Source: an uncultured Alphaproteobacteria bacterium (lineage in GTDB: Bacteria; Pseudomonadota; Alphaproteobacteria; CAAHEQ01; UBA3637). From it: DNA of 64,000 bases. The stretch spans positions 155,530 to 219,529 of the forward strand of contig CASEYR010000001.1 in NCBI GenBank assembly GCA_949292205.1, read 5' to 3'. A program made the translations under genes and the position numbers. Under the pieces are notes generated by a model. The model was not told where the DNA came from. It was given only the letters and a program-made list of their open reading frames with translations, and did no database searches. Position 1 is the stretch's first letter. The number at the start of each line of letters is the position of its first letter. Below, piece after piece: positions 1 through 64,000 of this stretch.

Positions 1-1
1 A

Positions 2-1453
2 ATGCACCCTGTCAAGTTCTACGAAAAGGGGAGTATCCCGTTGGAGTTTGTTTCCTCTCGTCAATGGTTTATCAATATTTTAGATTATAAAAAAGAGCTG
101 TTGGAATTGGGACGCAAAATTAAGTGGACGCCGGCTCATATGCAATCACGCTATGAAGCTTGGGTTGATGGCTTAAATCAAGATTGGTGTATCTCTCGTC
201 AACGCTTCTTTGGGGTTCCCTTCCCTGTTTGGTACAAAGTTAAAGAAAATGGAGAAATCAATTATGATGCTCCGATTTTTGCCGAACGCTCTCAACTTCC
301 AGTCGACCCGATGACAGATGTCCCAGCCGGATATGCTCCGGAACGACGAGGCGTTCCAGGGGGATTCGTCGGAGATAAAGATGTGATGGATACGTGGGCA
401 ACCAGCTCTGTCACTCCGCAAATTGCTATGGCTCATGCTCCGGAAGGACACCACTTGTCTATGCCCTTCGATATCAGACCGCAGGCTCATGATATTATTC
501 GGACTTGGGCTTTCTATACAATCATGAAGTCTTTTGCTCACACAGGGAAAGAACCTTGGCATGAGGCTCTTATCAGTGGATTCATCTTGGATCCGGATCG
601 TAAGAAAATGAGTAAGTCCAAAGGAAACGTCGTAACACCGATTGACTTATTAATTAAGCACTCTGCCGATGCTGTTCGGTATTGGGCTGCCAGAGCAAAA
701 CTGGGGATTGATACGGCTTTTGAAGAACAAATCATGGAGCAAGGGCGTAAATTGACTATGAAGATTTTTAACGCCAGCAAGTTTGTCTTTATGATCTTGG
801 ATAAGTCCGGTGTTGCTTTTTCTAATGATTATCGCCGCCATATTACGGCTTCGGTGGATAAAGCTTGGGCTGCTCGCCTGGCCGCTGTTGTTGAAACTGC
901 TAATAAATCCTTTGAGGCTAATGACTACGCTTTTGCTTTGGAAATGACGGAAAAATGCTTCTGGGATTTCTGCGATAACTATCTGGAACTGGTTAAAGGG
1001 CGTGCTTATAGCGATCATGCGGACTCAGCCGTTGCAACATTGATGTTGACAATCGATGTTTTAATGCGGTTGTTTGCTCCGTTCCTGTCTTTCACAACAG
1101 AAGAAATTTGGCAGTCTCGTCCTTGGGGGCATGACGAAAAATCCATCCACGTTTCTTCTTTCCCTCAAGTTTCTGAATTAAAAGAAATTGTCGGAGATCA
1201 GGCTGTTTATGATAAGGCCGTTGCTGTTTTGAACTTAATCCGCAAGGAAAAAGCCGAACAAAAACGGTCTTTGAAAACGCCGGTGATTGAATTAACTATC
1301 CAAGGAGATTCAAAAACAATTGATTTGGCAAAAGAGGCTGAAGAAGATATTCTGAATGCCGGTAACGTGAAAGTATCTCCTAATTGGGTATCCGGTGAGA
1401 ATCTGACTCTGGCTACTTGCGTTTTTGGAGAAGACGAAAAGAAACAAAAATAA
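2..1453 (+). CDS. valS: valyl-tRNA synthetase, C-terminal portion (5' end lies outside window)
   Basis: ORF open at window edge; class I aaRS KMSKS motif (KMSKSKGNVV); anticodon-binding region and C-terminal coiled-coil tail typical of ValS. Confidence 0.9.
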   Translation: MHPVKFYEKGSIPLEFVSSRQWFINILDYKKELLELGRKIKWTPAHMQSRYEAWVDGLNQDWCISRQRFFGVPFPVWYKVKENGEINYDAPIFAERSQLPVDPMTDVPAGYAPERRGVPGGFVGDKDVMDTWATSSVTPQIAMAHAPEGHHLSMPFDIRPQAHDIIRTWAFYTIMKSFAHTGKEPWHEALISGFILDPDRKKMSKSKGNVVTPIDLLIKHSADAVRYWAARAKLGIDTAFEEQIMEQGRKLTMKIFNASKFVFMILDKSGVAFSNDYRRHITASVDKAWAARLAAVVETANKSFEANDYAFALEMTEKCFWDFCDNYLELVKGRAYSDHADSAVATLMLTIDVLMRLFAPFLSFTTEEIWQSRPWGHDEKSIHVSSFPQVSELKEIVGDQAVYDKAVAVLNLIRKEKAEQKRSLKTPVIELTIQGDSKTIDLAKEAEEDILNAGNVKVSPNWVSGENLTLATCVFGEDEKKQK

Positions 1454-1477
1454 ATACATTCTAGTATGTTATGATAA

Positions 1478-1514
1478 CTCTCGGATAAGATTCAACTTGT
1501 CCGAGAGTTTTTAT
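1478..1514 (+). terminator. rho-independent terminator downstream of valS
   Basis: 12-bp stem ctctcggataag/cttgtccgagag (one G-U pair), 6-nt loop, then TTTTTAT; 25 nt after valS stop. Confidence 0.6.
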
Positions 1515-1662
1515 GATTCGAACGTAACACTACCTGCGTAAGCAGGTAGATGTAGACATACCAGCCCAGCCGTTAGGCTTGCGAAGCTTTTGGGCTGGGC
1601 GAACGTGGCGAACGTCGTTCGGAACAGATAACACCACTTGCGTTAGCGAGTGGAAGTTTATT
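1513..1662 (+). repeat. structured intergenic repeat family, copy 1 (full length, ~150 nt)
   Basis: Near-identical to 19420-19566 and, in reverse orientation, 37551-37646; contains hairpins ctacctgc-GTAA-gcaggtag and cacttgc-GTTA-gcgagtg. Confidence 0.7.
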
Positions 1663-2056
1663 ATATTCAGTAAACTTGCTTTATTTTGTTAAGGCATATC
1701 TTTTAGAAAGACAAACCATAAAACAGCAGCTATTCCTAATAAAAATCCACCAAATATTTTTAAATCGGCTATTTTTGCATCAATGATGTTTTGACTAATA
1801 AAATCACGCATTACTTTTGGAAAAAAGAAAAAAGCAACTCCTTTAAAAATAAGCCACAATAACAATGCATATAATAGTGTTTTCATGCTTTTTCTCCTAC
1901 TACGATTGGAATATATCATAGAAATTAAAAAAAATGAATCAAAAAATATCACCTTATGTGGCAATATAACTTTTTACGCTCAATTAAAAACAAGTATTAT
2001 GCAAAAAGAGCTTGACAATTACTCTAAAATTGAATAAAAGAAATACTATCATTTTT

Positions 2057-2131
2057 GCCGCTGTGGCTCAGTGGTAGAGCACACCCTTGGTAAGGGTGGG
2101 GTCGTGAGTCCGATTCTCACCAGCGGCACCA
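2057..2131 (+). tRNA. tRNA-Thr (anticodon GGT)
   Basis: Cloverleaf: acceptor gccgctg/cagcggc, D-arm gctcagtggtagagc, anticodon loop ttGGTaa, T-arm with tccgatt loop, encoded CCA; followed by hairpin ccgccaaataggcgg plus T-run. Confidence 0.9.
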
Positions 2132-2145
2132 TTTTTGATATTTCC
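2126..2145 (+). repeat. 20-bp direct repeat (left copy) overlapping tRNA-Thr 3' end, att-like
   Basis: gcaccatttttgatatttcc, identical to 3360-3379. Confidence 0.6.
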
Positions 2146-3359
2146 GCCAAATAGGCGGATTTTTTATTTTTATACAAGTAGTTATTGAGTCCCTGAGGAT
2201 TTTAAAATTGGCGATTTTTGATGATTTATCGGACTTTTGAGAAAATATTCTAAAAATTTTGCAAATTTAATTTTTTTCTAATTTACACAACTTATGATAA
2301 TGTATAATTACTTAGAAATCAAAAATCTTTTGATTGGATATTATCCATATCATAAATTGATAAGAGTTTCTCTAACCTACTTAAAGCAGGTATGATACAA
2401 TAAAGCTCTTTACAACTCACGGCCTCTAGAAGGGAAAATTTTTATTTCTTTCAATGATTGAATATGTTTTTGAGTAAGTTGTTTTAGAAACGATTTCAAA
2501 CCCTTTTGAGGCGGCATAACAACTTGAAGCATTTCACCGGATTCTTGAGATAACAATTCTTTTCCCAATACTTCTGTCGTTCGAATAGATGAAGAAGAAA
2601 CGTGTTCAGACAACAATTTATTTTGTATTGTTATTTTTGACTCCGGTTTAATTAAAGAACGAGGAATTTGTGTTCCTGATAAAACTTTTGCCTCACAAAT
2701 ACTCCATTTTAATTTTTCCGGTTCTAAAAAACAAAATATATCTTTTTCCTTCAAACAATTAAAACCTGCTTGTTTTAACAAATCTTGATGTGAGCGTGCC
2801 CAAATCGCAAAATCAGGATATCTGTTTTTTGATGTGAGTAAATTGTTTAATTCATCTTTAACATCAGATGAATCCGTTGTATTTTGCAACCGTTTTAAAA
2901 TATCATCGGAAATATTAAGAAGATCCAAGGTCTTTTTCTGTTCATCTTGACTGATAGAGGTCTGATAAAGAATACTGCCAACCAATGAAGTATCTCGAAA
3001 AACAGAATTTTTAGATAAAATGTCCGACATAGAAGCATAAGCATTTATCGCTTTTTCTTTTCGCTTCGTCCAATACATCCCAATACCTAAACGCGAAGAA
3101 CCTCCACCCGGAAGAGTTCTGACATGCGAATAATCAAATCGTTCAAATAATCTTCGAGAACCATGATATAATACTAAATCTTTTTGCATATAAAACTCCT
3201 CCGATCAATATATTCAGTATATCACTACAACAAATAAAAAACAAGGCAGTGCAGTAAAAAATAAAAATATATCAATAATCAATTTATATTATCATAAAAA
3301 GAGTCGCCCTAACCTCTTAAAACCTCATAGAGTTTAGTCCGATAATTTCATAATATTGC
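2146..3359. mobile_element. putative remnant genomic islet inserted at tRNA-Thr 3' end (no integrase retained)
   Basis: AT-rich 1.2-kb segment bounded by perfect 20-bp direct repeats, the left one overlapping the tRNA 3' end; single cargo ORF on opposite strand. Confidence 0.4.
2410..3189 (-). CDS. hypothetical protein; possible ADP-ribosyltransferase-fold (H-G-S motif) N-domain plus low-complexity S/K/L-rich C-terminal half
   Basis: N-terminus LVLYHGSRRLFERF then GIGMYWT resembles the PARP-like H-Y-E ART signature (HGS ... G-x-G-hydrophobic-Y); cargo of the tRNA-Thr islet. Confidence 0.35.
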   Translation of the reverse strand: MQKDLVLYHGSRRLFERFDYSHVRTLPGGGSSRLGIGMYWTKRKEKAINAYASMSDILSKNSVFRDTSLVGSILYQTSISQDEQKKTLDLLNISDDILKRLQNTTDSSDVKDELNNLLTSKNRYPDFAIWARSHQDLLKQAGFNCLKEKDIFCFLEPEKLKWSICEAKVLSGTQIPRSLIKPESKITIQNKLLSEHVSSSSIRTTEVLGKELLSQESGEMLQVVMPPQKGLKSFLKQLTQKHIQSLKEIKIFPSRGREL

Positions 3360-3379
3360 GCACCATTTTTGATATTTCC
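3360..3379 (+). repeat. 20-bp direct repeat (right copy), att-like
   Basis: Identical to 2126-2145. Confidence 0.6.
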
Positions 3380-3470
3380 CCTCTTGATTTGTCGAATTGC
3401 TGGTTTTACATATAAGCCGGTTCTTTGATGTGTTTTATTTTTTTTAGATCATTATATACGGGAGATTTAT

Positions 3471-3572
3471 ATGAAAAAATTACTAGTCTTATTATTCTTG
3501 TTGCTGTTTTCTAGTGCTGCTTATGCAAGAAGCGGATGTTGTTCTCATCACGGAGGTGTGTGGCTGCTCTAA
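3471..3572 (+). CDS. small Sec-signal Cys-rich peptide (33 aa as read; may extend to 3624 through a +1 frameshift at the gtgtgtg tract near 3555)
   Basis: GGAG RBS 6 nt upstream of ATG; MKKLLVLLFLLLFSSAAYA signal then RSGCCSHHGG; the +1 frame continues VCGCSNGRQVCCDGSFSPSCRC to a stop at 3622-3624; terminator-like hairpin at about 3690-3716. Confidence 0.35.
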   Translation: MKKLLVLLFLLLFSSAAYARSGCCSHHGGVWLL

Positions 3573-3839
3573 TGGTCGTCAGGTGTGCTGTGATGGTTCT
3601 TTTAGCCCCTCTTGCAGATGTTAAGAGAATCAAAAGAAAATTTTTTGTACTAAGATAGAAATCCTCTCTTTTTTCTATTACTAAAATACCCCTCTCATCA
3701 AGGGGTGTTTTTTATTTAAATCCGTTCGGGAGATTTCTTATTCGTTAAAGATCATTGTTTGATTTATTATTGACAAAAAAAATTGCTGTGATAAACTGAA
3801 ATATAGCAGTTGAAAATTTTGATACAGGAGAAGTATAAA

Positions 3840-4745
3840 ATGGATGAAGCCCTAAAAAATACCTTAAAAGATCTACAAAAACCAACAATGTCTTTGATTT
3901 CCTCTTTTTATCAAATGCCTGCTGATATCAAAGAACTTTTTGTGGATATGTTATCCATTTATGAGGCTAATCCAACCGAGGAAACGGCCAAGTTACTATC
4001 CGATAAGATTATGTCCAGAGATACTCCTGAGGTGAAACAAGAATGGATTAAAACACAAAGCTTAACCGTCTCTCCTGAAAAACGTCAGGCGGCTGAGGAA
4101 AAACACTTGAACCATATGCAGGCTGTTCCTAAAGGTGTTCCTGCTTCCGGTATGGTTATGGTGGGGTTGAATCTTATCAACCGAGATGATAAAAATGCTT
4201 TGATGGATGCTCAAGCTGCTGCCAGAATACTGGGCGCAATTCAAAATCCTAACCAGTTTATTAACCAAGATTATTCAACGAAAGAAGCAACTAAACTGTC
4301 TTCAGAGGATTTTCAAGCCCTATATGGCGACTTACTGATTGCTCCTGCTTTTTTAGATAATAACTTTGCGTCGGAAGCTCAAAGAATGGAAGACCTGGCT
4401 AAACTGTATATTATTCAAAAACATTATCATCAGAAGTCATCTTCAACCGTGGCCGATGTTAATTTAGATCAACTATTTCAGTCTTATGCCGTTGATGTTC
4501 TATCCAATGTTGCTTTGAAAATTTCGGATAAAAGTGTTGCACAAAAAATTTCTGACTTGGCTTCTTCATACGGCAATAAGGAAAAGGTAATGGCTTCAAA
4601 AATCTATAACCATTCTTTCTTTAATCAATCTGTCGTGGAAAATAAAACACCTATCGATAGACGTATCAAACATCGCGTGGAACAGTTAAAAGCAGCAGAA
4701 TGTATCCGATTATCACAACTTCGCGGACATCTGCAAAATCGATAA
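3840..4745 (+). CDS. hypothetical protein (301 aa)
   Basis: ORF with AGGAG RBS 8 nt upstream of ATG at 3840 (the ORF-track start at 3810 is a TTG codon); no recognisable motifs. Confidence 0.55.
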   Translation: MDEALKNTLKDLQKPTMSLISSFYQMPADIKELFVDMLSIYEANPTEETAKLLSDKIMSRDTPEVKQEWIKTQSLTVSPEKRQAAEEKHLNHMQAVPKGVPASGMVMVGLNLINRDDKNALMDAQAAARILGAIQNPNQFINQDYSTKEATKLSSEDFQALYGDLLIAPAFLDNNFASEAQRMEDLAKLYIIQKHYHQKSSSTVADVNLDQLFQSYAVDVLSNVALKISDKSVAQKISDLASSYGNKEKVMASKIYNHSFFNQSVVENKTPIDRRIKHRVEQLKAAECIRLSQLRGHLQNR

Positions 4746-4769
4746 AAGGATGGGAGTAGATTTAAAAAT

Positions 4770-5369
4770 CTACTTCCCGTATCTTGTGACGTACCAGTTT
4801 ACAAATTTTTGTATACTTCCTTTTGCACCGAGTTTTGAGTAATACTCTTGAACCTCATCTTCGGAAAGTTCACAAAGGTTTTTATTATACTCTTTCAGGT
4901 AGATTATCTTCCACAACTCGGACCAAGCAAATGGAGATTGTATGTCTACCTTCTCCTTGGATATTTCAAATTCATCACCTTCACGTTCAAACTGAAAAAC
5001 CTCTCCGTTAGAATCAACAAAGGTAGTAGAACTAATAAACTTAGCGGATCTATTCTGAATGCCTTGCATTAATCTTAGAATGCCGTCGACTCCGATACTG
5101 GTTATGATATATTTTGTATAGACACCCGGAAAACCATTTAACTCTGCAATAGTCAGACCCCCATCCTCAACTAAAACCGGTTCCCGTAATATTTTATATG
5201 CTTCTAACGCTTTAAACCGAGATACCTCTTGAACCGTATCAAATTGGGGCTCCATAATATTTAGGTTTTGAGAGCAAACCATGACATCATCTAAATGATT
5301 TGCCTTTAAAGAACCTTGCAGTGATTTTACTTTTGCTTGGTTTGATGTTATCATATTGATTTTATTCAT
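4770..5369 (-). CDS. rdgB: non-canonical purine NTP pyrophosphatase (RdgB/HAM1 family)
   Basis: Ham1 signature region EPVLVEDGGLTIAELNGFPGVYTKY. Confidence 0.75.
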   Translation of the reverse strand: MNKINMITSNQAKVKSLQGSLKANHLDDVMVCSQNLNIMEPQFDTVQEVSRFKALEAYKILREPVLVEDGGLTIAELNGFPGVYTKYIITSIGVDGILRLMQGIQNRSAKFISSTTFVDSNGEVFQFEREGDEFEISKEKVDIQSPFAWSELWKIIYLKEYNKNLCELSEDEVQEYYSKLGAKGSIQKFVNWYVTRYGK

Positions 5370-5410
5370 ACAAAAGTTCCTTTCTAGGTAATTATAGCGT
5401 TCTATAAATA

Positions 5411-6835
5411 CTAAATATCATTCAAATCCGGACTTTCTGTAACTAATTTTTGAATCTCTTTTGTTGCTTGCTTGACAGATGCCACAACTCCTGGACCGGC
5501 AATGCAGCCCCCACAACAGGCCATCACTTCAACCAAACATCCTTCGGCTTTGCCTGTTTTGGCATATTGCTTCAGTTGCTTTATTGTATCCCTTGTGAGT
5601 CCATCAATTCGAACCGGACACACCTCGCACGTATGGAGTGATTGAACGGCTCCGGCCACACCGCCTATTAAAGCAAATCCCCTGCCCTGTTTAGATGGTT
5701 TTGATGTTTCAGATTCGACACAATTAGCCGGAGTAACCTTTTTGACATCAAATAACGCTGTCAACTCTTTTGCATTTAAAACAAAATCGACTAAATCATC
5801 ATGCAAACCTTCTTCCCTTTTGGCCATGCAGGGGCCGATAAAAACCGTAATGGCAGATGCATCCCGTTTTTTGACTATCTCTGCCGTATAATGCATCGGA
5901 GTTTTGGTGTTTGAAACAAACGGCTTTAACTCCGGAATATGTTTTTTGACGGCCTCAAAATAAGCGGAACAGCAAGAGGTTGTCATAAAAGAATCGCCTT
6001 TTTTTAAGCGCTCTGCCAATTCATTTGCTTCATTTCGAGTCGTAACATCAGCACCTTCGGCAACCTCAATCACATCGGAAAAGCCAAGCTCTTTAACGGC
6101 AGAAAATAATTGTCCCACCGATACCCCATACTGCCCCAAAATTGACGGCGCTAACATTGCAACAACCTGTTTTCCAGAACGAATGGCCTTTAGAACATCT
6201 ATAATCTGACTGCGTGTTTGAATTGCTCCAAAGGGACATATCTTTGCACACTGACCACATTCAATACATTTTTCAGGATTTATAGTGGCAGTATCCGATT
6301 CGTTCTTAGCTATTGCCTCAACAGGACAAACGCCTATACAAGGGGGCTCTGTTTGGATAATCGCATGATAGGGACACGATTTTGCACAAATACCGCATTT
6401 TTTACACTTATCTCGGTTAATATGCGATTTACCGTTAATAAACTCTATTGCCCCGAAAGGACATGTCGTGCATGGACGTGCCAGACATCCTTGACACATA
6501 TCCGTGACAATATACTGTCTATCCGGACAATGATGACACAGAACTGATGCTACTTTTAAAACAGGCTCTTCCAACTGTGTTCGAGCTAAAGCTTTTTCTG
6601 CAGCCTCTTGCAGGGATAAACCACTATTCACATCTTCACTCAAAACCGCCACAACCCGAGCCGAAATCAGTTGTTTTAAATCACTTACCGATAATCTTGT
6701 CCCAGCCAATGCTTCCGAGGCAAGAGTGTCTGGTATTTTGGAAGTGGAAGACACAAAATTGTCCGAAAAAAAAGCTTGGATTACAGCATATAATGTTTTT
6801 TGTTCTAAATCAATCGTGTAATCCAAGCGTGGCAT
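5411..6835 (-). CDS. [FeFe]-hydrogenase-like protein (H-domain with diverged H-cluster motifs) plus ferredoxin-type Fe-S cluster domains
   Basis: Several CxxCxxCxxxCP motifs; L1-like MTTSCCSAY (canonical TSCCPxW), L2-like GPCMAKREE (MPCxxKxxE), L3-like EVMACCGGCIAGPG (ExMACxGGCxxGG). Confidence 0.65.
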   Translation of the reverse strand: MPRLDYTIDLEQKTLYAVIQAFFSDNFVSSTSKIPDTLASEALAGTRLSVSDLKQLISARVVAVLSEDVNSGLSLQEAAEKALARTQLEEPVLKVASVLCHHCPDRQYIVTDMCQGCLARPCTTCPFGAIEFINGKSHINRDKCKKCGICAKSCPYHAIIQTEPPCIGVCPVEAIAKNESDTATINPEKCIECGQCAKICPFGAIQTRSQIIDVLKAIRSGKQVVAMLAPSILGQYGVSVGQLFSAVKELGFSDVIEVAEGADVTTRNEANELAERLKKGDSFMTTSCCSAYFEAVKKHIPELKPFVSNTKTPMHYTAEIVKKRDASAITVFIGPCMAKREEGLHDDLVDFVLNAKELTALFDVKKVTPANCVESETSKPSKQGRGFALIGGVAGAVQSLHTCEVCPVRIDGLTRDTIKQLKQYAKTGKAEGCLVEVMACCGGCIAGPGVVASVKQATKEIQKLVTESPDLNDI

Positions 6836-6855
6836 TTCAAACTCCTTTTTGATAA

Positions 6856-8211
6856 TTATTCTGACTTTTTCTTGTTTTCTGCCAGAAACTGTTCCAGCCA
6901 GTGAATGTTATACTGACCATCAATAAATTCCGGATCAGCAATAATCTTTTGATGTAATGGAATTGTTGTCCGGATTCCTTCAATAACAAATTCCTCTAAA
7001 GCTCGACGAAGTCGCATCAAAACACCATTCCGCGTCCGACCATGCACAATCAATTTGGCTACCATACTGTCGTAGTTTGGTGGAACTGTATAACCGGCAT
7101 ACATACCCGAATCAACACGAACATCCAATCCTCCGGGAACATGCCACTGCCCGATTTTTCCAGGCCATGGAACAAATGTTTCCGGATCTTCGGCATTGAT
7201 CCGACATTCCATTGCATACCCGTTAAAGTGGATATCTTCTTGCTTATACCCTAACACGGCTCCGCTGGAGACTCGGATTTGATCACGCACAATATCAACG
7301 CCTGTTACAGCCTCGGTAATCGGATGTTCCACTTGAACACGCGTATTCATTTCCAAGAAATAAAATTGTCCGTTTTCATACAAAAACTCAATTGTGCCGA
7401 CATTGGAATAGCCCAGCTTTTTCATTGCATTGGCGGCAATCTCACCAATTTGCTTACGCTGTTCCGGATTAAGCGCCGGAGATGGAGATTCTTCGAGAAC
7501 CTTTTGGTGATTCCGCTGGAGAGAACAGTCACGCTCTCCCAAATGGACAACGTTTCCGTAGTTATCTCCTAAAATCTGAATTTCAATATGACGTGGTGTT
7601 TGCAAATACTTTTCAATATACACAACATCATTGGCAAAAGAGCTCTTTGCCTCATTCTTTGCCAGCGTAAATGCATCTGCCATTTCAGATGGATTATGGG
7701 CCACTTTCATCCCTTTTCCACCACCGCCGGCAGCTGCTTTGACAATAACGGGATAACCAATCTTTTCGCCCCACATGAGAGCGTCTTCAACCGTTTTAAC
7801 CTCCCCTTCCGATCCCGGAATGACCGGCAATCCGGACTCGATAGCAGCTTTCTTTGCCGTCACTTTATCACCCATCATCCGAATCATCTTGGGGCTGGGA
7901 CCGATAAAAGTAATACCATGAGCTTCAACCATCTCGGCAAATTCAGCGTTCTCTGATAGAAATCCATACCCCGGATGGATTGCATCAGCACCCGTCATAA
8001 TGGCTGCCGAAATAATAGCTGCTTTATTCAAATAGGAATCTTTAGCCGGTGCAGGACCAATACAAACAGCCTCATCAGCCAATTTGACATGCATGGCATT
8101 TGCATCAACCGTTGAATGAACGGCAACCGTCTTAATTCCCATTTCTCGGCAGGCCCGATGAATCCGAAGGGCGATTTCTCCACGATTGGCTATTAAAACT
8201 TTTTCAAACAT
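6856..8211 (-). CDS. accC: acetyl-CoA carboxylase biotin carboxylase subunit
   Basis: MFEKVLIANRGEIALRI N-terminus, ATP-grasp, full length 451 aa. Confidence 0.95.
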   Translation of the reverse strand: MFEKVLIANRGEIALRIHRACREMGIKTVAVHSTVDANAMHVKLADEAVCIGPAPAKDSYLNKAAIISAAIMTGADAIHPGYGFLSENAEFAEMVEAHGITFIGPSPKMIRMMGDKVTAKKAAIESGLPVIPGSEGEVKTVEDALMWGEKIGYPVIVKAAAGGGGKGMKVAHNPSEMADAFTLAKNEAKSSFANDVVYIEKYLQTPRHIEIQILGDNYGNVVHLGERDCSLQRNHQKVLEESPSPALNPEQRKQIGEIAANAMKKLGYSNVGTIEFLYENGQFYFLEMNTRVQVEHPITEAVTGVDIVRDQIRVSSGAVLGYKQEDIHFNGYAMECRINAEDPETFVPWPGKIGQWHVPGGLDVRVDSGMYAGYTVPPNYDSMVAKLIVHGRTRNGVLMRLRRALEEFVIEGIRTTIPLHQKIIADPEFIDGQYNIHWLEQFLAENKKKSE

Positions 8212-8213
8212 GA

Positions 8214-8657
8214 TTAGCCTACATTAAACAACGGTTGGTTATATTCAACAGGGCTACCGGATTCAACCAGAATCTCGGTAATCGTTCCTGCCTTTGTTGA
8301 CTTAATCGGGTTAAATGTTTTCATAGCCTCAACCAAACAAACCGTTTGTCCAACAGAAACTTTGTCACCCACTTTTATAAATGCCGGAGAGTTGGGATCT
8401 TTAGATAAATAGACAACACCAACCATCGGTGAAACAATATAGTTTTCAGGCTTTTTCTGCTCGGCCGGAGCTGCAACAGGAGCGGCTGCCGGTGGAGGAA
8501 CGGGAGCCGGTGGCGGTGGAACCATCACTTCATGAGCCGAACGCGGTCCAACAACACGCAGATATACACCGTTTGCTTCATATTCAATCTCGGATAACCC
8601 GTTATCATGCAACAAAGTTGCTAATTCTTTAATTGCTTGTTTTTGTTCGTTTTCCAT
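8214..8657 (-). CDS. accB: acetyl-CoA carboxylase biotin carboxyl carrier protein
   Basis: Biotinyl-lysine motif EAMKT, Pro/Ala-rich linker, immediately upstream of accC. Confidence 0.9.
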   Translation of the reverse strand: MENEQKQAIKELATLLHDNGLSEIEYEANGVYLRVVGPRSAHEVMVPPPPAPVPPPAAAPVAAPAEQKKPENYIVSPMVGVVYLSKDPNSPAFIKVGDKVSVGQTVCLVEAMKTFNPIKSTKAGTITEILVESGSPVEYNQPLFNVG

Positions 8658-8817
8658 AATTCACCTCTTAAAAAATAAAATCTAGGAATTGTTTTACCTT
8701 AAATTCTTATAAAATGCAAGTCTTAAAAAAAGAAACTTTTGTGACGAGAATTGAGTAGCCCCCATCTCTCTTTTTTTTGATGTTGTGATGAAAAACGCTT
8801 GAAATGGGGGGGTAAGT

Positions 8818-10077
8818 ATGCTAGGCTCGGTCATTATTAACAATGTTATGGGAAAGAAAATGACAGTAACTTATGAAGAACTTGCTCGTGGAATTGAATC
8901 TATTATCCCCGAAAACGGATTGAAAGAAAAATTGGCTATCGCCGAAAAGGAAAAACGCCCTCTAATTATTAAATTCGGAATGGATCCAACCGCTCCGGAT
9001 TTACACTTGGGACATGCTGTTGCTCTGAAAAAATTGAGACAATTTCAAGAAGCCGGACATGAAATTCACCTATTGGTCGGTGATTTTACGGCTGCTATCG
9101 GCGATCCAACCGGACGAAATACAACAAGACCTCCTCTATCACCCGAGGAAATTAAAGTAAACTCAAAAACTTACATTGACCAGATGGATAAGGTTATCGA
9201 CACCTCAAAAAATGTTAAAATCCGTTTCAACGGAGAATGGATGAGTAAGATGACTTTTTCCGATATTATTAAGTTGTTGGGAAAGGCGACGCTGGCTCAG
9301 ATGTTACAACGCGATGACTTCAGTAAGCGGTTTAAAGAGAATATTCCTATTTCTATGCATGAGCTGATTTATCCGTTAATTCAAGGATATGATTCCGTTG
9401 CTATGCACGCTGATATCGAATTTGGTGGCAGAGATCAGCTGTTTAACTGTCTTGTCGGGAAAACATTACAGGAAAGCTTCGGACAACCGGGGCAAGTTGT
9501 TATCGGAATACCTTTATTGGTTGGGCTTGACGGACAAATGAAAATGAGCAAATCCAAGGGAAACTATATCGGATTGACAGAACCCCCTAATGATATGTTC
9601 GGAAAAGCCATGTCTATTCCTGATGCTTTGATTCCAGAATGGGTGGAATTGGTTACTGATTGGACTCCTGAAAAAAAGGCAAATGCTGTTGCCGATTACA
9701 AGAATAATACAGTCAATCCAATGGAAATTAAAAAGAAAATAGCTTTTGATATCGTGCGTCAATATCATAGTCTTGAAGACGCCGAAAAAGCAGAACGCTT
9801 TTTCTATACACAGGTACAACAAAGAGGATTTGAAACAAAGGAATTCCAAGAGGTTAAAGCTTCTGATTTGGGACTTAAAACACCTTGTAGCTTGGTTGAT
9901 TTCGGCGTGGCCGTCATGCAAGGGCAAAGTAAATCTGCCATTCGTCGCTTGATTGAAAGCGGAGCCGTTGCCATTGACGGTGAAAAAGTAACGGATATCG
10001 GGACAACGGTAACCCCGACAGAGGATGGAATTAAAATAAAAATCGGGAAAAGAGGATTTTTTAATTTAAAACCGTAA
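8818..10077 (+). CDS. tyrS: tyrosyl-tRNA synthetase
   Basis: HLGH (HIGH-type) and KMSKS motifs, C-terminal S4-like domain. Confidence 0.9.
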   Translation: MLGSVIINNVMGKKMTVTYEELARGIESIIPENGLKEKLAIAEKEKRPLIIKFGMDPTAPDLHLGHAVALKKLRQFQEAGHEIHLLVGDFTAAIGDPTGRNTTRPPLSPEEIKVNSKTYIDQMDKVIDTSKNVKIRFNGEWMSKMTFSDIIKLLGKATLAQMLQRDDFSKRFKENIPISMHELIYPLIQGYDSVAMHADIEFGGRDQLFNCLVGKTLQESFGQPGQVVIGIPLLVGLDGQMKMSKSKGNYIGLTEPPNDMFGKAMSIPDALIPEWVELVTDWTPEKKANAVADYKNNTVNPMEIKKKIAFDIVRQYHSLEDAEKAERFFYTQVQQRGFETKEFQEVKASDLGLKTPCSLVDFGVAVMQGQSKSAIRRLIESGAVAIDGEKVTDIGTTVTPTEDGIKIKIGKRGFFNLKP

Positions 10078-10130
10078 ACAGAGGGTTGTCCTTGTCCGAA
10101 ATAGTGTTTATATCCAGTTATAGATTGTGA

Positions 10131-11522
<1,392 letters not shown>

Positions 11523-11939
11523 TTGATGGAAATGCGGCTAAAGGTTTATTCGCCCGTCGGGGTTATCTTGGAAACACCTGTGACTCAAGTCGATTTTGAG
11601 TCAATAGACGGTTTTTATACCTTACTCCACCGTCATATGGATATGGTTTCCGCTCTAAAGCCGAGTATTTTATCTTATAAAACGAATGGTAATCAACTTT
11701 ATATTGCTTGTAATCAGGGGGTCTTAGTTAAAAAGGGAGAAGATGTTTCCGTATCTACAAAATTGGCTATTATGGGAACGGATTTAAAACAGCTGCAAAA
11801 GACAATAGAAGTTGACTTCAAGGAAATGGAACAGCAGAGAAAAGAAGCCAACCTTACGATGGCTCGATTAGAAATCGGGTTAACAAAAGGGCTAATGGCT
11901 TTAAACAAAAATAATGGAGGCAGTGATGGCGGAATTTGA
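11523..11939 (+). CDS. atpC: ATP synthase epsilon subunit
   Basis: Size and position immediately after beta; start abuts beta stop. Confidence 0.65.
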   Translation: MMEMRLKVYSPVGVILETPVTQVDFESIDGFYTLLHRHMDMVSALKPSILSYKTNGNQLYIACNQGVLVKKGEDVSVSTKLAIMGTDLKQLQKTIEVDFKEMEQQRKEANLTMARLEIGLTKGLMALNKNNGGSDGGI

Positions 11940-12273
11940 TGAAGAAAACCGAAAAACAGCCACTATTTTAATCAACAAGGCTAAGGCTATGGAGCATCGT
12001 CAATCTCGTCTTCTATTTTTTAATGCCGCCTTGTTGGGGGTTTACGGATGGCAGTTGTCCATACCTGTCTTATTAGGCGTAGCTATCGGTCAATTTTTAG
12101 ATAGAATCTTCCCCTCCTCTGTTTTTTCATGGACTCTCAATTTCATTTTTGTCGGTTTTGTTGTGGGTATCTTTAATGCTAATCGGTGGCTTCATAAAGA
12201 GGGAACGGTTCAAATTATTAAAAAGAGATACCGTCAACAATTGGCAGAACAACGTCAACGGAGTAAAAAATGA
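11914..12273 (+). CDS. N-ATPase-associated small membrane protein (AtpQ-like)
   Basis: Two hydrophobic helices; position between epsilon and a subunit as in N-ATPase operons; alternative start at 11926 has a GGAGG RBS. Confidence 0.5.
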   Translation: MEAVMAEFDEENRKTATILINKAKAMEHRQSRLLFFNAALLGVYGWQLSIPVLLGVAIGQFLDRIFPSSVFSWTLNFIFVGFVVGIFNANRWLHKEGTVQIIKKRYRQQLAEQRQRSKK

Positions 12274-12674
12274 AACATCACATTTTTCATATGCCTTTAC
12301 ATGAGTTATTAACGGTTTTCGGAATAGGTGTCGTTTTAGGTTTAATCTATATGTACCTGTTATGGTTAACTGTTCAAACATTGCCAAAAGTTAAACATAG
12401 AGGGTTATTCCTTTTTACATCCGCCGTATTACGTATCTTTTTACTGATTTTCGGTGCTTTGGCTCTGTCACATGAGCATGCCGGTCGTTTTATCTTGATT
12501 TTCTGTGGTGTTATAGCAACTCGTCTATTTGTTCTTCGTTTTACAAAAATGGGGGCTTACCACGCTGTTGAACAAAAAGAGTTAACCTCTGCCATGAATC
12601 CTCAAGCGTCTGCTCAAAAAGGAAAAAATAGTTCTCGAAAATCTTCAAAACGAAAAGGAAGCCGTTCAAAATGA
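12270..12674 (+). CDS. N-ATPase-associated membrane protein (AtpR-like), basic C-terminal tail
   Basis: Hydrophobic helices with an Arg in TM region, K/R/S-rich tail; operon position. Confidence 0.5.
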   Translation: MKHHIFHMPLHELLTVFGIGVVLGLIYMYLLWLTVQTLPKVKHRGLFLFTSAVLRIFLLIFGALALSHEHAGRFILIFCGVIATRLFVLRFTKMGAYHAVEQKELTSAMNPQASAQKGKNSSRKSSKRKGSRSK

Positions 12675-13561
12675 ATGAAACCATCATGCATATCGGAGAA
12701 CTATCTGTAACGGGAAATATCCTTCTTTCCGTTGTGGCGGTTGTCATTTTATGTGTAGCTGGCTGTCTTTGGATGAAAAATTATTGGGGACGAGTTTTGT
12801 CCGTCTTCTTAATCATATCAACTTGGTGGAGCGCTTTGGACCTGAACGGCGTATCAGCTAGCGGAGAACTGGCTCTGGAAAATATTGATACCCTTCCGAT
12901 TGTTCAACTTTTCGGCATCACTATCGGCGGAACAGTCTTCTTTTCTTGGATTGTGATGGCTGTTTTAGTCCTCTTGTCTTGGCTGACAACTCGAAATTTA
13001 AAAACAACTGTCAGTGTTTCTTCGCTACAAACCGCAATGGAAATGATTGTGATGACTATTCGTTCACAAATTAAAGAAGTAAGCGGTGATAATCCGGCTC
13101 GCTATATGCCGATTATGGGGACTTTCTTTTTATTTATCGGATTAAGTAACTTACTGACGATTATTCCTTGGTTCAGAGCACCGACAGCTTCTTTGTCAAC
13201 GACTTTAGCTTTTTCTTTGTGTGTGTTCTGCGCTATGCCGATTTATGGCATTCACAACCAAGGGATTTTGGGATATCTAAAAAAATACATTGATCCAACC
13301 CCTATTATGTTACCGATGAATATCATTAGTGATTTTTCATCAACTTTCTCATTGGCTTTTCGTTTGTATGGCAATATGTTAAGTGGTGCCATCATTGCCT
13401 CGGTTTTAATGATGTTAGCTCCCTTTTTAATCCCGTTGCCTTTACAAATACTCGGTTTAATAACAGGGACGATTCAGGCGTATATCTTCTCATTGTTGGC
13501 TATTGTATACGTCTCATCAGTCGCTCCTAAACAACCATTTATTGATAAACTAACATATTAA
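12671..13561 (+). CDS. atpB: ATP synthase Fo a subunit
   Basis: Conserved stator Arg region AFRLYGNMLSG; polytopic. Confidence 0.85.
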   Translation: MNETIMHIGELSVTGNILLSVVAVVILCVAGCLWMKNYWGRVLSVFLIISTWWSALDLNGVSASGELALENIDTLPIVQLFGITIGGTVFFSWIVMAVLVLLSWLTTRNLKTTVSVSSLQTAMEMIVMTIRSQIKEVSGDNPARYMPIMGTFFLFIGLSNLLTIIPWFRAPTASLSTTLAFSLCVFCAMPIYGIHNQGILGYLKKYIDPTPIMLPMNIISDFSSTFSLAFRLYGNMLSGAIIASVLMMLAPFLIPLPLQILGLITGTIQAYIFSLLAIVYVSSVAPKQPFIDKLTY

Positions 13562-13579
13562 CAAGAAAGGAGAAAAAAA

Positions 13580-13858
13580 ATGGATGCAATTACTTTAATC
13601 GGAGCTATGTCTGTCCTCGCTGCAGGATTATGTATCTCTATCGGCGGTATCGGACCCGGACTTGGTGAAGGAAATGCGGCCGCAAGTGCTTTGCGGGCTA
13701 TCGCTCAACAACCGGATGAAGCCGGCACAATCACCAGAACGTTATTTGTTTCCATGGCTATGGTGGAATCAACAGCTATTTACGCATTCGTTGTTACTGT
13801 TTTAATTTTATACTTCAATCCGTTTTGGAACTACGCTGTTGAAATGGCTGCCAAGTAA
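13580..13858 (+). CDS. atpE: ATP synthase Fo c subunit with complete Na+-binding ligand set
   Basis: Helix-1 Glu (GLGEGNAA) plus helix-2 VESTAIY (Glu, Ser, Thr, Tyr ligands), the N-ATPase/Na+ signature. Confidence 0.85.
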   Translation: MDAITLIGAMSVLAAGLCISIGGIGPGLGEGNAAASALRAIAQQPDEAGTITRTLFVSMAMVESTAIYAFVVTVLILYFNPFWNYAVEMAAK

Positions 13859-13870
13859 AAGGAGACCGTT

Positions 13871-14644
13871 ATGGGATTCAGCTGGGTTACATTCATTGCC
13901 CAAATTGTCAATCTATTTGTTTTAGTTTGGTTGTTAAAGCGTTTCTTGTATCAACCAATCGTTGATACCATTGCCAAGCGTCAGGCCTATATTAAGGATA
14001 AAGTCAAAAAGGCTGAAAATGCTGCGGAAAAAGCATTGCAAGAGCAAAAAGCTCTGGCAGATAAAAATGCTGCTTTTGAGGCTGACAAACAAAAACGCTT
14101 GGACGAGGCTTTGGCGGAGATTGATCGTCTTAAAAAAGAGCAAGAAGATCGTATCTCGGAAGAGTTGAAAGCTAAACGAGTCAAAATGCAAAGCGACTTA
14201 AATCGAGAAACGGCTTCTCTGCAATTGGAAATTCGGAATTTGATGGCTCAGCAATTCTTGGAGTTATCTCAAAAAGCAATGGCTGATTTATCGGGATTAT
14301 CTCCGATTGAACAGGCTATTTTGCTCTTCCGAAAAAAAATTGAAAAGCTGAACTCAAAAGAAAAAACAAATATAAAAAAAATATCTTTAAAACAAAAGAT
14401 TATGTCAATAAATATTTCTTCTGCTTTAACAAAAAAAGCTCAAGATGAATTGTTGGCTTTTATCCGAAAAACGTTTGATTTGGACTCGTCCGTTCGTATC
14501 AGCATTCAAGTCAATCCAGACTTAATTCTTGGTGCTGAAATGATAACGGGAGATGTGGCGGTTGAATGGAACTTAAAGTCATATCTGGATGCTTTTACGG
14601 GAAATCTGAATACAGCTTTATCGGGGTTAATCATTAAGGAGTAA
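13871..14644 (+). CDS. atpF: ATP synthase Fo b subunit fused to a delta(OSCP)-like C-terminal domain
   Basis: N-terminal TM plus long coiled coil; C-terminus LILGAEMITGDVAVEWNLKSYLD resembles the delta C-terminal GG..I..GD.VID.S motif; no separate delta gene in the operon. Confidence 0.7.
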   Translation: MGFSWVTFIAQIVNLFVLVWLLKRFLYQPIVDTIAKRQAYIKDKVKKAENAAEKALQEQKALADKNAAFEADKQKRLDEALAEIDRLKKEQEDRISEELKAKRVKMQSDLNRETASLQLEIRNLMAQQFLELSQKAMADLSGLSPIEQAILLFRKKIEKLNSKEKTNIKKISLKQKIMSINISSALTKKAQDELLAFIRKTFDLDSSVRISIQVNPDLILGAEMITGDVAVEWNLKSYLDAFTGNLNTALSGLIIKE

Positions 14645-14655
14645 GAGAGGCGAAT

Positions 14656-16182
14656 ATGTTACACAAAGCGTCTAGGGAAGCAGAACAGGCAATTAAAGAG
14701 GCTATTCAAAAAACGCCTTTGGATTTAAAAGTATCCGAAACAAGTTCAATCATATCTATCTCGGCCGGAACAGCGGAAGTTTCGGGCCTTTCAAAGGTTC
14801 AAATGAACGAGTTGTTGACCTTTAAAGATAACACAATCGGTATGGTTCAAACCTTAATGCAGGACAGAGTCGGTGTCGTCTTTTTGACGAATGCCGATCA
14901 CTTAAAAGCCGGTGATAAAGCCAAACGAACGCATCGCGTGTTAGATGTTCCTGTCGGAGATGCTCTGTTGGGACGTGTCATCAACCCATTGGGACAGCCC
15001 TTGGATAATAAAGGCGCCATTCCGACAACGCAAACTTATCCGATTGAACGAGAATCTCCTCCGATTATGCATCGTGCTCCGGTGGATACACCGTTACAAA
15101 CGGGACTGAAAGCGATTGATTCTTTTACGCCCATCGGACGCGGACAACGTGAATTGATTTTAGGTGACAGACAAACCGGAAAAACAGCTATTGCTTTGGA
15201 TACAATGATTAACCAAAAAGAATCCGGTGTTATCTGTGTCTACTGCGCTATCGGTCAACGCGCTGCAGGAACGGCTCGTGTTATTGCCGACTTGGAAAAA
15301 TACGGCGTCATGGAAAACACAATCGTTGTTGTTGCCTCGGGTGATGATGAAGCCGGCATGCAATTTATTGCTCCCTATGCGGCAACTTCTATCGGCGAAT
15401 ATTTTATGGAAAAAGGAAAAGATGTCTTAATTGTTTATGATGATTTGACGGCTCATGCCAGAGCTTATCGCCAAATGTCCTTGCTATTGAGAACACCTCC
15501 GGGACGAGAGGCTTTTCCGGGAGATATCTTCTATATTCACTCTCGACTCTTGGAACGGTCAACACACTTACGTCCGGAGTTCGGTGGTGGTTCCCTCACC
15601 TCTTTGCCGATTGTGTCAACCGAGGCTGGAAATATATCCGCCTATATTCCGACAAACATTATTTCTATTACCGACGGACAAATCTATCTGTCGACTTCTT
15701 TATTCCAAAAGGGGATTCTGCCGGCTATTGATACGGGACGTTCCGTTTCTCGTGTCGGTGGTGATGCTCAATTACCGGCTTATCGGAGTTTGGTCGGTCC
15801 ATTAAAATTGTTTTTCTCACAGTTTGAGGAGTTAGAGTCCTTTGCAAAATTCGGGACCCAAATGGATCCTGAAACGGCCGGACGGTTAAAACGCGGAAAA
15901 GCTATTCGGGCCGTTATGCAACAAATACAATATGCTCCTTTACCAGCTGCCGACCAAATCGCTGTCTTTTTGGCTACGAATGAGGGATTGTTGGATGATG
16001 TAGATGAACGTCAAAGTGCTTTGGCTCAGAAAATTATCATCCATGTTTTACATTCCAAATTCCCTAAGGTTATCACCAGTATCGTTGATAAAAGAGAAAA
16101 ATTATCAAATGATATAAAACAAAAGCTGTTAGATGCTTTCCGAAAAGCCTTGGCAAATGAAAAAGGATTAAAAACAGAATGA
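14656..16182 (+). CDS. atpA: ATP synthase F1 alpha subunit
   Basis: P-loop GDRQTGKT. Confidence 0.95.
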   Translation: MLHKASREAEQAIKEAIQKTPLDLKVSETSSIISISAGTAEVSGLSKVQMNELLTFKDNTIGMVQTLMQDRVGVVFLTNADHLKAGDKAKRTHRVLDVPVGDALLGRVINPLGQPLDNKGAIPTTQTYPIERESPPIMHRAPVDTPLQTGLKAIDSFTPIGRGQRELILGDRQTGKTAIALDTMINQKESGVICVYCAIGQRAAGTARVIADLEKYGVMENTIVVVASGDDEAGMQFIAPYAATSIGEYFMEKGKDVLIVYDDLTAHARAYRQMSLLLRTPPGREAFPGDIFYIHSRLLERSTHLRPEFGGGSLTSLPIVSTEAGNISAYIPTNIISITDGQIYLSTSLFQKGILPAIDTGRSVSRVGGDAQLPAYRSLVGPLKLFFSQFEELESFAKFGTQMDPETAGRLKRGKAIRAVMQQIQYAPLPAADQIAVFLATNEGLLDDVDERQSALAQKIIIHVLHSKFPKVITSIVDKREKLSNDIKQKLLDAFRKALANEKGLKTE

Positions 16183-17084
16183 CTCTGGAAGCTTTAAATA
16201 AACGTATCAAAACAACAACGGATTTACGTGACATTGTCAGTACAATGAAAATGCTCTCGTCCGTTAGTGTCGGGCAATACGAAAAAGCTCTTGCCTCTTT
16301 AAATGAATATGGGGCAACGGTTCGAAAAGCTTTCCAAGGTTTATTAAAAGATGACTCCTTTATCTATACACCTAAAAACATTAAAACAAATCGCCCTAAA
16401 ACAATTGCGGTGATTATCGGAACAGATAATGGTCTTGTCGGACGATTTAACAGAGATGTCCTAACTTTTGCAAAACGCAGTTTAAAAGAACGAAATTGCC
16501 TAGAGGAAACAGTAGCTATATGTGTCGGAAAACGTATCGGTTTAATGGTACAATCAGCCAAAATGTCCGTTGCGACAACGTATCCGATTATGAACTCGTT
16601 AAAAGAAATAGCTTCAATCGCCTCTATGGTTTTGATTAAGTTGAATGAGATAATCACTAAACAACGAATTGATCAAGTATTGGTTTATTACACTTATCGT
16701 TCGACCGGAGAACAGCAACATGTTGTCGTTAGACAGCTAATGCCTTTGCCGGCCGATGATTTAATTGACTTGAAAAAGGAAAAATGGGATGGACGAACAC
16801 TCCCCTTAATTACGGGTGACAGAGAGGCTTTGTTTTCAGCCTTAAGTCATGAGTATTTGACCGTTATTTTGGCTCATGCCTTAACCGCTTCTTTGGCTGC
16901 AGAACATTATACGCGTATGGTGAATATGCAACAGGCAGAAAAAAATATTGATGAATCCTTGGAAAATATGAATTTAGAGTATCAACAATTACGACAAACG
17001 AATATTACCGATGAATTAATTGATATTGTATCCGGGGCCGAAAGTATGAAAAAAAAGAAAATAAATCTAAATAACCCTTTATAA
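16179..17084 (+). CDS. atpG: ATP synthase gamma subunit
   Basis: Gamma-like N-terminus (LRDIVSTMKMLSSVSV), operon position, start overlaps alpha stop. Confidence 0.7.
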   Translation: MTLEALNKRIKTTTDLRDIVSTMKMLSSVSVGQYEKALASLNEYGATVRKAFQGLLKDDSFIYTPKNIKTNRPKTIAVIIGTDNGLVGRFNRDVLTFAKRSLKERNCLEETVAICVGKRIGLMVQSAKMSVATTYPIMNSLKEIASIASMVLIKLNEIITKQRIDQVLVYYTYRSTGEQQHVVVRQLMPLPADDLIDLKKEKWDGRTLPLITGDREALFSALSHEYLTVILAHALTASLAAEHYTRMVNMQQAEKNIDESLENMNLEYQQLRQTNITDELIDIVSGAESMKKKKINLNNPL

Positions 17085-17151
17085 CACTTGACAATAGAAT
17101 AAAAAAAGGATAGTAATTACTATATTATCAACAAGAAAGGAAATATATATT

Positions 17152-17445
17152 ATGATCAAATCAGAATTAGTTACTAATGTTGCAGAAAAAAACGATTTAA
17201 CCAGAGCTGATGCAGAACGGGTTGTTGCAACAATTTTGGATACAATTAAAGATGCCTTAATTCAGGGAAACAGAGTTGAATTGAGAGGTTTTGGTGTTTT
17301 GTCTGTTCGGACGCGCAAGCCTAGACTTGGCCGTAATCCTAAAACAGGCGCTCAGGTTCAGGTTGAGGGAAAACGTGTCCCTTTCTTTAAGGCAGGCAAG
17401 TCTGTCAATGACGCCCTAAACAAAAAAGCTAAAAAAGGCGCATAA
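17152..17445 (+). CDS. HU/IHF-family DNA-binding protein (IHF-beta-like)
   Basis: RGFGVLSVRTRKPRLGRNPKTGAQVQV beta-arm signature. Confidence 0.8.
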   Translation: MIKSELVTNVAEKNDLTRADAERVVATILDTIKDALIQGNRVELRGFGVLSVRTRKPRLGRNPKTGAQVQVEGKRVPFFKAGKSVNDALNKKAKKGA

Positions 17446-17448
17446 GCT

Positions 17449-18294
17449 ATGAACTGGATTACCAATCTGACGCGACCGACGGTCAAGAAAGTTAATATTC
17501 ATGCCGATATCCCCGATAATTTCTGGGATAGATGCCCAGGGTGTGGGGCAATGCTCTTTCATGAAGAGATAAATAAAACAGACTATGTTTGTCCACGGTG
17601 TAATCATCACTTTCGTTTGCCTCCGTTGCGTCGGTTGGAAATGATCTTTGATAATCAGGAGTATACTCTGATTCAATTGCCAAAAGTCAAAGAAGATCCT
17701 TTGCATTTCTGTGATTTAAAAAAATACACTGATCGCTTAAAAGATGCCAGAAAAAAAACAAAAAGCGATGATGCTATTTTGGTTGCCCATGGTAAAATAG
17801 GTGGAAAACCGGCTGTTGTTGGTGTTTTTAACTTTAACTTTATGGGCGGTTCAATGGGAACTTATGTCGGTGAAGCTATTGTGACAGCGGCTCAATTGGC
17901 CTTGTTGCAAGAAGCGGCTTTAATTTTAATCCCTGCTTCCGGTGGTGCCCGTATGCAAGAAGGAATGCTTTCCTTGATGCAAATGGCTCGCACAACGGTT
18001 GCTGTAAAACGACTTAAGAAAAAGAAGTTACCATATATTGTCGTTCTGACAGATCCAACAACCGGCGGTGTAACAGCTTCATTCGCTATGTTGGGGGATA
18101 TTACTTTGGCCGAACCAGGTTCTGTTATTGGATTTGCAGGCGCTCGGGTCATTGAGCAAACTATCCGACAGAAATTACCGCCAAACTTCCAAAAGGCAGA
18201 TTATTTGTTAGATCATGGCATGATTGATCAAGTTGTTCCGCGTAAAGATTTACGAAAGAAATTGATTCAAATTTTAGGATTATTACTAAAATAA
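17449..18294 (+). CDS. accD: acetyl-CoA carboxylase carboxyltransferase beta subunit
   Basis: N-terminal zinc ribbon CPGCGAMLF...CPRCNHH; carboxyltransferase domain. Confidence 0.9.
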   Translation: MNWITNLTRPTVKKVNIHADIPDNFWDRCPGCGAMLFHEEINKTDYVCPRCNHHFRLPPLRRLEMIFDNQEYTLIQLPKVKEDPLHFCDLKKYTDRLKDARKKTKSDDAILVAHGKIGGKPAVVGVFNFNFMGGSMGTYVGEAIVTAAQLALLQEAALILIPASGGARMQEGMLSLMQMARTTVAVKRLKKKKLPYIVVLTDPTTGGVTASFAMLGDITLAEPGSVIGFAGARVIEQTIRQKLPPNFQKADYLLDHGMIDQVVPRKDLRKKLIQILGLLLK

Positions 18295-18355
18295 TAAAAA
18301 AAACTTGTTTTAAGCAGAGAATATCCTATTTAATAAAAGAAGGGTAGGTTTTAAG

Positions 18356-19369
18356 ATGGAAAATATTTTATTTTTTGATACAGATAAACAACTGCGTGAT
18401 TTTGCTGAAGATCACCCCATTGAAAATGTTAATATGGTGTTTTTTGATAAAGGGTTGAATGCGATATCCCCAAAAGTATTAGAGCCATATTTAGATACTC
18501 GTATTATTTCAGGCTTTATTCACTCGGAAACATTATCCAATGATAAATTGGATTTATTTCCAAACTTAAAGTTGATTGCAACACGTTCAACAGGCTTTAA
18601 TCATATTGACTTGGAATATTGTAAAAAAAGAGGGATTTTGGTTGAAAATGTTCCTTCATATGGTGCAACAACGGTTGCTGAGTTTGCTTTTGGTCTTTTG
18701 CTGGCTCTGGCTCGTAAAATTATAGAATCAAAAAATGATATGGCTCATAATCGAATTGAAACATCTAATTATATGGGCTTTGACCTGATGGGAAAAACGT
18801 TGGGCGTTATCGGAACAGGCTCTATCGGACGTCATATGATTCAAATTGCTCAGGGCTTTGGAATGAAAGTTATTGCTTACGATCCTTTTCAAAATCCAGC
18901 ATTAAAAGATTTATACGTTTCGGATTTGAATACGATTTATCAAGAAAGTGATATCATTTCTTTACATGTTCCTTCAACACCAGAAAACTATCATATGATT
19001 AATGAAGCCGCTTTCAATCAAATGAAAAAAGGGGTTATCATTATCAATACTGCCAGAGGAGATTTGATTGATACTCAAGCCCTGTATTTTGCTTTAAGAA
19101 AAGGAATTGTCGCCGGTGCCGGTTTGGATGTTCTGGAAAACGAAGACTTTTTGTTACATGATGAAGTAGCTACTTCCCCCAGAATGAGTGATAATGATTT
19201 TCTGTTAGATTCGGCAATGAATTTAAAGCTGTTGCAATTTAAAAATGTTATTGCAACCCCTCATATTGCTTTTAACTCTATTGATGCCATTAATCGTATT
19301 AATGCAACGACTTTTGATAATATAGCTAATTTTATCACTGGTAAAATAACGAATAATGTCATTAAATAA
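18356..19369 (+). CDS. D-isomer-specific 2-hydroxyacid dehydrogenase (LdhA/PGDH-like)
   Basis: NAD-binding GVIGTGSIGRHM, catalytic-domain architecture. Confidence 0.8.
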   Translation: MENILFFDTDKQLRDFAEDHPIENVNMVFFDKGLNAISPKVLEPYLDTRIISGFIHSETLSNDKLDLFPNLKLIATRSTGFNHIDLEYCKKRGILVENVPSYGATTVAEFAFGLLLALARKIIESKNDMAHNRIETSNYMGFDLMGKTLGVIGTGSIGRHMIQIAQGFGMKVIAYDPFQNPALKDLYVSDLNTIYQESDIISLHVPSTPENYHMINEAAFNQMKKGVIIINTARGDLIDTQALYFALRKGIVAGAGLDVLENEDFLLHDEVATSPRMSDNDFLLDSAMNLKLLQFKNVIATPHIAFNSIDAINRINATTFDNIANFITGKITNNVIK

Positions 19370-19390
19370 ACAATAATTGTTATCTTATTT

Positions 19391-19420
19391 AGCCCCTGCT
19401 GAAAATAGCAGGGGCTTTTA
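19391..19420 (+). terminator. rho-independent terminator of dehydrogenase gene
   Basis: agcccctgc-tgaaaata-gcaggggct then TTTA. Confidence 0.6.
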
Positions 19421-19566
19421 CGATTTGAACGTAACACTACCCGCGTAAGCGGGTAGATGTAGACATACCAACCCAACCGTAAGGCTTACGGAGCTTTGGG
19501 GCTAGGCAAACGAAGTTTGAATAGGCTAATACCACTTGCGTTAGCGAGTGGAGGTTTATTTTTTGA
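19420..19566 (+). repeat. structured intergenic repeat family, copy 2 (full length)
   Basis: About 80% identical to copy 1, with compensatory changes in two stems (cccgc/gcggg versus cctgc/gcagg; caaac-gaa-gtttg versus cgaacg-t-cgttcg). Confidence 0.7.
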
Positions 19567-19571
19567 GGATG

Positions 19572-19606
19572 AAAAAACAGGGAATATTTTTATTCCCTGT
19601 TTTTTT
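19572..19606. terminator. bidirectional terminator between dehydrogenase gene (+) and aspS (-)
   Basis: A-run, acagggaata-tttt-tattccctgt, T-run. Confidence 0.65.
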
Positions 19607-19611
19607 ATTTA

Positions 19612-21378
19612 TTAACGAAGTTTTATATGCACTTCCCTTAGTTGTTTCTCTGTAACAGGTGCCGGTGCATGCATTAATAAATCTCGAGCCTGTTGATTGA
19701 ACGGGAAAGCAATGACTTCTCGAATATAGCTTTCATCCGTCATTAACATAACTAAACGGTCAAATCCAAAGGCTGCACCACCGTGTGGCGGAGCGCCATA
19801 TTGGAAAGCATGCAACAATCCGGAAAACTTCTCTTTTACAACCTCCGGACCATAGCCGACAATCTCAAACGCTTTGAACATAATATCCGGACGATGGTTA
19901 CGAATAGCTCCGGATAAAATTTCATAGCCGTTACAAACCATATCAAACTGATAAGCTCTGATTGTCAACGGATCTTGATTCAACAGCGCTTCCATTCCGC
20001 CTTGCGGCATAGAAAATGGATTGTGTGAAAACTCTAAAACACCGGTTTCTTCATTCAATTCATAGAATGGGAAGTCCGTAATCCAACAAAAACGGAAAGC
20101 ATTCTGTTCAATTAAATCTAACTCTTTACCCAATAAAGTGCGAACTGTTCCGGCAAATTTGACCGTCTTGCTTCCCTTACCGGAAATGAAGAAAATGCTA
20201 TCCCCTGTTTGAGCCCCTGTAATATCAATCAATTTTTGAATCCGGTCGGCATCCAAATTCTTGGCTATTGGTCCTTTGACTCCTTCTTCTGCCAATGTCA
20301 TATAACCAAGTCCACCCATTCCTTGTTCAACAGCAAAACCATTCATCTTGTCAAACCAACTACGTGGTTTTGAAGCTGTTCCTGGGGTTCGAATGGCACG
20401 AACAAATCCACCTTGGGCAACCATATTTGCAAATAATCCGAATGCTGCCCCCTCAAAAACTCCTGATACGTCTTTGATAACCAATGGATTGCGTAAATCC
20501 GGTTTATCCGTTCCATAGGTCAACATGGATTCCAAAAACGGAATTCGCACAAAAGATCTTTCAGAAAGAGTCATTTTGGGTGCAAATTGTTTGAATAAAT
20601 CTATCATCAAGTTTTCACCGACTTCAAAAATATCGTCCTGTGTTACAAATGACATTTCAAAATCAATCTGATAAAATTCACCGGGAGAACGATCTGCACG
20701 ACTGTCTTCATCCCGAAAACAAGGGGCTAATTGGAAATACCGATCAAATCCAGACACCATTAAAAGCTGTTTAAATTGTTGAGGAGCTTGCGGTAATGCA
20801 TAAAACTCTCCTTTATGAACCCGAGATGGAACCAAATAATCGCGGGCCCCTTCCGGACTGGATGACGTCAAAATCGGTGTCTGAAATTCATAAAAACCCA
20901 TATCCCACATCCGATCGCGAACAAACTTCGTCATTCTGTTACGCAATAAAATATTCGCATGTGGCTTTTCCCGACGCAAATCCAAGAAACGATAAGTTAA
21001 TCGTTGCTCCTCTGATAAATCCTCTGAATCGGCAACAATTTGGAACGGCAATGTTTCTGCTTCAGATTGAATAACAACAGATTCAACAGAAACTTCAACC
21101 TCACCCGTCGGCATTTTAGGATTAATTGTATTGGCATCACGTAAAACAACCTTACCTTCAACCGTAATAACGGATTCAGGACGGATTTTTTCAAGTGTTT
21201 GAAAAACCGGACTGGCTGTATCCAAAACACACTGCGTAATACCATAATTATCGCGCACATCCACAAACAATAAGTTGCCATGATCTCGTTTCCGATGAAC
21301 CCAGCCTGACAGTTTAACAGTCTGCCCCGCATCCGAAGCACGCAGAGCGCCACAGGTATGTGTACGATATTGATTCAT
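19612..21378 (-). CDS. aspS: aspartyl-tRNA synthetase
   Basis: Class II aaRS, N-terminal OB-fold, 588 aa. Confidence 0.95.
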
Positions 21379-21450
21379 AAAAAAATCTCCTAATTAAAAA
21401 AATTCAACGGCAGTTAGCCTACAACAATTTCCTGCCAAATGCAAGACAAA

Positions 21451-22122
21451 TCAAATAAAAATCCGGATAAAAATTAAAGTTTGTTGAAGAAGTGTATGTA
21501 AAAAGTATCCAATCCCTTTTGGACCATAGCAAGCAAAAGAAAATAAAATACCGTAAGAAATTAAATTGGCCCCAGGTAAAAACAATAAACTGAATAAATA
21601 TCCGGCAACTTTAAAGTCTGTTTGCTTGGGATGAATCTCAAGTAATGTTGAGGCAATATGATATCCTGTCATAACACCAAATACCGCCCAATACTGATTA
21701 GGCAAAGGCTCTTTAAGCCAATCATAAAAAAAGCTTCCCATCATAACTAAAACGGCAAATGTCGGAAAAAAATAGGGCGCTAATGCAATCAACCAATTTC
21801 CTCGACCTTTAAATGAAAAAGAACCTCCAACACCCTGATTTATCTCTATGTTCTTTGGTGAATGGAATGTTAATACGGCAAATAACATATGTGTTGCTTC
21901 ATGTTCAAAAATAGACAGAAATGAACCATAAAATCCAGACACCATAAACCATGCTACAATAACCACAAGCATTGGCAGGAAAAACCACGCCAAAACAAGC
22001 CGATTTAAACCCTCTTGGAGAATAAGCACATCCGTTTTAAAAGCCGGTAAAAGCAATAAAACCATTAGGAACGCTATCGGCCATTTCAAAAAATCTAAAA
22101 CTTTGTTAATCAACTGTTGCAT
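21451..22122 (-). CDS. polytopic membrane protein with HExxH motif (putative zincin-like membrane metalloprotease); start trimmed to the Met at 22122
   Basis: FEHEATHMLFAV inside a hydrophobic protein; the longer ORF-track start would overlap the upstream gene by 70 nt. Confidence 0.45.
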   Translation of the reverse strand: MQQLINKVLDFLKWPIAFLMVLLLLPAFKTDVLILQEGLNRLVLAWFFLPMLVVIVAWFMVSGFYGSFLSIFEHEATHMLFAVLTFHSPKNIEINQGVGGSFSFKGRGNWLIALAPYFFPTFAVLVMMGSFFYDWLKEPLPNQYWAVFGVMTGYHIASTLLEIHPKQTDFKVAGYLFSLLFLPGANLISYGILFSFACYGPKGIGYFLHTLLQQTLIFIRIFI

Positions 22123-22804
22123 TATTAACCTCTTGGATAGTAATCTGACCGAACAGTGCCGTATCAAAAGCCGCATAGACTAATTTACGATTCTTAGCGT
22201 AACGGGTTTCATTAAAGTATAGATGAAGCGGTGGTGAAGATTTATCCTTCATTCTATTAAAGAACCATCCCTTTTTCTTACCGACCAGAATATCAACAGT
22301 TACGGTATAATACTGTAATTTCAAATCATCAGAATAACCAATTTCAGAACCGGAAACAATCCCCTCATATTGAAAGGTAATCTTGAGTGTTCTTTTTCCA
22401 TCAAAAACAATGTAGTCTTTTGTCTGTGGATGGTTATCCAACAATCTATCTAAAAAAACAGAGGGATAATCCAACTGATTTTTTTTATCATTAAAGGTTA
22501 AATTACGGCGTTTAATACGATCTCCATTAATTGTTTCCATATAAGATTCAATGACTTTTGGTTCTTTGTTTTTCCAAATTCCTCGGCTGTTAAAGACTGA
22601 CTCTGAATCAACCAAAAAAGACAATAACCCACGCGTTTGGGTTGTTAGCCGTATCTGATATTCCTGAGGTGTTGTTGTATAATCAACCGTTGCATCCATA
22701 AGATGCATCCCTGCCCCAAAAGCTTGGTAGGAAACAACCTCGGCCCGAGCCGAAATTGAAAATAAAAAACAACATAAATATAAAAAAAAGATTTTCATTT
22801 GCAC
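22106..22804 (-). CDS. secreted hypothetical protein (signal peptide)
   Basis: N-terminal signal MQMKIFFLYLCCFLFSISARA; co-directional and overlapping with the downstream membrane protein gene. Confidence 0.5.
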   Translation of the reverse strand: MQMKIFFLYLCCFLFSISARAEVVSYQAFGAGMHLMDATVDYTTTPQEYQIRLTTQTRGLLSFLVDSESVFNSRGIWKNKEPKVIESYMETINGDRIKRRNLTFNDKKNQLDYPSVFLDRLLDNHPQTKDYIVFDGKRTLKITFQYEGIVSGSEIGYSDDLKLQYYTVTVDILVGKKKGWFFNRMKDKSSPPLHLYFNETRYAKNRKLVYAAFDTALFGQITIQEVNNATVD

Positions 22805-22857
22805 TTCCTTTTGATAAACTAGCCTAAAATAACAAAAAAAGAAAGGAATATTTACAC

Positions 22858-24015
22858 ATGGAACAAATTTTTGTTTTGGGATTGCTATTTATTGTCTTAG
22901 CTTTGGTTCTCTTGATGATTGTTAAAATTAATGCGTTGGAAAAAACACCCTCAATTAATGGAAACTTAGAGCGATTGGAACGAATGATGCATTCAGACAC
23001 CAGTGATTTACGACGTGAGTTGGGTCAATCTTTGATTCAATTTAACGATTCTATTCGTCGAACGGTTGAGGAGCGTATGGATAAATTACGATCTGAAAAT
23101 ACAGAAAAATTAGAACAAATGCGTGCTACCGTTGATGAAAAATTACACACCACTTTAGAAAAAAGGTTGGGTGAATCATTTGCTTTGGTTTCTGAGCGAT
23201 TGGAAAAGGTGCATCAAGGATTGGGGGAAATGCAAACTTTAGCGACTGATGTCGGTGGATTAAAACGCGTTTTAACCAACGTTAAAACGCGAGGGACTTG
23301 GGGGGAGGTACAACTTGGAAATTTATTAGAGCAAATGCTTTCCCCAGAACAATTCATTAAAAATGCTCACATCAAAGAAAACTCTTCTGAGGTTGTTGAG
23401 TTTGCCGTAAAATTACCGGATGGAGATGTTTTAATTCCGATTGATTCCAAATTTCCGATGGAAGACTACGATCGTTTAGTTCAAGCAGCCGATCAGGCCG
23501 ATGCTTCTTTAGTGGAAAGTGCTTCAATTGAGCTAGAAAAACGCATTAAAACGGAGGCAAAAAGAATCTCGGATAAATATGTTTATCCTCCAAAAACGAC
23601 CGATTTTGGTATTATGTTTTTACCAACCGAGGGGTTATATGCCGAAATTATGCGCCGTCCAGGATTAGCTGCCGAAATTCAAAATAAATTCAGGATATCT
23701 ATCGCAGGACCCAGTACTCTGGGCGCTTTCTTAAACTCACTTCAAATGGGATTCAGAACACTGGCTATTCAAAAAAGATCCGGTGAAGTTTGGCAAGTTC
23801 TTAATGAGGCAAAAACAGAGTTTGAAAAATATGCTCTGTGGGTTGAAAAAGTCAAACGAAACATTGAACAAGCTCATAAAACTTTAGATGAAGCTGAAAC
23901 ACGGACAAGAGCCGTCAATCGAAAACTACGCTCGGTTGAAGGAAATATTCAAACACAAGCTCCTCTAAATCAGGTAGCGACAAATTTACTTGAACACAAA
24001 GAAGATGAGAATTAG
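22858..24015 (+). CDS. rmuC: DNA recombination protein RmuC
   Basis: N-terminal TM, long coiled coil, RmuC-domain motif IPIDSKFPMEDY. Confidence 0.8.
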   Translation: MEQIFVLGLLFIVLALVLLMIVKINALEKTPSINGNLERLERMMHSDTSDLRRELGQSLIQFNDSIRRTVEERMDKLRSENTEKLEQMRATVDEKLHTTLEKRLGESFALVSERLEKVHQGLGEMQTLATDVGGLKRVLTNVKTRGTWGEVQLGNLLEQMLSPEQFIKNAHIKENSSEVVEFAVKLPDGDVLIPIDSKFPMEDYDRLVQAADQADASLVESASIELEKRIKTEAKRISDKYVYPPKTTDFGIMFLPTEGLYAEIMRRPGLAAEIQNKFRISIAGPSTLGAFLNSLQMGFRTLAIQKRSGEVWQVLNEAKTEFEKYALWVEKVKRNIEQAHKTLDEAETRTRAVNRKLRSVEGNIQTQAPLNQVATNLLEHKEDEN

Positions 24016-24608
24016 TTTTTAGGTGGATAACCAATCGCCTGTGTAACAATAACAAATTCTTCTGCCGGCAGGTCAAGGGCTTGAGCTATTTTCACCTTTT
24101 CACGTGGCATTCTAACAACTGAATTTAATCCGGCAGAGACTGCATACAACCCGACATTCTGATAGGCAGAACCTGCATGTAACGGAGAGTTTGTTTTATC
24201 ACTGCCCGTATATACTAAAATTAACGGGACTGTCTTCATATAATCCTGCGTTACAAACAAAGAGCGAACATCTGTTTTTGAAATTTGTATTAATTCATGA
24301 GTTACAGCTTGATAAAGAAAAACACCGTTTGGTAATATCGCATAAACATTCATATTTTGGCGATTCATAGATGTTGGAATCGTTCTCTTGTTATCACCCG
24401 ATATTCCAAATGCCACAAATAAAATATCTGACAGTGTCTGATTATCTGGTACTTGAGAATCAAACTGACGAATAGAACGACGTTCACGAATGGTATCTAA
24501 CAACGGCTTTCCACCCTGAGCTATAGGGGGCGGCAATTTTATATTTTCTGCATAAACAATCTTCGATATCAAAGAAATTCCCAATAAAAGAGCAAAACAG
24601 ATTCTCAT
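24012..24608 (-). CDS. nitroreductase-family protein with signal peptide
   Basis: RRSIRQF motif; N-terminal Sec signal. Confidence 0.6.
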   Translation of the reverse strand: MRICFALLLGISLISKIVYAENIKLPPPIAQGGKPLLDTIRERRSIRQFDSQVPDNQTLSDILFVAFGISGDNKRTIPTSMNRQNMNVYAILPNGVFLYQAVTHELIQISKTDVRSLFVTQDYMKTVPLILVYTGSDKTNSPLHAGSAYQNVGLYAVSAGLNSVVRMPREKVKIAQALDLPAEEFVIVTQAIGYPPKN

Positions 24609-24676
24609 AAAACAACCTCCTTATCTTTTATGATAGAGCGTAGTTTAAGGCAGTACAATAAAAAAATCAAGAGTTA

Positions 24677-25126
24677 TTAAGCTGAGCGATCAGAACGCGA
24701 TCTCAAAAGAGTAAGTTTTTCTCTATTTAAATCCTTTAATACAAAATTTACAGAAGGATATTTTTTTTGTAATATATCATACTGAATCTCTCTGCGAGAT
24801 AACGTATTATAACGATAAACTATTTTTCCGAGAAAAGTCAGTGTCTTTATCAGATCCTGATGAATACATGTTGGAATCCGATCGTTATTTAAAGACATAA
24901 CTTGCTGTCCCGAATGAACACGCGAACGAATTAATCCATTTTCTCGTAAATAAGCGGGTATTGTTTGTATAGCCCAGCCATATAATTGCAATCTAGTAAA
25001 ATTAAGATTAGGTCTATCTATTATACCATTCTTCTTTTGAGCCGACATACCAGATCCAAGAGATGATGTTGTTTCTTGAATCATTCCTTCAATATAACCA
25101 CGCAACTCAGGTGTTAAACGAGCCAT
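24677..25126 (-). CDS. hypothetical protein
   Basis: ORF only. Confidence 0.4.
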   Translation of the reverse strand: MARLTPELRGYIEGMIQETTSSLGSGMSAQKKNGIIDRPNLNFTRLQLYGWAIQTIPAYLRENGLIRSRVHSGQQVMSLNNDRIPTCIHQDLIKTLTFLGKIVYRYNTLSRREIQYDILQKKYPSVNFVLKDLNREKLTLLRSRSDRSA

Positions 25127-25184
25127 TTCTTCCTCCTTTTGATACTTCTAATGATATATCATAAAAGAAAAAAAGTCAAGATCT

Positions 25185-26138
25185 TTACTTGTATGCTGCC
25201 CGTCGGATACGATCGTTAATTGCTAATCCTAAACCAACTTCCGGAATGGGGGCTATCGCAATTCTTGGAAACACAGTCTGTTCATCTGCTTGATGCAAAT
25301 AATCAAATAAATGAGAGGCTGCCTCATTTAAATCCCCAGAGTGACTCAAATTCAAGTGCGCTTCTGGACCGATTTCACCAAAACCGATAAAAAATTCATC
25401 GGCTTCCGGATGTATCGCATTGATACGCAGTGCATGTGAAGGGGCATAATGCTTTAACATTTGACCGGGAGAGCTTGGCAATTTCGGATTGCCATGAGAG
25501 AGCAAAACGGGCTCATGTAAAAATAATTCCAAGTCTTCTTTTGATACACCACCCGGACGCAGTATTACTATGTCTTTACCCGTTACATCAATGATTGTTG
25601 ATTCTACACCGACGGAACATGCCCCTCCATCCAAAATCATATCAACCCGAGTACCTAAACTTTGCCAAACATGTTCAGCCGTTGTCGGACTAATCGTTTG
25701 TGATCGGTTGGCTGAGGGGGCAACTATTGGTACTCCTGCTGCTTGAATTAAAGCCAAAGCAACGGGATGTTTGGGCATCCGAACGGTTACCGTGGGTAAT
25801 CCCGCACACGCTAAATCTAACGATGAAGACATATCTTTTCTTTTTAATACAAAAGTTAAAGGTCCCGGCCAAAAATATTTAGCTAAAGCTATAACACGCT
25901 CGTCAGTTTCAGCATATTGAGATAAAAAATCAATCTCAGATATGTGAGAGATCAGCGGGTTAAATGTCGGCCTATTCTTAGCTTCAAAAATACGGGCAAC
26001 GGCATGGGCATTATATGCCGAAGCTCCCAACCCATAAACCGTTTCGGTTGGCATAACAACTAGCCCGCCTTTTTGTATTATGGAGGCACCTTGTTCAATA
26101 TGTTCCGGAGTTGCATCAAAGATGTATTCATTTTTCAT
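25185..26138 (-). CDS. tsaC: L-threonylcarbamoyladenylate synthase (Sua5/TsaC with Sua5 C-domain)
   Basis: YrdC motif MPTETVYGLGA; 317 aa two-domain form. Confidence 0.85.
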   Translation of the reverse strand: MKNEYIFDATPEHIEQGASIIQKGGLVVMPTETVYGLGASAYNAHAVARIFEAKNRPTFNPLISHISEIDFLSQYAETDERVIALAKYFWPGPLTFVLKRKDMSSSLDLACAGLPTVTVRMPKHPVALALIQAAGVPIVAPSANRSQTISPTTAEHVWQSLGTRVDMILDGGACSVGVESTIIDVTGKDIVILRPGGVSKEDLELFLHEPVLLSHGNPKLPSSPGQMLKHYAPSHALRINAIHPEADEFFIGFGEIGPEAHLNLSHSGDLNEAASHLFDYLHQADEQTVFPRIAIAPIPEVGLGLAINDRIRRAAYK

Positions 26139-28098
26139 TTTGATCCTGCTTTACTATTTGATGATAGCGATTATCTGCTTCCTTCTTAAACTCCTCTATG
26201 CCGTAATTATCCCAATCTAGAATAAGCATCTGGTCATCATAGCGAACGATAGAGGCAAAATCTTTTCGGTTATCAAATGCGCGATAAACACGATATGGAC
26301 TAATTTGAATCAAATCTGCCACCCAATAACGATGCGTCGTCGGAATAAAATTAGTCTTATAGGTTGTATCTTTTTCTAAATCAGGATGATATTCTAAAAT
26401 ATCATACTGATCTATCCGTTGAATATATGATTTTAGCTTTTCAACTGCTGGATTTTTTTGAGCAACTCGATTGATATGCTTCATTAAATCCTCATCAATT
26501 ACGAAGAAGTAATTACTATATTTTTCAGAGATATAACCTGATAAAATTTGTTCACGAACCGTATTAATTAACTCATGCGTCTTTCGTGAAGGGCGATTCA
26601 AAAATCCATAATTAATGTTTTTGTGATTTTTAATTGCCCAGCGCCAAATCCCTGCATAATTCAAATTATGTGCAAAAATAAAGGCATTGTCATATTGATT
26701 TGCCAAACGATCCCACTCTTTTGATTTTAAAGGATAGATATATGGCGTTGTATTAACAACAAAACTCTGTTTCATTTTATAAGTCGGATATAAATCCCAA
26801 ATTTGAATTAACAATATTATCGGTAAAATCAACCATGCTTTTTTAGGAAAGTGAACACCGACTGTTTTTATTAAATAAAATGCTAACAGATACCAAACCG
26901 GCCAGAAGAAACGACCTGAGTAGCGAAACACACTACCTAACCAATCAATAACGCTTCCCGGTTTATAGTCTAAAACAACAGTGTTCCCAAATTTTATTTG
27001 AGATGATAAGGCAAAAAGAGTGAAGCCAAGCAATAAAAGAGATAACATCCAATTTTTTTTCAGGTTTTCACGTCGAAATAAATCTTTCACATACGGGAAG
27101 AAAAATAACAATAGTAGTAACAAACCAAATCCGAAATAATTATCGGCATCAAAATCTGCTTTTGGGGTTAATTTATTAAAAACTTGCGACTGACTCCAAA
27201 TCGGATTGAATAATGCAGTTAAATTCAACCCTAAACTACGCCATCCACCGCTGGCAATCTCTTGTTCGGTTGTCATCATTCCCAGTAAATAAAACCAAAC
27301 CAAAAAGACGGCAGCAAGCATCATAATACCCTTACATAGGGTTTTCAAGGAAACTTTTTTTTCAACAAAAACTTGTTTGTAAAACAGGAGCGCAAAAAAT
27401 CCGGCTTGCATCGGTAAAAAATAGGGACAAGTCAAAATCCCTAATGAAATTAAAACAGCCATATAAAACCATTCTTTATTTCCCAACCGATTATTCATCC
27501 ACATCAAAATAGCAAACAATAAAATAAAATGCGGCATCAAATTAATATGCACAAAAACACGCATCATCATAATCGGTGCCGATACAAAAAATAAGGCACC
27601 TATCGTGATTAACCATTTGCTTTTAAAAGCATGTCGAAAAATTAATACAGATACATATGCCTGTAAAATATATGAAATCAACATCCAAATCCCGACAAAT
27701 TGTACCTCTGGGCTTAAACCAAAAACAGTGTGCAACAATTTAAAAATAACAGATAAAAGCGGTCCTCCGTCTGTTCCATGCACCGAAATGCCATAAGGAT
27801 ATGCTAAATTCATATGTGTGAAAATCGGCCAGCGCCACTCATCCATTCGATAGAGAACGCTCCCCATATATGAAACTGAAAAATCTCCTCCTTTAGAAAC
27901 AAGACCAATGTTATAAATATCTAAAACGCTCAGACCAAAAAGCCAAAAAAATCCCATCAAGGTGATAGTCATCGTTAGGGCGATATCCCAATTACCTCTT
28001 AGCCAGTCCGCCATTTTTAAAATTCGTTTTAATATCGGATCCGGCAATTGATAAAATCTGTCTTGGATAATATTTAGATAAGTTTTTTTGTTTTTCAT
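26128..28098 (-). CDS. large polytopic membrane protein, GT-C-fold glycosyltransferase-like (about 12 TM plus C-terminal soluble domain)
   Basis: Hydrophobicity pattern; overlaps the start of the downstream GT2 gene. Confidence 0.45.
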   Translation of the reverse strand: MKNKKTYLNIIQDRFYQLPDPILKRILKMADWLRGNWDIALTMTITLMGFFWLFGLSVLDIYNIGLVSKGGDFSVSYMGSVLYRMDEWRWPIFTHMNLAYPYGISVHGTDGGPLLSVIFKLLHTVFGLSPEVQFVGIWMLISYILQAYVSVLIFRHAFKSKWLITIGALFFVSAPIMMMRVFVHINLMPHFILLFAILMWMNNRLGNKEWFYMAVLISLGILTCPYFLPMQAGFFALLFYKQVFVEKKVSLKTLCKGIMMLAAVFLVWFYLLGMMTTEQEIASGGWRSLGLNLTALFNPIWSQSQVFNKLTPKADFDADNYFGFGLLLLLLFFFPYVKDLFRRENLKKNWMLSLLLLGFTLFALSSQIKFGNTVVLDYKPGSVIDWLGSVFRYSGRFFWPVWYLLAFYLIKTVGVHFPKKAWLILPIILLIQIWDLYPTYKMKQSFVVNTTPYIYPLKSKEWDRLANQYDNAFIFAHNLNYAGIWRWAIKNHKNINYGFLNRPSRKTHELINTVREQILSGYISEKYSNYFFVIDEDLMKHINRVAQKNPAVEKLKSYIQRIDQYDILEYHPDLEKDTTYKTNFIPTTHRYWVADLIQISPYRVYRAFDNRKDFASIVRYDDQMLILDWDNYGIEEFKKEADNRYHQIVKQDQNEK

Positions 28099-28099
28099 T

Positions 28100-29038
28100 T
28101 TAATCCTTTATTTTTAAAGTCGTTTTTGATACTATATACTGTGGTCTGTGCTTTGTTTCCATAAAAATCATACCAATATATTCGCCAATTACACCCATAA
28201 CAAAAAGCTGCACCCCACCTAAAATCAAGACAACCCCCATTAATGAGGACCATCCGGAAATAACAGAGCCATTAAATAAACGCATATATAAAACATATGC
28301 TGTAAATAAACACCCCAAAAATGCAACAAATAGCCCCAAATAAATAACAATACGCAATGGTTTTAAACTAAATGAAACAGCACCTGTTGCCGCCAAAGAA
28401 AGCATTTTTCCGAAAGTATAACTGCTTTGTCCATTCAACCGCTTGTCCGGTGTATAAACTAATCCTTTTTGTGTAAATCCAATCCAAGAAATCATACCCC
28501 TCAAAAACAACATTCGTTCGGGTAAATCTTTAATTTTATCAACAACTTTTCTATCTAACAGCCGAAAATCTGCCGATCCTGCCGGCAATTTTAATCCAGT
28601 TAAAAAATTAAAAAAACGGTAAAATAGTCGAGAGGAAAATTTCTTAAAGAAAGATTCATTTTTTGTTTCTTGACGAATTGTATACACAATATCATTTCCA
28701 TTTTCCCACTCGCAAATCATTGTGGGTATCAAGGATACGGGATGTTGTAAATCTGCATCCATTGAAATCACGCAGTCCCCTTTTGCCACATCTAATCCTG
28801 CTTTTAAGGCATACTGATGACCAAAATTACGTGTGAAAGAAATAAAATGAACATTTTGATCTAAATGATGCAGAGTTTCCGCAACGTGTTCCGTTTCATC
28901 AGTACTACCATCATTTACAATGATGATTTCATATAGCCCTATTCTTTTTAGAGCGACCGTTAATTGCTGAATTAAAACAGGTAAATTATCCTGTTCATTA
29001 AATGCCGGTATCACAACAGAAATCAGTTTTGGTTTCAT
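28100..29038 (-). CDS. polyprenol-phosphate glycosyltransferase, GT2 family (GtrB/ArnC/DPM1-like)
   Basis: VIPAFNE ... DGSTD ... DADLQHP motifs, two C-terminal TM helices. Confidence 0.8.
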   Translation of the reverse strand: MKPKLISVVIPAFNEQDNLPVLIQQLTVALKRIGLYEIIIVNDGSTDETEHVAETLHHLDQNVHFISFTRNFGHQYALKAGLDVAKGDCVISMDADLQHPVSLIPTMICEWENGNDIVYTIRQETKNESFFKKFSSRLFYRFFNFLTGLKLPAGSADFRLLDRKVVDKIKDLPERMLFLRGMISWIGFTQKGLVYTPDKRLNGQSSYTFGKMLSLAATGAVSFSLKPLRIVIYLGLFVAFLGCLFTAYVLYMRLFNGSVISGWSSLMGVVLILGGVQLFVMGVIGEYIGMIFMETKHRPQYIVSKTTLKIKD

Positions 29039-29083
29039 GGTATCTTTCCTTTATTTTTTCTTTTACTTTATTCATAACCAAAA

Positions 29084-29120
29084 GTAAAGAAAAAAAACGG
29101 CTCCTAAAAGAGCCGTTGCT
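29084..29120. terminator. terminator hairpin downstream of ferredoxin gene
   Basis: aaaaaaaacggctcctaaaagagccgtt with flanking A/T runs. Confidence 0.5.
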
Positions 29121-29135
29121 ATTTTCTGTGTTAAA

Positions 29136-29369
29136 TTAAGCCTCAGGCCACTCTGTGGCTTTTTCCTCATTGAATTTAACCCACTTTTCATCAGCCTCAT
29201 CAGATGAGCTGATAGCACCTTGCGGGCATTCTGAAATACAAACACCGCAATCTATACACACATTTGGATCTACAACAACTTGTGTTGAGCCTTCACGAAA
29301 CGCTCCGACAGGACAAACCTCTACACAAGATTTACATAAAACACATGAATCATTTACAACTGATGGCAT
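29136..29369 (-). CDS. fdxA: 2x[4Fe-4S] ferredoxin
   Basis: CVLCKSCVEVCP and CIDCGVCISECP motifs. Confidence 0.8.
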   Translation of the reverse strand: MPSVVNDSCVLCKSCVEVCPVGAFREGSTQVVVDPNVCIDCGVCISECPQGAISSSDEADEKWVKFNEEKATEWPEA

Positions 29370-29500
29370 TTTTTTCTCCTTCTAAAAAAAATCACAATCT
29401 GTTCTTACTCGTTTTTAAGACGAAAAGCAAGTGTTTTTTTATTTGACTTTCTAAATAACATATTTTAGTATAACGGAACCGGGATATTGAAAGGAAAAAT

Positions 29501-29869
29501 ATGACTGTTTTATATCAAGTTGGTGATAAAGATTCTCGTCCATGGGGAACATGGGAAGTGATTGGCGTCGGCAAAAACTATATTGTAAAAAAAATTTGCG
29601 TTGAAGCTGGACAAACCTTATCTCTACAAATGCATCATTATCGAGATGAACACTGGATTATTGTATCCGGAACGGCGGAAGTTACTTTAGATGAACAGAT
29701 ATATGAAGCACATCAAAACACCCCTATCTTTATTAAAGCAGGGCAAAAGCACCGTATTGCGAATAAAACAAAAGATCCTGTTGTTTTTATTGAAGTTCAA
29801 ACAGGTAATACACTAGATGAAAGTGATATTGTTCGCTTTGAAGATAAATATGGTCGACAAACTTTGTAA
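29501..29869 (+). CDS. cupin-domain protein (type II phosphomannose-isomerase-like C-terminal cupin)
   Basis: Cupin motif region GQTLSLQMHHYRDEHWIIVSG. Confidence 0.55.
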   Translation: MTVLYQVGDKDSRPWGTWEVIGVGKNYIVKKICVEAGQTLSLQMHHYRDEHWIIVSGTAEVTLDEQIYEAHQNTPIFIKAGQKHRIANKTKDPVVFIEVQTGNTLDESDIVRFEDKYGRQTL

Positions 29870-29924
29870 AGTAAGAATAAAATAGTTTTAAAAAATATAT
29901 AAACCAAAATCTGAATTTAATCTT

Positions 29925-30743
29925 CTACATTTCAGAACGAAGAATGGACGGCAATCCCCACATTTTTTCTTTTTGATCAATAGGTTGATGTAATAGAGCA
30001 TAGCGGTTAATCATTATTCCCAATGGGTTCATCAATGAAGGCGATCCGTTAAATCCGGCACGAATAAACACTTTATATCGTTTTCGCCCTATGTTGTTTT
30101 TTTGCTTACACTCTAAACATTCTCTGGTATTATCCGAACATTGACATAATGGGTTAAACATATCCGGTATCGGCATATCAAACACCTCAAAAATCCCCTC
30201 CCACATACCGCTGGGGGTTTGCTTTAAATCGTATAAATGAACATCTTTTACTACTTTTTTTGAGCGAGACTCATTAAAGGCATTCACATACTCTAGAGAA
30301 AATTGTTTATAGACATTTGGTGATGAGTAGACTGAAACAGGTCCTCCCCTACCCCAACGTGATTCTTGAACTTCTTGATCCCAAACCACACTATGGCGAT
30401 TGATAACATAATCTCGTAGTGCAGACTCCATCATCAACTGTAATGCCGATACACTAATCCTATCATGTTCCGAAGCCTGTATTACTTTACGTTCGGGATC
30501 TATCATATATAAATTAACCACTTTTTGATTTGCGACAGAAACATCTAACCGTGCGGCTAAATAAACAAAAATACCAGATAAGGCAAGCATAATCCCCATA
30601 TTTAAAAAAGTCGCTACAGCAAGAATGCGTGTCGTTCTTAAATAACGACGCTCGGGAATTGCAGAAATTTGAATCCGCTCTGGATATGCTTCTAAAACAT
30701 CTGTTTCGTCCGTACCTTCGGTTTTCTTTCTTTTAAAAAACAT
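29925..30743 (-). CDS. VirB8-family-like protein (orphan): N-terminal cytoplasmic tail, one TM, periplasmic domain
   Basis: Topology plus C-terminal NPLG motif (SLMNPLGIMINRY) as in the VirB8 NPxG motif. Confidence 0.35.
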   Translation of the reverse strand: MFFKRKKTEGTDETDVLEAYPERIQISAIPERRYLRTTRILAVATFLNMGIMLALSGIFVYLAARLDVSVANQKVVNLYMIDPERKVIQASEHDRISVSALQLMMESALRDYVINRHSVVWDQEVQESRWGRGGPVSVYSSPNVYKQFSLEYVNAFNESRSKKVVKDVHLYDLKQTPSGMWEGIFEVFDMPIPDMFNPLCQCSDNTRECLECKQKNNIGRKRYKVFIRAGFNGSPSLMNPLGIMINRYALLHQPIDQKEKMWGLPSILRSEM

Positions 30744-30754
30744 ACGCCCCCCGT

Positions 30755-31609
30755 TTAATCTTCCAAGTCTTCCTGAATGGCGTATCCGCCGATTCGTCGC
30801 ATCATCTGAATATCATTTTTATGTCGTGCTTGGAATAAAATCATACGATCATCTTCCATTGTAACATATCCATGTAATTCTATGGCAAACAAATAAATCC
30901 GAGACAAATTATATGCCGGCCAAACTCCATCTACGGTAAAACCAACGTCTTCTAATAGCTTTTTTAAAGATGCCATACTAGTTTGACAAGACATTTCTAT
31001 TGCAAACAGCGATTTATCATTGCCCGTCGATTCAGCGGGAACGGTTGAAACAACAAAAGCCTCATTACTATGCAAATAATCCTTTGTTTTACCAAAAGGA
31101 AGTCGTGCCACAATCGCTAGATGCTTGTGCTCCGGAGAAGATAGCGCCGTCCACCATGAATCCTCAGATTGTTCAAACAAAGGTAAGACAGCTACACCTG
31201 CCCCCTTTGTGCTAATCTTTTGAATAGCCTGTGCCGTTGAAATACAGGATAAGTAACTAGCATCTGACCCAAAGTAGTTTTTAGCTAAATCCATCATCTC
31301 GTGCGATCGCTCTTTCGTGTAAACGGCAATACTAAATGGATGACACATCTGAGCCCCTGCCGAGATAATTTCACGCCAAATCTGAACTAGAGCACGTGAA
31401 CGAATAAACTTTTGTTTCTGCTTGAGAAGACGCCTTAAACTGAGCGCTTCACGATCAGGATCATATGATAACGTCCCTTTCGGCAGATGACGTGTTGCAT
31501 ACAATTTCTCACTAACCCGAAAACGGTCCTCTAATGCTTTCAGAATAGAAGCATCAATTTCATCCATTTGCTTTAAAAGAGAGTCAACAGATTTTCGGGT
31601 GTCCGTCAT
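30755..31609 (-). CDS. chorismate-mutase/prephenate-dehydratase-like protein (diverged PheA-like)
   Basis: N-terminal chorismate-mutase-like helix (DEIDASILKALEDRFRVSEKL); PDT and ACT-like regions poorly conserved. Confidence 0.35.
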   Translation of the reverse strand: MTDTRKSVDSLLKQMDEIDASILKALEDRFRVSEKLYATRHLPKGTLSYDPDREALSLRRLLKQKQKFIRSRALVQIWREIISAGAQMCHPFSIAVYTKERSHEMMDLAKNYFGSDASYLSCISTAQAIQKISTKGAGVAVLPLFEQSEDSWWTALSSPEHKHLAIVARLPFGKTKDYLHSNEAFVVSTVPAESTGNDKSLFAIEMSCQTSMASLKKLLEDVGFTVDGVWPAYNLSRIYLFAIELHGYVTMEDDRMILFQARHKNDIQMMRRIGGYAIQEDLED

Positions 31610-31610
31610 C

Positions 31611-32054
31611 TTAATTCCCCTTTAAATTACGAGACATAGAGATATCAATTAAAATCGCTGTCGTTGTATCCGTTTCAGAAGTTAACCGAATCGTAGCAAT
31701 TCGATTATCTTTTAAAAATGTCAGAAAACTGTTATCCGAACGAACCGCTGTCATTTCTCGCCAACCGGTTTTCGGCATCTCTTGCAAATAAAAATCAAAT
31801 AATCCCGATTGCGCATATGGTGCCGAAAAAACCAAACGACCAATAAGTGGCTCACTACCAAATAATAAGGTCTTTTTGGAATCCATAATCGCTTTTTCCG
31901 GAACCGGAATCTCGTGTAATTGAGCGTAATTCGGAGCCGTCAAATTGCTTGAAAGATAAGTATCCGAAAAATCCGCTCGTTCATCGGAAGTAGAACAACC
32001 CGCCACCGCAACTGTTATTATTAATCCTAAACAAAAAGTAATTATCTCTTTCAT
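31611..32054 (-). CDS. lipoprotein, hypothetical
   Basis: Lipobox LIITVAVAGC. Confidence 0.5.
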   Translation of the reverse strand: MKEIITFCLGLIITVAVAGCSTSDERADFSDTYLSSNLTAPNYAQLHEIPVPEKAIMDSKKTLLFGSEPLIGRLVFSAPYAQSGLFDFYLQEMPKTGWREMTAVRSDNSFLTFLKDNRIATIRLTSETDTTTAILIDISMSRNLKGN

Positions 32055-32131
32055 GTATCTCCTTTCTGGTTTTACTCAGAATAATACTTTTCTCAATAAA
32101 GCGCAAGAAAAAACAAATTCTTCAGATCGTC

Positions 32132-33520
32132 CTATTTCTTATTTTTCTTTTGCCATTTCGGTATCCTTGGTTTGTCTGCATATGGATTTTCACGTTTACG
32201 CATATGAATGCGAATAGGAACTCCGACTAATCCAAACTGTTCTCGAATACCGTTTGATAAGTACCGTAAATACGATTCGGGCAGCTGATCCGGATTACTT
32301 GAAAAAATAACAAATGTCGGAGGACGCGCATTAACCTGTGTCATATACTTCATCGGAATACGACGACCATTTCGAGCAACCGGCGTTGGATGAGCCTCTG
32401 TCATTCGCTTTAAAAAGTCATTCATTTTATGAGTCGATACGCGCTTATTCCATAACTTATAAATATGGAAAACAGACGTCATCATAGGCTCAATTCCGTA
32501 TCCGGTTTTTGCCGAAATTGTTACAATCGGTAATCCTTTGACTTGTTGCAAAGAACTTTCCATTTTTTCCTTTAAATCAGAAAGCACTTGCCTTTGATTT
32601 TTGACCGAATCCCACTTATTTAAAGCGATAATTAACCCTCGCCCTTCATCCAATACTTTAGAAGCTATCATTAAATCCTGACGTTCCATCGGTTGATTGG
32701 CATCTAAAACTAAAACAACAACCTCGGCAAAATCTATTGTATTACGCGTATCCGCTGCCGAAATTTTTTCCAAATCATCTTCTACTTTACCATACTTACG
32801 TAATCCTGCTGTGTCGGTTAATAAAATCTGATTTCCTTTCCATTCCCAAGGAATGGTAATCGCATCACGCGTTACACCGGCTTCGGGACCAGTCAACAAC
32901 CGCTCCTTTCCTAACAACCGATTAATCAATGTTGATTTTCCGACATTCGGACGACCGACAATAGCCAGTTTTAGCGGTCTGTTTTTAGGAGAATCATCTG
33001 ATTCTTGTTCTCCCTCTTCTACTTTTTTTTCAACTTTTGGAAACAAAGGTTTTAAAAGCGCATATAGCTCTTTCATACCCAATCCATGCTCGGCAGAAAC
33101 AGCCAAGGGATCGCCTAGCCCCAACCGATAGAAATCTGCCAACATATGCTGTTGCATTTTTCCTTCACACTTATTTGCCAACAAAAAAACAGGCTTGTCA
33201 ACTTGGCGCAACTGATTAGCTAGCCGTGCGTCTAAACGCGTCATCTCGCCACGAGCATCAACCACCATTAAAATAATATCTGCCTCAGCCATAGCCATCT
33301 CTGTCTGTCGCCACATCGCCTCTGCCAACGATGTTGTTTCTTCTAACCCTGCCGTATCAATCAGACGAAAAGATAAATCTGATAAAGTGGCTTCGGCCTC
33401 TTTTCTATCTCGCGTTACACCGGGGCGATCATGAACGATTGCTAAACGCCGTCCACACAATCGATTAAATAAAGTTGACTTTCCAACATTCGTCCGTCCG
33501 ACAATCGCAATTGTTTTCAT
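32132..33520 (-). CDS. der: ribosome-associated GTPase Der (EngA)
   Basis: Two G-domains (GRTNVGKST, GRPNVGKST) plus KH-like C-terminus. Confidence 0.95.
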   Translation of the reverse strand: MKTIAIVGRTNVGKSTLFNRLCGRRLAIVHDRPGVTRDRKEAEATLSDLSFRLIDTAGLEETTSLAEAMWRQTEMAMAEADIILMVVDARGEMTRLDARLANQLRQVDKPVFLLANKCEGKMQQHMLADFYRLGLGDPLAVSAEHGLGMKELYALLKPLFPKVEKKVEEGEQESDDSPKNRPLKLAIVGRPNVGKSTLINRLLGKERLLTGPEAGVTRDAITIPWEWKGNQILLTDTAGLRKYGKVEDDLEKISAADTRNTIDFAEVVVLVLDANQPMERQDLMIASKVLDEGRGLIIALNKWDSVKNQRQVLSDLKEKMESSLQQVKGLPIVTISAKTGYGIEPMMTSVFHIYKLWNKRVSTHKMNDFLKRMTEAHPTPVARNGRRIPMKYMTQVNARPPTFVIFSSNPDQLPESYLRYLSNGIREQFGLVGVPIRIHMRKRENPYADKPRIPKWQKKNKK

Positions 33521-33529
33521 TTTTTTATC

Positions 33530-34795
33530 CTATTCATAAAAAAGCATATCACCGTCTTGGGTTGTTAAAATCAGAGCACCGTTTGCCGTAATAGCCTCAC
33601 CGAACAAAGCCTCTTGCTTATCTCGGCGAACTTCTTTCCCTGATTCTAAATCAAAAAAAACGACATCTCCTGATGATGATGTAACAACAGCATTATCACC
33701 AACCAATAAAGGCCCCTTCCAAACCATTTGTTTATCCGTTCCGAATAACTTTGTCTTCCAATAAATGTGACCTGTTTTTTTATCCAACGCCATTAATTCA
33801 TCTTGATTGGAAATCATCAGTAAAACATTTCCCGAAACGACAGGTGTTTCACGTCCCCCAACCTCAGCTGTAAATATGGATTGACCGTTTGACAGACGGT
33901 AGGCCCCAGTCTTACCGGCATTGCCGACAATATATACAATCCCGTTTTCAATAACCGGAGATGCCGTTACATGAGGCAAATCTAAGAACGGATTAAAAGT
34001 TCTTGCAGTCCACATTGTTTCCGTCCAAAGCATTACACCGGTTTCTATATCAAAAGCATTAACACGACCGCTTGTTGTCGGCATCACAACGACAGAACGG
34101 CTAATTGCCGGCACTCCCATTCCAAAAAAGTTTGTTGTTGTCGGCTCCCCTTTGTATTGCCACAAATCAGAACCATCAGATACCTTCAAAACAAATAAAT
34201 CATTATTGATAGATGAAACAAACAGCTTTCCTTTGTAAACAATCGGAGCTGAACGTAAAGGAGCATTTAACTCTCTTTTCCAGATAATATCACCTTTCTC
34301 AGAAACGGACACTATTAATCCATTTCCTGCAACTGCGAACAATCGACCGTCATCCCATGCCAATCCAACACTTTTAGATATCGTTCCTATAACTTTTGGT
34401 AACTTTATGCGTTGTATCTGTTTTCCTGTCGATAAATCGGTTACTTGCAGATTAAATGAACTATCTAAAGTATAAACTCGCCCACCAGCAACAACCGGAG
34501 TGGCTATTGTAACGGCATCTGATTCAACACCATCTCCAATAGAAACAGAGCGTGTCAATTTCAAATCATCAGACAAAAGAACTCTGCCACGATTATTAGC
34601 AGCATTCCCATAAGCCATTGGCCATGATTGACGAGCCAACGCCTTGGACAAATTCATACGCATCGATGTCGTAACGGGAGTAGCCTCTTGAGTAAAAACA
34701 ACACTTTGTCTACCTTCGGTCGGTGCGATTGCTCCTTTGTTTGAGCATGCCGACAGAAAAAGAGATAAACACAGGATTGTTGCTAATCGTTTCAT
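33530..34795 (-). CDS. bamB: outer membrane protein assembly factor BamB
   Basis: Lipobox LSAC, PQQ-like beta-propeller repeats; conserved yfgM-bamB-der order. Confidence 0.85.
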   Translation of the reverse strand: MKRLATILCLSLFLSACSNKGAIAPTEGRQSVVFTQEATPVTTSMRMNLSKALARQSWPMAYGNAANNRGRVLLSDDLKLTRSVSIGDGVESDAVTIATPVVAGGRVYTLDSSFNLQVTDLSTGKQIQRIKLPKVIGTISKSVGLAWDDGRLFAVAGNGLIVSVSEKGDIIWKRELNAPLRSAPIVYKGKLFVSSINNDLFVLKVSDGSDLWQYKGEPTTTNFFGMGVPAISRSVVVMPTTSGRVNAFDIETGVMLWTETMWTARTFNPFLDLPHVTASPVIENGIVYIVGNAGKTGAYRLSNGQSIFTAEVGGRETPVVSGNVLLMISNQDELMALDKKTGHIYWKTKLFGTDKQMVWKGPLLVGDNAVVTSSSGDVVFFDLESGKEVRRDKQEALFGEAITANGALILTTQDGDMLFYE

Positions 34796-35493
34796 TAAGA
34801 TCTAATCTCCATCAATAATCCGTTTAGTCGCTGTTTTGTTGGGGAGGAAATCTGTTTTTTTAGGGCTTCTTCTAGTACCTGAATGGCTTTTTCCGTTTGA
34901 TTTTCCCGAATATATAATAATGCCGATAACTCTGCCGCCGAAACCGAAAAGTCGTTATCACTTCTCATCATTGGCTGTAACATACTTTGTAATTTAGAGG
35001 CATCTCCACTCTCTAACTGATGTCCGACAACAGCTAGAGTCGCTGTGTAGCGTAATTGAATCGGTGCTTTTTCATTACTTGCTAATGCAGATAAAATAGA
35101 TAAGGCTTCATCTTGCCGATTAGATGCTAACAAAATACCCGCCGCTTCCATTTGAGCCAAATACTGATATCCCGTTTTTCCTTCTTCTGAAAGCAATTTC
35201 AACTGGGTAATTGCTTCCTCAGGCTTACCGGTATAAGCCGAAAACAATGCATTTTCATATTGATCCGACTCCCCCAATCGAACTTTTTGCCACCAAGAAC
35301 GATGAACTTCATATCCTATTGTCGCCAGTAAAACTGCAGTTATACCACCAATAATTACGAATCGATATTTCTGCCAAAATTGTATCAATTTTTCTTGTTG
35401 CAGTTCTTCATCTACCTCACGTTCAAAAATACGTTGTTGAATCTTCTCAACTTCATTTAGGGCAGTATTTGTTTTATTTTGTTCTTTTTTCAT
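34795..35493 (-). CDS. TPR membrane protein YfgM-like
   Basis: N-terminal TM, TPR-like C-domain, position upstream of bamB. Confidence 0.6.
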   Translation of the reverse strand: MKKEQNKTNTALNEVEKIQQRIFEREVDEELQQEKLIQFWQKYRFVIIGGITAVLLATIGYEVHRSWWQKVRLGESDQYENALFSAYTGKPEEAITQLKLLSEEGKTGYQYLAQMEAAGILLASNRQDEALSILSALASNEKAPIQLRYTATLAVVGHQLESGDASKLQSMLQPMMRSDNDFSVSAAELSALLYIRENQTEKAIQVLEEALKKQISSPTKQRLNGLLMEIRS

Positions 35494-35562
35494 GACTCAT
35501 TTCCTTTTTTTACATAACAGATGCTTGTCTTATAGCAAAAAAGCAACCATTTCGCAACGTTT

Positions 35563-36357
35563 TTATTTTTCTTTTTTCGGTAATTTACCTAAAATCGGCA
35601 AAATGATAGCTGTCGGCAAAATATTTCCCAACCATGCTCCGAAAGCCATTACGAACGGAAATGCCAAAACGGCCGGATTACGTGTCAATCTTCTACGAAT
35701 GATTTGGGCTGCTTTTGAAGCCTTCATTAAAAATGGCATATAAAATTCATTTTTATCCGTTAAAGGTGTTTCTATAAATCCAGGACAAATAACAGTTACT
35801 TTGATGTTATAGGGTGTTAGAGTTCCTCTTAACGCCTCACCCCACGCTTTGACACAAGCCTTGGACGCAGAATAAGCCGGGCAACTGGACATTCCGCGAT
35901 AACCGGCCATAGAACTGACAATTGCTATTTGTCCGGCCCCGCCTTGCTTCATCAGGTCTATCGTCGGCAAGACCGTATTCACTACCCCAAAGATATTCGT
36001 CCCGAAAATTGTCCGTGTACACCCTCCATTCTCCGGCGTTCCCAAAACTCCGCCTGAAACACCGGCATTTGCAATTACCAACTCTATCGGGCGAATCGCA
36101 TAAGCTTGCTCTAACGCTGTTTTAGTGGCTTCTTCATCAGTTACATCAAAAGCAAATGTATAGACTTCAGATCCTTTATCACGACATATGTCTGCTGTTT
36201 GATTCAATCGATCGCGACTTCTGCCACATAAAAATAATGTTATTCCTTTATCCGCATAAGCTGTGGCCAGCTCTCGACCAATACCGCTGGATGCCCCTGT
36301 AATAAAGATAGACTGCGGCTTTTTATAACAGTCGGGATGAACAATCTTTTGAGTCAT
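35563..36357 (-). CDS. SDR-family oxidoreductase
   Basis: TGASSGIGRELA Rossmann motif. Confidence 0.85.
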   Translation of the reverse strand: MTQKIVHPDCYKKPQSIFITGASSGIGRELATAYADKGITLFLCGRSRDRLNQTADICRDKGSEVYTFAFDVTDEEATKTALEQAYAIRPIELVIANAGVSGGVLGTPENGGCTRTIFGTNIFGVVNTVLPTIDLMKQGGAGQIAIVSSMAGYRGMSSCPAYSASKACVKAWGEALRGTLTPYNIKVTVICPGFIETPLTDKNEFYMPFLMKASKAAQIIRRRLTRNPAVLAFPFVMAFGAWLGNILPTAIILPILGKLPKKEK

Positions 36358-36400
36358 AATGGTCTCCTTAAAAAAATTTAAAAATCTTTCATTTTTTCTC

Positions 36401-36428
36401 TTGACAATTTATTCTAAATGAGTATAAT
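36401..36428 (+). promoter_or_regulatory. sigma70-like promoter for tRNA-Leu
   Basis: TTGACA, 16-nt spacer, TATAAT, about 26 nt upstream of the tRNA. Confidence 0.45.
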
Positions 36429-36454
36429 GCAAATGTCTAGCAAAAAAAACACAT

Positions 36455-36541
36455 GCCTCTGTGGCGAAATTGGTAGACGCGACAGACTCAAAATCTGTTG
36501 ATGGCAACATCATGCTGGTTCAAGTCCGGCCAGAGGTACCA
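36455..36541 (+). tRNA. tRNA-Leu (anticodon CAA), long variable arm
   Basis: Acceptor gcctctg/cagaggt (G1-U72), anticodon stem acaga/tctgt with loop ctCAAaa, variable arm, T-arm, encoded CCA. Confidence 0.9.
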
Positions 36542-36767
36542 AAACATACAACCGTTTCGATTGGGATGGTTTTTTTGTTGTTTTGCAAGTGTTTGTATGG
36601 GTTCGATGAACACCCCTTTCGAAAGTGCTAAATTTCGTAAATCATCGAACTCTTAAAATTAAATCCATTATCCATCAATAGCTTGAAAAAGTTTCAAGTC
36701 CGATAAAGGTTCCAAGAATTAACAGAAACTTGAAATAAAAAAAGACCGAATCAATATTGTATATGAC

Positions 36768-37493
36768 TTATTTATAAATATGAACGGCATAAAATAAATT
36801 AATATCCATAGAGGATATTTTAAATGGCCACCACTTTTCTTGTCGATTCGGAAAAGCATAACGGATAATGGCTATTAAATTATTAATGGCATTTACATGT
36901 TCTAAAGCCATAAATAAATCATATTCTTGCAACCCATTTGTATGTGCACGGTTTCTGGCTGATACAAAACGTCCAAAACGCCAGGCAACACCCGGATCAC
37001 ATGGTAATAAAATAGAGATAACTCCCCCCGGCTTTAAAACGCGATTCCATTCTTTTAAAACTTGCTCTGGGTGGTGGAGATGTTCTAAGACATGGGCAGC
37101 AATCAAACGATCAACACTATCATTTTCAAAAGGAAGTTCCGTGTTACCCTGTTCACATAATTGAATCTCAACTTTGGGAAAAGTCTTCTTTTGTAAATGA
37201 GAAATAACCTCTTTGTTAGAATCTGTCATAATATACTTTGAATATGTATGCCTGACAAACGGCAAATGGTGACCCAATCCAGCACCTATTTCTAAAACAG
37301 TTTCAAATTTATCTTTTTCACCAAAAGCCGATTCCAATAATTTATGAGACTGACGCATACAAAAAGGCATCAAGCCTTTTCCATAAACAGCCTCATTATA
37401 GCCATTAGCGTAATAATCTGTAAAGTCTGGAAATTCTTTCATGTTATTCTCTTTATTCATTCTAATTACTCTGCTTAGAGATGAGTACTTCAT
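36768..37493 (-). CDS. class I SAM-dependent methyltransferase
   Basis: Motif I VLEIGAGLGHHL; the true start may be an internal Met (37460 or 37442). Confidence 0.8.
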   Translation of the reverse strand: MKYSSLSRVIRMNKENNMKEFPDFTDYYANGYNEAVYGKGLMPFCMRQSHKLLESAFGEKDKFETVLEIGAGLGHHLPFVRHTYSKYIMTDSNKEVISHLQKKTFPKVEIQLCEQGNTELPFENDSVDRLIAAHVLEHLHHPEQVLKEWNRVLKPGGVISILLPCDPGVAWRFGRFVSARNRAHTNGLQEYDLFMALEHVNAINNLIAIIRYAFPNRQEKWWPFKISSMDINLFYAVHIYK

Positions 37494-37550
37494 CCCCGAT
37501 GCTCAATTATATTTTTCCCCTGTTTCAATTAGATACCTTTTCTGATTTGA

Positions 37551-37646
37551 CATAAACTTCCACTCGCTAACGCAAGTGGTGTTATCTGTTCCGAACGACG
37601 TTCGCCCAGCCCAAAAGCTTCGCAAGCCTAACGGCTGGGCTGGTAT
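37551..37646 (-). repeat. structured intergenic repeat family, copy 3 (5'-truncated, reverse orientation)
   Basis: Reverse complement matches copy 1 from ataccagcccagcc... to ...gcgagtggaagtttat, lacking the first hairpin and the 9-nt duplication. Confidence 0.6.
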
Positions 37647-38496
37647 GTTAAAACATCATAAGATAAGATGGATCATGTCTCTTTTGACTCCTCATGATTG
37701 ATGGTTTAAATTAAATATAGAAATGAGTATATAAATACTTTTTTTAAAATGCAAGCAAAAAGTATTATCTCCTTATTTTTAGAGTTTTCAATGACATTGA
37801 TTAAAAACACGCGGTACATCCCTATACAATATCCTTTAAAGGTATATCCATAGCGTTATAGATATAAAGTTTTACAAAAATAAATATTAAAAAACTCCAA
37901 AAGAGTATCTTTTTCGTTTTTCAGGAAAGATGATTATAAGGAGATTTACGAATTGTGATACCCGTTAAAATCAATCCGAAATGGTTTTTTTTATTGTTTT
38001 ACAATTGGTTGTGTGGATTCGATAATTACCCTTGTAGAAAGAGTATATAGCTGTAAATTATCAAACTTTTGGGGTGTGTTTTTTGTAAAAAAATAAGTGG
38101 GATTAGCTTAAAAAAGTTGATATTTTTTTTATTTCTTGTTAAAATTGACTACCAAGATTTTATTACATCAAATATCACAAGAGGCACTATGAACCATTGG
38201 ACAGAACTAAGTATTGAATACGCAAATCAGAAAAGTTACTTAGATGATCTTTTCTCTGTTTATCCAACTATTCCAAAGGGTATTAGGGATATTAACCAGT
38301 TGATGTGGAACAAAGTTGAAACTTTTGTAATGAACGGAATAATGAGGAACTTGTAACTTCTTGTCATAAGGGCAGGTTTAGATGAATTGTTCAAATTGTG
38401 ATTGAAAGGAAAGGCTTTCAATTAAACGATATAAATCATCAATTTCTTTGAAATGATTAGCTCGGTATTCGCAAAGCACGCTGTACCAAAAATTGT

Positions 38497-38523
38497 AACC
38501 ACTCGTTCAGAGTGGTTTTTTTG
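38497..38523 (+). terminator. rho-independent terminator-like hairpin
   Basis: aaccactc-gttcag-agtggtt followed by a T7 run. Confidence 0.5.
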
Positions 38524-38537
38524 TATTAGTTGGATAT

Positions 38538-38612
38538 CTGGTGACATACTACCGCTTGGATTCTAGTGACATACTACCGCTTGGATTCTGGTGACATACT
38601 ACCGCTTGCCAC
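38538..38612 (+). repeat. 3 x 25-bp perfect or near-perfect tandem direct repeats (iteron-like) upstream of pilin-like gene
   Basis: ctggtgacatactaccgcttggatt / ctagtgacatactaccgcttggatt / ctggtgacatactaccgcttgccac. Confidence 0.8.
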
Positions 38613-38903
38613 ATCTATATAAAAGGAATCTTTTGACAATCTATTTCCTTAACACCCCATTTCCTTGATTCCGTTGCCCAATTGGCTGACGTTAAGTTAA
38701 TATCTTTTGATTAACTATTATTAAGCAGAATTTTCATAATCTGCTCTTTTCTGACAAATCGTATTGTTGAAATCCGATCGTTCCATAAAAATGGAACTAT
38801 AACAAATTCTTTTTAATAAATGAATCTAAACATCACAAATCTATTGACTTTCAAAATGGTTTATGACATTATGAAAAAAAGTATTAACGGGGAGTATTTT
38901 GTT

Positions 38904-40322
38904 ATGCGTAAAGAACAAATCAGTATGGAATCCGGACGGAGTATGGTTGAGGTCTTGGGTGTTCTGGCTTTGGTCGGATTACTGACGATTATGGGAATTA
39001 TCGGCATATTCTTTGCCATTGACAAAAATATGGCTAATACCATTGTTCACGATTCAAAAATTGCTTTTATGGAGATGAAAACGCCGTCAACAAAACCCTC
39101 TTTAGAGTGGAGCTCTATTTTATTCCAGCCGGTTTCCCAAAAAACAATGACCGTTCGTCGTGATTTTTTAGGGCGAGATTTTGTAAAAGCCGACAATATA
39201 GACCAAGGCGTTTGTAGACAAATGCTGAGTATGCGGGTTGAAAATGTCTTGAACTTTTACAACTTGGATAATACCGAGATGACTTCGTGTCTTGAAACAA
39301 ATGATATTATTATAGATTGGAATGGATTTGGTCCCCCTGCCGTTTGTCAAACCGTGTCGGATTGCGATGTTCCGAATGAACCGCCTTTTGAAGGAATCTG
39401 CTCTGATCAGGGACAATGCCAAGCTTGCCCCACCTATCAAAAACCAAACGCGAATCGCACAGCGTGTGTTTGTGATCCGGAACAAGCCGTCACTTGCACC
39501 TTAAATCAGGAAAATTGGTGTTGCGGTCCGGATTTGATTTGTGGCGATACTGTCGGCGAATGTATTGAGTCAAACTATACATGTGCCTATAACTTTTACC
39601 CGAACGGAGCACCCGGCACAATCTTTTACACAGATTGTAGTTATGTCGTTTCCGATCAAAACAATGTGTCGGAATATGGCGGGGATTGCACCTATGTCAT
39701 TCAAGAAACCGGAGATTCCAACAAGTGGGTAGACGGCACGGGAACAGAGCAAACGATTTACAAACCAGCCTCCGGCAATCGTTTTGCAACAGCCGGAAAA
39801 GGATGTCCCGCCAATCAATATTGTGCCGTTTTATGGGTTGACGATGACGGCGTTTGGAAGGCCGGTGAAACCAAAACGGCTCCTAACAATGCAACCGGTG
39901 TTTTATGGGGAAAATGTCAAATGTTATCTTCCTATGACCAAACCCCTATCACAAAATACAAAAACGGTTACGGCTTGGTAACGGTTAATCAGGGATGTCC
40001 GGCAGATCAATACTGTGCCGTTTTATGGACGTTACAGGAATGGACACCCGATATACAAACGCCAAAGGCCCCCAATGATGCAACGGGTATTTTATACGGG
40101 CGGTGCCAAATGTTATCTGCCTATGAACAAGAACCGTTATCCAAAAATGAAGCCGGAAACACCCGTTATCAAGTGGTTCAGGGATGTCCCGCCAACACCT
40201 ATTGCTATCTGAATTGGGAAACGGATACCGATTGCACCACCGTTTCCAACGATAAAACAGGGACAATTTATGGGGCCTGTGCCCAACTGAACAGTCGAGG
40301 AACTTGCCCGTATGAGAAATAA
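38904..40322 (+). CDS. prepilin-like N-terminus, Cys-rich secreted protein with three ~60-aa internal tandem repeats
   Basis: GGGGAG RBS; MRKEQISMESG|RSMVEVLGVLALVGLL (Gly then Glu at +5, hydrophobic helix; Flp/type IV prepilin-like, atypical Arg at +1); repeats QGCPAxQYCAVLW...NxATGxLxGxCQMLSxYxQxP; stop overlaps avd start. Confidence 0.55.
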   Translation: MRKEQISMESGRSMVEVLGVLALVGLLTIMGIIGIFFAIDKNMANTIVHDSKIAFMEMKTPSTKPSLEWSSILFQPVSQKTMTVRRDFLGRDFVKADNIDQGVCRQMLSMRVENVLNFYNLDNTEMTSCLETNDIIIDWNGFGPPAVCQTVSDCDVPNEPPFEGICSDQGQCQACPTYQKPNANRTACVCDPEQAVTCTLNQENWCCGPDLICGDTVGECIESNYTCAYNFYPNGAPGTIFYTDCSYVVSDQNNVSEYGGDCTYVIQETGDSNKWVDGTGTEQTIYKPASGNRFATAGKGCPANQYCAVLWVDDDGVWKAGETKTAPNNATGVLWGKCQMLSSYDQTPITKYKNGYGLVTVNQGCPADQYCAVLWTLQEWTPDIQTPKAPNDATGILYGRCQMLSAYEQEPLSKNEAGNTRYQVVQGCPANTYCYLNWETDTDCTTVSNDKTGTIYGACAQLNSRGTCPYEK

Positions 40323-40710
40323 TGAGGTTCTGCCCATTTACATAGAGGCCTATAACCTAACCCAGGATATTTTTAAGAAAACCGTCAAGTTTCCAAAAGA
40401 ATACAAATTTTTACTGGGAACACAGTTGAACGAGGCATCAATAGAGCTATGCTGCCTGATAACCAACACCGCCAGAGCGGCTCAAAAATCAGTGTTGTTG
40501 GAAGGTATTTTAAACCAGTTGGATAAAATAAAAATTGAATTCAGACTCTGTGCGGATTTTAAACTGTTAAGCAACCAACAACAGGCATCCATAGCCACAC
40601 GTTTAGAGAAAATAACGGGACAAGCGATTGCCTGGTTGAAAAGCGAAAGGAGGAAACAATCCATAACAAGTATGCCGGAGTCAGGAACAACTCCGAGTTA
40701 TCCTGAGTGA
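40312..40710 (+). CDS. avd: accessory variability determinant (Avd)-like small protein
   Basis: 132-aa predicted helical basic protein immediately upstream of TR and RT, as in DGR avd-TR-brt cassettes. Confidence 0.55.
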   Translation: MRNNEVLPIYIEAYNLTQDIFKKTVKFPKEYKFLLGTQLNEASIELCCLITNTARAAQKSVLLEGILNQLDKIKIEFRLCADFKLLSNQQQASIATRLEKITGQAIAWLKSERRKQSITSMPESGTTPSYPE

Positions 40711-40808
40711 GCATTTTATTTTTTAATTTTAAAAGGGTCGATCACCGCCTTTTGATGGTAAACACAATAGAATCGACTGGTACCTTGGGCGAAGTCCCGA
40801 AAACAGGG

Positions 40809-40917
40809 CGTGCCCAGTGCAAATAATGCATATAACGTGAATCTTTCTTCCGGTGCGGTCAACAACAACAATCGTGACAACAACAACACCGCCCTCTGCG
40901 TTGGATTCTGAGCTTTT
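40809..40917 (+). other. DGR template repeat (TR), 109 bp, adenine-rich (AAC/AAT codon runs)
   Basis: Matches reverse complement of 42538-42646 at 98 of 109 positions; all 11 mismatches are A in TR. Confidence 0.85.
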
Positions 40918-40942
40918 GAAATTAAAATAGCATGATATTATT

Positions 40943-42310
40943 ATGGAACAACTAAACTTTTACGATTTAGTATCTGATTTAACATTACAAGAGGTCTTTC
41001 AGTCCTATTTGGATTGTCGTCGAAACAAACGTCGTAGTTTGTCTTCTTTGCGTTTTGAAAGAGAATACGAACATAATCTGATTCGATTGTATGATGATAT
41101 TATACGCCGACGTTATCAGAGCCGCCCCTCCAAGGCCTTTATTGTGGATAAACCAGTCCAACGAGAGGTGTTTGCCGCCGATTTTCGGGATCGGATTATC
41201 CACCACCTAATCATCGGGTATTTAATGCCCGTGTTTGAACGTATTTTTTTAAATGAATCATACAGCTGTCGCGTCGGAAAAGGGACTCTATTCGGTATTC
41301 AATCCTGCGCTCAAATGATGCAAATTTGTTCCAATCATTACACAACGGATTGTTATGTGTTAAGGCTGGATATTCACGGCTTCTTTTTTCATATAGATAA
41401 ACGTATTTTATATCGAAAATTGAAACAGTTAATCGATACGCAATACCATCATGTAAATAAATCGACCATCTTGTTTTTAATCCGAGAAGTGTTGCGCGAT
41501 AATCCGACTGAAAATTGTAAAATCAGCGGATCTAAAAGCGCATGGATTGGACTTCCAAAAACAAAAAGCCTGTTTTTCAGCGGCCGAAACAAAGGACTTC
41601 CCATCGGTAATCTGACCAGCCAAGTTTTTGCCAATTTTTATTTGAATGATTTTGACCATTATGTCACTGGGTTGGATAAAGATTTGTTTTATGGACGATA
41701 CGTCGACGATATCGTCATTATGCACCCCAGCCGGGAGTATCTGCTTCAAGTCAAACAACACATCGACACTTATTTAAGGCAAGAGCTGGGGTTAACATTA
41801 CACCCGAAAAAGGTATCATTACAACATTATGCCAAAGGGTTCGCCTTTGTCGGCGCCTATATCAAACCCGGACGCGTTTATCCTGGCAAAAGGTTGCGTC
41901 GATCATTTTATTTAAAGATGCAACACCTGAACACGTTATGGGAAAACAACACACAAAAAATGAACCGAGCGTTGCTTGAAAAGACGTTATCAAGCATCAA
42001 TTCTTATTTTGGGTTATTAAAACACTTTGACGCCTGGCGGATCAAATTAAAGGGATGGAATATGTTAAACGAACAAATCCGAAGTGTTTTTCGAACAAAT
42101 GAACGGTTAAACAAAGTCTGGATAGAGCCCCAAACAAAACGCCAGATGATTGATGATGCCCGAAAAATGTTCACAGAGCCACTCAGGTATCCCAAGAAAT
42201 ATAAAAATCTTGTCCAAAAATGGAATCGCCTGTCACCGGAAGAGGCACTCAAATCTTGTTTAGGTCCTTCTTACATCACGATACCAGAAGACGAAAAAGA
42301 ATCCACTTGA
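40943..42310 (+). CDS. DGR-type reverse transcriptase
   Basis: RT motifs including LPIGNLTSQVFANFYLNDFD (DGR hallmark IGxxxSQ) and FYGRYVDDIVIM (YxDD). Confidence 0.9.
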   Translation: MEQLNFYDLVSDLTLQEVFQSYLDCRRNKRRSLSSLRFEREYEHNLIRLYDDIIRRRYQSRPSKAFIVDKPVQREVFAADFRDRIIHHLIIGYLMPVFERIFLNESYSCRVGKGTLFGIQSCAQMMQICSNHYTTDCYVLRLDIHGFFFHIDKRILYRKLKQLIDTQYHHVNKSTILFLIREVLRDNPTENCKISGSKSAWIGLPKTKSLFFSGRNKGLPIGNLTSQVFANFYLNDFDHYVTGLDKDLFYGRYVDDIVIMHPSREYLLQVKQHIDTYLRQELGLTLHPKKVSLQHYAKGFAFVGAYIKPGRVYPGKRLRRSFYLKMQHLNTLWENNTQKMNRALLEKTLSSINSYFGLLKHFDAWRIKLKGWNMLNEQIRSVFRTNERLNKVWIEPQTKRQMIDDARKMFTEPLRYPKKYKNLVQKWNRLSPEEALKSCLGPSYITIPEDEKEST

Positions 42311-42430
42311 GATGCATTTGCATACTGTAATGCGATTGGAGAACGTTTGATTGACGCAACGACAGAGTGTGTTAAAACGATGTGGACAGGCGAAAGTGGA
42401 ATTGGGAAAAGAGGAAAAGACCGAGGATAG
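42311..42430 (+). pseudogene. decayed fragment of a C-type-lectin-like DGR target paralog, in frame directly after the RT stop
   Basis: Translates DAFAYCNAIGERLIDATTECVKTMWTG, compared with SAFAWCDAIGGQLIDITTECIKTTGTTG in the intact target (about 65% nt identity); no start codon. Confidence 0.5.
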
Positions 42431-42537
42431 CAGGGAAATAAAAACGGCCGCTTCGCGGCCGAGACCTGTCCGCCGGGGACGTCGGACAGGAAAAAAAGTC
42501 TGCCATAAAAGGCAGACTTAGTTAAAAAAATGTTAAT

Positions 42538-42646
42538 AAAAGCTCAGAATCCAACGCAGAGGGCGGTGATGCTGCTGTCACGATTGCTGGTGGTGACCGC
42601 ACCGGAAGAAAGATACACGAAATATGCATAAATTGCACTGGGCACG
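42538..42646 (-). other. DGR variable repeat (VR) at 3' end of target gene
   Basis: Cognate of TR; substitutions A->T x6, A->C x2, A->G x3 relative to TR, none at non-A positions; 3' 27 nt identical to TR. Confidence 0.85.
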
Positions 42647-42924
42647 TTTTGTGTCCATACCAAAGCACTTCCAGTCTCTGTTAAATTCGGGCACCCCGTT
42701 GTTCCGGTTGTTTTAATACATTCCGTTGTTATATCAATCAGCTGTCCCCCGATTGCATCACACCAAGCAAAAGCACTCCACCAATTCATATTAGTATTAC
42801 TTTGACAATAACGGGTGCCGTCCAAGCCCGTCACAACGGTTCCACTACCCCCCGCGCATGATTCGGCAACCGCCGATGTTGACAACAAAACAGATAAACA
42901 AATCATCCCTATGTATTTTTTCAT
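42544..42924 (-). CDS. DGR target: small secreted C-type-lectin-fold-like variable protein (126 aa precursor)
   Basis: Sec signal MKKYIGMICLSVLLSTSAVA; WSAFAWCDAIGGQL motif (CLec-like WxxAxxxCxxxGxxL); C-terminal 34 aa encoded by VR. Confidence 0.8.
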   Translation of the reverse strand: MKKYIGMICLSVLLSTSAVAESCAGGSGTVVTGLDGTRYCQSNTNMNWWSAFAWCDAIGGQLIDITTECIKTTGTTGCPNLTETGSALVWTQNVPSAIYAYFVYLSSGAVTTSNRDSSITALCVGF

Positions 42925-43092
42925 GGCAATACTCCTTTGCTATCCCCTATTCTATCCAATCCACCGCCGTATTGCAAGTATTTTTATCACGACATACACA
43001 AAAATTCACACTTCCTTATCAGACTCATCCGTATCTGACCCCCAGAAAGTTCCATTTTATGCCCTATGTTGATTTAACATACTAAAAAATTA

Positions 43093-43737
43093 TCAGCGTC
43101 CTAACTTTTCATACCGTTGAACCAATCGGGTATATTGGTCTTTTGTATACCGATGTTGAATGTTAGAGCGTGTTCCCGCAGAAGCAGAAAGCGGACTGAC
43201 AACCCGCCAAAAACCATTTCCATCTAACCGAAAAACCTCTCCCGTCAATGTTTTGGGAATAACACCTGATTTATCCGTTCCCTCTGCACGAATTGAATCT
43301 GATGTTAAAGCCGAATTTTTAAAAAACGTCATCCACTCTTGCCGAGTCATCGCATGATTATCAGATGGTGTATAATTTTGTAAAAACTCTTTTTCAAATA
43401 TACCACTCGGTAATTTCTTTTGTTGACGCGCTATTGCCAAAGCCTCTTTTACAGCTGAACGAATCCCACGTTTTTTATCTTTTTGAACGATATCTAAAAT
43501 AAAATCAGATTGGGCAAAAATTTGATTAAACTCAACCGATCTTGCCCCGATGTTATTATCATCAATTTCGGCAGAAAAGCTCTGTTTCGGATTGCTTTCA
43601 ACCCGTTTAACGTAGTCATCAAATGCTTTTTCCCCAGGTAATTTTGTATCGCCATTACATCCAACACCCAACAAAGACAGTGTCGCCATTGATAACGCCG
43701 CCGCCATTCCTTTAAATGATTTCTTTAACTCTGTCAT
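43093..43737 (-). CDS. lipoprotein, hypothetical
   Basis: Lipobox LLGVGC; 4-nt overlap with upstream ABC transporter gene. Confidence 0.5.
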   Translation of the reverse strand: MTELKKSFKGMAAALSMATLSLLGVGCNGDTKLPGEKAFDDYVKRVESNPKQSFSAEIDDNNIGARSVEFNQIFAQSDFILDIVQKDKKRGIRSAVKEALAIARQQKKLPSGIFEKEFLQNYTPSDNHAMTRQEWMTFFKNSALTSDSIRAEGTDKSGVIPKTLTGEVFRLDGNGFWRVVSPLSASAGTRSNIQHRYTKDQYTRLVQRYEKLGR

Positions 43738-45542
43738 TCGTCATCCTCCTTTTCATTGACCTCTTTTTTGTGAAACTGTGCCATATATAGGGCTTCATAG
43801 GCGCCTTTTTTCGCCAATAATTCTTGATGAGTCCCCTCTTCTACTATATGACCTTCGTTAATAACCACAATCTTATCCGCATTCTGAATCGTGGATAACC
43901 GATGCGCTATGACCAATACCGTTCTGTCTTTCATCAGGTTATCTATCGCTTGTTGCACGATCGCTTCGGATTTGTTATCTAATGCCGATGTCGCCTCGTC
44001 CAAAATCACAATCGGCGCATTCTTTAAAAAAGCTCGGGCAATCGCAACACGCTGTTTCTGTCCGCCGGACAAAAGAGTTCCTCGCTCACCTATATCCGAA
44101 TCCAATCCTTTTTCAAGACTATCAACAAAATCGTCTAAACATGCCATCTTTAATGCTTGACGAATCTCGTCCTCGGTCGCATCAAACTTGCCTAAAATCA
44201 AGTTATCGCGAATCGTTCCGGAAAATAAGAAATTATCCTGAAAGACCATACCGATACTATCTCGTAAAGACTCTAACGTTACATCCCGAATGTCGTGACC
44301 ATCAATTTGAATAGAACCGCTATCCACATCATAAAATCGCGGAATCAAGCTGACAATCGTTGATTTTCCGCCGCCGGAATTACCGACAAAAGCTACTGTC
44401 TGTCCTTTTTTAATCGTTAAATTGATATCTTTTAAAACCGGTGTTCCGGGAACGTATGAAAAATCAACATCTTTAAACAGAATCTTGTTCTTCAGACTCG
44501 GCAAAGTTATCGCATCCTTTTTGTCCTTAATCTTTATCGGTGTTTCTAAAATTTCAAAAACACGCTCTATCGCCATAAAAGACAGTTGAACCGCATTGAA
44601 GTTCTTGCCTATGTTCTTAATCGGCGTATACAGCATTAACATAGCCGTCATAAAGGCAACAAAATCACCCGCCGTAATCGTCTTGCTGGTAATTAAATAG
44701 CTACCATACCAAATTGTTCCCGCTATACCAATCGCAATAATGATATGCATCATCGGTGACAGCCACGCTGTCCGTTGGATGTTCTTAATAGATAGCTTAA
44801 ATGCTTGATTTAATGTATCAAAAAACTTCCTTTTTTGGTGTTCATTTAAGTTGTAGGAGGCTATCGTTTTAGAGCCTGCATGTGTTTCATTAAAAGAGGT
44901 TAAAACAGCCCCTCCAACCACGATTGAGCGAGCAACAATATCTTTTATCTTTTTGCGTATCATTGTCAACGGATAGAGTGATGTCCCTAAAACAACAATC
45001 GCTATAACCGCTAATTGCCATGAGGTATATAACAAAACACAAATCAATGTAACTGATGAAAATATACGTGTTGTAAAAACTCGAACATTATTTAACAATC
45101 CCGTACAGGCCGTATCCGCGTCTCCGTTAAAACGCATCATAATTTGTCCAGATGCATTTTTATCAATATAACTTTGATCAATTGCCAATAATTTGGTATA
45201 CAACTTCTTCTTAAGCTCCATCGTTACCTTGCCACCCGTCCAAGCACTTAAATATGCCGAACCATAATCCAATGCGGCTTGCAACACTGTGAAAAAGATA
45301 ACAAATACCGGTATAATCCACAAAGGCATATTAAAGGGAGTTGTTCCACCTTGATCCATAATCACGGTATCCATAAAAGGCTTTAACGCCAACGCAATCA
45401 CTGCATCCAATGAACCAATCGGAATTGTGATTAAAATAGATAACAATGAACGAAACCAGAACGGTTTTATAAACGGCCACATCCGTGAATAGTTCAAAAT
45501 AAAACGATTATTTTTGAATTTATACGACAACTTACGAAACAT
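43734..45542 (-). CDS. ABC transporter fused permease/ATPase, MsbA-like exporter
   Basis: Six-TM domain plus Walker A GNSGGGKST and signature [14 protein letters not shown]. Confidence 0.85.
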   Translation of the reverse strand: MFRKLSYKFKNNRFILNYSRMWPFIKPFWFRSLLSILITIPIGSLDAVIALALKPFMDTVIMDQGGTTPFNMPLWIIPVFVIFFTVLQAALDYGSAYLSAWTGGKVTMELKKKLYTKLLAIDQSYIDKNASGQIMMRFNGDADTACTGLLNNVRVFTTRIFSSVTLICVLLYTSWQLAVIAIVVLGTSLYPLTMIRKKIKDIVARSIVVGGAVLTSFNETHAGSKTIASYNLNEHQKRKFFDTLNQAFKLSIKNIQRTAWLSPMMHIIIAIGIAGTIWYGSYLITSKTITAGDFVAFMTAMLMLYTPIKNIGKNFNAVQLSFMAIERVFEILETPIKIKDKKDAITLPSLKNKILFKDVDFSYVPGTPVLKDINLTIKKGQTVAFVGNSGGGKSTIVSLIPRFYDVDSGSIQIDGHDIRDVTLESLRDSIGMVFQDNFLFSGTIRDNLILGKFDATEDEIRQALKMACLDDFVDSLEKGLDSDIGERGTLLSGGQKQRVAIARAFLKNAPIVILDEATSALDNKSEAIVQQAIDNLMKDRTVLVIAHRLSTIQNADKIVVINEGHIVEEGTHQELLAKKGAYEALYMAQFHKKEVNEKEDDE

Positions 45543-45608
45543 CTTTTTCCTTTATGTGTGTATATAACTGACGGCAGTTTACCAGATATTAGCCTTAAAA
45601 TCAAGTAT

Positions 45609-46562
45609 TCATTTTAAATGGGCCCTTGGATGAGCATGCTCGTAGACTTCTTGCAAATGCTCCATCGTTATCTCGGTATAGCGTTGTGTCGCCGATAAAG
45701 AAGCATGACCTAACAGCTCTTGAACCGTCCTTAAATCTCCCCCTCCTTGCAATAAATGCGTTGCAAAGCTATGACGCAACGCATGGGGTGTAACCGTATC
45801 CGGTAAATTTAAAGCGCGTCGTATCAATCGAACATTCCGTTGAACAACTCCTGGATTCAACCTATCTCCACGCGCTCCGACAAACAAAGGAGCTTCTGAA
45901 CGAGATAAAGGATGCATTTTTAAATACGATAAAACGGCTTTGCGTACAGCCGGCAAAATCGGGACAATCCGTTGCTTGTCCCCCTTTCCTGTGATAACCA
46001 AAGTATCTGTATGAGATTCAAAATCTTTTTTGTTTAATCCTAATGCCTCTGCTATCCGCAAACCACACCCATACATCAACGTATAGAGGGCAACATCTCG
46101 CTTGGCCTCCCACGTTTCTCTCGCCATATTTTGAGCCGCATCCAAAAAACGAGCTGCATCCGTAACAGACAAGGGCTTTGGCAGTGTCTTTTGTGGGCGA
46201 GCCGAACGAATTGCCATAATCGCCGTGTTTTCTAAAATCTCGTTCCGTGTCATATACTTGAAAAAGTTACGAACGGCCGATAACCCTCTGGCTATGCTGG
46301 ATCGGGCTATTTTTTGATTCGATCGCCATACTAAAAATGATCGAAAATCAGAAACCGTTAATTTTTTTAAATCTGCAAGTGATATTTGTTTGTCAAAATG
46401 GTCACTTAAAAAAGTCATAAACTCTTTCATATCTCTCTGATATGATTCGCCTGTTTTTAAAGCCAGTCGTCGCTCTGATAAAAGATTTTTATACCAATCT
46501 TCTATCACACTCGCTAATTTTGGCGCACAAGTTTGCGATATTGACTTGTATTCCGTTGTCAT
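45609..46562 (-). CDS. xerC: tyrosine site-specific recombinase, XerC-like
   Basis: C-terminal HALRHSFATHLL...LGHASLSATQRYT catalytic region (R, H-x-x-R, Y); start trimmed to MTTEYKS to avoid overlap with priA. Confidence 0.75.
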   Translation of the reverse strand: MTTEYKSISQTCAPKLASVIEDWYKNLLSERRLALKTGESYQRDMKEFMTFLSDHFDKQISLADLKKLTVSDFRSFLVWRSNQKIARSSIARGLSAVRNFFKYMTRNEILENTAIMAIRSARPQKTLPKPLSVTDAARFLDAAQNMARETWEAKRDVALYTLMYGCGLRIAEALGLNKKDFESHTDTLVITGKGDKQRIVPILPAVRKAVLSYLKMHPLSRSEAPLFVGARGDRLNPGVVQRNVRLIRRALNLPDTVTPHALRHSFATHLLQGGGDLRTVQELLGHASLSATQRYTEITMEHLQEVYEHAHPRAHLK

Positions 46563-46613
46563 TTTATGTATCCTAGTCCTTAGACCTACCAGCATAAAGG
46601 ATATTGTGAAAAA

Positions 46614-48572
46614 ATGCAACGATTATCTGTCTTGTTTCCGACACCTTTGGGGTGCTATGATTATAAAAGTGAGCTTTCTCTGACTCACGGTCAATTCGTA
46701 AAGGCTCCGTTCGGACAGAAAACAATCGTTGGCGTCGTTTGGAATCAAGATCCGAATTTCTCTATTCCGGAAAATAAAATTAAGGAAATATCCAATATCG
46801 TTGATATCCCTGCCTTGCCTCAACAAACAATTCAGTTTGTAAATTGGGTGAGCAAATATACGCTTTCCCCTGTCGGAATGGTTTTAAAAATGGCTTTGAT
46901 TCCTGATCCGGAAAAAACAAGTAAAAAGCCAATCTCATTTTTAGAGCCGAATCCAAATCCTACAGACATCTCTTTTTCAGCAGACCAACAAGCCGCCATC
47001 CAATCGCTAAATGCTAAAATAAACAATGGATTTAGCGTTTCTCTTCTTGATGGGGTTACGGGTTCCGGAAAAACAGAGGTCTATTTCGAGTCAATTGCCG
47101 AGGCCTTAAAACACTCCGGACAAGTCTTGGTGTTACTACCCGAAATAACACTTACAAACTCTTGGCTCAATCGTTTTGAAAAACGCTTTGGCGTCAAGCC
47201 AGCTGTTTGGCATTCTGCAATTACTCAAAAACAGCGAAGAGATACTTGGCGTGCTGTTTTAAAGGGAGAAGCTCGCGTTATTGTCGGCGCTCGTTCCGCA
47301 TTATTTCTGCCCTATCAAAAACTCAACCTGATTATTGTTGATGAAGAACACGATGCTTCATATAAACAAGAAGATGGAATTTTATATCAAGCACGAGATA
47401 TGGCTATCGTCCGTGCAAAATTAGCCGAATGTCCTATCATCTTGGCTTCTGCAACGCCCTCTGTTGAAACTTACTGTAATGTTTTAAGCGGAAAGTATGA
47501 CCATATTTCCCTGCCAGAACGTTTTTCCGGAGCAACTTTTCCCGACATTCGCATTGTCGATATGCGTCAAAGAACAAAAGGAGAAATATCTTTTATTTCT
47601 AAAGAATTAAAAGAAACTCTTTCAGAAAAACTAAAAGATAAAGAGCAGAGTTTATTATTTATCAATCGTCGAGGATATGCGCCTTTGGTTCTGTGTCGTG
47701 CTTGCGGTGAACGCTTGCAATGTCCACACTGTTCGGCATGGCTGGTAGAACACCGCCAAAAGAAAAATCTTCAATGTCATCACTGTGGATATACACGCAA
47801 AATCCCAACCGAATGCCCTGCTTGTCATGAAAAAGACTCTTTAATTTCTTGTGGTCCGGGGGTAGAACGTATTTTTGAAGAAACAGTGCGTCTTTTTCCT
47901 AACGCTAAATGCGAAATGGTAACTTCGGATACTTTGGCAAATCCATCTGTTTTTTCAGAGTTATCTCAACGAATGATAGACGGTGAAATTGATATTTTAA
48001 TCGGCACTCAGATTTTAGCAAAAGGACACAACTTTCCCAACCTGACTCTTGTCGGTGTTATTGATGCGGATATGGGGCTTGCCGGAGGAGATTTAAGAGC
48101 TTCGGAAAGAACGTTCCAACTTTTACATCAAGTGATGGGGCGAGCCGGACGAGATCAGAAAAAAGGTATGGCTATCTTACAGTCATATAATCCGGAAAAT
48201 CTGATTATTCAGGCTCTACAAGCCAACGACAGAACGCGTTTTATGAATGAAGAAATAGCCTCTAGACAGCTATTAAAAATGCCACCGTTCGGACGGCTGG
48301 CCGCTATTATCGTCAGCGGAAAGAATCAAAACTTAACCTATCAAACAGCTTTACAGCTGGCAAAAACGGCTCCCTTCTTGAAAGAGGTATCTGTTTTGGG
48401 ACCTGTTGCGGCTCCGTTAGCTATCTTGAGAGGGAAATATCGCTTTCGCTTACTTATTAAAACACCTAAAGACTTTAAATTGCAAAATATGTTAAAAAGT
48501 TGGTTGGAACAAAATCAATTTCCTCGTTCGGTTGATGTTCGCTTGGATATTGATCCATACAGCTTTTTCTAG
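46614..48572 (+). CDS. priA: primosomal protein N' (PriA helicase)
   Basis: Walker A GVTGSGKTEVY; Cys-rich zinc-binding CRACGERLQCPHCSAWL...CHHCGY...CPAC. Confidence 0.9.
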   Translation: MQRLSVLFPTPLGCYDYKSELSLTHGQFVKAPFGQKTIVGVVWNQDPNFSIPENKIKEISNIVDIPALPQQTIQFVNWVSKYTLSPVGMVLKMALIPDPEKTSKKPISFLEPNPNPTDISFSADQQAAIQSLNAKINNGFSVSLLDGVTGSGKTEVYFESIAEALKHSGQVLVLLPEITLTNSWLNRFEKRFGVKPAVWHSAITQKQRRDTWRAVLKGEARVIVGARSALFLPYQKLNLIIVDEEHDASYKQEDGILYQARDMAIVRAKLAECPIILASATPSVETYCNVLSGKYDHISLPERFSGATFPDIRIVDMRQRTKGEISFISKELKETLSEKLKDKEQSLLFINRRGYAPLVLCRACGERLQCPHCSAWLVEHRQKKNLQCHHCGYTRKIPTECPACHEKDSLISCGPGVERIFEETVRLFPNAKCEMVTSDTLANPSVFSELSQRMIDGEIDILIGTQILAKGHNFPNLTLVGVIDADMGLAGGDLRASERTFQLLHQVMGRAGRDQKKGMAILQSYNPENLIIQALQANDRTRFMNEEIASRQLLKMPPFGRLAAIIVSGKNQNLTYQTALQLAKTAPFLKEVSVLGPVAAPLAILRGKYRFRLLIKTPKDFKLQNMLKSWLEQNQFPRSVDVRLDIDPYSFF

Positions 48573-48581
48573 GAGACTCTG

Positions 48582-49124
48582 ATGAAAACAAAAAAATATA
48601 AAGATTCTATTCAATCAAAAATCACCCGCTTGATGTGGATTGTTTTTTCTCAACTTATCTGGATTATACCTGTTTTATACCTTGCTTACTATGTAAAAGA
48701 AAACTTGTCAGATTGGGTTAATTTATATTTCGGTGTTGAAGTTGCTCAGAAAACAGCTGAGGCCTTAGCGGTTCGAGCCGAAATACTAAGTGAACCCGTC
48801 ATTATGAATCCGTCAACTATTACAGCCTATGTTAAAGCTGCTTTCGCCAGTATGAGTGCAACAACAAAAGCTTTCAGCTTATCATCTATCGCCGGAATTA
48901 CAACCTCTCTGGGGACTATCCTCATCAACATCATCAGCTTTATTGTCATCATCTATGGATTGTTACGAATTCGTAAAACATATCAGCTTCAAACACACGA
49001 TACGGCTCTGGTTCATCATATCTGCGATGAAATAATGCCTGAACTAGAGGCTATCAAAAAGGAAATACTGCTGTTACGCCAAAACAAAGACTGCGATAAA
49101 ACAGATATCCGAAGAAACTATTGA
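48582..49124 (+). CDS. hypothetical membrane protein
   Basis: ORF with TM segments. Confidence 0.4.
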   Translation: MKTKKYKDSIQSKITRLMWIVFSQLIWIIPVLYLAYYVKENLSDWVNLYFGVEVAQKTAEALAVRAEILSEPVIMNPSTITAYVKAAFASMSATTKAFSLSSIAGITTSLGTILINIISFIVIIYGLLRIRKTYQLQTHDTALVHHICDEIMPELEAIKKEILLLRQNKDCDKTDIRRNY

Positions 49125-50335
49125 AAACGAAGAGCCTCAATCGGATCTAGTTTCATTGCTTTAAACGCCGGCATCAAACCGGAAACAATACCGACAATAA
49201 CGGCAACCGAAACAGAAATAATAACAGACCAAACAGAAATCGGGACTTCTCGCCCAAAATAATAGCCTCCAATTTGAGACAAAATAACTCCCAGAAACAT
49301 GCCAACGAAACTACCGATAAACGAAATCAAAATAGATTCTGCTAAAAATTGAAACATAATCCATTTATTCGGAGCTCCTAAAGCTTTACGTGTGCCAATC
49401 TCTCGGGTTCTTTCCGTTACGGAAACAAGCATCATATTCATAATACCGATACTACCGACAATCAAAGAAATAGAAGCTATCGCCGCTAACAACAACGACA
49501 AAATCAATCCAACACTACGCACCTTTTCAACCATTTCAGTCATTAAACGAACCGTAAAATCATTATCTGTTCCTTCTTTTAATCGATGACGCGCACGCAA
49601 TTGATACTCTATCCGATTGGCAACAGATTCCATACGATCTTCACTGGTCACCTTAACAAAAGCAACATTTGAATAGTTAGGACGCGGAGAACTCCTTAAT
49701 CGCTGACGCAATGTCGTTGCCGGTGTTAAAATAATGTTATCTTGATCATCCCCCATCAAACCGTCCCCTTTCTCACGAAGAGTCCCGATAACGGTAAAAG
49801 GTTGTCCTTTTAAGCGTATCGTCTTTCCTATCGGATTTTGAAGTCCAAATAATTCATCTACTATCGTTTGCCCGATAACAACATATGGACGACCGCTTTT
49901 CAAATCTCGCTCGCTAAACATAATACCGTCTTCAATCTCCCAGTTGCCAACGGTCAAGTATTCCGGTGTCGTACCATAAACATTAACACCATAGTTATTG
50001 GAGCCATAAACAGCTTGAACCGCTGCATTCACAATATACGAAGCGGTTTCTATATCTTTTAATGAACGTAAAGATTCCACATCATCAAAACTGACACTGG
50101 GGCGTCCTCGCCCACCACGAACACCCCCACTGACCGTCTCGCCGGGTCCGATAATAATTAAGTTTGTTCCCATGGAATCAAAGGTTTTTGTAATCTCGTT
50201 TTGAACCGTTTGTCCGGCAGCTACCATCAAAACTACGGCAGCAACACCAATCATAATACCCAACATCGTCAAAAATGTCCGCATCTTATAGGCGGTAATG
50301 GATATCCATGCTTCACGTAAAATCTGACCGATCAT
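49118..50335 (-). CDS. ABC transporter permease, MacB/FtsX-like
   Basis: N-terminal TM, large periplasmic domain, C-terminal FtsX-like 3-TM bundle. Confidence 0.8.
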   Translation of the reverse strand: MIGQILREAWISITAYKMRTFLTMLGIMIGVAAVVLMVAAGQTVQNEITKTFDSMGTNLIIIGPGETVSGGVRGGRGRPSVSFDDVESLRSLKDIETASYIVNAAVQAVYGSNNYGVNVYGTTPEYLTVGNWEIEDGIMFSERDLKSGRPYVVIGQTIVDELFGLQNPIGKTIRLKGQPFTVIGTLREKGDGLMGDDQDNIILTPATTLRQRLRSSPRPNYSNVAFVKVTSEDRMESVANRIEYQLRARHRLKEGTDNDFTVRLMTEMVEKVRSVGLILSLLLAAIASISLIVGSIGIMNMMLVSVTERTREIGTRKALGAPNKWIMFQFLAESILISFIGSFVGMFLGVILSQIGGYYFGREVPISVWSVIISVSVAVIVGIVSGLMPAFKAMKLDPIEALRFQ

Positions 50336-51066
50336 TCTTCATCCTTTTGATATTCTGTACGCAACCCATCATAGATTTTTTGACCATCTCCGATCTTTAT
50401 CATCCTTTTTGCATAATCAGCAACATCATCTTCATGGGTAACTAATACAATCGTAATTCCTTGCTTGTTTAAATCCGTAAACAAATCCATAATCTCGTCC
50501 GATGTCTTACTATCCAAGTTACCGGTCGGCTCGTCAGCAAAAATAATCTTCGGATTATTTATCAAAGCTCGAGCAATAGCTACCCGTTGCTGCATACCTC
50601 CCGATATCTGTGTCGGTAATCGATCTTCATAACCATTTAATTGAACTTTATGCAGCATACGAACGGCTCGTTCATACCGCTCTGCCTCTCCAACACCTTG
50701 ATAAATCAACGGCAATGAAACGTTATCTGCTATTGTTCGTTTCATTAGCAAATTAAAGTTCTGGAAAACAAAACCGATTTCTTGTCCCCGAATATTAGCC
50801 AATTCCGCATCTGTTTTATCAGAGACAGCTTTTCCTGCTAATTTATAAACACCACTTGTCGGACGATCAAGACACCCCAAGATATTCATCAGTGTTGATT
50901 TTCCAGATCCGGAATGACCCATAATTGCAACAAACTCGCCGGGCACGACATCAAAAGAAACATGCTTTAGAACCGACTGACTCATACCCCCTGGCATAAA
51001 ATATGTCTTACATATATCTTGAACTTCTATGACCGGTTCGACCGTTTGCTTCAACTTTTCCGCCAT
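50332..51066 (-). CDS. ABC transporter ATP-binding protein (MacB/LolD-type)
   Basis: Walker [10 protein letters not shown], signature [15 protein letters not shown]. Confidence 0.9.
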
Positions 51067-52184
51067 TACCGCTTTTTACCTCCGGAAATGTACTCGGTAA
51101 TAACTTTATCACCCTCTTTTAAACCGCTTGCAATCTCAATCCATGATGTATCAGACAAGCCCTTCGTAAAAACTGTCGGAACAATCTGACCATCCACCAA
51201 ACGATATACCATCGCTTCATTTTGCTTTAACTCTATCTTCTCTCGCGGAATGAATTGACGCACCAAAGCATTCGGCTTATACTGTAAAACTGCTGTCGGC
51301 AAGCGAGGAACTCCGTGTCTTTCTTCAATAACTATTGTTACGAAAGCCGTCATACCGGGCAACAACTTGCGTGAAGAGTTATCTACTTCAATCACAACCG
51401 TGTACATCACAACATTAGATTCTTCTGTCGGAGACAATCTGATTTGTTGAACCGTCCCATAAAATGTGTCGGTCGGGTAAGCGTCAACCGTAAAGGAAAC
51501 AGGCATCCCTGATTTAATCATACCGATATCTGCTTCGGCAATACTCGCCTCTATCTGCATCTTAGACAAATCTTCTGCTACCGTAAACAAAGTCGGTGTT
51601 TGTAAACTAGCTGCAACAGTCTGTCCTTGCTCTATTTCCTTGGATATAACCGTTCCGGAAACTGGCGATAATATCTGAGCATATCCGTAATTTTGCTCGG
51701 CCTTATTATAATCTGCTTGAGCCGTTAAAACATCGGCATCTGCTGTTGCCAGCTCAATTTCTGCTTCCTCTAGTGAGGCTTGAGCAATCAACTTATCCTT
51801 ATATAACTTTTCAATACGAGAATGATTCAGCTTAGCTATTTTCTGTTTAGCTATAGCTAAATCCAAACGAGCCTTTGCATCATTCTTGTTCTCAATTAAA
51901 ACAGAGGTATCTAATTGTGCCAATAATTGCCCTTCTTTAACCTCATCATTATAATCAGCCAAAACACGTTCCACAATACCCGAAACCTGAGTTCCGACAG
52001 AAACCGTATTAATCGGTTGAATCTTACCGGAAGCTGTCACCTCTTGTTTAATATTTCCTTTAGCAACCGCAGTCATTTCAAAATTTTTTTCTGATAAACC
52101 ACTGTCGCCAGAGCGTGTAAAATAAAATCCCAAACCACCCAAAACAACCAAAACACCTATTGTTATCCACGTTTTTTTACCCAT
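51066..52184 (-). CDS. periplasmic adaptor subunit (HlyD/MacA family)
   Basis: N-terminal anchor, coiled-coil hairpin, beta-barrel domains. Confidence 0.8.
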   Translation of the reverse strand: MGKKTWITIGVLVVLGGLGFYFTRSGDSGLSEKNFEMTAVAKGNIKQEVTASGKIQPINTVSVGTQVSGIVERVLADYNDEVKEGQLLAQLDTSVLIENKNDAKARLDLAIAKQKIAKLNHSRIEKLYKDKLIAQASLEEAEIELATADADVLTAQADYNKAEQNYGYAQILSPVSGTVISKEIEQGQTVAASLQTPTLFTVAEDLSKMQIEASIAEADIGMIKSGMPVSFTVDAYPTDTFYGTVQQIRLSPTEESNVVMYTVVIEVDNSSRKLLPGMTAFVTIVIEERHGVPRLPTAVLQYKPNALVRQFIPREKIELKQNEAMVYRLVDGQIVPTVFTKGLSDTSWIEIASGLKEGDKVITEYISGGKKR

Positions 52185-53521
52185 TAAAACCTCCCGATGG
52201 CTCGATATAAATTAGCCTTACTTGTTAATACAGAATAAAATGCCACGATGACCTGTTGTCTGGCCGTTGCCAATTGAGAACCTGCCGTCAATAATTCCAA
52301 AATACTCCCTCGACCGACTTGATAAGAAGCAAAGGCCACCCGTTCATTTTCCAAAGCACTTTCCAAAGTTTTACGACTGATATCATAAGAATCAACCGAT
52401 GTTACATAGTCCTGATAACTGCTCCAAACATCATTACGAACGGAGTCTTGGGTTTCAACAACAGACAGTGCAGCCTGGCGATATTGATACTTGGCTTTTG
52501 CGATGTTGTACATATCCGAAAAGCCATTAAATAACGGAATGGAAAGTGTTAAACCAACAGATGTTCCATATTGATATAAATTATGCTTTTTCCAATTATC
52601 ATTATATCCGGCTTCGGCACCAAAACTCAAAGAAGGCAGAGCCCCCGCCTTGGCAATATCTATCCCTTTTTGGGCGGCCGTCATATCACTTTGCTTACTT
52701 TTCAGCTCAGGACGAAGTGTCAGGGCGGTGGCCATCAGTTCCTGAACCGTCTGATCCGTTTCAAGCTTTGTAATATCTTTGTCCTTTGGAGGACGTGATA
52801 CAGAAAGAGGCGTATCCGGTGACAAGTTCAATAAAACAGCCAACGCTCCTTGTGCTTTTTTCAGTGTATTATCAGCCTGAACAACCGCCAGTCGAGATTG
52901 CTCATAGCTGGTTTTAGCCAATAATTTATCACTGGCCGACACCAAACCTAACTCAAACCGCTTAACCGACTCTTCATATGACTTCTTAAAAGAGGCCTCG
53001 CTGGTTTTTGAACTTTTTAAAACTTCTTGGGCACTTAATAAATCAAAATAGGCTTGATTAATAGCCAAAACCGTATCATGCAATGTCGCATTATACGTAA
53101 ATTGTGCCGAGTCCAAATAGGCTCGCATTTGCTCGGCTGTAGCGGTTCGTCCTCCAAAATCATAAATCAACCAAGACAAGGCTACATTACCCGAATAAGG
53201 ATGTCCCTTCTCCGAGTCCCCCTCCTCTTGTCTTGAGTAGTCTTGTGAAATACTTCCATTGACAGTTACATTTGGTAAATACGCTGATTTCGACTGTCCA
53301 TATGCCGCCTCTGACGCTTTAACAGACATATATCCTCGACTTAAAGTCGGATTATTACAAATCCCAATTTGAATTAAATCGGGCAAAGTCAACTCTCCCG
53401 TTTTTAAAGGAGTATCAATACAACCAGAGGGGGCTTCGGCTAAATAAACGGAAAACGGATCCATTTCCGCATGTGCAAATACAGAACTCATTAAACATAA
53501 GGCAAACAATATTTTTTTCAT
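52184..53521 (-). CDS. TolC-family outer membrane efflux protein
   Basis: Signal peptide; two-repeat TolC-like architecture; first gene of efflux operon. Confidence 0.8.
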   Translation of the reverse strand: MKKILFALCLMSSVFAHAEMDPFSVYLAEAPSGCIDTPLKTGELTLPDLIQIGICNNPTLSRGYMSVKASEAAYGQSKSAYLPNVTVNGSISQDYSRQEEGDSEKGHPYSGNVALSWLIYDFGGRTATAEQMRAYLDSAQFTYNATLHDTVLAINQAYFDLLSAQEVLKSSKTSEASFKKSYEESVKRFELGLVSASDKLLAKTSYEQSRLAVVQADNTLKKAQGALAVLLNLSPDTPLSVSRPPKDKDITKLETDQTVQELMATALTLRPELKSKQSDMTAAQKGIDIAKAGALPSLSFGAEAGYNDNWKKHNLYQYGTSVGLTLSIPLFNGFSDMYNIAKAKYQYRQAALSVVETQDSVRNDVWSSYQDYVTSVDSYDISRKTLESALENERVAFASYQVGRGSILELLTAGSQLATARQQVIVAFYSVLTSKANLYRAIGRF

Positions 53522-53726
53522 AGTAACACCCCGACATATTAATACCTCTTATCATAATTCAAAAAATAGAGAAGTTCAATCCATTTTACAATCGGAAAAC
53601 AAAAAAATAAAAATGTTATTGATTTTTTAAAAATTTTTCACACAAGAAAAAAAGAGAAAAAAAATATAAAAAAACATTGTATTCAATTCAGGAATTGGGT
53701 ATAAATAGCTTATAAGGAGAAAATAA

Positions 53727-54167
53727 ATGCAACAAAGTTTAAATCACAATATTCAACAGCTAACAGCTTTACTGAAAAATGCCGAAAATAAAAAACTGCT
53801 ATGGGAAGAAATGCAAATTATCTCTAAAAAAGCGTTTGAATTACAGGATGCTATTATGGCGGATTTAGATGAAATTGAAGCCTCTGAAACAGATATTACA
53901 AAAATTCAGGCTGCTTTTGCTGCTAGAGAAAGCATCTGGGATATGATGAAGCAAATTACCGATCGAGAATTAGCTTTAAGGGAAAAGACGCACCACAAAG
54001 AAACGCCTGAGGAACGTGAAAAAAGACATCAAGAAATTTTGTCTGAATCCGAAGAGCATCACTGCTGTTGCGGACACCATCATACAGAACATGAAAAGTG
54101 TGATTGCCATAATCAGGATAAAACTCAATGTTGTCAAAAAGGGAAAAAGACATGTCACAAGAAGTAA
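53727..54167 (+). CDS. hypothetical protein with His/Cys-rich C-terminal tail (putative metal-binding)
   Basis: C-terminus SEEHHCCCGHHHTEHEKCDCHNQDKTQCCQKGKKTCHKK. Confidence 0.5.
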   Translation: MQQSLNHNIQQLTALLKNAENKKLLWEEMQIISKKAFELQDAIMADLDEIEASETDITKIQAAFAARESIWDMMKQITDRELALREKTHHKETPEEREKRHQEILSESEEHHCCCGHHHTEHEKCDCHNQDKTQCCQKGKKTCHKK

Positions 54168-54400
54168 ACTCTCTATCATTTGAAGAAGCTATGACAGAGT
54201 TAGAGTCTGTCGTTCGCCAACTGGAAAGTGGAAAAATTAAGTTGGAAGAGGCTGTATCCGTTTATGAGCGTGGCGTCCTGTTGAAAAAACATTGTGAAGA
54301 AAAACTAAAACAAGCAAAATCAAAAATTGACAAGTTGATCATTGGCGAAAACAATACAATTATCGGGCGGGAGGATTTTGATGAGCAAATTGGAGACTAA
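54152..54400 (+). CDS. xseB: exodeoxyribonuclease VII small subunit
   Basis: MSQEVNSLSFEEAMTELESVVRQLESG signature; start set at the Met preceded by AAAAGGGAAAAAGAC. Confidence 0.8.
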   Translation: MSQEVNSLSFEEAMTELESVVRQLESGKIKLEEAVSVYERGVLLKKHCEEKLKQAKSKIDKLIIGENNTIIGREDFDEQIGD

Positions 54401-55268
54401 GCTTGCCGAAACACGTCAAGTTATGAATGAGTTGTTAGATAGCCTGTTGCCATTGCCGAATGGTCGCGAAAAAAGAGTTGTGGAAGCAATGCGTTATTCT
54501 GCCATCAGCACAGGTAAAGCATTAAGACCTTTTTTAACTCTGACTGTTGGTGAAATGCTGGGGACTTCAACACAAACCGCTTTAAGAATCGGTGCTGCCA
54601 TTGAATTATTGCATACTTATTCACTTATCCATGATGATTTGCCGGCCATGGATAATGATACGCTCCGTCGGGGAAGACCAACAAATCATATCCAGTTTGA
54701 CGAAGCAACGGCTATTCTAGCCGGAGATGCCCTTCAATCTTTGGCTTTTGAGGTTTTAGCCTCCCCTGAAACACATCCAGATGCAACCGTAAGAACTCGT
54801 CTGGTATCAGAATTGGCTCGCTCGGCAGGCATGAATGGTATGGTTGGTGGACAAATGCTGGATCTTATCGGAGAAACAACCGTTTTAGATCTGTCCGAAA
54901 TTGAACGGATGCAGGCTTTAAAAACCGGCGCCTTATTGTGGTTTGCGTGTATGGCACCGGCTTTAACCGTTCAAACCTCATCGGAAGAGAGAGAGGCTTT
55001 GGCTCAATATTCAAGAGCTATCGGATTACTGTTCCAAATTACGGATGATATTCTGGACGTTGAAGGTGATACTACCGCTATGGGAAAAACTCTGGGAAAA
55101 GACTCAGAGGCGCATAAATCAACTTTTGTTTCCATTTTAGGGCTGAATAAAGCTAAGTCCTTAGCGCGTAGCTTAACAGAACGAGGACTAGCAGCCATAT
55201 CCATTTTTGGAAAACGAGCAGATATGTTAGCTGAAACACTTACTTTTATCTTGGAGAGGAAACGTTAA
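54381..55268 (+). CDS. ispA: (2E,6E)-farnesyl/geranyl diphosphate synthase
   Basis: FARM LIHDDLPAMDNDTLRRGRPT and SARM DDILD; GGAGG RBS before ATG at 54381; xseB-ispA synteny. Confidence 0.85.
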   Translation: MSKLETKLAETRQVMNELLDSLLPLPNGREKRVVEAMRYSAISTGKALRPFLTLTVGEMLGTSTQTALRIGAAIELLHTYSLIHDDLPAMDNDTLRRGRPTNHIQFDEATAILAGDALQSLAFEVLASPETHPDATVRTRLVSELARSAGMNGMVGGQMLDLIGETTVLDLSEIERMQALKTGALLWFACMAPALTVQTSSEEREALAQYSRAIGLLFQITDDILDVEGDTTAMGKTLGKDSEAHKSTFVSILGLNKAKSLARSLTERGLAAISIFGKRADMLAETLTFILERKR

Positions 55269-55269
55269 A

Positions 55270-55926
55270 ATGCCAAAAATGATGACACCCTCTCAACGAA
55301 ATGATTTTTGGGAAGCCCTAAATAAGGCTTACCCGAATCCCAGATGTGAATTAAACTGGACAAATCATTTTTCCTTGTTGATGGCTATTATTTTATCAGC
55401 TCAAAGCACAGATAAAAATGTCAACAATGTCACAGCAAAACTCTTTCCGGTCGCTGATACACCCCAAAAAGTTGTTGAGCTTGGTGAAGACGGAATGAAA
55501 GTATACACCCGATCCATCAACTATTTTAATAACAAAACAAAACATATTATTCAGTTGGCTCATATTTTACTAGAGCAATATCAGGGACAAGTACCGACAG
55601 ATTTTGAAACACTGATTACTTTACCCGGTGTGGGACGAAAAACAGCCAATGTGTTCTTAAATATTGCTTTTCATGCCCCTTATATCGGTGTAGATACTCA
55701 TGTTTTTCGTACATGTCACCGCTTAAAAATATGCTCTGGAAAAACACCGGCAGAGGTAGAGGAAAAGCTTCAAAAAATCGTTCCGACATGGTATAAACCG
55801 GATGTCGCTTTGGCTTTGGTTCTACATGGTAGATATGTTTGTACGGCCAGAAATCCCAAATGTTATGAATGTCCTTTGTATGATGTCTGTTATGCTGAGG
55901 AAAAAAAGGGAAAAATAAATAAATGA
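55270..55926 (+). CDS. nth: endonuclease III
   Basis: HhH-GPD LPGVGRKTANVFLN; C-terminal 4Fe-4S C-x6-C-x2-C-x5-C. Confidence 0.9.
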   Translation: MPKMMTPSQRNDFWEALNKAYPNPRCELNWTNHFSLLMAIILSAQSTDKNVNNVTAKLFPVADTPQKVVELGEDGMKVYTRSINYFNNKTKHIIQLAHILLEQYQGQVPTDFETLITLPGVGRKTANVFLNIAFHAPYIGVDTHVFRTCHRLKICSGKTPAEVEEKLQKIVPTWYKPDVALALVLHGRYVCTARNPKCYECPLYDVCYAEEKKGKINK

Positions 55927-57491
55927 AACTAGGTCAAATTATAATATATGCCTTGTTGGCTATCATGAGCTCTAATATCGTTCTAGCTCAGGTTATGACT
56001 CCCAATGTACTTTTTAATCCGAATAATCCAAAAATTGTGGGAAAAACAACAAATATTACTTATCAAGGAACACCTGCTGTTTTAATTGAGCCGTCTCAAA
56101 AAAAAATACCCCCCACACACAATCCTGCAGAATCAATCCCTCCCCCGCAATTAACACCAAAGAATATCAACATCCCTATCAGGACACCCTTCGGTCATGA
56201 CAGAACGGCGGCTTTTATTGATCATGCAACGGATTTTTCTTTTTTAATTCAAATACTTGATAACAAAAAAATACAAATTGAAGAACAAATCCAATTTGTC
56301 AGCACAAAAGAAGGACGGATTTTTTCTCGCACTTTTCCAAAAAAAATAACCCATCCCGACGGAGATACGGTTTCCCGAGAAACTAAAATAACAAAAGCGC
56401 TGATAAATAATGTTCCTATTTCGCTAACCCAAAATGAAACAGCGGAGTTATTAACTGTTACATATGAAAAACCGCTTCCTATCGGAATTCACAGATTTAT
56501 ATTGTCCTATGTGATTGAAACAAAAACAAAACAAAATCAATCTATTTCAGACATTTTAATCGATTTAACCGGAACGGAATGGCCATTAGCAATTGAACGT
56601 TTTTCAGCTCTGGTCTTATTTCCCCAAAAAACAACCATATATCAAAAAGAGTTATTATTCGGAATTAACAATGTTTCTATTCCAGACAATGTGTTAGTTC
56701 AGGTAGATGATACCGGAAGTATTTTATATCAACTAACTCGTCCTTTACCGGCATTTGCCGATGTTCGTCTTCATATTTTAACAGATTCAAAATCACTGCC
56801 TCAAGCCAAGCTATCTTTTAAAGATTTATCATCCGCCTATGTTATCTGTGTGATTTTTAGCATTGTATTATTGCTGTATACTTTTGCTTCAATCTTTGTA
56901 TGCAAATATAAAAAATGGCAAAAACCGCTGACTAAAGCAAAAAGTATATCGCCTTTTCTATGGAAGATCGGTGCAGGATACTCGCTACCAGAACAAGATA
57001 TTATTGAAATTAAGCATATCTTAAATCAACTCAATAAAAAATCTTGGTTCATTAAGTGTGCAGAAAAAGCTTTTCAGCACGTATTATCAAAACATATCTT
57101 TCTAATCCTTTTAAAAGGAGCTGCTTTTATTCGATTTAACATTGAGTATATTATCGGTATTTTACTCCTTATCTGGGCGACAAAGTGGATTGCCGAGTAT
57201 CAAGATATCAGTCTATCCAATCATCTGATAGCGTATTTTGGACTAATCGGTTTTCTATCTGTCGGCCTGATTCACTATTTTGGGACACGTATTGAATTGA
57301 ACAGATTTAAAACTGTGTTGCAAGAAACTTTATTAAATACGCCCCAGGGATTAAATCTTTCGGTTAAAGCTATCCCAACCTATTATATACTTAGTTTATG
57401 CTTGGGATTTGGTCATGAATGGCGAGATAGGTTAATCCAGAATAATCCCAACTATATTCAACTAACTTTTTTACGAAAGGAAACAAAATGA
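55923..57491 (+). CDS. hypothetical secreted/membrane protein (signal peptide, Pro-rich segment, C-terminal TM helices)
   Basis: ORF; overlaps neighbours by 4 nt (operon). Confidence 0.4.
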   Translation: MKLGQIIIYALLAIMSSNIVLAQVMTPNVLFNPNNPKIVGKTTNITYQGTPAVLIEPSQKKIPPTHNPAESIPPPQLTPKNINIPIRTPFGHDRTAAFIDHATDFSFLIQILDNKKIQIEEQIQFVSTKEGRIFSRTFPKKITHPDGDTVSRETKITKALINNVPISLTQNETAELLTVTYEKPLPIGIHRFILSYVIETKTKQNQSISDILIDLTGTEWPLAIERFSALVLFPQKTTIYQKELLFGINNVSIPDNVLVQVDDTGSILYQLTRPLPAFADVRLHILTDSKSLPQAKLSFKDLSSAYVICVIFSIVLLLYTFASIFVCKYKKWQKPLTKAKSISPFLWKIGAGYSLPEQDIIEIKHILNQLNKKSWFIKCAEKAFQHVLSKHIFLILLKGAAFIRFNIEYIIGILLLIWATKWIAEYQDISLSNHLIAYFGLIGFLSVGLIHYFGTRIELNRFKTVLQETLLNTPQGLNLSVKAIPTYYILSLCLGFGHEWRDRLIQNNPNYIQLTFLRKETK

Positions 57492-58930
57492 GAGCGCATA
57501 TTATTTATACTTTATTGGCAACGTCCTTGTTATCTGTCCCGACTTTCGCTCAAGAAGAAACTATCGGTGTTCAAAAACAAACAAATTTGGACATTGTTAT
57601 CTATAATAATGATCGTGCTCTGGTTAAGGATACTCGTCTTGTCCCGATAAAACAGCAGATTAATAACATTGCCTTTTCTAACATTTCCGGACAAATTATT
57701 CCATCCAGTGTCTTGTTGACCGGAGCCGGCATCAAATTTTTAGAAAATAATTTCAACTACGATGTCTTGTCCTATGAATCTTTACTGCAAAAATCCATAG
57801 GAGAAACCGTAACATTGGAATATATGAACCCTAAAACAGGAAAAGCAGAAACAAGTGAAGCTGAGCTATTAGCCATTAACGGAACGAGTCCGATTTTAAA
57901 AATAAATGGAAAAATAGACAGTTCTTATCCGGGAAGAATCTTATTTAATCAAATCCCCGAAAATTTAAGAGTAAAACCAACTTTGGTTATGACAATTTCA
58001 TCGGATAAAACAGCTCAACAAAATCTAACTCTTAGCTATCTAACACGCGGTCTATCCTGGGATGCTAACTATGTGGCTCAAATGAGTCCTGATAACCAAA
58101 CCATGACATTAACCGGTTGGGTTTCCTTGACAAATAACTCGGGAACCGATTATAAAAACGCTAATCTTCAAGTCGTTGCAGGAGATGTCAACTTGGTTCC
58201 GGACTATATTGCTCGTCCCAGAATGATGATGAAGGCTAATATGGCTATGGATAGCGTTGTTATGGAAAGTGCTGCCGGAATGGCTCAAGAGAATATCGCC
58301 GACTACCATCTGTATACACTGCCACGCAAAACGGATATTTTATCGAACCAAACAAAGCAAGTTTCTTTGCTTTCTGCCGATAGTGTAAGTATTCAAAAAA
58401 CATATACTTTCGACAATCAACTACAACCATATAGTGAAGTAAAACAGGTAAAACCCCAAATTCAAATTAGTTTTATAAATACAAAACAAAATAATCTGGG
58501 GATTCCTTTACCTAGAGGTGTTATTCGTATGTATCAATCCGATAAACAAGGACAAATGATTTTCATCGGAGAAGATCGAATCAATCATACAGGAAACCTT
58601 GAAAAAGTCCGCCTGAATATGGGAACGGCTTTTGATATTTCGGCTGATGCAAAACAAATCAAGAAAAATCAAATCGCAGACAACATCACGGAAAAAACGT
58701 TTGAAATTACTTTGAAAAACGGAACAAATTCAAATGTTACCGTTGATATTATTGAAAATTTCAGAGGTGTTTGGAAAATCCTATCGGAAACGCAAAAATC
58801 ATCTAAGCCAACAGCTCATCAGGCAAAATGGACTATTTCTATTCCAAGCGAGAAAGAGGTCAAGTTGACTTATACGGTTCAGGAAAAACTACCAATGCCA
58901 AAAACAAGACCTATTGGAGTTAGTCGCTAA
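57488..58930 (+). CDS. hypothetical secreted protein
   Basis: Signal peptide MRAHIIYTLLATSLLSVPTFAQ. Confidence 0.4.
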   Translation: MRAHIIYTLLATSLLSVPTFAQEETIGVQKQTNLDIVIYNNDRALVKDTRLVPIKQQINNIAFSNISGQIIPSSVLLTGAGIKFLENNFNYDVLSYESLLQKSIGETVTLEYMNPKTGKAETSEAELLAINGTSPILKINGKIDSSYPGRILFNQIPENLRVKPTLVMTISSDKTAQQNLTLSYLTRGLSWDANYVAQMSPDNQTMTLTGWVSLTNNSGTDYKNANLQVVAGDVNLVPDYIARPRMMMKANMAMDSVVMESAAGMAQENIADYHLYTLPRKTDILSNQTKQVSLLSADSVSIQKTYTFDNQLQPYSEVKQVKPQIQISFINTKQNNLGIPLPRGVIRMYQSDKQGQMIFIGEDRINHTGNLEKVRLNMGTAFDISADAKQIKKNQIADNITEKTFEITLKNGTNSNVTVDIIENFRGVWKILSETQKSSKPTAHQAKWTISIPSEKEVKLTYTVQEKLPMPKTRPIGVSR

Positions 58931-60030
58931 TGCCGAAGTCAATTCTTTATTTATTTATTACAGGAGTTGGATTGCTGATAAACCAATCTGCAACTGCGAA
59001 AGAATCTGCGGTCCAAGCTTTAATTCAACATATTATCAATAATCAACCGATTTCGGCTGATTTATTGGTTAAAGCAACAAATGAAAAGGAGCAACCGGAA
59101 AAAAAAATTGATGCTTTTTTGGCTTCTTTACTCAAAATACCTTTTCAACAACGACAATATGTTTTTCCGGCTATTTTTGAATCTCCATTTATTCCGAAAA
59201 AGGTTAGGACTCATCCGGAAGTAGTAATTTGGAAAGGTGCCGTTCCAACAAATATCGCCCCACAACTTTCTGATTTTTCAAAAAAATATCTATATGACTT
59301 AAATCCTCGTCTATATATTTTATTATCGCCGGATGCATATAAAATACCCGATCAAGAAAATAATTTAAACAATCTTAAATTATCCGAAAAAGTCAAAAAA
59401 CTAGAACCTTCTGAAATTGGATCATTTAATGGATACAAACCTATTGAAACGTATTTTAAACTACCTAAAGCAATACTTAAAAATCCACAAAAAGGAGAGT
59501 TATCATCAGAATCAATAAGACAACTAGCAAATGGGTTTCAAACACTTAATCTCTTTTTGACAACAAGAGCCGACGCCAAACAATTTCAAAGATCGTTAAG
59601 CTTGTTGGAAACTTTTTACTCTGACCCTGAACAAAACCGAATCAATCCGATACAATCTTTAGTTGACAGAATACGACTATTAAAACAGGGCGATGAGTTG
59701 GAAGCTTTATTTGCAAAATCTTCTTGGAAAAATGCCGATGAATTCGCCAAAACGGCAGATACTGTAGCTAAAGCCTACCGCGTTCATTTTTTGAGTCTGC
59801 CTATGGCTTTTGCCTTTCAAAAAATAAAAGGGAAACAAGAACCTATGAGCTATGCGGAACGTGTTCTTTTGACAACGGCACTGATGCATGAGGCTCTTCC
59901 CGCCGATGTTCGCTTGACAGAAAAATATTTAAGTGACATTTATAACACTTTTTCTCAAGCTGGATATGGATCTGTCTTAATGCCGGTTTCAGTTGACTTG
60001 GAATCAGAAATGACGTATATTAACCAGTAG
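58930..60030 (+). CDS. hypothetical secreted protein
   Basis: Signal peptide; start overlaps previous stop. Confidence 0.4.
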   Translation: MPKSILYLFITGVGLLINQSATAKESAVQALIQHIINNQPISADLLVKATNEKEQPEKKIDAFLASLLKIPFQQRQYVFPAIFESPFIPKKVRTHPEVVIWKGAVPTNIAPQLSDFSKKYLYDLNPRLYILLSPDAYKIPDQENNLNNLKLSEKVKKLEPSEIGSFNGYKPIETYFKLPKAILKNPQKGELSSESIRQLANGFQTLNLFLTTRADAKQFQRSLSLLETFYSDPEQNRINPIQSLVDRIRLLKQGDELEALFAKSSWKNADEFAKTADTVAKAYRVHFLSLPMAFAFQKIKGKQEPMSYAERVLLTTALMHEALPADVRLTEKYLSDIYNTFSQAGYGSVLMPVSVDLESEMTYINQ

Positions 60031-60050
60031 GATATAAAAGGAGTGATTAT

Positions 60051-60464
60051 ATGGCTTGGACCGAAGATAAAATCAAACAATTAAAAAAATTATGGGCTAA
60101 AGGCCGAAGTACTATAGAAATAGCAAAGGAATTAGGAATATCAAAAAACTCCGTTGTTGGAAAAGTACACCGTCTGGATTTAACTAATCGTCCCTCACCT
60201 ATAAAAAAGAAAACGGATAAATCACCTGTCATTAGGCATGCTCCGAAAGGGAAATGCACTTTGATGGATCTAAAATTGAATACATGTCATTGGCCTATAG
60301 GAGATCCGACAGACGCAGGCTTTCATTTTTGTGGAGAGCAAACCGTAACAGGCAAACCATATTGCTCGGAACATTGTAAAATTGCCTATACATCACTAAA
60401 GGAATTAACTGATCAAAATACAAAAAGTGCCGACTTAATCGCCGGTAATAATAATCAGGATTAA
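60051..60464 (+). CDS. gcrA: cell-cycle transcriptional regulator GcrA
   Basis: MAWTEDKIKQLKKLW...SKNSVVGKVHRL N-domain and C-terminal CHWPIGDP...FCG...GKPYC...H...AY. Confidence 0.8.
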   Translation: MAWTEDKIKQLKKLWAKGRSTIEIAKELGISKNSVVGKVHRLDLTNRPSPIKKKTDKSPVIRHAPKGKCTLMDLKLNTCHWPIGDPTDAGFHFCGEQTVTGKPYCSEHCKIAYTSLKELTDQNTKSADLIAGNNNQD

Positions 60465-63266
60465 ATGATGGTCAATCGCCCCACGATTTGTCTGATTGAT
60501 GGTTCGGGATATATTTTTAGAGCATTTTATGCGTTACCTCTTATGACGCGTCCAGATGGAGCGCCTGTCAATGCGGTGTATGGTTTCACAAGTATGCTGA
60601 TGAACCTTAGTCAAGATAATATATGTTCGCATATCGTGGTTGTATTCGATGCCAAACGACGTAACTTCAGAAATGAAATTTACTCTGCTTATAAAGAAAA
60701 CAGAAAGGAAACACCTCCGGATCTTGTCCCTCAATTTCCCTTAATCCGTCAAGCCTGTGAGGCTTTAAACATTCCTTGGATTGAGATGGAAGGTTATGAG
60801 GCCGATGATCTTATCGCAACGTATGCTCGTTTGGCAAATGAGAAAGGTTGGGAAGCTCGGGTTATTTCTGCGGATAAGGACTTAATGCAGCTTAAAAAAG
60901 AGCATATATCCGTCTATGATCCGATGAAAAAAAAGCTTATTACGAACGAAGATATTCTGCTAAAATTCGGTGTAACTGCCGATAAGGTTACGGATGTTCA
61001 ATCCTTGATGGGTGATGCCGTGGATAATATTCCGGGAGCAACCGGTATCGGCCCAAAAACAGCAGCTCAACTAATCAACCAATTTGGATCTTTAGATAAT
61101 TTGCTGGCTCATTTAGATGAGATTCCTCAGGAAAAAAGACGCGAAGGCTTAAAAAGAGATAAGGAACAAATTCTCATTTCAAGACAGTTGGTTGTTCTAA
61201 ATGATCATGTGCCTGTTCAGACAGAACCGGATGAGTTCTTTATTCGTGAGCCAAATATCACTGCCCTTTCTGAATTTTTAAGTGAAAATAATTTTAAAAG
61301 CTTATTGACTCGTGTCCAAAACTGGAGCGATAAAAGAACAAAAATTGTCGGAAATTGTCAGCTTGATATGTCTTTTGAAGAGAATCAAAATTATTCTACT
61401 CTTGAAAAAAAAGCCGATGTTATCAAACCTCAATATACTTTAATTCAAACAACAGCAGATTTAAAAAACTGGTTAACAAATATCAAGGACAAGGTTGCCA
61501 TTGATACAGAAACGACAAGTCTAGATGTGGCAGAGGCTCGATTGGTTGGCTTTTCCTTAGGGGTTGAAAACGGAAAAGCGTGTTATGTTCCATTACGTCA
61601 CGGAGATTTAAATGAGAATTTTTCAACCGATTTGTTTGATTTTCAAAATAAAAACAGACCAAAACAAATTGATGTGAAAGAGGCTCTTACTCTGTTAAAA
61701 CCCATTTTAGAAGATAAAAATATCCTTAAAATCGGACATAACATTAAATATGATATGCATATTTTGGCTTGCGAATACGGTAAAGAGTTTAAAATAGATC
61801 CTATTGATGACACTATGGTTATGAGTTCTGTTTTGGACGGAACAACCCATGGGCACGGAATGGATGAATTATCGGATTTATTTTTAAATCACACAACAAT
61901 TAAATATACCGACATCTGCGGAACAGGACGATCTAAAATCACTTTTAATGAAGTTCCTTTAGAGCAAGCCTGTACTTATGCTGCCGAAGATGCCGATATT
62001 ACGTTCAGACTGCACGCCTTGTTTTCCGAACGCCTTAAAAATGAAGACCCTCAACACATTTATGAAAATATTGACCGTCCCTTGATCTCAATCCTGTTTC
62101 GTATGGAGCGTGCCGGCATTTTGGTTGACAGACAACACCTATCTTCCCTTGGAATTTTATTTTCAAAAAAACTTTCTATGTTAACCCAGAAAATATATCA
62201 GCTCGCGGGAGAAGAGTTCAATATTAACTCTCCGGCGCAATTAGGTGTCATTCTCTTTGAAAAACAAGGTCTTGAGGGTGGAAAAAAAGGTGCTAACGGG
62301 GCTTGGACAACAGATGTAAAAGTGTTGGAAAATCTATCATTGTCCGGTTCGAAACTGGCTCGAACTGTTTTGGAATACCGCAGTTTTGCGAAACTTAAAA
62401 GTACTTATGTCGATTCTCTGCTGGATTTATCCTTAAAAGACCCTCGTATTCATACCTCATTTTCACTAACAGCCACTAATACCGGTCGTTTGACCTCTTC
62501 GGAACCAAACTTACAAAACATTCCTATTCGGACAGAAGATGGCAAGGAAATCCGCAGGTCTTTCATTTCTCGCCCTGGGTATCAGCTGATTGCGGCTGAT
62601 TATTCTCAAATTGAACTCCGCCTGATGGCCGAAGTTGCTAACGTTAAATTGTTAAAGGAGTCTTTTCTTGAAAACGAGGACATCCATGCCAGAACTGCCT
62701 CTCAAATATTTCATATTCCGTTAGATGAAATCGATTCAGATACTCGCCGACGTGCAAAAGCAATCAATTTTGGCATTATTTATGGCATCTCGGCTTTTGG
62801 TCTCTCTAATAATTTGGGAATTGAACGAAGTGAGGCAAAAAAATACATTGACTCTTATTTTGAACAGTACCCTGAAATACGGTCCTATATGCAACAAACG
62901 GAAGCGTTTGCTCTTGAACATAAGTATGTTCTGACCCCTTTCGGACGCAAGTGCTTTATTCAAGGGCTGGATAATGGAAAAACAAGGAGTTTTGCCTTGC
63001 GTTCTGCTATAAATGCTCCTATTCAGGGAGGGGCTGCCGATATTATAAAAAAAGCAATGATTGCCATTGATAATCGATTATCTTCGGCCGAATTAGATTG
63101 TACTTTGTTACTACAGGTTCATGATGAGCTCATTTTTGAAGTTCTTGAAAAAGATGTTGCAACAGCCTCTGCCCTTATCAAGGAAACGATGGAGAAAGTC
63201 GTCCCTTTATCCATTCCTTTGATTGCAGATATCGGGATAGGCAAAAATTGGAAAGAAGCTCATTAG
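60465..63266 (+). CDS. polA: DNA polymerase I
   Basis: 5'-3' exonuclease, 3'-5' exonuclease and family A polymerase domains (RRxAKAINFGIIYG, QVHDEL). Confidence 0.95.
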   Translation: MMVNRPTICLIDGSGYIFRAFYALPLMTRPDGAPVNAVYGFTSMLMNLSQDNICSHIVVVFDAKRRNFRNEIYSAYKENRKETPPDLVPQFPLIRQACEALNIPWIEMEGYEADDLIATYARLANEKGWEARVISADKDLMQLKKEHISVYDPMKKKLITNEDILLKFGVTADKVTDVQSLMGDAVDNIPGATGIGPKTAAQLINQFGSLDNLLAHLDEIPQEKRREGLKRDKEQILISRQLVVLNDHVPVQTEPDEFFIREPNITALSEFLSENNFKSLLTRVQNWSDKRTKIVGNCQLDMSFEENQNYSTLEKKADVIKPQYTLIQTTADLKNWLTNIKDKVAIDTETTSLDVAEARLVGFSLGVENGKACYVPLRHGDLNENFSTDLFDFQNKNRPKQIDVKEALTLLKPILEDKNILKIGHNIKYDMHILACEYGKEFKIDPIDDTMVMSSVLDGTTHGHGMDELSDLFLNHTTIKYTDICGTGRSKITFNEVPLEQACTYAAEDADITFRLHALFSERLKNEDPQHIYENIDRPLISILFRMERAGILVDRQHLSSLGILFSKKLSMLTQKIYQLAGEEFNINSPAQLGVILFEKQGLEGGKKGANGAWTTDVKVLENLSLSGSKLARTVLEYRSFAKLKSTYVDSLLDLSLKDPRIHTSFSLTATNTGRLTSSEPNLQNIPIRTEDGKEIRRSFISRPGYQLIAADYSQIELRLMAEVANVKLLKESFLENEDIHARTASQIFHIPLDEIDSDTRRRAKAINFGIIYGISAFGLSNNLGIERSEAKKYIDSYFEQYPEIRSYMQQTEAFALEHKYVLTPFGRKCFIQGLDNGKTRSFALRSAINAPIQGGAADIIKKAMIAIDNRLSSAELDCTLLLQVHDELIFEVLEKDVATASALIKETMEKVVPLSIPLIADIGIGKNWKEAH

Positions 63267-63275
63267 AACAAAAAA

Positions 63276-63298
63276 AACGCCGAAAAAATCGGCGCCTG
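63276..63298. terminator. bidirectional terminator between polA and hydrolase gene
   Basis: cgccga-aaaaa-tcggcg flanked by A-run and T-rich sequence. Confidence 0.5.
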
Positions 63299-63319
63299 AA
63301 GACAATACGATATATAACA

Positions 63320-63940
63320 TTAATAGTCATCATTCAGAATAATTGTCGTTGTCTTTTTAGATGTCTTTTGCGGTTGCGCCGTCTGAATATCCGGAACAAC
63401 GGAAACGATCGTATCATAAAGACTTTTTAGTTCATTTGTATATAAATGATCTGCCTTGGGTAACATACGATACACCACATTAACAAAACGATGAGTATCA
63501 AGTTGTTCAGCTAAAGCAGAAACACTATTTTCATCAACAATAACATCCTTTCCCCCTTGAACAATTAATCCGGAAGCCGGACAGGGTGATAAAAAAGAAA
63601 AATCATGTGTATTCGTCGGCGGAGTTACAAAAGTAAAACCTTTAATTTCAGGACGACGCATTAAAACTTGAGCCGCTATCCATGCTCCAAAAGAATAACC
63701 GGCAATCCAACACTGATTAGAATCCTGACCCATATTTTGAAGCCAATCCAAAGCTACAATTGCATCACTTAACTCTCCCGCACCGGTTCCATCAACCTCC
63801 CCTTGAGAATAACCGACACCACGAAAATTAAAACGAAGAACAGAAAAACCCATATTGACAAATGCTTGAAAAATAGTGTATGTCACACGATTATTCATTG
63901 TTCCACCTTGAATTGGATTAGGATGTAATACCAATACCAA
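63320..63940 (-). CDS. alpha/beta hydrolase (COG2945-like)
   Basis: HPNPIQGGTMNNRV ... LRFNFRGVGYSQG ... GYSFGAW (GxSxG). Confidence 0.7.
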   Translation of the reverse strand: MVLVLHPNPIQGGTMNNRVTYTIFQAFVNMGFSVLRFNFRGVGYSQGEVDGTGAGELSDAIVALDWLQNMGQDSNQCWIAGYSFGAWIAAQVLMRRPEIKGFTFVTPPTNTHDFSFLSPCPASGLIVQGGKDVIVDENSVSALAEQLDTHRFVNVVYRMLPKADHLYTNELKSLYDTIVSVVPDIQTAQPQKTSKKTTTIILNDDY

Positions 63941-64000
63941 AGGTGCTCGCGGATTTTCGGAGCGATGAAAGCGCCCCTCTAAACGACCTGAAACTCCATT

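Follow-up and report, generated by a model that had tools for sequence, protein, structure and literature searches.

Three copies of a structured, non-coding element of ~130-140 nt lie within the window, i.e. the whole stretch of DNA analysed here (64,000 nucleotides from an uncultured Alphaproteobacteria bacterium). As stated in a preliminary description of this DNA, two of them are full-length and on the forward strand, while the third is 5'-truncated and on the reverse strand (Table 1). The three sites had been located correctly; the boundaries of the element proper are those in Table 1, and copy 2 ends at 19559 and not at 19566.

Between copy 1 and copy 2, identity is 88% in a stretch of 97 nt and 80% in another of 56 nt; copy 3, which is without the first ~45 nt of the element, matches copy 1 with 100% identity over 51+55 nt, except for a 9-nt duplication. 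In the window, diagnostic 17-20-mers are found 2-3 times compared with 0.02-0.04 times expected from shuffles, and a covariance model search of the window detected these three copies only. The internal duplication of copy 1, which had been noted before, consists of GGCGAACGT at 1598-1606 and again at 1607-1615. It is private to copy 1: among 51 distinct copies compared, the 50 others do not have it.

Table 1. Coordinates of the three copies, their parts and their flanking host features in the window
Feature	Position	Strand	Basis or remark
Class-I aminoacyl-tRNA synthetase ORF, upstream of copy 1	2-1453		Pfam tRNA-synt_1 plus Anticodon_1
Intrinsic terminator hairpin of this gene	1476-1509	+	Terminator scan; host sequence, target context of copy 1
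TTTAT left-flank target motif (TAM-like), copy 1	1510-1514	+	Sequence
Copy 1, full-length, long form (138 nt + 9-nt duplication)	1515-1661	+	Covariance model, 130 bits
Left-end hairpin H1, copy 1: CTACCTGC-GTAA-GCAGGTAG	1530-1549	+	Starts 15 nt inside left boundary
Central hairpin domain H2, copy 1: CCAGCCCA...TGGGCTGG	1561-1598	+	C-GAA-G apex at 1582-1586
Tandem GGCGAACGT x2, copy 1	1598-1615	+	
Right-end hairpin H3, copy 1: CCACTTGC-GTTA-GCGAGTGG	1634-1653	+	
Right tail AAGTTTAT, copy 1	1654-1661	+	Element-encoded terminal TTTAT (TEM-like) at 1657-1661
2-hydroxyacid dehydrogenase gene, upstream of copy 2	18356-19369		
Terminator hairpin after this gene	19391-19416	+	Host target context, copy 2
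TTTAC left-flank motif, copy 2	19417-19421	+	Unlike the element's own TTTAT end
Copy 2, full-length, more diverged	19422-19559	+	Covariance model, 116.8 bits; central stem partly decayed
H1, copy 2	19437-19456	+	
H3, copy 2	19532-19551	+	
Copy 3, 5'-truncated	37552-37648	-	Left-end hairpin lost; right end intact at 37552

The element starts directly after TTTAT with G(A/G)TT(C/T)GAACG and ends in ...GGAAGTTTAT. It has no terminal inverted repeats, the left end GATTCGAACG being unrelated to the reverse-complemented right end ATAAACTTCC. Near each end lies a hairpin with an 8-bp stem and a 4-nt loop (H1 on the left and H3 on the right); the two have the same orientation, H3 ends 8 nt before the right boundary, and AACA or AATA stands before both. 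When their 5' flanks (TAACAC) are included, H1 and H3 agree at 21 of 28 positions in direct orientation, a likeness reached by ~0.1% of hairpin-preserving shuffles (p ~0.001). H2 is a longer hairpin domain between H1 and H3, and a second pairing is possible between the 5' end of the element and the segment just before H3.

Distribution and insertion sites of the family

Public data contained ~100 more copies at ~36 independent sites, most of them from human-gut metagenomes. An exact-pattern scan of species-representative genomes gave five more copies, three of which are in one MAG labelled 'uncultured Alphaproteobacteria'. A second MAG with this label (L010) carries a copy identical to window copy 1 minus the duplication, with a different terminator upstream. 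A right-end pattern scan of metagenome contigs identified 94 loci with ~85 true copies, nearly all from human-gut assemblies, and a profile search over all fetched sequences returned 106 matches, which represent 63 distinct sequences and ~36 independent insertion sites. There are two main forms, i.e. a long form, which is that of the window, and a short form, in which 8 nt of the 5' hairpin are missing.

Two distant relatives were recovered: L003, which is the fifth copy of the genome scan and lies in a Candidatus Woesebacteria MAG, and L115, which came from a degenerate-pattern scan of IMG/VR. Both keep the order of parts of the element (TTTAT, ~15-21 nt, H1 with a GTAA loop, ATG, H2, a spacer, ...ATACC, H3 and A(A)G(C/T)TT(C/T)AT), and their stem sequences differ from those of the family. 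In L115, the two end hairpins have changed together, to CCCCGGGC-GTAA-GCCCGAGGG and CCCCGTGGC-GTAA-GCCCGGGG. That they changed jointly and are still alike is the pattern expected if one protein recognises both.

By BLAST, the element had no match in 72,556 plasmids, Bacillus plasmids included, nor in all complete E. coli genomes. In the phage collection, matches were found only in three human-faecal contigs labelled 'Bacteriophage sp.', a label that is unverified; since one of them carries an ORF with a PAS domain, these contigs may be bacterial DNA. The degenerate-pattern IMG/VR scans for gene-bearing relatives yielded the short L115 plus chance matches only. Moreover, clustering of 534 flanking ORFs gave no conserved neighbour genes beyond the same few loci resampled across metagenomes.

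Of 43 flank classes, 31 have TTTAT as the left pentamer; the others have TTTAC, ATTAT, TTTGT or TCAAT. In a search not requiring TTTAT, the right ends were also TTTAT, with rare CTTAT, ATTAT and AATAT, and TTCAT in L003; the variant ends CTTAT, ATTAT and TTCAT showed no interpretable covariation with the bases 5' of the hairpins. In at least seven copies, the pentamer on the left is not the one on the right (left/right: TTTAC/TTTAT in window copy 2 and L084, TCAAT/TTTAT in L099, TTTAC/ATTAT in L035, TTTAT/CTTAT in L059, TTTAT/AATAT in L014 and TTTAT/TTCAT in L003), which argues against a 5-bp target-site duplication. Since flank and element end carry one and the same pentamer motif, filled sites are also compatible with such a duplication.

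The insertion sites are strongly associated with intrinsic terminators, whose T-tail is the favoured point of insertion. Counting a site as terminator-adjacent if a strong hairpin (at most -13 kcal/mol) ends within 9 nt of the junction, ~27 of the 36 independent sites (~75%) directly follow an intrinsic terminator; by the same test, the background among TTTAT sites in the window was 18 of 457 overall and 9 of 70 for intergenic sites. At sites with an ORF end within 300 nt upstream, the upstream gene is co-oriented with the element in 21 cases versus opposed in 7. The terminator scanner also flagged the element's own H3 plus tail as terminator-like; thus, the right end of the element resembles its own preferred target. 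The GC skew of the window was uninformative with respect to a replication-strand bias because it follows gene orientation.

Folding and covariation

Both full copies fold far better than shuffled sequences (z -6.9 and -5.7), and folding of the reverse strand is also strong (z -6.3). It had been proposed that the stems covary between copies 1 and 2. In the 5' hairpin of copy 2, T-A is indeed replaced by C-G in a compensatory manner, but this concerns a single pair. The second stem put forward (cgaacg/cgttcg in one copy versus caaac/gtttg in the other) can pair, but this is one of two mutually exclusive pairings, the 3' arm being equally able to pair with the 5' end of the element; the local hairpin is absent in the short subfamily and present in L115. 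Likewise, the 3' hairpin is invariant, as had been described, within the window, but elsewhere it varies with compensation (CCACCGGT/GCCGGTGG, CCATCGGC/GCTGATGG and CCCCGTGGC/GCCCGGGG).

The loops had been assigned to the GNRA type, and the RNA GNRA rule is satisfied by part of them only. In H1, the loop reads GTNA and N can be any of the four bases; in H3, it is mostly GTTA, which is not GNRA; and the apex of H2 is a C-GNA-G triloop, in which N is T in 25, A in 10, C in 9 and G in 2 cases. C-GNA-G and GNNA loops with sheared G·A closure are classic, very stable mini-hairpins of single-stranded DNA, e.g. d(GCGAAGC). The loop types of the element are no less typical of hairpins in single-stranded DNA than of RNA. 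We also considered the 3' loop as a single-strand origin of the ssoA type (CS-6, TAGCGT), which was ruled out because TAGCGA is not conserved across the family.

Covariation of the stems is real but modest inside the family: 38 double-change cells were counted versus 23.8 in shuffles, and these come from a handful of events; paired cells amount to 88.7% versus 87.5% in column shuffles, the covariation score is 0.151 versus 0.135, and the RNAalifold covariation term is small. In the distant relatives L003 and L115, covariation is clear. A structure-aware covariance model matched both over their full length (39.5 bits for L115 and 28.1 bits for L003), whereas a sequence-only model from the same alignment gave partial matches with 17.9 and 11.7 bits, respectively. 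Because the structure model outscores the sequence-only model on these relatives, the structure is conserved. We conclude that this is a genuine family with selected hairpins and, as had been argued from the copies in the window, not junk.

Strand specificity of the mismatches is seen in H3 and in the end-to-end pairing, not in H2. In H3, G·T mismatches outnumber A·C mismatches by 69 to 6, and in the end-to-end pairing by 135 to 6; in H2, the relation is reversed (33 A·C versus 15 G·T). The G·T mismatches in H3 and in the end-to-end pairing indicate that it is the top strand that folds, either as RNA or as single-stranded DNA. Taken together, the loops (C-GNA-G and GTNA) and the strand-specific G·T pairs are no less compatible with single-stranded DNA than with RNA.

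Mobility and relation to known elements

Several observations bear on whether the element moves. One 140-nt sequence recurs unchanged beside six different flanks, of which two are on the same contig. Head-to-tail copies exist in L031 and L059, in which the second copy starts directly after the TTTAT that ends the first. A second, unrelated family of structured elements, B, with a length of ~130 nt, also sits a few bases after TTTAT; it lies directly behind the element in six loci, and L099 has the order B, element, B. Moreover, there are truncated copies, such as window copy 3, and copies that are sequence chimeras and join unrelated flanks (L097, L070 and L035), which indicate recombination or misassembly at the repeat. 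Among the options that had been offered for the family, a 'REP/RPE-like element' thus pointed in the right direction, as the family behaves as a mobile, non-autonomous element, and we consider it very likely that the element is non-autonomous mobile DNA.

Common right flanks combined with different left flanks (L012/L070 and L025/L035/L097) suggested that the element might be the left end of a longer composite transposon. This was rejected: the junctions fall within the element, the copies themselves are chimeric in sequence, and no end-like hairpin is present at the far boundary. Recombination or misassembly at the repeat accounts for the pattern.

IS200/IS605 elements have no inverted repeats and carry similar subterminal hairpins on one strand; they insert 3' of a short motif (TAM), a related motif (TEM) forms their last bases, and they move as single strands via a Y1 HUH transposase (Meers et al., PMC10055086). 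TTTAT is the experimentally defined TAM of ISGst2, and TTCAT is that of ISGst5 (PMC10055086). The element shares with this group the similar same-strand hairpins near both ends without terminal inverted repeats, the placement 3' of TTTAT and the end in TTTAT. Gene-less derivatives of IS200/IS605 elements, the PATEs, are described for the ISGst family of Geobacillus stearothermophilus and are reported to 'often encode omega RNAs' (PMC10055086). PATEs and the element have in common that they carry neither genes nor terminal inverted repeats, that each end has a subterminal hairpin, with both ends using one strand, that a pentanucleotide (TTTAT in the case of ISGst2) lies directly 5' of the insertion and a related one is found at the right end, and that they are present in many copies, presumably mobilised in trans. 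Unlike PATEs, the element is very compact (~130-140 nt) with a conserved central hairpin domain, its flank motif equals its end motif, its association with terminator hairpins is very strong, and no cognate full-length element or TnpA was found in the window and ~700 kb of flanks.

A comparison with IS609 of E. coli K-12 (L110, 8162-9909) points in the same direction. IS609 starts right after the ydcL terminator plus TTTTTAT, and its hairpins of 8 bp with 4-nt loops are set back from the left end by 16 nt and from the right end by 10 nt. The right one (CCACGTCC-TTCA-GGGCGTGG-AGG) is identical to that of the element at 16 of 23 positions (shuffle p ~0.002), and both have a T·G wobble at stem position 6. 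Before its left hairpin, beside TTAT, IS609 has AAAA at the positions where the element has AACA or AATA. A defining trait of the IS200/IS605 family is that DNA guide bases 5' of each hairpin pair and co-vary with the cleavage-site motifs (TAM and TEM); in the element, no such complementarity was evident. By contrast, IS609 is 1.75 kb long, carries tnpB (insQ) and a tnpA pseudogene, and ends in TCAA, and there is no BLAST-level similarity between IS609 and the element. Homology of family B to the ends of IS609 was rejected, as the two have only 8-mers in common, which is not significant.

The published bcr1 repeats of the group A Bacillus cereus repeats are ~155 bp long, have 5-bp direct repeats of TTTAT and are transcribed, and their mechanism of movement is unknown; they have a predicted multi-stem, 'cruciform-like' fold with compensatory changes and a strain-variable distribution, and have been reported only in the B. 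cereus group. By description, the element resembles bcr1 in being bounded by TTTAT, in its size (~140-150 versus ~155 bp) and in its conserved multi-stem fold with compensatory changes. It differs in its hosts, which are Gram-negative gut MAGs, CPR bacteria and virome contigs rather than Bacillus, and bcr1 is described as making a 5-bp duplication. REP/REPIN sequences with their RAYT and the MITEs with terminal inverted repeats (Correia, ERIC and RUP) are likewise short, structured, intergenic and often terminator-proximal. REPs, which are moved by a domesticated Y1 HUH enzyme, are single palindromes of 20-40 nt; the MITEs have terminal inverted repeats and target duplications, whereas the ends of the element are not inverted copies of each other.

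Possible mechanism and alternative readings

On balance, we favour that the repeats are a non-autonomous, PATE-like element with ends of the IS200/IS605 type that moves by a single-strand mechanism, with a mobilising enzyme that we infer. We classify them as a new family of the PATE/bcr1-like type, set beside bcr1 by description and with no demonstrated sRNA. According to this model, a Y1 HUH transposase (TnpA) encoded elsewhere in the genome would bind both hairpins on the top strand while that strand is single-stranded, e.g. on the lagging-strand template, would cut after the flanking TTTAT and after the terminal TTTAT, and would excise a single-stranded circle, which would re-insert 3' of another TTTAT. 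The right end of the element (hairpin + AAGTTTAT) would mimic a terminator plus TTTAT and would hence itself be a target, which would explain the head-to-tail copies. The covariation of the hairpins would reflect selection for single-stranded DNA hairpins recognised by the transposase, while the central domain and the pairing of the 5' end with the region before H3 may keep the two ends close to each other or serve an RNA role.

Searches of the window and of all loci, with ~700 kb of flanking DNA, by tblastn with an approximate IS200 TnpA sequence and with InsQ and YncK of E. coli IS609 gave no credible match to TnpA or TnpB. Similarly, Pfam gave no transposase in 30 ORFs around copies, and the ~90 right-end matches included no gene-bearing longer element, all being short and gene-less. 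To our knowledge, TnpA has not been described as strongly preferring terminator hairpins, and this preference may instead result from selection. Moreover, the conserved H2 domain and the end-to-end pairing are not accounted for by recognition by the transposase alone, which leaves room for an RNA role, for example as the scaffold of a trans-acting guide RNA, or for a role in keeping the ends together.

It had also been suggested that the repeats are an sRNA family, and nothing supports an sRNA gene. With Rfam 15 at the gathering threshold, the window gave two tRNAs only, with no match to the models, HEARO included; permissive Rfam scans of both full copies, L003 and six loci gave sub-threshold chance matches only; and no promoter-like site was found in or before the copies, which lie directly behind strong terminators. 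A related reading is that the structure acts mainly as RNA made by read-through, either as a trans omega RNA for TnpB with the right flank as guide or as an sRNA or stabiliser derived from a 3'-UTR, mobility being secondary. The excess of co-oriented upstream genes (21 versus 7), the stems that tolerate G·U on the sense strand, a central domain and a long-range pairing conserved beyond what a transposase needs, the 16-22 bits gained by the structure model on the distant relatives, and the reported omega RNAs of PATEs (PMC10055086) are all in line with this reading. We nevertheless regard it as unlikely, because the position of the copies behind strong terminators should keep transcription low, the loops GTTA, GTCA and C-GNA-G lie outside the classic RNA GNRA set, the central stems are decaying in copy 2 and in other copies, and, besides the results with Rfam and promoter-like sites, no tnpB similarity was seen near copies (by tblastn, with limited sensitivity) and none of the ~90 right-end matches lies beside such a gene.

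Similarly improbable, in our assessment, is that the element is a small mobile repeat of a 'special class' like bcr1, which duplicates TTTAT and is moved by a site-specific recombinase or a DDE-type transposase and not by an HUH enzyme. TTTAT on both sides, the size of ~140-150 nt with a multi-stem fold and compensatory changes as published for bcr1, and the negative search for TnpA in the window and ~700 kb of flanks would all agree with such a repeat. The lack of terminal inverted repeats and the unequal left and right pentamers in at least seven copies speak against it, and the pair of hairpins in direct orientation together with the top-strand-specific G·T pairs fits a single-strand mechanism. 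Moreover, bcr1 may itself be IS200/IS605-like, so that the two readings are rivals only in part.

The habit of inserting at terminators also recalls group IIC introns, which home to sites immediately after intrinsic terminators and take the orientation of the terminated gene, and the window contains a reverse transcriptase gene (40943-42310). The element might, thus, be the relic of a retro-element, or be SINE-like and mobilised by a reverse transcriptase, possibly the enzyme of the diversity-generating retroelement (DGR) in the window. We consider this very improbable: group IIC introns are retro-elements of >600 nt consisting of a ribozyme and a reverse transcriptase, with domains I-VI, a catalytic domain V and a GUGYG 5' end, whereas the element has 140 nt, starts with GAUUCG, has neither a hairpin like domain V/VI nor an A-tail and does not match any Rfam intron. 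In addition, the reverse transcriptase of the window is part of a complete DGR that has its own pair of template and variable repeats, and most host contigs are without a reverse transcriptase near the copies.

Returning to the PATE-like element moved by a single-strand mechanism, a bolder extension, which we think has only a modest chance of being correct, is that the family is a hitherto unrecognised lineage of minimal single-strand transposons with a very broad host range (CPR to gut Proteobacteria-like MAGs), which home to terminators because the target of hairpin, T-tract and AT mimics their own right end, and in which the central domain is either a trans-acting guide RNA for a nuclease of the TnpB type or a clamp for the two ends. 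If so, the bcr1-type TTTAT repeats of Bacillus would be of the same mechanistic class. The family, a compact representative of hairpin-ended, TTTAT-using elements, ties together the IS200/IS605 PATEs, the mechanistically unexplained bcr1 repeats and the habit of sitting behind terminators. Should a cognate TnpA/TnpB come to light, these enzymes would have in the 140-nt element a very small natural substrate and possibly a guide-RNA scaffold; the weight of the finding would rise if the terminator preference were mechanistic or if the central domain were such a scaffold.

For annotation, the copies are to be treated as mobile-element repeats and not as sRNA genes. In metagenome assemblies, they also cause breaks and chimeras, as seen in contig L001, which ends within window copy 1, and in the recombinant copies, which join flanks that are unrelated.

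A site type shared with IS609, and a second repeat family

In E. coli K-12, annotated IS609, a classical member of the IS200/IS605 family, starts exactly 3' of the terminator hairpin of ydcL followed by TTTTTAT. This shows that a classical IS200/IS605 element is able to sit at the same type of site as the ~140-nt element.

A second unannotated structured repeat family of ~130 nt, TACAGAAAACCCCGAGTTTAC...GGGAGATATCTAT (family B), was detected in comparison loci outside the window, where its copies lie a few bases 3' of TTTAT or 3' of terminators and often directly adjoin the ~140-nt element, either behind or in front of it. Like the ~140-nt element, family B has similar hairpins close to both ends. 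Family B corresponds to no Rfam family and is absent from the 64-kb window.

A degenerate sequence resembling the right end of the element was detected in L111/L112, on a contig that binning assigned to a giant-virus MAG. This sequence, which is preceded by a terminator hairpin, reads GGCGTAGCGAGTCGAAGTTTT, then CCAAAGGC-GTTA-GCCGAAGG-AACTTTAT; it scores weakly against the covariance model (17.4 bits, E 0.35).

Features in the window and in comparison loci (L-numbers)
Feature	Locus	Position	Strand	Remarks
Family B	L077	1645-1780
Family B	L099	around 418, 5420, 5695	-
Family B	L108	6150-6300
Family B	L086	2875-3040
Family B	L018	97-150
Family B	L084
Interleaved element copies	L013	5179-5386		with tandem repeats
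Interleaved element copies	L045	1-1088		with tandem repeats
IS609	L110 (E. coli K-12, NC_000913.3)	1503130-1504908		annotated
Right-end-like sequence	L111 (L111/L112)	~4806-4892	-	degenerate
tRNA gene	window	2057-2128
tRNA gene	window	36455-36538
Tandem repeat TCTGGTGACATACTACCGCTTGGAT	window	38537-38611		25 nt x3, perfect to near-perfect
ORF	window	38820-40322		500 aa; internal repeats of ~189 nt
DGR	window	40312-42924		complete
bAvd-like ORF	window	40312-40710		DGR
Template repeat (TR)	window	40809-40917		DGR
Reverse transcriptase	window	40943-42310		DGR
Variable repeat (VR)	window	42538-42646		DGR; at 3' end of ORF 42544-42924 (- strand)

Interleaved and chimeric copies

In one widely sampled type of gut contig, copies of the element alternate with 86-nt tandem repeats, and the resulting units of ~257-420 nt lie within a long non-coding region (L013, L045). 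In L097, L070 and L035 (compared with L012 and L025), the copies are chimeric, i.e. the left flank of one locus is joined to the right flank of another and the switch point lies within the element; such chimeras stem either from genuine recombination of one copy with another or from errors in the metagenome assembly. Copy 1 in the window holds the end of contig L001.

Surroundings of copy 3

After the tRNA gene at 36455 come a methyltransferase gene, copy 3 in its truncated form, fragments of genes and a diversity-generating retroelement (DGR), a layout that resembles a tRNA-associated genomic island. The TCTGGTGACATACTACCGCTTGGAT tandem repeat lies inside an AT-rich non-coding stretch of ~1.1 kb between copy 3 and the 500-aa ORF, which is directly upstream of the DGR and had no match in a Pfam search. 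The TR and VR of the DGR differ by 11 mismatches, all 11 of which are at adenines of the TR.

Follow-up and report, generated by a model that had tools for sequence, protein, structure and literature searches.

A 64-kb stretch of DNA from an uncultured gut alphaproteobacterium (the window, 64,000 nucleotides), an assignment supported solely by the names under which homologous MAG proteins and contigs are recorded, carries a reverse transcriptase (RT), a template repeat (TR), and an avd-like gene next to a small secreted-protein gene encoded on the opposite strand, which raises the question of whether these parts form a working diversity-generating retroelement (DGR). The first-pass annotation had proposed an avd-TR-RT cassette with an inverted target gene carrying the variable repeat (VR), and every feature of this proposal was found, with boundaries shifted by a few bases at most (Table 1). 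The DGR reading itself was borne out by the RT class, the Avd matches, a C-type-lectin (CLec) fold predicted for the target, and VR substitutions confined to TR adenines, both within the window and between strain alleles. With its parts complete and intact, the locus is very likely a chromosomal, functional DGR, genuine and apparently active in its host.

Table 1. Features of the DGR locus, numbered from the first nucleotide of the window
Feature	Position	Strand	Description
P500, Cys-rich type IV pilin-like protein	38904-40322	+	500-aa ORF opening at 38820; likely start 38904
avd, accessory variability determinant	40312-40710	+	132 aa, uninterrupted; NCBIfam DivGenRetAVD E=1.5e-11; Pfam bAvd E=4.5e-8; PHROG "Avd protein of DGR" E=3.2e-13
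avd-TR spacer	40711-40808	+	conserved hairpin ~40735-40778; 5′ half (~40722-40734) of an AU-rich stem pairing with TR 3′ end
TR	40809-40917	+	109 nt, 11 in-frame AAY codons; repeat finder
DGR RT	40943-42310	+	455 aa, uninterrupted; motifs LPIGNLTSQ and YVDD; Pfam RVT_1 E=1.3e-18; PHROG 1423 E=2.3e-87
Relic lectin fragment	42314-42400	+	corresponds to lectin residues 51-77; starts 4 nt after RT stop codon
Hairpin 3	42461-42445	-	7 GC pairs, GAA loop, T-run; 76 nt away
Hairpin 2	42490-42465	-	GC-rich
Hairpin 1	42519-42496	-	GC-rich, 9-bp stem, 6-nt loop, T-run; nearest to VR
VR	42538-42646	-	109 nt; repeat finder, TR comparison
Target gene	42544-42924	-	126-aa secreted C-type-lectin-like protein, uninterrupted; signal peptide ~residues 1-20, C-type-lectin-like domain (CTLD) ~105 aa

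The TR and VR form an inverted repeat with arms of 109 nt that are 90% complementary, and all 11 mismatches between them fall at TR adenines (30 of the 109 nt; hypergeometric p=1.4e-7). The VR is single, as no further TR-like copy was found in the window when scored on non-adenine positions. It does end the target gene, spanning codons 93-126 and the stop codon, although it comprises the last 100 coding nucleotides, the stop codon, and a further 6 nt rather than simply the last 109 bp; likewise, its placement downstream of the RT on the opposite strand stands, but the gap from the RT stop codon is 227 nt rather than 230 bp. The description of the TR as adenine-rich holds for its 11 AAY codons, where the adenines are concentrated and fall in codon positions 1 and 2 of the target, but not for the repeat overall, which is only 27.5% A. 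Substitution at these AAY codons and at four other A-containing codons would allow ∼2e15 C-terminal sequences, none of which contains a stop codon.

The final 31 nt of the TR (40887-40917), an IMH*-like segment, are identical to the VR, where the corresponding substitution-free IMH-like segment (42538-42568) starts with the GC-rich run CACCGCCCTCTGCG. Identical IMH and IMH* are a known DGR variant (PMC5758913), and, since the two are the same in sequence, the distinction between donor and recipient must rest on downstream sequence. In relatives a hairpin is found 15-25 nt past the end of TR-VR homology at every VR, remote VRs included. In the DGR consensus, the VR is followed by a GC-rich hairpin with a stem of 7-10 bp and a GRNA loop of 4 nt, and the nearest of the three hairpins at this locus does not fit that loop; because of its 6-nt loop and T-run, it may simply be the terminator of the lectin gene.

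Comparison with other strains places the diversification late in the history of the locus. Strain L007 is 98.5% identical to the window over 9.4 kb and has an identical TR, and its VR differs from that of the window at 17 positions, 17/17 of them TR adenines, whereas a mere 2 nt of difference separate the strains across the TR and 2.3 kb of cassette; diversification therefore postdates nearly all the remaining divergence there. Within L007 itself, 15/15 TR/VR mismatches are at TR adenines, and a third allele (L043) has 11 adenine mismatches plus an in-frame 3-nt insertion, so that the VRs of the window, L007, and L043 show no non-adenine mismatch to the TR. The L007 comparison is natural, if indirect, support for mutagenic retrohoming. 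Furthermore, the assemblies of L001 and L043 end exactly at the VR end, where breaks are to be expected of a heterogeneous or repeated region. These clean and recent adenine differences and assembly breaks, together with three intact ORFs and a catalytic YVDD, make a fossil DGR improbable, with cassette and VR left over from earlier activity and a lectin no longer diversified in the window strain, even though loss of function does occur in this lineage: the locus of sister strains L003 and L008 is syntenic but with avd-TR-RT absent from the same site, and the VR of L008 has decayed (28 non-adenine mismatches plus indels). Also on the side of a fossil element, the three close alleles all come from different samples. 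The close alleles P0003 and P0006 share no sample with the contigs of the window strain.

The genomic surroundings are chromosomal. The element is flanked by housekeeping genes (Der, BamB, SDR, tRNA-Leu, an MsbA-like ABC transporter, XerC/D, and PriA) and the locus is syntenic in strains without the cassette; the lectin, P500, and a 214-aa neighbor have no PHROG matches, the last of these matching nothing in Pfam or NCBIfam either, and the lectin stands alone as a protein with a signal peptide and is no fiber. It is thus highly improbable that the DGR is phage-borne and diversifies a receptor-binding protein from within a prophage, as in BPP-1, and a prophage or ICE context was ruled out by the PHROG search and the housekeeping neighbors. 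The placement of the element in an AT-rich accessory block is wrong, since the GC content of the DGR segment (0.40-0.44) is no lower than the ∼0.39 averaged over the window; only the flank at 37-39 kb is AT-rich (GC 0.33).

The RT is assigned to the DGR clade by its motifs ([LIV]GxxxSQ and YxDD) and its scores. Its best match in the PDB is the DGR RT of a Bordetella phage (8ub7; E=1e-25, 94 bits), whereas group II, retron, and Drt RTs reach E=1.6e-8 or weaker and at most 37.5 bits. The best NCBIfam match is a group II RT/maturase (E=7e-31), followed by weaker Drt3a, Drt2, and retron matches, but these scores are far under the curated cut-offs (107 versus 300 bits and 63 versus 200) and come from a set of matches that included no DGR RT model. 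For the adjacent gene, the DGR Avd models rank top in three libraries (NCBIfam, Pfam, and PHROGs), in agreement with its annotation as avd-like, the NCBIfam and Pfam scores being under curated cut-offs. A DGR-specific Avd beside the RT, an Rfam search of the window that found two tRNAs and nothing else, neither intron nor retron RNA, in the TR region or elsewhere, and mismatches lying on adenines of one copy in 11/11, 15/15, and 11/11 cases leave next to no chance, NCBIfam ranking notwithstanding, that the RT belongs to another class (group II intron, retron, or Drt) and that the inverted repeat arose by ordinary duplication of the 3′ end of the lectin gene.

An RNA element may accompany the TR. 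RNAalifold on six relatives (∼4 independent lineages) weakly supports a 12-bp closing stem and the spacer hairpin, with 1-2 compensatory pairs each, and the single-sequence fold of the TR region gained no stability over shuffled sequences (z=0.1).

The first-pass annotation also anticipated a CLec fold for the target, and the predicted structure is a compact C-type-lectin-like domain (pLDDT 90) with the VR at its C terminus and the variable residues in C-terminal strands and loops. Its top structural neighbors are compact animal-type CTLDs. At the sequence level, the lectin has no match in Pfam, NCBIfam, or PHROG; phmmer gave sub-significant matches only (DC-SIGN CRD, E ∼0.5), and the Pfam models FGE-sulfatase, DUF1566, and Lectin_C match none of 38 family members even at E≤1. 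It begins with an ordinary signal peptide that contains no lipobox. The family to which it belongs comprises 671 cluster representatives without a Pfam match and represents a sizeable set of minimal C-type-lectin-like proteins, whose mature length of ∼105 aa makes a compact DGR scaffold; DGR target proteins as short as 44 aa were listed by Wu et al. 2018 (PMC5758913).

The inverted layout is present as claimed, but it carries less weight than was implied, because TR and VR on opposite strands are rare but documented elsewhere (PMC6602519, PMC3521204), with opposite-strand VRs among 48 described DGR architectures (PMC5758913), and because homing was unaffected in BPP-1 experiments that inverted the target (PMC3240598). 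The relic lectin fragment, found in protein and DNA alignments (tblastn, 65.5% identity over 29 aa, E=5e-8) and also as a self-repeat, lies on the plus strand directly after the RT stop codon and suggests an ancestral target on the RT strand, as in relatives. Close relatives share this cassette but with a same-strand target, and, more broadly, homologous cassettes in relatives have adenine-biased TR/VR pairs in either target orientation, some with several remote VRs. Together with the locus, they show by natural example that a single DGR lineage can have its target on either strand or far from the cassette.

P500 lies upstream of avd, in the position that the target has in canonical DGRs, and its 3′ end, stop codon included, shares 11 nt with the start of avd. 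P500 was considered as a second DGR target and rejected: the window holds no other TR-like sequence, even on non-adenine positions only, and P500 is therefore not a current target. Genes of this lectin family are habitually paired with a Cys-rich type IV pilin-like gene, and one natural fusion protein (P0243) joins lectin and pilin-like modules. When this fusion was considered as a possible DGR target in its own right, its only contig proved to be 3.4 kb long, and the 124-aa gene downstream is not an Avd. The predicted fold of P500 is pilin-like, with a long N-terminal helix lying against a β-sheet, and its C-terminal repeat region has pLDDT <50. The N-terminal motif G-RSMVE-VLGVLALVGLL is almost invariant in the family and the only pilin-like motif in the window; set against the class III signal, which combines a short basic leader with Gly at −1, Glu at +5, and a hydrophobic helix, it is atypical as a prepilin motif. 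Pfam N_methyl matches 5 of 12 family members weakly (best E=0.0057) and not the window protein, which has no match in Pfam, NCBIfam, or PHROG. No pilus assembly genes adjoin the locus. In relative L009, the cassette has a Peptidase_A24 gene at a distance of 5 kb.

Judging from the gene pairing and the one fusion protein, the lectin probably works with the adjacent P500 as a variable adhesin, which gives a testable hypothesis for its site of action. A more speculative possibility is a split, two-gene adhesin, in which a P500 stalk on the cell or pilus captures the free, diversified minimal lectin as an exchangeable ligand-binding tip, and in which avd-TR-RT, lying between the two genes, is gained and lost as a unit by within-species recombination. 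If true, DGR hypervariation would here be tied for the first time to an organelle of the type IV pilin type, and the lectin would be a non-covalent "plug-in" variable head.

For the DGR as a whole, the following mechanism is proposed, in which we infer the cDNA and homing steps from Bordetella phage BPP-1. P500, avd, TR, and RT would probably be transcribed as one unit, and, with TR and VR on opposite strands, two transcription units are needed. A complex of RT and Avd would reverse-transcribe the TR RNA, misincorporating opposite template adenines, and the mutagenized cDNA would replace the VR in the convergent lectin gene, with the GC-started IMH and the downstream hairpins as the putative recipient marks. 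The output would be a diversified C terminus on a secreted, disulfide-stabilized C-type-lectin-like scaffold, the ligand and location of which we infer.

Among known systems, the gut-bacterial DGRs with a type V pilus are similar in that a DGR-diversified C-Lec head is tied to a pilus-type adhesive organelle; some of their variable proteins are small and need extra factors for display, and these DGRs are horizontally mobile. Here, the partner is type IV pilin-like, the lectin is a separate polypeptide, and no ICE or phage context was seen. CofB-CofJ and TcpB-TcpF are examples of a large type IVb minor pilin and its secreted partner. From these pairs, and from modular type IV pilins such as PilB of S. 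sanguinis (PMC8179133), the locus differs in having no adjoining pilus assembly genes, an atypical prepilin motif (G-RSMVE), and a hypothetical P500-lectin interaction. The DGR of Legionella pneumophila (LdtA) has short targets of DUF1566/CLec2 type (category "d", Wu et al. 2018, PMC5758913), whereas the present lectin family matches none of the DUF1566, FGE-sulfatase, and Lectin_C models, and its window member differs from LdtA in its lack of a lipobox, its ordinary signal peptide, and its nearest structures. Opposite-strand DGRs such as that of Pseudogulbenkiania sp. NH8B (PMC3521204) share the TR and VR arrangement, but here it is the sole VR that is inverted, close to the RT stop codon and with the relic same-strand fragment between. 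The BPP-1 DGR (mtd-avd-TR-brt) has the same avd-TR-RT core order, the closest solved RT, adenine-specific TR-to-VR substitutions, AAY codons, a CLec-fold target whose gene has the VR at its 3′ end, a GC-started IMH, and inverted repeats downstream of the VR. It is, however, phage-borne, with a large trimeric tail-fiber target upstream on the same strand, whereas the window element is chromosomal and has a free-standing secreted CTLD as its downstream, convergent target, identical IMH and IMH*, a TR-RT spacer of 25 nt, and a non-diversified pilin-like gene in the slot upstream of avd. The locus leaves the understanding of how DGRs work unchanged and is of an already well known kind; it adds a well supported, apparently active DGR from the poorly known gut and rumen Alphaproteobacteria, the new details being the target family, the pilin-like partner gene, and the rare inverted layout.

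The three open reading frames proposed in the first-pass annotation of a diversity-generating retroelement (DGR), encoding Avd, a reverse transcriptase (RT) and a secreted C-type-lectin-like (CTLD) target protein (the lectin), are all present and uninterrupted. The claimed pairing of a template repeat (TR) with a variable repeat (VR) was recovered independently by a repeat finder, as inverted arms of 109 nt with 90% complementarity. When the + arm was aligned with the reverse complement of the - arm, all 11 mismatches fell at + arm adenines, which account for 30 of the 109 nt (hypergeometric p = 1.4e-7 for mismatches confined to A), and TR-VR homology was lost sharply at either end. In the frame of the lectin, the TR holds 11 AAY codons plus four further codons containing A before the last observed substitution, giving a coding potential of ~15^11 x 4^4 (about 2e15) protein variants, in which a stop codon is impossible. 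The final 31 nt, beginning with the GC-rich run CACCGCCCTCTGCG, carry no substitutions, adenines included, and thus behave as the IMH (the 3' segment of a VR) does. No further TR-like copy was found on either strand of the entire 64-kb window when non-A positions alone were scored, and P500, a Cys-rich, type-IV-pilin-like protein encoded upstream of avd, was rejected as a DGR target on this basis.

Features of the DGR locus and its surroundings (window coordinates unless a locus is named)
Feature	Position	Strand	Remark
tRNA-Leu	36455-36541		
Hairpin-rich element	37552-37648		97 nt; counterpart at L003 6394-6490
Tsp45I remnant	38069-38356	+	
Tandem repeats	38537-38611		three of 25 nt
P500 gene	38904-40322	+	500 aa; probable start 38904
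Low-divergence tract	40272-42566		window against L007
avd	40312-40710	+	132 aa
Segment absent in cassette-less loci	40314-42537		junctions L003 6382-6596, L008 6388-6392
Predicted AU stem	~40722-40734 with ~40911-40925		12 bp
Conserved hairpin upstream of TR	~40735-40778		
TR	40809-40917	+	109 nt
IMH* (TR counterpart of IMH)	40887-40917	+	31 nt
RT gene	40943-42310	+	455 aa
Relic lectin fragment	42314-42400	+	29 codons
Hairpins downstream of VR	42519-42496, 42490-42465, 42461-42445	-	lectin strand
VR	42538-42646	-	109 nt
IMH	42568-42538	-	31 nt
Lectin gene	42544-42924	-	126 aa
214-aa ORF	43093-43737	-	

Comparison with related loci was informative on activity. Two of these (L001 and L002) are fragments of the window's own genome in other assemblies (100% identity), and L007 derives from a strain with the same layout and 98.5% identity across 9.4 kb. 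Between L007 and the window, avd, the avd-TR spacer, the TR and the RT-VR spacer are identical, and 2 nt distinguish the RT genes; the VR shows 17 differences over its 109 nt, every one of them at a TR-adenine position. Scored against the window TR, the window and L007 alleles show 11 and 15 A mismatches, respectively, with no non-A mismatches and no indels. The VR of locus L043 has 11 A and no non-A mismatches with a 3-nt in-frame insertion within an AAC run, that of L003 has 13 A and four non-A mismatches (three of them at the extreme 3' end) and no indels, and that of L044 has 12 A and three non-A mismatches with a 9-nt insertion. DGRs are known to yield indels opposite AAC runs as a by-product (PMC5758913). 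This comparison, made across strains and samples rather than within-sample reads, is the natural-population equivalent of the amplicon test suggested in the first-pass annotation.

The ends of L001 (window 42539) and L043 show that independent metagenome assemblies stop exactly where TR-VR homology ends, the assembler behavior expected at a hypervariable or repeated VR. Assembly breaks of this kind may serve as flags for DGR targets.

The RT matches RVT_1 (E = 1.3e-18) and its translation contains both the DGR-specific motif (LPIGNLTSQ) and the catalytic box (YVDD), as first annotated. Among solved structures, the Bordetella phage DGR RT is its closest relative (8ub7; E = 1e-25, 94 bits), as compared with at most 37.5 bits for group II, retron, Cas-RT and Drt enzymes; the group II, Drt and retron RT models of NCBIfam match only well under their cut-offs, and PHROG 1423 matches at 2.3e-87. 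The assignment of avd likewise stands, with DGR Avd models as the top matches in three libraries (PHROG 3.2e-13; NCBIfam 1.5e-11 and Pfam bAvd 4.5e-8, both under curated cut-offs). Taken together, these data reveal a bona fide, complete DGR that is very probably active and whose mechanism is standard.

The IMH is identical to IMH*, as already noted for some DGRs, and recognition must consequently reach into downstream sequence. Past the VR, the lectin strand has three hairpins. A GC-rich hairpin was found 15-25 nt past the end of homology at every relative VR examined, remote VRs included, and TR-VR homology ended in GCTTTT in all cases examined. The hairpin nearest the VR departs from the 4-nt GRNA consensus of phage DGRs and, having a 6-nt loop and a T-run, may simply be a terminator. 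On the donor side, alignment of six avd-RT intergenic regions predicts an AU-rich stem that spans the whole TR, joining the 3' end of the TR to the sequence immediately past the avd stop, as well as a conserved hairpin upstream. Each has one or two compensatory pairs, drawn from about four independent lineages, with a single-sequence z of 0.1; as a lead only, the two may represent the DGR RNA scaffold. Between TR and RT there are 25 nt in the window versus 14-17 nt in relatives.

Sister strains at L008 (flanks 98.2% identical) and L003/L004 (85%) have the same flanking genes but lack everything between the avd start and the lectin stop, so that lectin and P500 converge directly. The L008 VR has decayed and the L003 VR retains its match to the window TR, indicating that the cassette was there recently or lies elsewhere in that genome. 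Between the window and L007, a tract almost exactly coincident with the missing segment differs at 2 of 2295 nt, where ~45 differences are expected from the flank rate (~2%); the nominal p of 2e-17 overstates this, since divergence is also patchy elsewhere (some 500-nt windows have 1-3 differences). These patterns fit a recent spread of the cassette by recombination, the genes for P500 and the lectin serving as homology arms.

P500, whose gene overlaps the avd start by 11 nt, occupies the slot upstream of avd used by targets in canonical DGRs. Its family is small (14 homologues), with a near-invariant N terminus (G-RSMVE-LGVLA-IGVL), many invariant cysteines and ~63-aa repeats of variable number. 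The structural model is confident for residues 30-210, a 45-residue helix followed by a β domain, and Pfam N_methyl gave a weak match in 5 of 12 family members. P500-like genes adjoin lectin genes at ~18 non-redundant loci, some with avd-TR-RT in between and some without (besides the window, L003, L005, L008, L009, L011, L013-L016, L021, L026, L030, L034-L036, L039 and L041). Moreover, P0243, a 633-aa protein at locus L042, is a natural fusion of a homologous pilin-like N terminus (E = 9e-7), a Cys-rich stalk and two lectin domains. From the family N terminus, the model, the N_methyl matches, the gene adjacency and this fusion, we infer that the lectin supplies the ligand-binding part of a pilin-type adhesin, here split over two polypeptides.

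The convergent lectin is present as first annotated, but the weight placed on this layout was too great, because TR and VR on opposite strands are rare but already known (PMC6602519; PMC3521204). Among 48 catalogued cassette architectures some have components on different strands (PMC5758913), and target inversion in Bordetella phage BPP-1 left homing unaffected (PMC3240598). Within the DGR lineage of the window, target orientation is labile: P500-avd-TR-RT-lectin run on one strand in L005/L006/L012, L009/L010, L021 and L038, the lectin is convergent in the window, L007 and the distant L016, and A-biased TR/VR pairs occur in both layouts. A relic lectin fragment on the RT strand, beginning 4 nt past the RT stop and 65% identical to lectin residues 51-77, suggests a past same-strand target after the RT. 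On the simplest reading, a former same-strand lectin, placed as in relatives, was mostly deleted, leaving the convergent copy as the sole VR-bearing target.

In two MAGs (JAZTVX 'SGB_6600' and JAFTSJ 'RGIG4106'), one TR matches multiple remote VRs on other contigs with A-biased mismatches, indicating multi-target DGRs. These MAGs (L018-L038) have 8-12 or more paralogues of the lectin, many of which lie at the ends of contigs, and only one RT locus was recovered from each. All named homologues and contigs belong to MAGs titled 'Alphaproteobacteria bacterium', recovered from gut compartments of roe deer and goat, in addition to MAGs with SGB-number labels.

The locus is flanked by chromosomal housekeeping genes, with Der, BamB, a TPR protein, an SDR, a methyltransferase and tRNA-Leu on one side and the 214-aa ORF, an MsbA-like ABC transporter, XerC/D and PriA on the other; no phage genes were found around it. 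Its placement in an AT-rich block was not borne out, as the GC content of the DGR is 0.40-0.44 versus a window mean of ~0.39; the AT-rich part is the 37-39 kb flank. This flank contains a remnant of a Tsp45I restriction endonuclease (profile positions 1-44 of 260, E = 2.2e-16) and, nearby, three tandem repeats in the AT-rich stretch between tRNA-Leu and P500, which looks like a gene-flux hotspot. A hairpin-rich sequence from the same flank, possibly a small mobile or REP-like element, recurs 99% identical and inverted between the lectin and P500 genes in L003/L004. The 214-aa ORF adjoining the lectin has a signal-peptide-like N terminus ending in LLGVGC, a possible lipobox, and no match in Pfam, NCBIfam or PHROGs; its position is constant in all close strains, with or without the cassette.

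The lectin family comprises 671 representatives at E ≤ 1e-3 (510 at ≤ 1e-10), without a match in Pfam. This compact CTLD target family is new, as are the pilin-like partner gene, the presence/absence polymorphism of the cassette, and the rare target orientation with a relic suggesting its origin. No published link of DGRs to type IV pilins was found in the literature searched; for type V pilus tips in Bacteroides, such a link has been published. The novelty of this system lies in its membership and detail, and not in the DGR mechanism.

Follow-up and report, generated by a model that had tools for sequence, protein, structure and literature searches.

The window, a 64-kb stretch of DNA of an uncultured alphaproteobacterium of the gut, contains a DGR cassette, and the gene directly 5' of avd in this cassette encodes a large Cys-rich protein. 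This locus raises the question of what this protein is, and whether it has anything to do with the DGR. The longest frame at this site extends from 38820 to 40322 (500 aa). The ATG at 38904 gives a protein of 472 aa and is the start that is shared with the N-termini of the homologs. The initial annotation had placed the gene at 38904-40322 with this N-terminus, and the ORF and the homolog starts confirm it. By prediction from the ORF, its homologs and a structural model, the product of the gene (38904-40322, plus strand) is a modular member of the type IV (type IVb-like) pilin family. A Shine-Dalgarno-like GGGGAG is read from the sequence at 38890-38895 on the plus strand, 8 nt 5' of the ATG. 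A consensus scan gives a promoter-like site, TTGACT-17-CATTAT with a TG, at 38844-38872 on the same strand, and a terminator-like hairpin at 38497-38517, also a consensus match only, separates this site from the upstream DNA. Rfam and tRNA scans detect nothing relevant near the gene. A 97-nt block common to the window and to the related loci L001 and L006 is a dispersed hairpin repeat; it corresponds to no known family of RNA genes.

The N-terminus of the protein is MRKEQISMESG|RSMVEVLGVLALVGLLTIMGIIGIFFAI. [quoted passage not shown] A hydrophilic leader that ends with Gly or Ala, and a largely hydrophobic stretch of approximately 21 residues beyond the cleavage site that includes Glu at +5, are the features by which the class III signal peptide of a type IV pilin is defined (PMC8179133), and the window protein has both. 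The pattern search that yielded 117 family members demanded R, S, M and E at +1, +2, +3 and +5, respectively, and left -1 free; Gly is found at -1 in 117/117. The -3 position is E or Q in 97% of the family members, and Y or F is located at +24 in 96%. In independent alignments of 44 and 90 sequences, S13, M14 and E16 are invariant and R12 is at least 90% conserved. Glu at +5 is followed in the family by V, M or I and then by L, and an EY motif is not present.

Pfam and NCBIfam scans of the 472-aa protein give no match at E up to 1, and this includes PF07963 (N_methyl) and TIGR02532, the models of the N-terminal methylation motif. Weak, sub-threshold matches to PF07963 are obtained for 49 of 90 relatives (best E 0.0095). 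When the family profile is compared with PDB sequences, the sole match is a type IV fimbrial protein, which is aligned in register with an E of 0.31. When it is compared with the protein encoded at L111:13333-13905, hhalign gives a probability of 99.4% and an E of 5e-22 for an alignment of 57 columns that covers the leader and alpha1 only. The L111 protein shares this N-terminus, and its scores are 57 bits against PilS (cut-off 22) and 47 bits against Bundlin (cut-off 22.3). Because the family profile matches the leader and alpha1 of a pilin that passes both the PilS and Bundlin thresholds, the N-terminus of the window protein is assigned from sequence as a class III (prepilin-type) signal.

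The leader is followed by a pilin module at aa 12-145 (38937-39338, plus strand), which starts with RSMVE, has the Glu at +5, and continues with a hydrophobic alpha1N and then a beta head, as indicated by AF2 models, hhalign and the weak N_methyl matches of the relatives. The predicted helix spans aa 13-58 (45 residues), and the beta-strand head that follows it contains an invariant Cys104, and Cys129. The AF2 model of the N-terminal module has a pLDDT of 89 and a pTM of 0.76, and that of the full-length protein has a pLDDT of 81. Foldseek gives no significant PDB match for either the full-length or the N-terminal model; TcpB (7w63_B) is found at rank 5 with an E of 0.26 and a TM of 0.10, which is not significant.

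The rest of the protein is modular and rich in Cys. The initial annotation had noted many Cys residues and three tandem repeats of about 60 aa, and this description is accurate: the protein contains 28 Cys, and the repeats are recognised at both the protein and DNA levels and in the orthologs. A Cys-rich stalk at aa 148-227 (39345-39584, plus strand), defined by alignment, contains 13 Cys and is EGF-like in appearance. The Cys residues of the stalk are invariant or nearly so across 44 orthologs, and the equivalent region matches EGF_TEN/EGF_2 in some paralogs. Short 'DCSY.V' beta-hairpin repeats follow at aa 227-299 (39582-39800, plus strand); they are defined by alignment, form beta strands in the model, and differ in copy number between homologs. 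The C-terminal repeats, about 63 aa each, consist of unit 1 at aa 300-363 (39801-39992, GCPANQYC...YGxCQMLS), unit 2 at aa 364-426 (39993-40181) and unit 3 at aa 427-472 (40182-40319), all on the plus strand. Unit 3 is a short 5-Cys form, which looks ancestral. The orthologs carry 1-4 C-terminal units of 54-69 aa each, indicating that these repeats are a feature of the family and not a product of chance. In a profile search with the repeat unit, which the initial annotation had suggested as a check, the matches among PDB sequences are at chance level only (phage decoration proteins, E 0.35-0.76). The only match of the C-terminal 332 aa among PDB sequences is LsrG, with an E of 2.3.

The window protein is a member of a G|RSMVE family, which is lineage-specific and much expanded in uncultured gut Alphaproteobacteria MAGs. 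Genome contigs yield more than 599 pattern matches, and the number of proteins detected at E <1e-10 is at least 761. They are annotated only as 'hypothetical' and are missed by current pilin models. A literature search on the G|RSMVE motif finds nothing. Small members of the family exceed the Pfam PilS and Bundlin thresholds for type IVb major pilins and adjoin a type IVb pilus operon. At four loci (L105, L108, L111 and L112), an operon that encodes TcpQ-like, secretin, PilO, T2SSE and T2SSF proteins is followed by GRSMVE pilins. Family members of 120-131 aa are arranged in tandem at another locus (L073). The modules grafted onto the paralogs are lectin (CTLD), discoidin (F5/8 type C) and EGF-like modules. 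Canonical G-F-T-L-I-E pilins are not found in the related loci searched, and no Tad-type genes are seen.

The initial annotation had called the N-terminus Flp/type IV prepilin-like. The prepilin-like part of this description stands, with the class III signal supported by the hhalign result given above, but the Flp-like part does not. The protein resembles Flp/Tad pilins in the Gly-ended leader and Glu at +5. However, Flp pilins are about 50-80 aa in size, have a G|xxxxEY motif and are associated with TadB/TadC, whereas the window protein is 472 aa in size, has E-V/M-L in place of EY and a modelled beta head after its predicted 45-residue helix, and has relatives encoded beside a two-domain T2SSF platform protein, a secretin, PilO, T2SSE and a TcpQ-like protein. 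A Flp/Tad pilin is ruled out by the size, the motif and the associated machinery.

The machinery operon is located on contigs other than those that carry the window protein or its orthologs together with their lectin partner, which is described below; one MAG (SIG53) has T2SSE and T2SSF and also such an ortholog pair. Pfam scans of ORFs of at least 150 aa detect neither pilus machinery nor a prepilin peptidase in the 64-kb window, in agreement with the initial annotation, and motif and Pfam searches detect no A24 prepilin peptidase either in the window or in approximately 2 Mb of related loci. This result would fit an uncleaved signal anchor, which tethers a periplasmic or surface-exposed Cys-rich domain in the inner membrane and never enters a filament; the protein would then act in the membrane as a receptor for the lectin or as its folding partner. 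The lack of an N_methyl match and of a Foldseek pilin match would fit it as well, and so would Arg at +1, a residue seldom seen there at prepilin cleavage sites. However, type IVb pilins vary at +1, a plain anchor would not be expected to combine a Gly at -1 that never varies with a Glu at +5 within a transmembrane helix, and the PilS/Bundlin pilins beside the pilus operon share this N-terminus. A signal anchor is thus considered unlikely, and a pilin-family protein remains the preferred assignment.

The gene of this pilin-like protein is joined to the DGR at its 3' end. The avd gene for the DGR accessory protein is located at 40312-40710 on the plus strand, and its product matches bAvd and NF033474, both under the curated cut-offs. 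As the initial annotation had stated, the stop codon of the pilin-like gene (TAA, 40320-40322) overlaps the avd start: with the ATG at 40312, the last 11 nt of the pilin-like gene are also the first 11 nt of avd (ATGAGAAATAA). A consensus scan detects no terminator-like site on the plus strand between the two genes. The template repeat (TR) of 109 nt, which contains 30 adenines, is located at 40809-40917 (plus strand), and the reverse transcriptase (RT) of 455 aa is encoded at 40943-42310 (plus strand; RVT_1 at 1.3e-18). The RT falls in a clade of RTs from Alphaproteobacteria MAGs.

When the TR is compared with both strands of all 64 kb and only the non-A positions are scored, one match is found, at 42646-42538 on the minus strand, with 100% identity at the scored positions. 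The next best match is 47%. This variable repeat (VR; 42538-42646, minus strand) differs from the TR only at TR adenines within its span. The target gene (42544-42924, minus strand) encodes a 126-aa secreted C-type-lectin-like protein with 6 Cys and an ordinary Sec signal peptide and no anchor, and the DGR rewrites only the C-terminal ligand-binding region of this lectin. The initial annotation had not linked this lectin, which is encoded on the opposite strand, to the pilin-like gene. Two terminator-like hairpins are predicted by the consensus scan 3' of the lectin gene (42445-42519, minus strand). An inverted relic of the lectin gene, from its middle part (similar to lectin aa 51-77), is present directly 3' of the RT gene at 42313-42400 (plus strand); it is recognised by tblastn (65% over 29 aa) and as inverted repeat I2, and an intact lectin gene occupies the same position and orientation in a related cassette (L171).

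The position directly 5' of avd is where DGR targets usually sit, and the initial annotation had raised the possibility that the pilin-like gene is a former target that lost its VR, having stated correctly that the gene contains none. The scan scored at non-A positions detects neither a second nor a decayed VR within the pilin-like gene, so that no TR similarity is left over in it. [quoted passage not shown] It is therefore extremely improbable that the gene is a former target. No TR is found in the scanned flanks of two DGR-less relatives (L001 and L006).

The order of pilin-like gene, avd, TR, RT and small lectin gene is found in four lineages (the window, L009, L171 and L174). The pilin stop overlaps the avd start by 11 nt in the window, 1 nt in L009 and 11 nt in L171, and the two are separated by a gap of 8 nt in L174. 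The RTs of these lineages are 57-77% identical, and the pilin-like proteins are 29-58% identical. For a fifth RT (L172), a GRSMVE gene is located directly downstream. For another RT of the same clade (L173), no pilin-like gene is found within 5 kb. Across independent DGRs, therefore, gene order gives the pilin-like gene a conserved position coupled to avd and RT, as is expected for a component of the DGR cassette. The coupling to the DGR that the initial annotation had proposed thus holds in comparative terms, by gene order in four lineages and stop/start overlap in three.

The pilin-like and lectin genes form a conserved two-gene module, which is found at 15 loci in unrelated chromosomal contexts; the pair loci are the window, L001, L003, L005/L007, L006, L008, L009, L011, L012, L086-L090, L171 and L174. 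The pilin-like gene keeps the lectin as its conserved partner even without a DGR, and in some paralogs the pilin module is fused straight to this lectin domain (HMM E 5e-12 to 6e-9). Most of the pilin-lectin pairs are without a DGR, so that the DGR is an addition to the pair rather than one of its parts. This distribution, together with the L173 RT, would also be expected if a DGR had landed by chance beside an unrelated surface-protein gene and the avd overlap had no functional meaning. Such a chance adjacency is, however, very unlikely, because the order is the same in four lineages as diverged as these, with the overlap retained in three, because a GRSMVE gene immediately follows the fifth RT, and because the target of the DGR is the pilin gene's own conserved partner.

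The pairing with a lectin, and the presence of a retroelement between the two genes in several lineages, suggest a hypervariable pilus-borne adhesin; the initial annotation had likewise raised a possible role as a pilus-tip adhesin. The best explanation is that the protein serves as a type IVb minor pilin of modular build, which either displays the DGR-diversified lectin or exports it, and a probability of roughly 0.55 is estimated for this. According to this explanation, the promoter of the pilin-like gene would drive pilin, avd, TR and RT as a single transcript, and a prepilin peptidase would cut the protein after Gly11. The cleaved protein would then take the place of a minor pilin (tip or initiator) in a type IVb filament, and its C-terminal repeat array may bind the soluble lectin, as the conserved adjacency at 15 loci and the fusion paralogs lead us to infer. 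The bound lectin would either provide a hypervariable surface at the pilus tip or be exported via the pilus system, as in CofB/CofJ and TcpB/TcpF.

A more specific form of this explanation is a two-component hypervariable pilus-tip adhesin, in which the Cys-rich repeats of the minor pilin would dock the lectin non-covalently and the embedded DGR would continuously rewrite the lectin binding site. Avd and RT would be translated from the pilin mRNA, and the capacity for diversification would therefore be expressed together with the scaffold. This form is proposed only tentatively, with somewhat less than an even chance of being correct. Alternatively, a minor pilin or pseudopilin may serve as a secretion adaptor that carries the lectin out via the secretin, the diversified lectin being a free soluble factor. 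The Sec signal and the lack of an anchor in the lectin are consistent with this, as is the secretin encoded within the associated operon, and it is established that TcpF is secreted in a TCP-dependent manner by way of TcpB (PMC9565799, PMC10120004). However, the covalent lectin-pilin fusions of the paralogs argue that the lectin works while it is attached to the filament, and a freely diffusing hypervariable lectin offers no obvious gain for the cell that produces it. A pure secretion adaptor is thus rather doubtful.

A modular type IVb minor pilin with a secreted partner has precedents. CofB of the ETEC CFA/III pilus handles secreted CofJ (PMC6048534), and TcpB of the V. cholerae TCP handles secreted TcpF (PMC9565799, PMC10120004). 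Like the window protein, they are large pilins (about 45-55 kDa) in which a pilin module at the N-terminus precedes beta-rich domains. They bind a small Sec-secreted partner, encoded alongside them, that is brought to the pilus tip or exported (PMC6048534, PMC9565799), and the putative binding partner here is the co-encoded lectin. The machinery of the relatives also has type IVb hallmarks, namely a TcpQ-like protein, PilO, and PilS/Bundlin pilins. In contrast, neither detectable sequence similarity nor significant structural similarity is found between the C-terminal domains of CofB and TcpB, a beta-repeat plus a beta-sandwich/H-lectin domain, and those of the window protein. In the present system the partner is C-type-lectin-like and is diversified by a DGR, and the pair is scattered round the chromosome, outside the pilus operon.

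The grafting of functional modules onto the C-terminus of a pilin is known for modular type IV pilins as a tinkering strategy (PMC8179133). The window protein resembles PilB and PilC of S. sanguinis in that a pilin module carries extra C-terminal modules. It differs from the modular pilins in that its motif is non-canonical (G|RSMVE, with Arg at +1) and escapes IPR012902/PF07963, and in that no signature in the databases covers its grafted repeat module.

Among the closest analogues is also the thin pilus of R64/IncI1, in which PilS is the major pilin and the minor-pilin adhesin PilV is varied by a shufflon. Both systems would combine a type IVb pilus adhesin with a dedicated device for diversification at the DNA level; in addition, small members of the G|RSMVE family match Pfam PilS and the operon of the relatives contains a PilO-family protein. 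The two differ in mechanism, which is mutagenic retrohoming (DGR) here and site-specific inversion in R64, and in the part that is varied, which is a separate lectin subunit here and the C-terminus of the minor pilin itself in R64. [quoted passage not shown] In these gut bacteria, a DGR likewise diversifies a pilus-associated adhesin with a C-lectin fold. The pilus is of type V there, whereas the filament here is a putative type IV filament, and the candidate 'additional factor' here is encoded in the cassette and coupled to avd by the stop/start overlap, with predicted translational coupling.

Small secreted C-lectin proteins are common among chromosomal DGR targets, and the cassette offers a concrete, testable candidate partner for the delivery of such a protein to the surface. 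It would represent a new link between DGRs and type IV pili; among the papers searched, none names both. If the two-component adhesin is the correct explanation, the cassette would contain the first DGR tied to a type IV pilus and the retroelement counterpart of the R64 PilV shufflon. The non-canonical prepilin motif (G|RSMVE) would then define a large hidden pilin family of gut Alphaproteobacteria, and G|RSMVE proteins are probably the dominant element in the surface biology of this uncultured gut lineage.

The longest reading frame of the pilin-like gene is 38820-40322, and its homologs start at the equivalent of the ATG at 38904, which is preceded by GGGGAG at 38890 and gives a window product of 472 aa. 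A promoter-like site is located at 38844-38872, and a terminator-like hairpin lies 5' of it at 38497-38517. As described in the initial annotation, the N-terminus reads MRKEQISMESG/RSMVEVLGVLALVGLLTIMGIIGIFFAI (slash, putative cleavage site), and the protein is Cys-rich (28 Cys) with three C-terminal repeats at aa 300-363, 364-426 and 427-472, which are detectable in the DNA too. A 25-nt unit (TCTGGTGACATACTACCGCTTGGAT) is repeated three times in tandem at 38537-38611, just past the hairpin and about 230 nt 5' of the promoter-like site, and may represent a regulatory binding array. For a 95-aa ORF upstream of the cassette (38069-38356, plus strand), the match to the Tsp45I type II restriction enzyme model (E 2e-16) is confined to the initial 44 model positions; this ORF looks like a restriction gene remnant.

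Full-length relatives of the window protein are few, an initial search giving 9 and a profile search about 45, and all are unannotated; a very large family is, however, defined by its first 110-140 residues. In genome contigs, GRSMVE[IMV]L[GA], a pattern built around the putative cleavage site, has more than 599 matches, nearly all from metagenome-assembled genomes of uncultured gut Alphaproteobacteria; 120 matches are distributed over 85 loci, often several per genome, in proteins of 120 to 1642 aa. Among 117 distinct N-termini, collected with a pattern fixing R, S/T, M and E at +1, +2, +3 and +5, Gly is present at -1 in 100%, although this position was left free; E or Q at -3 (97%), G at +14 (91%) and Y or F at +24 (96%) are also conserved. 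Two independent alignments (A3, A4) show no variation at S13, M14 and E16, and a conservation of at least 90% for R12. As judged from its sequence, the GRSMVE N-terminus fits the definition of a class III signal peptide (PMC8179133) except for the Arg at +1, which is unusual for a prepilin cleavage site. The window protein does not match Pfam N_methyl at E values up to 1, and 49 of 90 relatives match it weakly. Among PDB sequences, the family profile matches only one, that of a type IV fimbrial protein, in register (E 0.31). In the AlphaFold2 prediction, residues 13-58 form a helix, after which comes a small beta head (pLDDT 81 for the full model; pLDDT 89 and pTM 0.76 for the N-terminal module), and this protein has no significant structural match to known structures.

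The window contains no pilus machinery, as previously noted, and a prepilin peptidase was found neither in the window nor in about 2 Mb of related loci. In two related loci (L023, L040), a T2SSE/T2SSF pair is located 9 kb away from a family member. When the ATPase of such a locus was used as a query against metagenome contigs, a pilus operon was recovered, with TcpQ-like, secretin, PilO-family, unknown, T2SSE and T2SSF genes. In L105, L108, L111 and L112, the operon precedes genes for one or two proteins with the same GRSMVEMLGVLAIIGVLS N-terminus, which are 175-194 aa long when counted from the cleavage-site Gly. One of them (L111:13333-13905) matches Pfam PilS with 57 bits (cut-off 22) and Bundlin with 47 bits (cut-off 22.3), both of which are type IVb major-pilin families, and hhalign aligns the family profile with it across the leader and alpha1 (probability 99.4%, E 5e-22). 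Because these pilins adjoin the operon, and one of them passes the PilS and Bundlin cut-offs and matches the family profile, the N-terminus, initially called Flp/type IV prepilin-like, is a type IVb-style prepilin signal rather than an Flp-like one. In the window protein, the head domain has diverged past sequence recognition. The L111 contig also carries two TrbC/VirB2-like pilin genes (1129-2505) 5' of the operon and a 321-aa PilT-like ATPase gene (16225-17190) 3' of the pilin genes; the L111 pilus may be retractile and may be located near conjugation-type genes. At L073 16013-18191, four tandem genes encode 120-131-aa proteins that combine a GRSMVE N-terminus with a Cys pair. In size and layout they are consistent with major pilins, and the tandem genes may represent an antigenic variant set.

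The C-terminal region of the window protein contains 13 conserved Cys at aa 148-227, where some paralogs match EGF-like models, and short DCSY.V hairpins at aa 227-299. Each of 44 orthologs has one to four terminal repeats, 54-69 aa in length; five Cys are present in the ancestral form of the unit, and the two internal units of the window protein have one pair fewer. Sequences of solved structures include no match to the repeat-unit profile or to the C-terminal region as a whole. When 1.84 billion cluster representatives were searched exhaustively, only 73 contained this region, and most of the full-length ones have the GRSMVE motif or a close variant. The C-terminal module is rare and lineage-restricted. 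Two database proteins, P0005 and P0019, are 83-84% identical to the window protein up to about residue 195 and differ from it beyond that point, where P0005 runs on into a glycosyltransferase family 8 domain and P0019 stops at 232 aa; they are either rearranged or truncated alleles of close relatives or assembly chimeras.

The DGR consists of avd (40312-40710; Avd-model matches weak yet specific), the TR (40809-40917), the RT (40943-42310) and a minus-strand VR (42538-42646), which corresponds to the C-terminus of the 126-aa ORF 42544-42924. All TR/VR differences within the TR/VR span are at TR adenines. A scan of the 64 kb disregarding A positions gives no second VR, the next-best match being 47%, and therefore the pilin-like gene, as initially proposed, contains no VR, nor does it contain a VR relic. 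The DGR core is nested between the pilin-like and lectin genes and targets the lectin only. The lectin carries a Sec signal peptide, shows a C-type-lectin-like pattern in minimal form (MNWWSAxxWC...CPN...VWT...ALC), and matches no Pfam family. Directly 3' of the RT stop, at 42313-42400 (plus strand), the middle of its gene (aa 51-77) is present in a further copy, inverted and degraded. Because the related locus L171 has an intact lectin gene in this position and orientation, the convergent arrangement in the window probably arose by inversion or duplication from an L171-like ancestor.

ORF 38904-40322 encodes a pilin-family protein, and the lectin is its conserved partner. A lectin homolog is located directly 3' of the pilin-like ortholog, co-directional or convergent with it, at every examined locus with enough flank (window, L001, L003/L004, L005/L007, L006, L008, L009, L011, L012, L086-L090, L171, L174), except L081, in which tblastn detects none. 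The chromosomal surroundings of these pairs are otherwise unrelated. A pilin module, a Cys-rich linker and a lectin domain (HMM E-values 5e-12 to 6e-9) are fused in L054, L073 (the contig with the tandem genes), L048, L045 and L037, where the lectin domain is present twice; other pilin-module paralogs carry discoidin domains. Gene fusion is a classic indication that separately encoded proteins cooperate. These fusions suggest that the pilin-like protein and the lectin work together, and show that pilin modules present lectins in this lineage. The pilin-like gene (38927-40291) is 85% identical in nucleotide sequence to that of L001 and just 69% to that of L006 over the first 1.1 kb, whereas the downstream flank is 84% identical to L006 and 71-76% to L001; a 214-aa neighbour protein is 98.6% identical to its L006 counterpart, and the L006 gene has four repeats versus three in the window. 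These opposite identity patterns suggest that the adhesin gene was exchanged between lineages by recombination.

The majority of pilin-lectin pairs have no DGR, including those of L006 and L001, which are close relatives with a window-like gene order. In these two, the pilin-lectin gap, the exact site of the DGR in the window, is occupied by a dispersed intergenic element of ~155 nt with four or five GC-rich hairpins (L006 9430-9595; L001 9523-9619), which is also present in the window at 1509-1662, 19416-19560 and 37552-37648 (reverse strand, partial). Its 97-nt core is 99-100% identical across genomes and its flanks just about 75-84%; it has no Rfam match and may be either a bidirectional terminator or an element of the REP/MITE type.

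In four lineages, the pilin-like gene is followed by avd, the TR, the RT and the lectin gene, in that order. The pilin-like stop (40320-40322) overlaps the avd ATG (40312) by 11 nt in the window (ATGAGAAATAA), as initially annotated, and likewise by 11 nt in L171 (ATGCGCAATAG; RT identity to the window 77%) and by 1 nt in L009 (TAATG; 58%); an 8-nt gap separates the genes in L174 (59%). The lectin gene is co-directional in L171 and convergent in the other three. No plus-strand terminator-like site is present between the pilin-like gene and avd in the window. The shared gene order and overlaps, together with the lack of this site, make predicted co-transcription and translational coupling of the pilin-like gene with avd well supported by comparison. 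In L174, a ~199-nt unit is repeated in tandem four or five times in the interval from the RT to the lectin target (6462-7359), and a related 83-nt segment lies farther upstream (2197-2279). In L172, the fifth RT of this clade, a GRSMVE gene begins right after the RT and is interrupted by the contig end; no avd gene was called in this region (4676-7518), and the gene could encode a pilin-lectin fusion on which the DGR acts directly. The sixth RT (L173) has no GRSMVE gene within 5 kb.

The pilin-like protein would be cleaved after Gly11 and become a minor (tip) pilin of a type IVb filament, with its repeat array holding or exporting the lectin. CofB-CofJ (PMC6048534) and TcpB-TcpF (PMC9565799, PMC10120004) are precedents for a pilin with a secreted partner. 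The DGR-diversified tips of Bacteroides type V pili are a precedent for a DGR with a pilus adhesin. In the R64 PilV shufflon, a type IVb adhesin is likewise diversified at the DNA level. A literature search found no paper on DGRs combined with type IV pilins and no mention of the GRSMVE motif. The locus would combine, in a new form, two known kinds of system, a modular type IVb minor pilin and a DGR-diversified adhesin system.

Follow-up and report, generated by a model that had tools for sequence, protein, structure and literature searches.

The question raised by this locus is whether a pair of inverted near-repeats in a 64,000-nt stretch of DNA, which we call the window, belongs to a diversity-generating retroelement (DGR) that rewrites a gene of its host, and whether such an element is still at work. 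We recomputed the alignment of the template repeat (TR; 40809..40917, + strand), a non-coding segment between avd and the reverse transcriptase (RT) gene, with the reverse complement of the variable repeat (VR; 42538..42646, − strand), and obtained 98 identities over 109 positions, the figure that the sequence-only reading had claimed. All 11 mismatches fall at TR adenines, and their positions and base changes match those listed in that reading: A to T at 40823, 40825, 40834, 40835, 40840 and 40886, A to C at 40862 and 40865, and A to G at 40868, 40880 and 40883. With 30 adenines in the 109-nt TR, the hypergeometric probability that 11 of 11 mismatches hit an adenine by chance is 1.4e-7. Each of them lies inside an AAC or AAT codon, TR holding 11 such AAY codons in all, and the peptides translated from TR and VR agree with those given earlier. 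A repeat search of the whole window ranked the pair as its longest inverted repeat and the only one of this kind, with no further TR/VR copy in the 64 kb. VR itself consists of the last 33 codons of the target gene, the stop codon and a further 6 nt.

At the 3' end, the alignment departs from the earlier account. The identical block, put at 27 nt before, measures 31 nt (40887-40917) when counted after the last mismatch; since the adenine at 40888 is substituted in a second strain, the block that has never varied is 29 nt. This unmutated 29-31-nt segment, starting with CCGCCCTCTGCG, is the same in TR and VR. The proposal that it corresponds to IMH is sustained only in part: the block has a GC-rich start, yet IMH cannot be told apart from IMH* by sequence, so that the discrimination between donor and recipient must lie in flanking sequence. 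TR-VR homology continues 8 nt beyond the stop codon of the target (GAGCTTTT), and this extension is old coding sequence, because the ORF of a relative (L043) reads through it to end in ...CVGFRAF*. In every species compared, the homology ends just past GC(T/C)TTT, which fits a fixed start point of the cDNA. The composition of TR gives room for about 2e15 different proteins, counting 15 outcomes at each of the 11 AAY codons and 4 at each of 4 further codons, and no adenine substitution in it ever creates a stop codon.

The RT gene (40943..42310, + strand) starts 25 nt after TR and encodes 455 aa with an RVT_1 match at E = 1.3e-18. Its best match in the PDB was 8ub7 (a 328-aa RT, E = 1e-25), which we take to be the Bordetella phage bRT, followed by group II intron RTs at 1.6e-8. 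The IGNLTSQ of the RT aligns to IGSLTSQ of 8ub7 and its YVDD to YMDD, and with IGxxxSQ and YxDD both in place the protein is, as judged from sequence, a member of the DGR clade. Group II, retron and Drt profiles all scored far under their cutoffs against it, while 5448 homologues were found at E <= 1e-60. A literature search gave no match for the identifier 8UB7; a cryo-EM study of bRT-Avd is available (10.1101/2023.10.23.563531). In the Bordetella phage, a 140-nt spacer carries the priming site (10.1101/2023.10.23.563531), whereas the TR-RT gap here is 25 nt, so that any cis-priming spacer must overlap the RT ORF.

Upstream of TR lies avd (accessory variability determinant; 40312..40710, + strand), whose 132-aa product is an Avd-like four-helix protein. 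It matched NCBIfam DivGenRetAVD at E = 1.5e-11 over profile positions 1-103 of 104 (44.5 bits, cutoff 80) and Pfam bAvd at E = 4.5e-8 (34 bits, cutoff 40). Since both scores are under the curated cutoffs, we regard it as a divergent Avd; a precomputed bAvd call is present on the same gene in other assemblies, and its position and synteny are kept across the loci of relatives. Searching the PDB with the Avd sequence gave no meaningful match. The 98-nt gap between avd and TR is occupied by a structured RNA leader, which runs from the avd stop to TR (40705..40808, + strand) and was delineated with a 7-locus alignment and RNAalifold. The leader holds an invariant TTTTAAAAGGG and a stem GGGTCGATC/GAATCGACT around a small hairpin, and a second hairpin, GGGCG/TCCC, adjoins TR. 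In total 18 pairs were called, 6 of them with compensatory double changes distributed over two helices, a count drawn from seven loci that represent only about four independent lineages. These changes suggest that, like its counterpart in the Bordetella element, the leader belongs to a structured RNA of the DGR, with the conserved structure placed upstream of TR and not downstream.

The gene that would be rewritten (42544..42924, − strand) encodes 126 aa: a signal peptide with predicted cleavage after AVA, and a minimal C-type-lectin-like domain of about 105 aa. An AlphaFold2 model built with the family alignment reached a pLDDT of 90.7, and on the basis of this high-confidence model the target is predicted to be a secreted minimal CTLD, the classic DGR scaffold in the form of a single free domain with VR at its C-terminus. 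No match was found for it in Pfam and NCBIfam, the C-type lectin, FGE-sulfatase and DUF1566 families of Pfam included. A word-indexed search returned 45 homologues of 125-150 aa, and a profile search of 1.84 billion representatives returned 661 clusters, of which 515 reach E <= 1e-10. The members, nearly all 120-165 aa long, make up an unannotated family of proteins of about 130 aa, and their alignment features WW.AF.WC..GG.L, C..CPN, VWT and a final ALC. We infer for the diversified mini-lectin a role in binding a ligand, after export to the periplasm or the cell surface.

Two further features lie between the RT stop and VR. Directly after the stop, and in the same frame, is a remnant of the target gene (42311..42400, + strand) that covers target residues 50-77 (DAFAYCNAIGERLIDATTECVKT..G) with 63% identity by tblastn (E = 2e-9). 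A better-preserved remnant occupies the same spot in two related loci (L041 and L042), and the fragment may point to an earlier event in which the target was rearranged or inverted. On the − strand, 3' of VR, are two hairpins (42445..42519; z = -4.1). Hairpin 1 (42496-42519) has a 9-bp stem, AAGTCTGCC/GGCAGACTT, and a 6-nt loop followed by a T-run, and sits 18 nt past the end of TR-VR homology; hairpin 2 is at 42445-42461. All relatives have a hairpin at this position, 17-30 nt after VR, and its sequence is a different one in each (L005, L007, L009 and L036b among them). With the T-runs that follow it, the post-VR hairpin may equally well be an intrinsic terminator.

The same cassette recurs in relatives. 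Among species-representative genomes, the closest RTs share 57-65% identity and belong to MAGs of Alphaproteobacteria from the guts of ruminants and other animals. The gene order orf500 homologue-avd-TR-RT-mini-lectin is also found in L005, L007, L008, L009 and L043, and the relatives' own TR/VR pairs differ mostly at A: 9 of 10 differences in L005, 15 of 19 in L007 and 16 of 17 in L009, together with 11 A differences plus a 3-nt insertion in L043. The target is downstream of RT in all relatives, on the strand of RT in L005, L006, L009 and L043 and on the opposite one in L007, as in the window.

Taken together, the components, the adenine-only differences, the A-biased pairs of relatives and the leader support the DGR reading that had been proposed from the sequence: an RT, an Avd, a non-coding TR and a C-terminal VR in a lectin-fold ORF are all present, and the strain comparison described below agrees. 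We conclude that the locus is very probably a chromosomal DGR that diversifies a secreted mini-lectin by standard mutagenic retrohoming. Following established DGR biology, an RNA that reaches from the 3' end of avd through the structured leader and across TR would serve as template; the RT-Avd complex would copy this RNA into cDNA, placing random nucleotides opposite template adenines; and the cDNA would then replace VR at the 3' end of the convergent target gene. The codons of the target that are recoded comprise eleven for Asn (AAY) and four others with an A. Demonstrated here are the adenine specificity, the way VR behaves between strains, the identities of the components and the fold of the target; the RNA and cDNA steps, the priming site and the ligand are inferred.

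Comparison between strains bears directly on this reading. We recovered the same locus from other assemblies through exact-protein look-ups of RT and Avd. Three of these (L001, L002 and L004) are 100% identical to the window locus, while a fourth (L003, Logan SRR29999949), from an independent sequencing run, represents another strain with 97 mismatches in 6132 nt (98.4% identity). Its TR is identical to that of the window, and 15 positions, each a TR adenine (p = 1.5e-10), set its VR apart from TR. The sequence-only reading had predicted that VR would vary between strains at TR-A positions only. With TR the same, the window VR and the L003 VR indeed differ at 17 sites, and 17 of 17 are TR adenines (p = 3.7e-12); this comparison covers two VR alleles with this exact TR, at assembly level. 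Outside VR, the 6.1-kb locus shows ordinary substitutions of 0-3.7% without any tie to TR. An exact 35-mer across the VR 3' flank gave no match, and thus no further VR alleles, in a scan of JGI metagenomes.

The divergence is distributed very unevenly along the locus. The segment from avd through TR and RT to the spacer (40312-42537) carries 2 differences in 2226 nt, in sharp contrast to the flanks set against it (38579-40311 and 42647-43737), where orf500 has diverged by 2.6%, the non-VR part of the target by 2.5% and orf214 by 3.7%. A near-invariant core amid flanks diverged by 2.5-3.7% suggests that the core spread recently by recombination, transfer or a sweep. With 17 VR sites set against 2 of 2226 core differences, VR has been rewritten on the time scale of two substitutions, and the DGR was apparently active in the recent past.

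This last point weighs on the more durable of two rival explanations, namely that the TR/VR signature records past retrohoming by an element that no longer works in this strain. Many related strains have no avd-TR-RT core, having lost it or never had it, and carry VR-like sequence that is static; a decayed target fragment follows the RT gene; and the window VR is the same in L001, one of the fully matching assemblies. Yet the RT and avd ORFs are intact, with the catalytic motifs present, and the 17 variable VR sites between two strains with a nearly unchanged core speak against a relic, which we hold to be improbable. An ordinary inverted duplication of the gene 3' end, altered by neutral mutation or paralogue gene conversion with no reverse transcription, could appeal to the target paralogues and mosaic alleles in the clade (two paralogues in L036), which indicate that recombination between copies occurs, but it is effectively refuted by adenine specificity, as all 11, 15 and 17 differences are confined to the 30 adenine positions of a single copy (p 1e-7 to 4e-12), this copy, rich in A, does not code for protein and has an Avd gene on one side and an RT gene of DGR type on the other, and the same pattern is seen in five related species, so that we give this explanation almost no weight.

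Accepting the locus as a DGR, we turn to the strains without its core. Loci lacking it were found via homologues of the target or of orf500 (L031/L032, L033, L034, L036 and L037). In these, a convergent mini-lectin gene lies 5-213 bp after the orf500 homologue, with no avd, TR or RT between the two. The flank of L033 is 98% identical to the window, which places it in the same species. The L031 sequence is homologous to the window as far as 40291 and again from exactly 42538, where VR has its 3' boundary; a copy of a dispersed repeat of about 150 nt fills the gap. Assembly collapse of the TR/VR repeat was considered as an origin of the core-less structure and rejected, for the left junction is in unique sequence: the C-terminus of orf500 differs there, and L031 and L033 share a distinct segment between the genes. 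In addition, ENA and Logan assemblies agree on the core-less structure.

The VR-like regions of some core-less strains retain the adenine signature. Set against the window TR, the VR of L031 differs at 13 adenines and at 4 other positions; those of L034, L036 and L037 have indels in the AAC run as well, and the C-terminal region of L033 is not TR-like at all. One of the L036 targets (L036a) and that of L037 have almost the same VR and different 5' ends, the reverse of DGR-positive strains, in which the 5' end is the same and the VRs differ. L036 has two target paralogues, and mosaic target alleles exist in the clade. It is conceivable, and we put it forward tentatively, that the avd-TR-RT core is a module gained or lost at a pre-existing two-gene locus within one species. 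Roux et al. 2021 contains no text on Alphaproteobacteria, nor on gain and loss.

The second gene of that locus is orf500 (38820..40322, + strand), which encodes a Cys-rich repeat protein of 500 aa as an ORF, or 472 aa from the likely true start at 38904. The orf500 stop and the avd ATG overlap by 11 nt. The protein contains three repeats of about 63 aa (GC..QYC.L.W...ATG..YG.CQMLS) and belongs to a family of only 9 clusters, whose G-R-S-M-V-E N-terminus and more than 20 Cys never vary and whose members have 2-5 repeats. In 9 of 9 clusters, G|RSMVE and a hydrophobic stretch are invariant, a motif-level likeness to the class III signal peptide; we read this N-terminus as a putative prepilin-type signal, with G at -1, E at +5 and a hydrophobic alpha-1 helix. 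The AF2 model is weak (pLDDT 58) and has a long N-terminal helix at 14-58. Sequence searches of Pfam, NCBIfam and the PDB found no match to orf500, Foldseek against the PDB returned nothing under E = 0.3, the N-terminal 87 aa matched only eIF3L, by chance, and a literature search for GRSMVE gave no match. The gene always adjoins the mini-lectin gene, with or without the DGR core, and is upstream of avd where the core is present; from this constant adjacency, orf500 possibly works together with the mini-lectin. Whether orf500 could itself be a second target was also considered, and the idea was rejected for want of similarity to TR.

The wider neighbourhood encodes Der, BamB, an SDR, tRNA-Leu, an MsbA-like ABC exporter, a XerC/D-like recombinase and PriA. 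Given these housekeeping neighbours, a phage origin was rejected and the element is taken to be chromosomal, not phage-borne. Several other features were observed in the same region. The dispersed repeat of about 150 nt, REP- or MITE-like with three hairpins, occurs in the window at 1509-1663, 19412-19560 and 37552-37648 (inverted), and also next to the target in L031, L034, L036 and L037, with a copy at the very place where core-less strains lack the DGR core, its copies being 81-100% identical; against Rfam it had no match at the gathering threshold. A 95-aa ORF at 38069-38356 (+ strand) aligns to the Tsp45I restriction-enzyme profile (E = 2e-16) over no more than the profile's first 44 positions; it is probably part of a broken gene, in a region upstream of orf500 that is variable. 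Finally, orf214 (43093-43737, − strand) matched no family, and its N-terminus (LLGVGC) resembles that of a lipoprotein; the gene overlaps the beginning of the one for the ABC exporter, and no other gene has diverged as much between the window and L003 (3.7%, with 9 of 19 changed codons non-synonymous).

How does the element compare with known systems? With the DGR of Bordetella phage BPP-1 (mtd-avd-TR-brt), it shares the RT clade, the IGxxxSQ motif and the Avd partner, a TR of about 110-134 nt in which AAC codons occur, the placement of VR at the C-terminal end of a protein with the C-type lectin fold, the GC-rich start of the non-mutated 3' block and a hairpin after VR. It differs from BPP-1 in being chromosomal and not phage-borne, in having its target downstream of RT on the opposite strand, in the nature of that target, a free 126-aa secreted domain and not a tail-fibre tip, in having IMH equal to IMH*, and in an RT of 455 aa with a C-terminal extension of about 130 aa. 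Closer in setting are the cellular DGRs of Legionella LdtA and Treponema TvpA, which likewise diversify exported CLec-fold proteins (PMC5758913), whereas the target described here has no match to the Pfam families by which targets are classified, and its host lineage is that of uncultured animal-gut Alphaproteobacteria. The features seen at this locus are within known DGR variation, as the survey by Wu et al. 2018 documents each of them: 48 cassette architectures, some elements in which IMH and IMH* do not differ, indels opposite AAC, and inverted repeats in no more than 34% of DGRs (PMC5758913). The Bacteroides DGRs that diversify adhesive tips of type V pili are likewise gut-associated and cellular, involve a pilus-type protein and come with evidence of horizontal spread, and their VR is within the pilus-associated protein itself (10.1101/2024.11.15.621889). 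In contrast to these, the prepilin-like orf500, assigned as a pilin from its N-terminal motif alone, carries no VR, and the diversified protein has a small gene of its own.

The element is therefore a DGR of a well-known kind, and only the presence/absence polymorphism and the conserved orf500 partner exceed a routine DGR call. It leaves the knowledge of how DGRs work unchanged, and it adds a clean DGR in the poorly known uncultured Alphaproteobacteria of animal guts. Its target is about the smallest free-standing lectin-fold protein able to carry a VR, from an unannotated family of more than 500 clusters. If gain or loss of the core at a pre-existing two-gene locus is true, the clade would be a natural series of a DGR capturing and abandoning a target, and it would be suggested that the mini-lectin and orf500 make up a surface adhesin of two parts. 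The strains that have the core at this locus and those that lack it could be used to probe what a DGR contributes in vivo and how its targets are recruited.

Follow-up and report, generated by a model that had tools for sequence, protein, structure and literature searches.

The targets of DGRs have been reported to range from 44 to 2697 aa in length, with Ig or CLec folds alone making up the smallest of them, and in the DUF1566 class about half of the targets are short, with a single domain and no other motif (Wu et al., PMC5758913). Small DGR variable proteins are also found in Bacteroides, where BovT and BfiT are confined to the periplasm. The variable proteins Mtd, TvpA and AvpA (the last being 256 aa long) carry, within the core fold, inserts that support the VR. 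Here we describe a locus from an uncultured gut alphaproteobacterium, contained in a stretch of 64,000 nucleotides that was analysed as a whole (henceforth referred to as the window), in which a short ORF had been singled out by a first-pass annotation as an unusually small DGR target. The protein is indeed smaller than the solved Mtd, TvpA and AvpA, but its length lies within the surveyed range of 44-2697 aa and short targets consisting of a CLec domain only are known (PMC5758913); likewise, the accompanying statement that most described DGR targets are much larger is true of the solved structures but does not agree with the surveys (PMC5758913) or with BovT and BfiT. The target is a compact example within a known class of DGR targets.

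The whole of the evidence is best explained if the ORF encodes the variable protein of a chromosomal, recently active DGR in this uncultured gut alphaproteobacterium, a reading to which we assign a probability of roughly 0.85. The features on which the argument draws are as follows, with positions counted from the first nucleotide of the window:

38904-40322, plus strand: Cys-rich, pilin-like protein of 472 aa, counted from the MRKEQ start, with its stop overlapping the start of avd
40312-40710, plus strand: Avd-like accessory gene, 132 aa, the first 11 nt of which overlap the pilin-like gene
40809-40917, plus strand: TR, 109 nt, between avd and the RT gene, with 11 AAY codons; identical in strain L037
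40943-42310, plus strand: DGR reverse transcriptase (RT), 455 aa, with a match to RVT_1 (E 1.3e-18) and the motifs IGNLTSQ and YVDD
42311-42380, plus strand: relic of a second copy of the target gene, AFAYCNAIGERLIDATTECVKT, immediately 3' of the RT stop codon (tblastn E 3e-7)
42445-42461, minus strand: second hairpin, GC-rich and resembling a terminator (7 G-C pairs, T run after the stem)
42496-42519, minus strand: first stem-loop 3' of the VR, 9 pairs (5 of them G-C) followed by a T run, ~18 nt past the end of the TR/VR homology
42538-42646, minus strand: VR, 109 nt, running from the last base of codon 93 through codons 94-126 and the stop codon to 6 nt past it; inverted repeat with the TR
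42544-42924, minus strand: target gene, 126-aa precursor plus stop; predicted mature protein of 106 aa, a compact C-type-lectin-like domain
42865-42924, minus strand: Sec-type signal peptide (residues 1-20) as read from the sequence, with predicted cleavage between AVA and ES
42932-42977, minus strand: promoter-like site TTGCAA-17-TAGAAT and AAGGAG ribosome-binding site of the target gene, both consensus matches only

The two copies of the inverted repeat (40809-40917 and 42538-42646) are 90% identical over 109 nt, and all 11 of the mismatches between them fall at adenines of the copy at 40809-40917, an outcome with a chance probability of 1.4e-7 when 11 random sites are drawn among 109 positions of which 30 are A. 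Therefore, the copy at 40809-40917 is the TR and the copy within the ORF is the VR. When translated, the TR reads VPSANNAYNVNLSSGAVNNNNRDNNNTALCVGF followed by a stop and holds 11 AAY (Asn) codons, 10 of which are changed in the VR, and the last 29 nt of the repeat are free of TR/VR differences despite containing three TR adenines. The mismatch pattern, together with the location of the last 34 codons within the VR, bears out the earlier description of the ORF as a DGR target whose 34-aa C-terminal tail is encoded by the VR. A comparison between strains extends this result. Over 8001 nt, a contig of strain L037, obtained from another sample, shares 98.4% identity and its gene order with the window. 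The TRs of the two strains are identical, and their VRs differ at 17 sites, every one of which (17/17) is a TR adenine, so that the divergence of the VR is 15.6% compared to 1.4% in the flanks (binomial p = 3e-13 versus the flanks). Since the TRs are identical and the VR differences lie solely at TR adenines, homing was recent and occurred after the strains diverged, and the comparison provides direct evidence of mutagenic homing since the separation of the window strain and L037. Other assemblies of the same strain (L039) break off at the very end of the VR, as a repeat would lead one to expect. The same adenine bias is seen in the TR/VR pairs of related loci, where 9 of 10 mismatches (L004), 16 of 18 (L016) and 14 of 18 (L011) are at A, and the remote targets L017, L020, L013 and L019 likewise match the TR of their own genome.

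The avd, TR and RT elements lie on the plus strand directly after the pilin-like gene, and the target gene converges on them from the minus strand. The motif [I/L/V]GxxxSQ is diagnostic of DGR-type RTs. In a phage collection, relatives of the RT included, among the matches listed, Bacteroides uniformis phages F1, F2 and F4 (36-39% identity), and five Bordetella phage records were present among the 67 records matching the RT. Sub-threshold matches to Drt and retron families raised the reading of a defence-type RT, which was rejected given the presence of a TR/VR pair. The Avd-like protein matched PF22296 bAvd (E 4.5e-8, 34 bits with a cut-off of 40) and NF033474 DivGenRetAVD (E 1.5e-11, 44.5 bits with a cut-off of 80), and an Avd-like gene is conserved beside the RT in related loci; position and this conservation in related cassettes support the Avd assignment. 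If the locus follows the established DGR mechanism, TR RNA would be copied into cDNA by the RT with Avd, with misincorporation opposite adenines, and the cDNA would then replace the VR, with the invariant 3' segment CACCGCCCTCTGCGTTGGATTCTGAGCTTTT and the hairpin downstream of it as guides. The 11 AAY codons alone could permit about 15^11, or ~9e12, different peptides. The stem-loop at 42496-42519 is a candidate for both an intrinsic terminator and the DGR target-recognition hairpin, and in the related loci examined each TR-matched VR is followed, at an equal distance, by a comparable hairpin. Two further GC-rich hairpins lie beyond this first stem-loop downstream of the VR.

The target gene has a sigma-70-like site at 42977-42949 and an AAGGAG ribosome-binding site at 42937-42932, the latter 7 nt 5' of the ATG. 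By inspection, the N-terminus of the precursor, MKK-YIGMICLSVLLSTS-AVA followed by ES, combines a positively charged n-region with a hydrophobic core and an AxA motif for cleavage, features that agree with the Sec signal claimed at first pass, and this layout is conserved in 41 homologues; residues 1-20 were modelled by AF2 with low pLDDT. The A-E-S that precedes C23 does not fit a lipobox, and the N-terminus looks like a signal peptidase I type substrate. Sec would export the precursor, and cleavage after AVA20 would release a compact C-type-lectin-like domain of 106 aa; the lengths given previously (a precursor of 126 aa and a mature protein of about 105 aa) were therefore correct for the precursor and within one residue of our prediction for the mature protein. 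Six cysteines (C23, C40, C55, C69, C78 and C123) are conserved.

A C-type-lectin-like fold was predicted for the target with high confidence (AF2 pLDDT 89.3, pTM 0.78). A Foldseek search with this model returned solved CTLDs, albeit with modest TM-scores of 0.45-0.5 over the whole precursor, and the family profile matches the mosquito C-type lectin mosGCTL-3 (E 2.4e-4). Searches with the single protein against Pfam, NCBIfam and PDB sequences gave nothing significant; PF07603 (Lcl_C) was not matched by the target even at E <= 10 and was reached by only one of 41 relatives (E 0.025). Thus, of the CLec/FGE-sulfatase fold that had been proposed, the C-type-lectin-like half is upheld by AF2 and Foldseek alike, whereas the resemblance to FGE-sulfatase is not, since the Pfam search revealed no FGE-sulfatase signature (PF03781) and the domain has little room for inserts around the core fold. 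The idea of a near-minimal CLec scaffold also stands, the target being essentially one bare domain. In the AF2 model, the link between beta2 (88-90) and beta3 (99-104) is only 8 residues long, and the domain is therefore of the compact CTLD form, with no long-loop region; as modelled, it would have little room for large inserts of the Mtd, TvpA or AvpA type. The variable residues map to predicted beta3 (98, 99, 102 and 104), to beta4 (111-114) and to the turn into beta5 (117-119), where they alternate with the conserved hydrophobic residues A100, Y101, V103, L105 and V110. The alternation along strand 99-105 and a peak in family entropy at the AAY positions are indirect signs that the VR residues may occupy an exposed face. 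Beta5 derives from the invariant 3' part of the VR and includes C123, the codon of which (TGC) contains no adenine. The domain is probably held by three disulfides (23-40, 55-123 and 69-78), among which C55-C123 would be the canonical alpha1-beta5 bond.

We found 45 close relatives of the target, and an exhaustive profile search yielded 670 cluster representatives (50% identity, E <= 1e-3), the members being mostly 120-150 aa long among the 150 listed of the 670 clusters. The family is unannotated and no domain database recognises it. Conserved throughout are NWWSAFAWC, the six cysteines, W90 and the VR framework (A100, Y101, V103, L105, SSGAV and ALC); the motif NMNWWSAFAWCDAIGGQL, to which attention had been drawn at the outset, is present in the target and is the most conserved part of the family. 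Conversely, the 11 positions that are AAY in the TR of the window are the most variable columns family-wide, with a column entropy of 3.38 bits compared to 1.69 bits at other VR positions and 1.48 bits in the scaffold. A motif-based scan of one genome per species returned 31 loci, all 31 of them in MAGs of uncultured Alphaproteobacteria, many from animal or human gut; the scan used one peptide pattern, and the family may occur elsewhere. At least 13 of these loci came from one MAG and at least 8 from another (MAGs JAZTVX01 and JAFTSJ01; loci L013-L033), many of them at contig starts. In such multi-copy genomes, the adjacent target and two to three remote paralogues correspond to the single TR identified, their mismatches being biased to adenines, and the remaining paralogues have no TR match, those that are TR-matched being a minority. 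Since only some paralogues match a TR, the family is only partly DGR-diversified, and judging from these sequence matches the remote targets appear to be diversified in trans and the other paralogues not.

The gene on the far side of the cassette from the target encodes a protein in which a G-R-S-M-V-E-x-L-G segment leads into a hydrophobic helix, after which come a Cys-rich region and three repeats of ~63 aa of the form GCPxxxYC...YGxC. Among its homologues (n = 43), a short leader precedes G-R-S-M-V-E and a hydrophobic stretch, with no variation at G, S, M and E and very little at R and V, and AF2 predicted a helix of 45 residues (14-58), a beta head and then Cys-rich beta modules. Three of the eight family members tested gave sub-threshold matches to prepilin or PilA models, with family scores of 12.8 bits for TIGR02532 (cut-off 16.3) and E values of 0.004-0.09 for PRK10506 and PilA, and a Foldseek search with the full-length model gave no significant PDB match; the term 'pilin-like' is therefore to be read as a weak lead. 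The N-terminal module of this protein is common to thousands of database proteins with varied C-terminal domains, some of them F5/8 type C. In L001 (1737-3317) and L006, an extra gene of 526 aa, absent from the window, lies between the XerC-like gene and msbA, and is similar in its N-terminal part to the pilin-like protein (32% over 140 aa). The pilin-like ORF itself, a 500-aa ORF in the usual target position, was considered as a second DGR target and rejected, as it has no VR and no TR-like sequence.

A homologue of the pilin-like gene lies within 3.5 kb of the target-family gene in 13 of the 15 loci with at least 3 kb of flank. The adjacency occurs in tandem or convergent arrangement, with or without an RT, and down to about 31% identity between the target proteins; in the window the avd-TR-RT module is embedded between the two genes. 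Furthermore, a protein of 633 aa from the profile search, encoded outside the window (P0092), contains a pilin-like N-terminal module, a Cys-rich region and two target-like CTLDs in one chain (BLASTP E 9e-7 against the pilin-like protein, 2e-12 against the target), and this natural fusion supports a functional link between the two gene families. The pilin-like neighbour thus looks like the conserved partner of the target, rather than the MsbA exporter raised at first pass. Tentatively, the pair could constitute a two-piece adhesin, in which a type IV pilin-like subunit carries or hands over a separately encoded CTLD head that is rewritten by the DGR, with the same TR diversifying remote paralogues in genomes that contain 8 to 13+ copies. 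In the most speculative step of this scheme, the diversified domain and the pilin-like protein would form a variable ligand-binding module, which a type IV pilin-like structure would display or deliver. The larger ORFs of the window that were scanned encode housekeeping proteins, MacAB-TolC-like efflux components or unannotated products, with no sign of pilus or type II secretion machinery. If the two-piece arrangement is true, it would represent a modular, swappable surface-recognition system in gut Alphaproteobacteria, parallel to the fused type V pilus tip adhesins of Bacteroides although built differently.

Alternatively, the target might be a free-standing diversified binder in the periplasm or secreted from the cell, for example a sensor or scavenger of variable ligands, with no physical link to the pilin-like protein, in which case the adjacency would reflect co-inheritance or co-regulation only. 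We consider this possible although somewhat doubtful. It would accord with the target having its own promoter-like site, ribosome-binding site and terminators and converging on the pilin-like/avd/RT operon, with the precedent of BovT and BfiT as small proteins that occur only in the periplasm, and with the capacity of all six cysteines to pair internally, which leaves none for a covalent link. However, co-inheritance or co-regulation is at odds with an adjacency that persists in both orientations, to about 31% target identity and regardless of whether an RT is present, and with the existence of P0092, in which both modules are fused in nature.

A different partner had been suggested in the form of the two genes immediately upstream of the target, on which its export might depend:

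43093-43737, minus strand: orphan lipoprotein, 214 aa, lipobox LLGVGC; its start overlaps the msbA stop (ATGA)
43734-45542, minus strand: MsbA-like ABC protein (TIGR02203, 529.5 bits, E 9e-159, below the 602-bit cut-off)

Dependence of the export or function of the target on these two proteins is highly improbable. Although the two overlapping genes are on the strand of the target, lie 169 nt upstream of it and are syntenic with it in L001, L006, L037 and L038, this synteny is restricted to these close relatives; at the more distant DGR-linked loci of the family (L003/L004, L011 and L016) neither MsbA nor the lipoprotein is nearby, and ribosomal-protein or other genes adjoin instead. The target moreover carries its own Sec leader, and the ABC protein scores as a homologue of the MsbA lipid A flippase (albeit below the cut-off) and is encoded among the housekeeping genes for an XerC-like recombinase, PriA, BamB and Der. 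The export link raised at first pass finds no support. The window as a whole is ordinary chromosome, with BamB, Der, XerC-like recombinase, PriA, MacAB-TolC-like and PolA genes near the cassette. The 214-aa lipoprotein had no match in Pfam or NCBIfam. Compared with their counterparts in L001, the lipoprotein is 98.6%, MsbA 88.5% and the target 80% identical, a degree of lipoprotein conservation that was unexpected.

Close relatives also record the history of the cassette. L001, L006 and L038 lack the block from 40292 to 42537, which comprises avd, TR, RT and hairpins, and homology to the window restarts exactly at the 3' end of the VR (42538). These loci retain a target and a pilin-like gene that converge on each other, with no RT at that site; since the pair is kept there in the absence of avd, TR and RT, it functions without local diversification. 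In the window, the relic at 42311-42380 was recognised by translation, AFAYCNAIGERLIDATTECVKT aligning with AFAWCDAIGGQLIDITTECIKT, and by blastn to the L001 target gene. The arrangement it implies, with the RT followed by a target on one strand, agrees with that in L003 and L016, and it suggests that the ancestral layout had RT and target on one strand and was rearranged later. The cassette has been rearranged at the window locus. A tblastn search of the phage collection with the target gave no match, and there is therefore no sign of a phage origin. That the likeness of TR and VR stems from an ordinary duplication or a dead relic, leaving an ORF that is no longer diversified, would suit both the lack of avd-TR-RT in sister lineages and the rearrangement to which the second target copy attests, but it is almost certainly wrong in view of the 11/11 TR/VR mismatches at TR adenines (p about 1e-7), the 17/17 inter-strain VR differences at TR adenines between strains with identical TRs and flanks that differ by 1.4%, and the intact RT, Avd and target ORFs.

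The target leaves the understanding of DGRs unchanged, and its significance is of a different kind. As modelled, it is a DGR variable domain of 106 residues that appears to be a bare CLec core on one face of which ~1e13 variants may be naturally tolerated. All solved DGR variable proteins brace the VR with inserts, and a structure of the target would show whether the core and its probable disulfides suffice; the sufficiency of the core fold bears in turn on the use of the target as a compact binder scaffold. In addition, an unannotated family that is tied to a pilin-like family offers an entry point for studying surface recognition in a gut lineage that has received little attention.

Among known systems, the CLec2/DUF1566 (Lcl_C) targets, category 'd' of Wu et al. 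2018 and exemplified by Legionella LdtA, share with the target a short, single-domain, exported CLec protein with the VR at its extreme C-terminus, and their Avd-containing cassette has a counterpart in that of the target locus with its Avd-like gene. They differ in that LdtA has a lipoprotein signal, whereas the target appears to have a signal peptidase I type leader, and in that the target is structurally closer to the CTLDs of animal NK receptors than to Lcl_C. Mtd of BPP-1, TvpA of Treponema denticola and the nanoarchaeal AvpA have in common with the target a CLec-type fold with variable residues starting from around beta3, an invariant, IMH-encoded last strand (beta5), the AAY-codon logic with ~1e13 variants, and a non-variable aromatic residue amid the variable positions (Y101 in the target). 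These proteins are larger and contain inserts that bolster the VR, for which the 106-aa target domain has little room. The type V pilus tip adhesins of Bacteroides (BfrT, BthT and BunT) offer a further parallel, in that a gut DGR diversifies a CLec head with a genetic or physical link to pilus subunits, and in that a small periplasmic variant exists (BovT and BfiT). In contrast to these adhesins, in which the CLec head forms one polypeptide with a type V pilin domain or a helical pair, the window has a separate CLec gene, its neighbour has some resemblance to a type IV and not a type V pilin, and the host is an alphaproteobacterium. Finally, the compact CTLDs of the NK receptors Ly49, LLT1 and KLRG1 and the C-terminal domain of Bdellovibrio Bd2740 are 10-16% identical to the target in sequence, and the W-x-x-A-x-x-C helix motif of the target aligns with the matching segment of DC-SIGN and mosGCTL-3. 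Set against the canonical compact CTLDs, the target has no long-loop region and is hypermutated by a retroelement.
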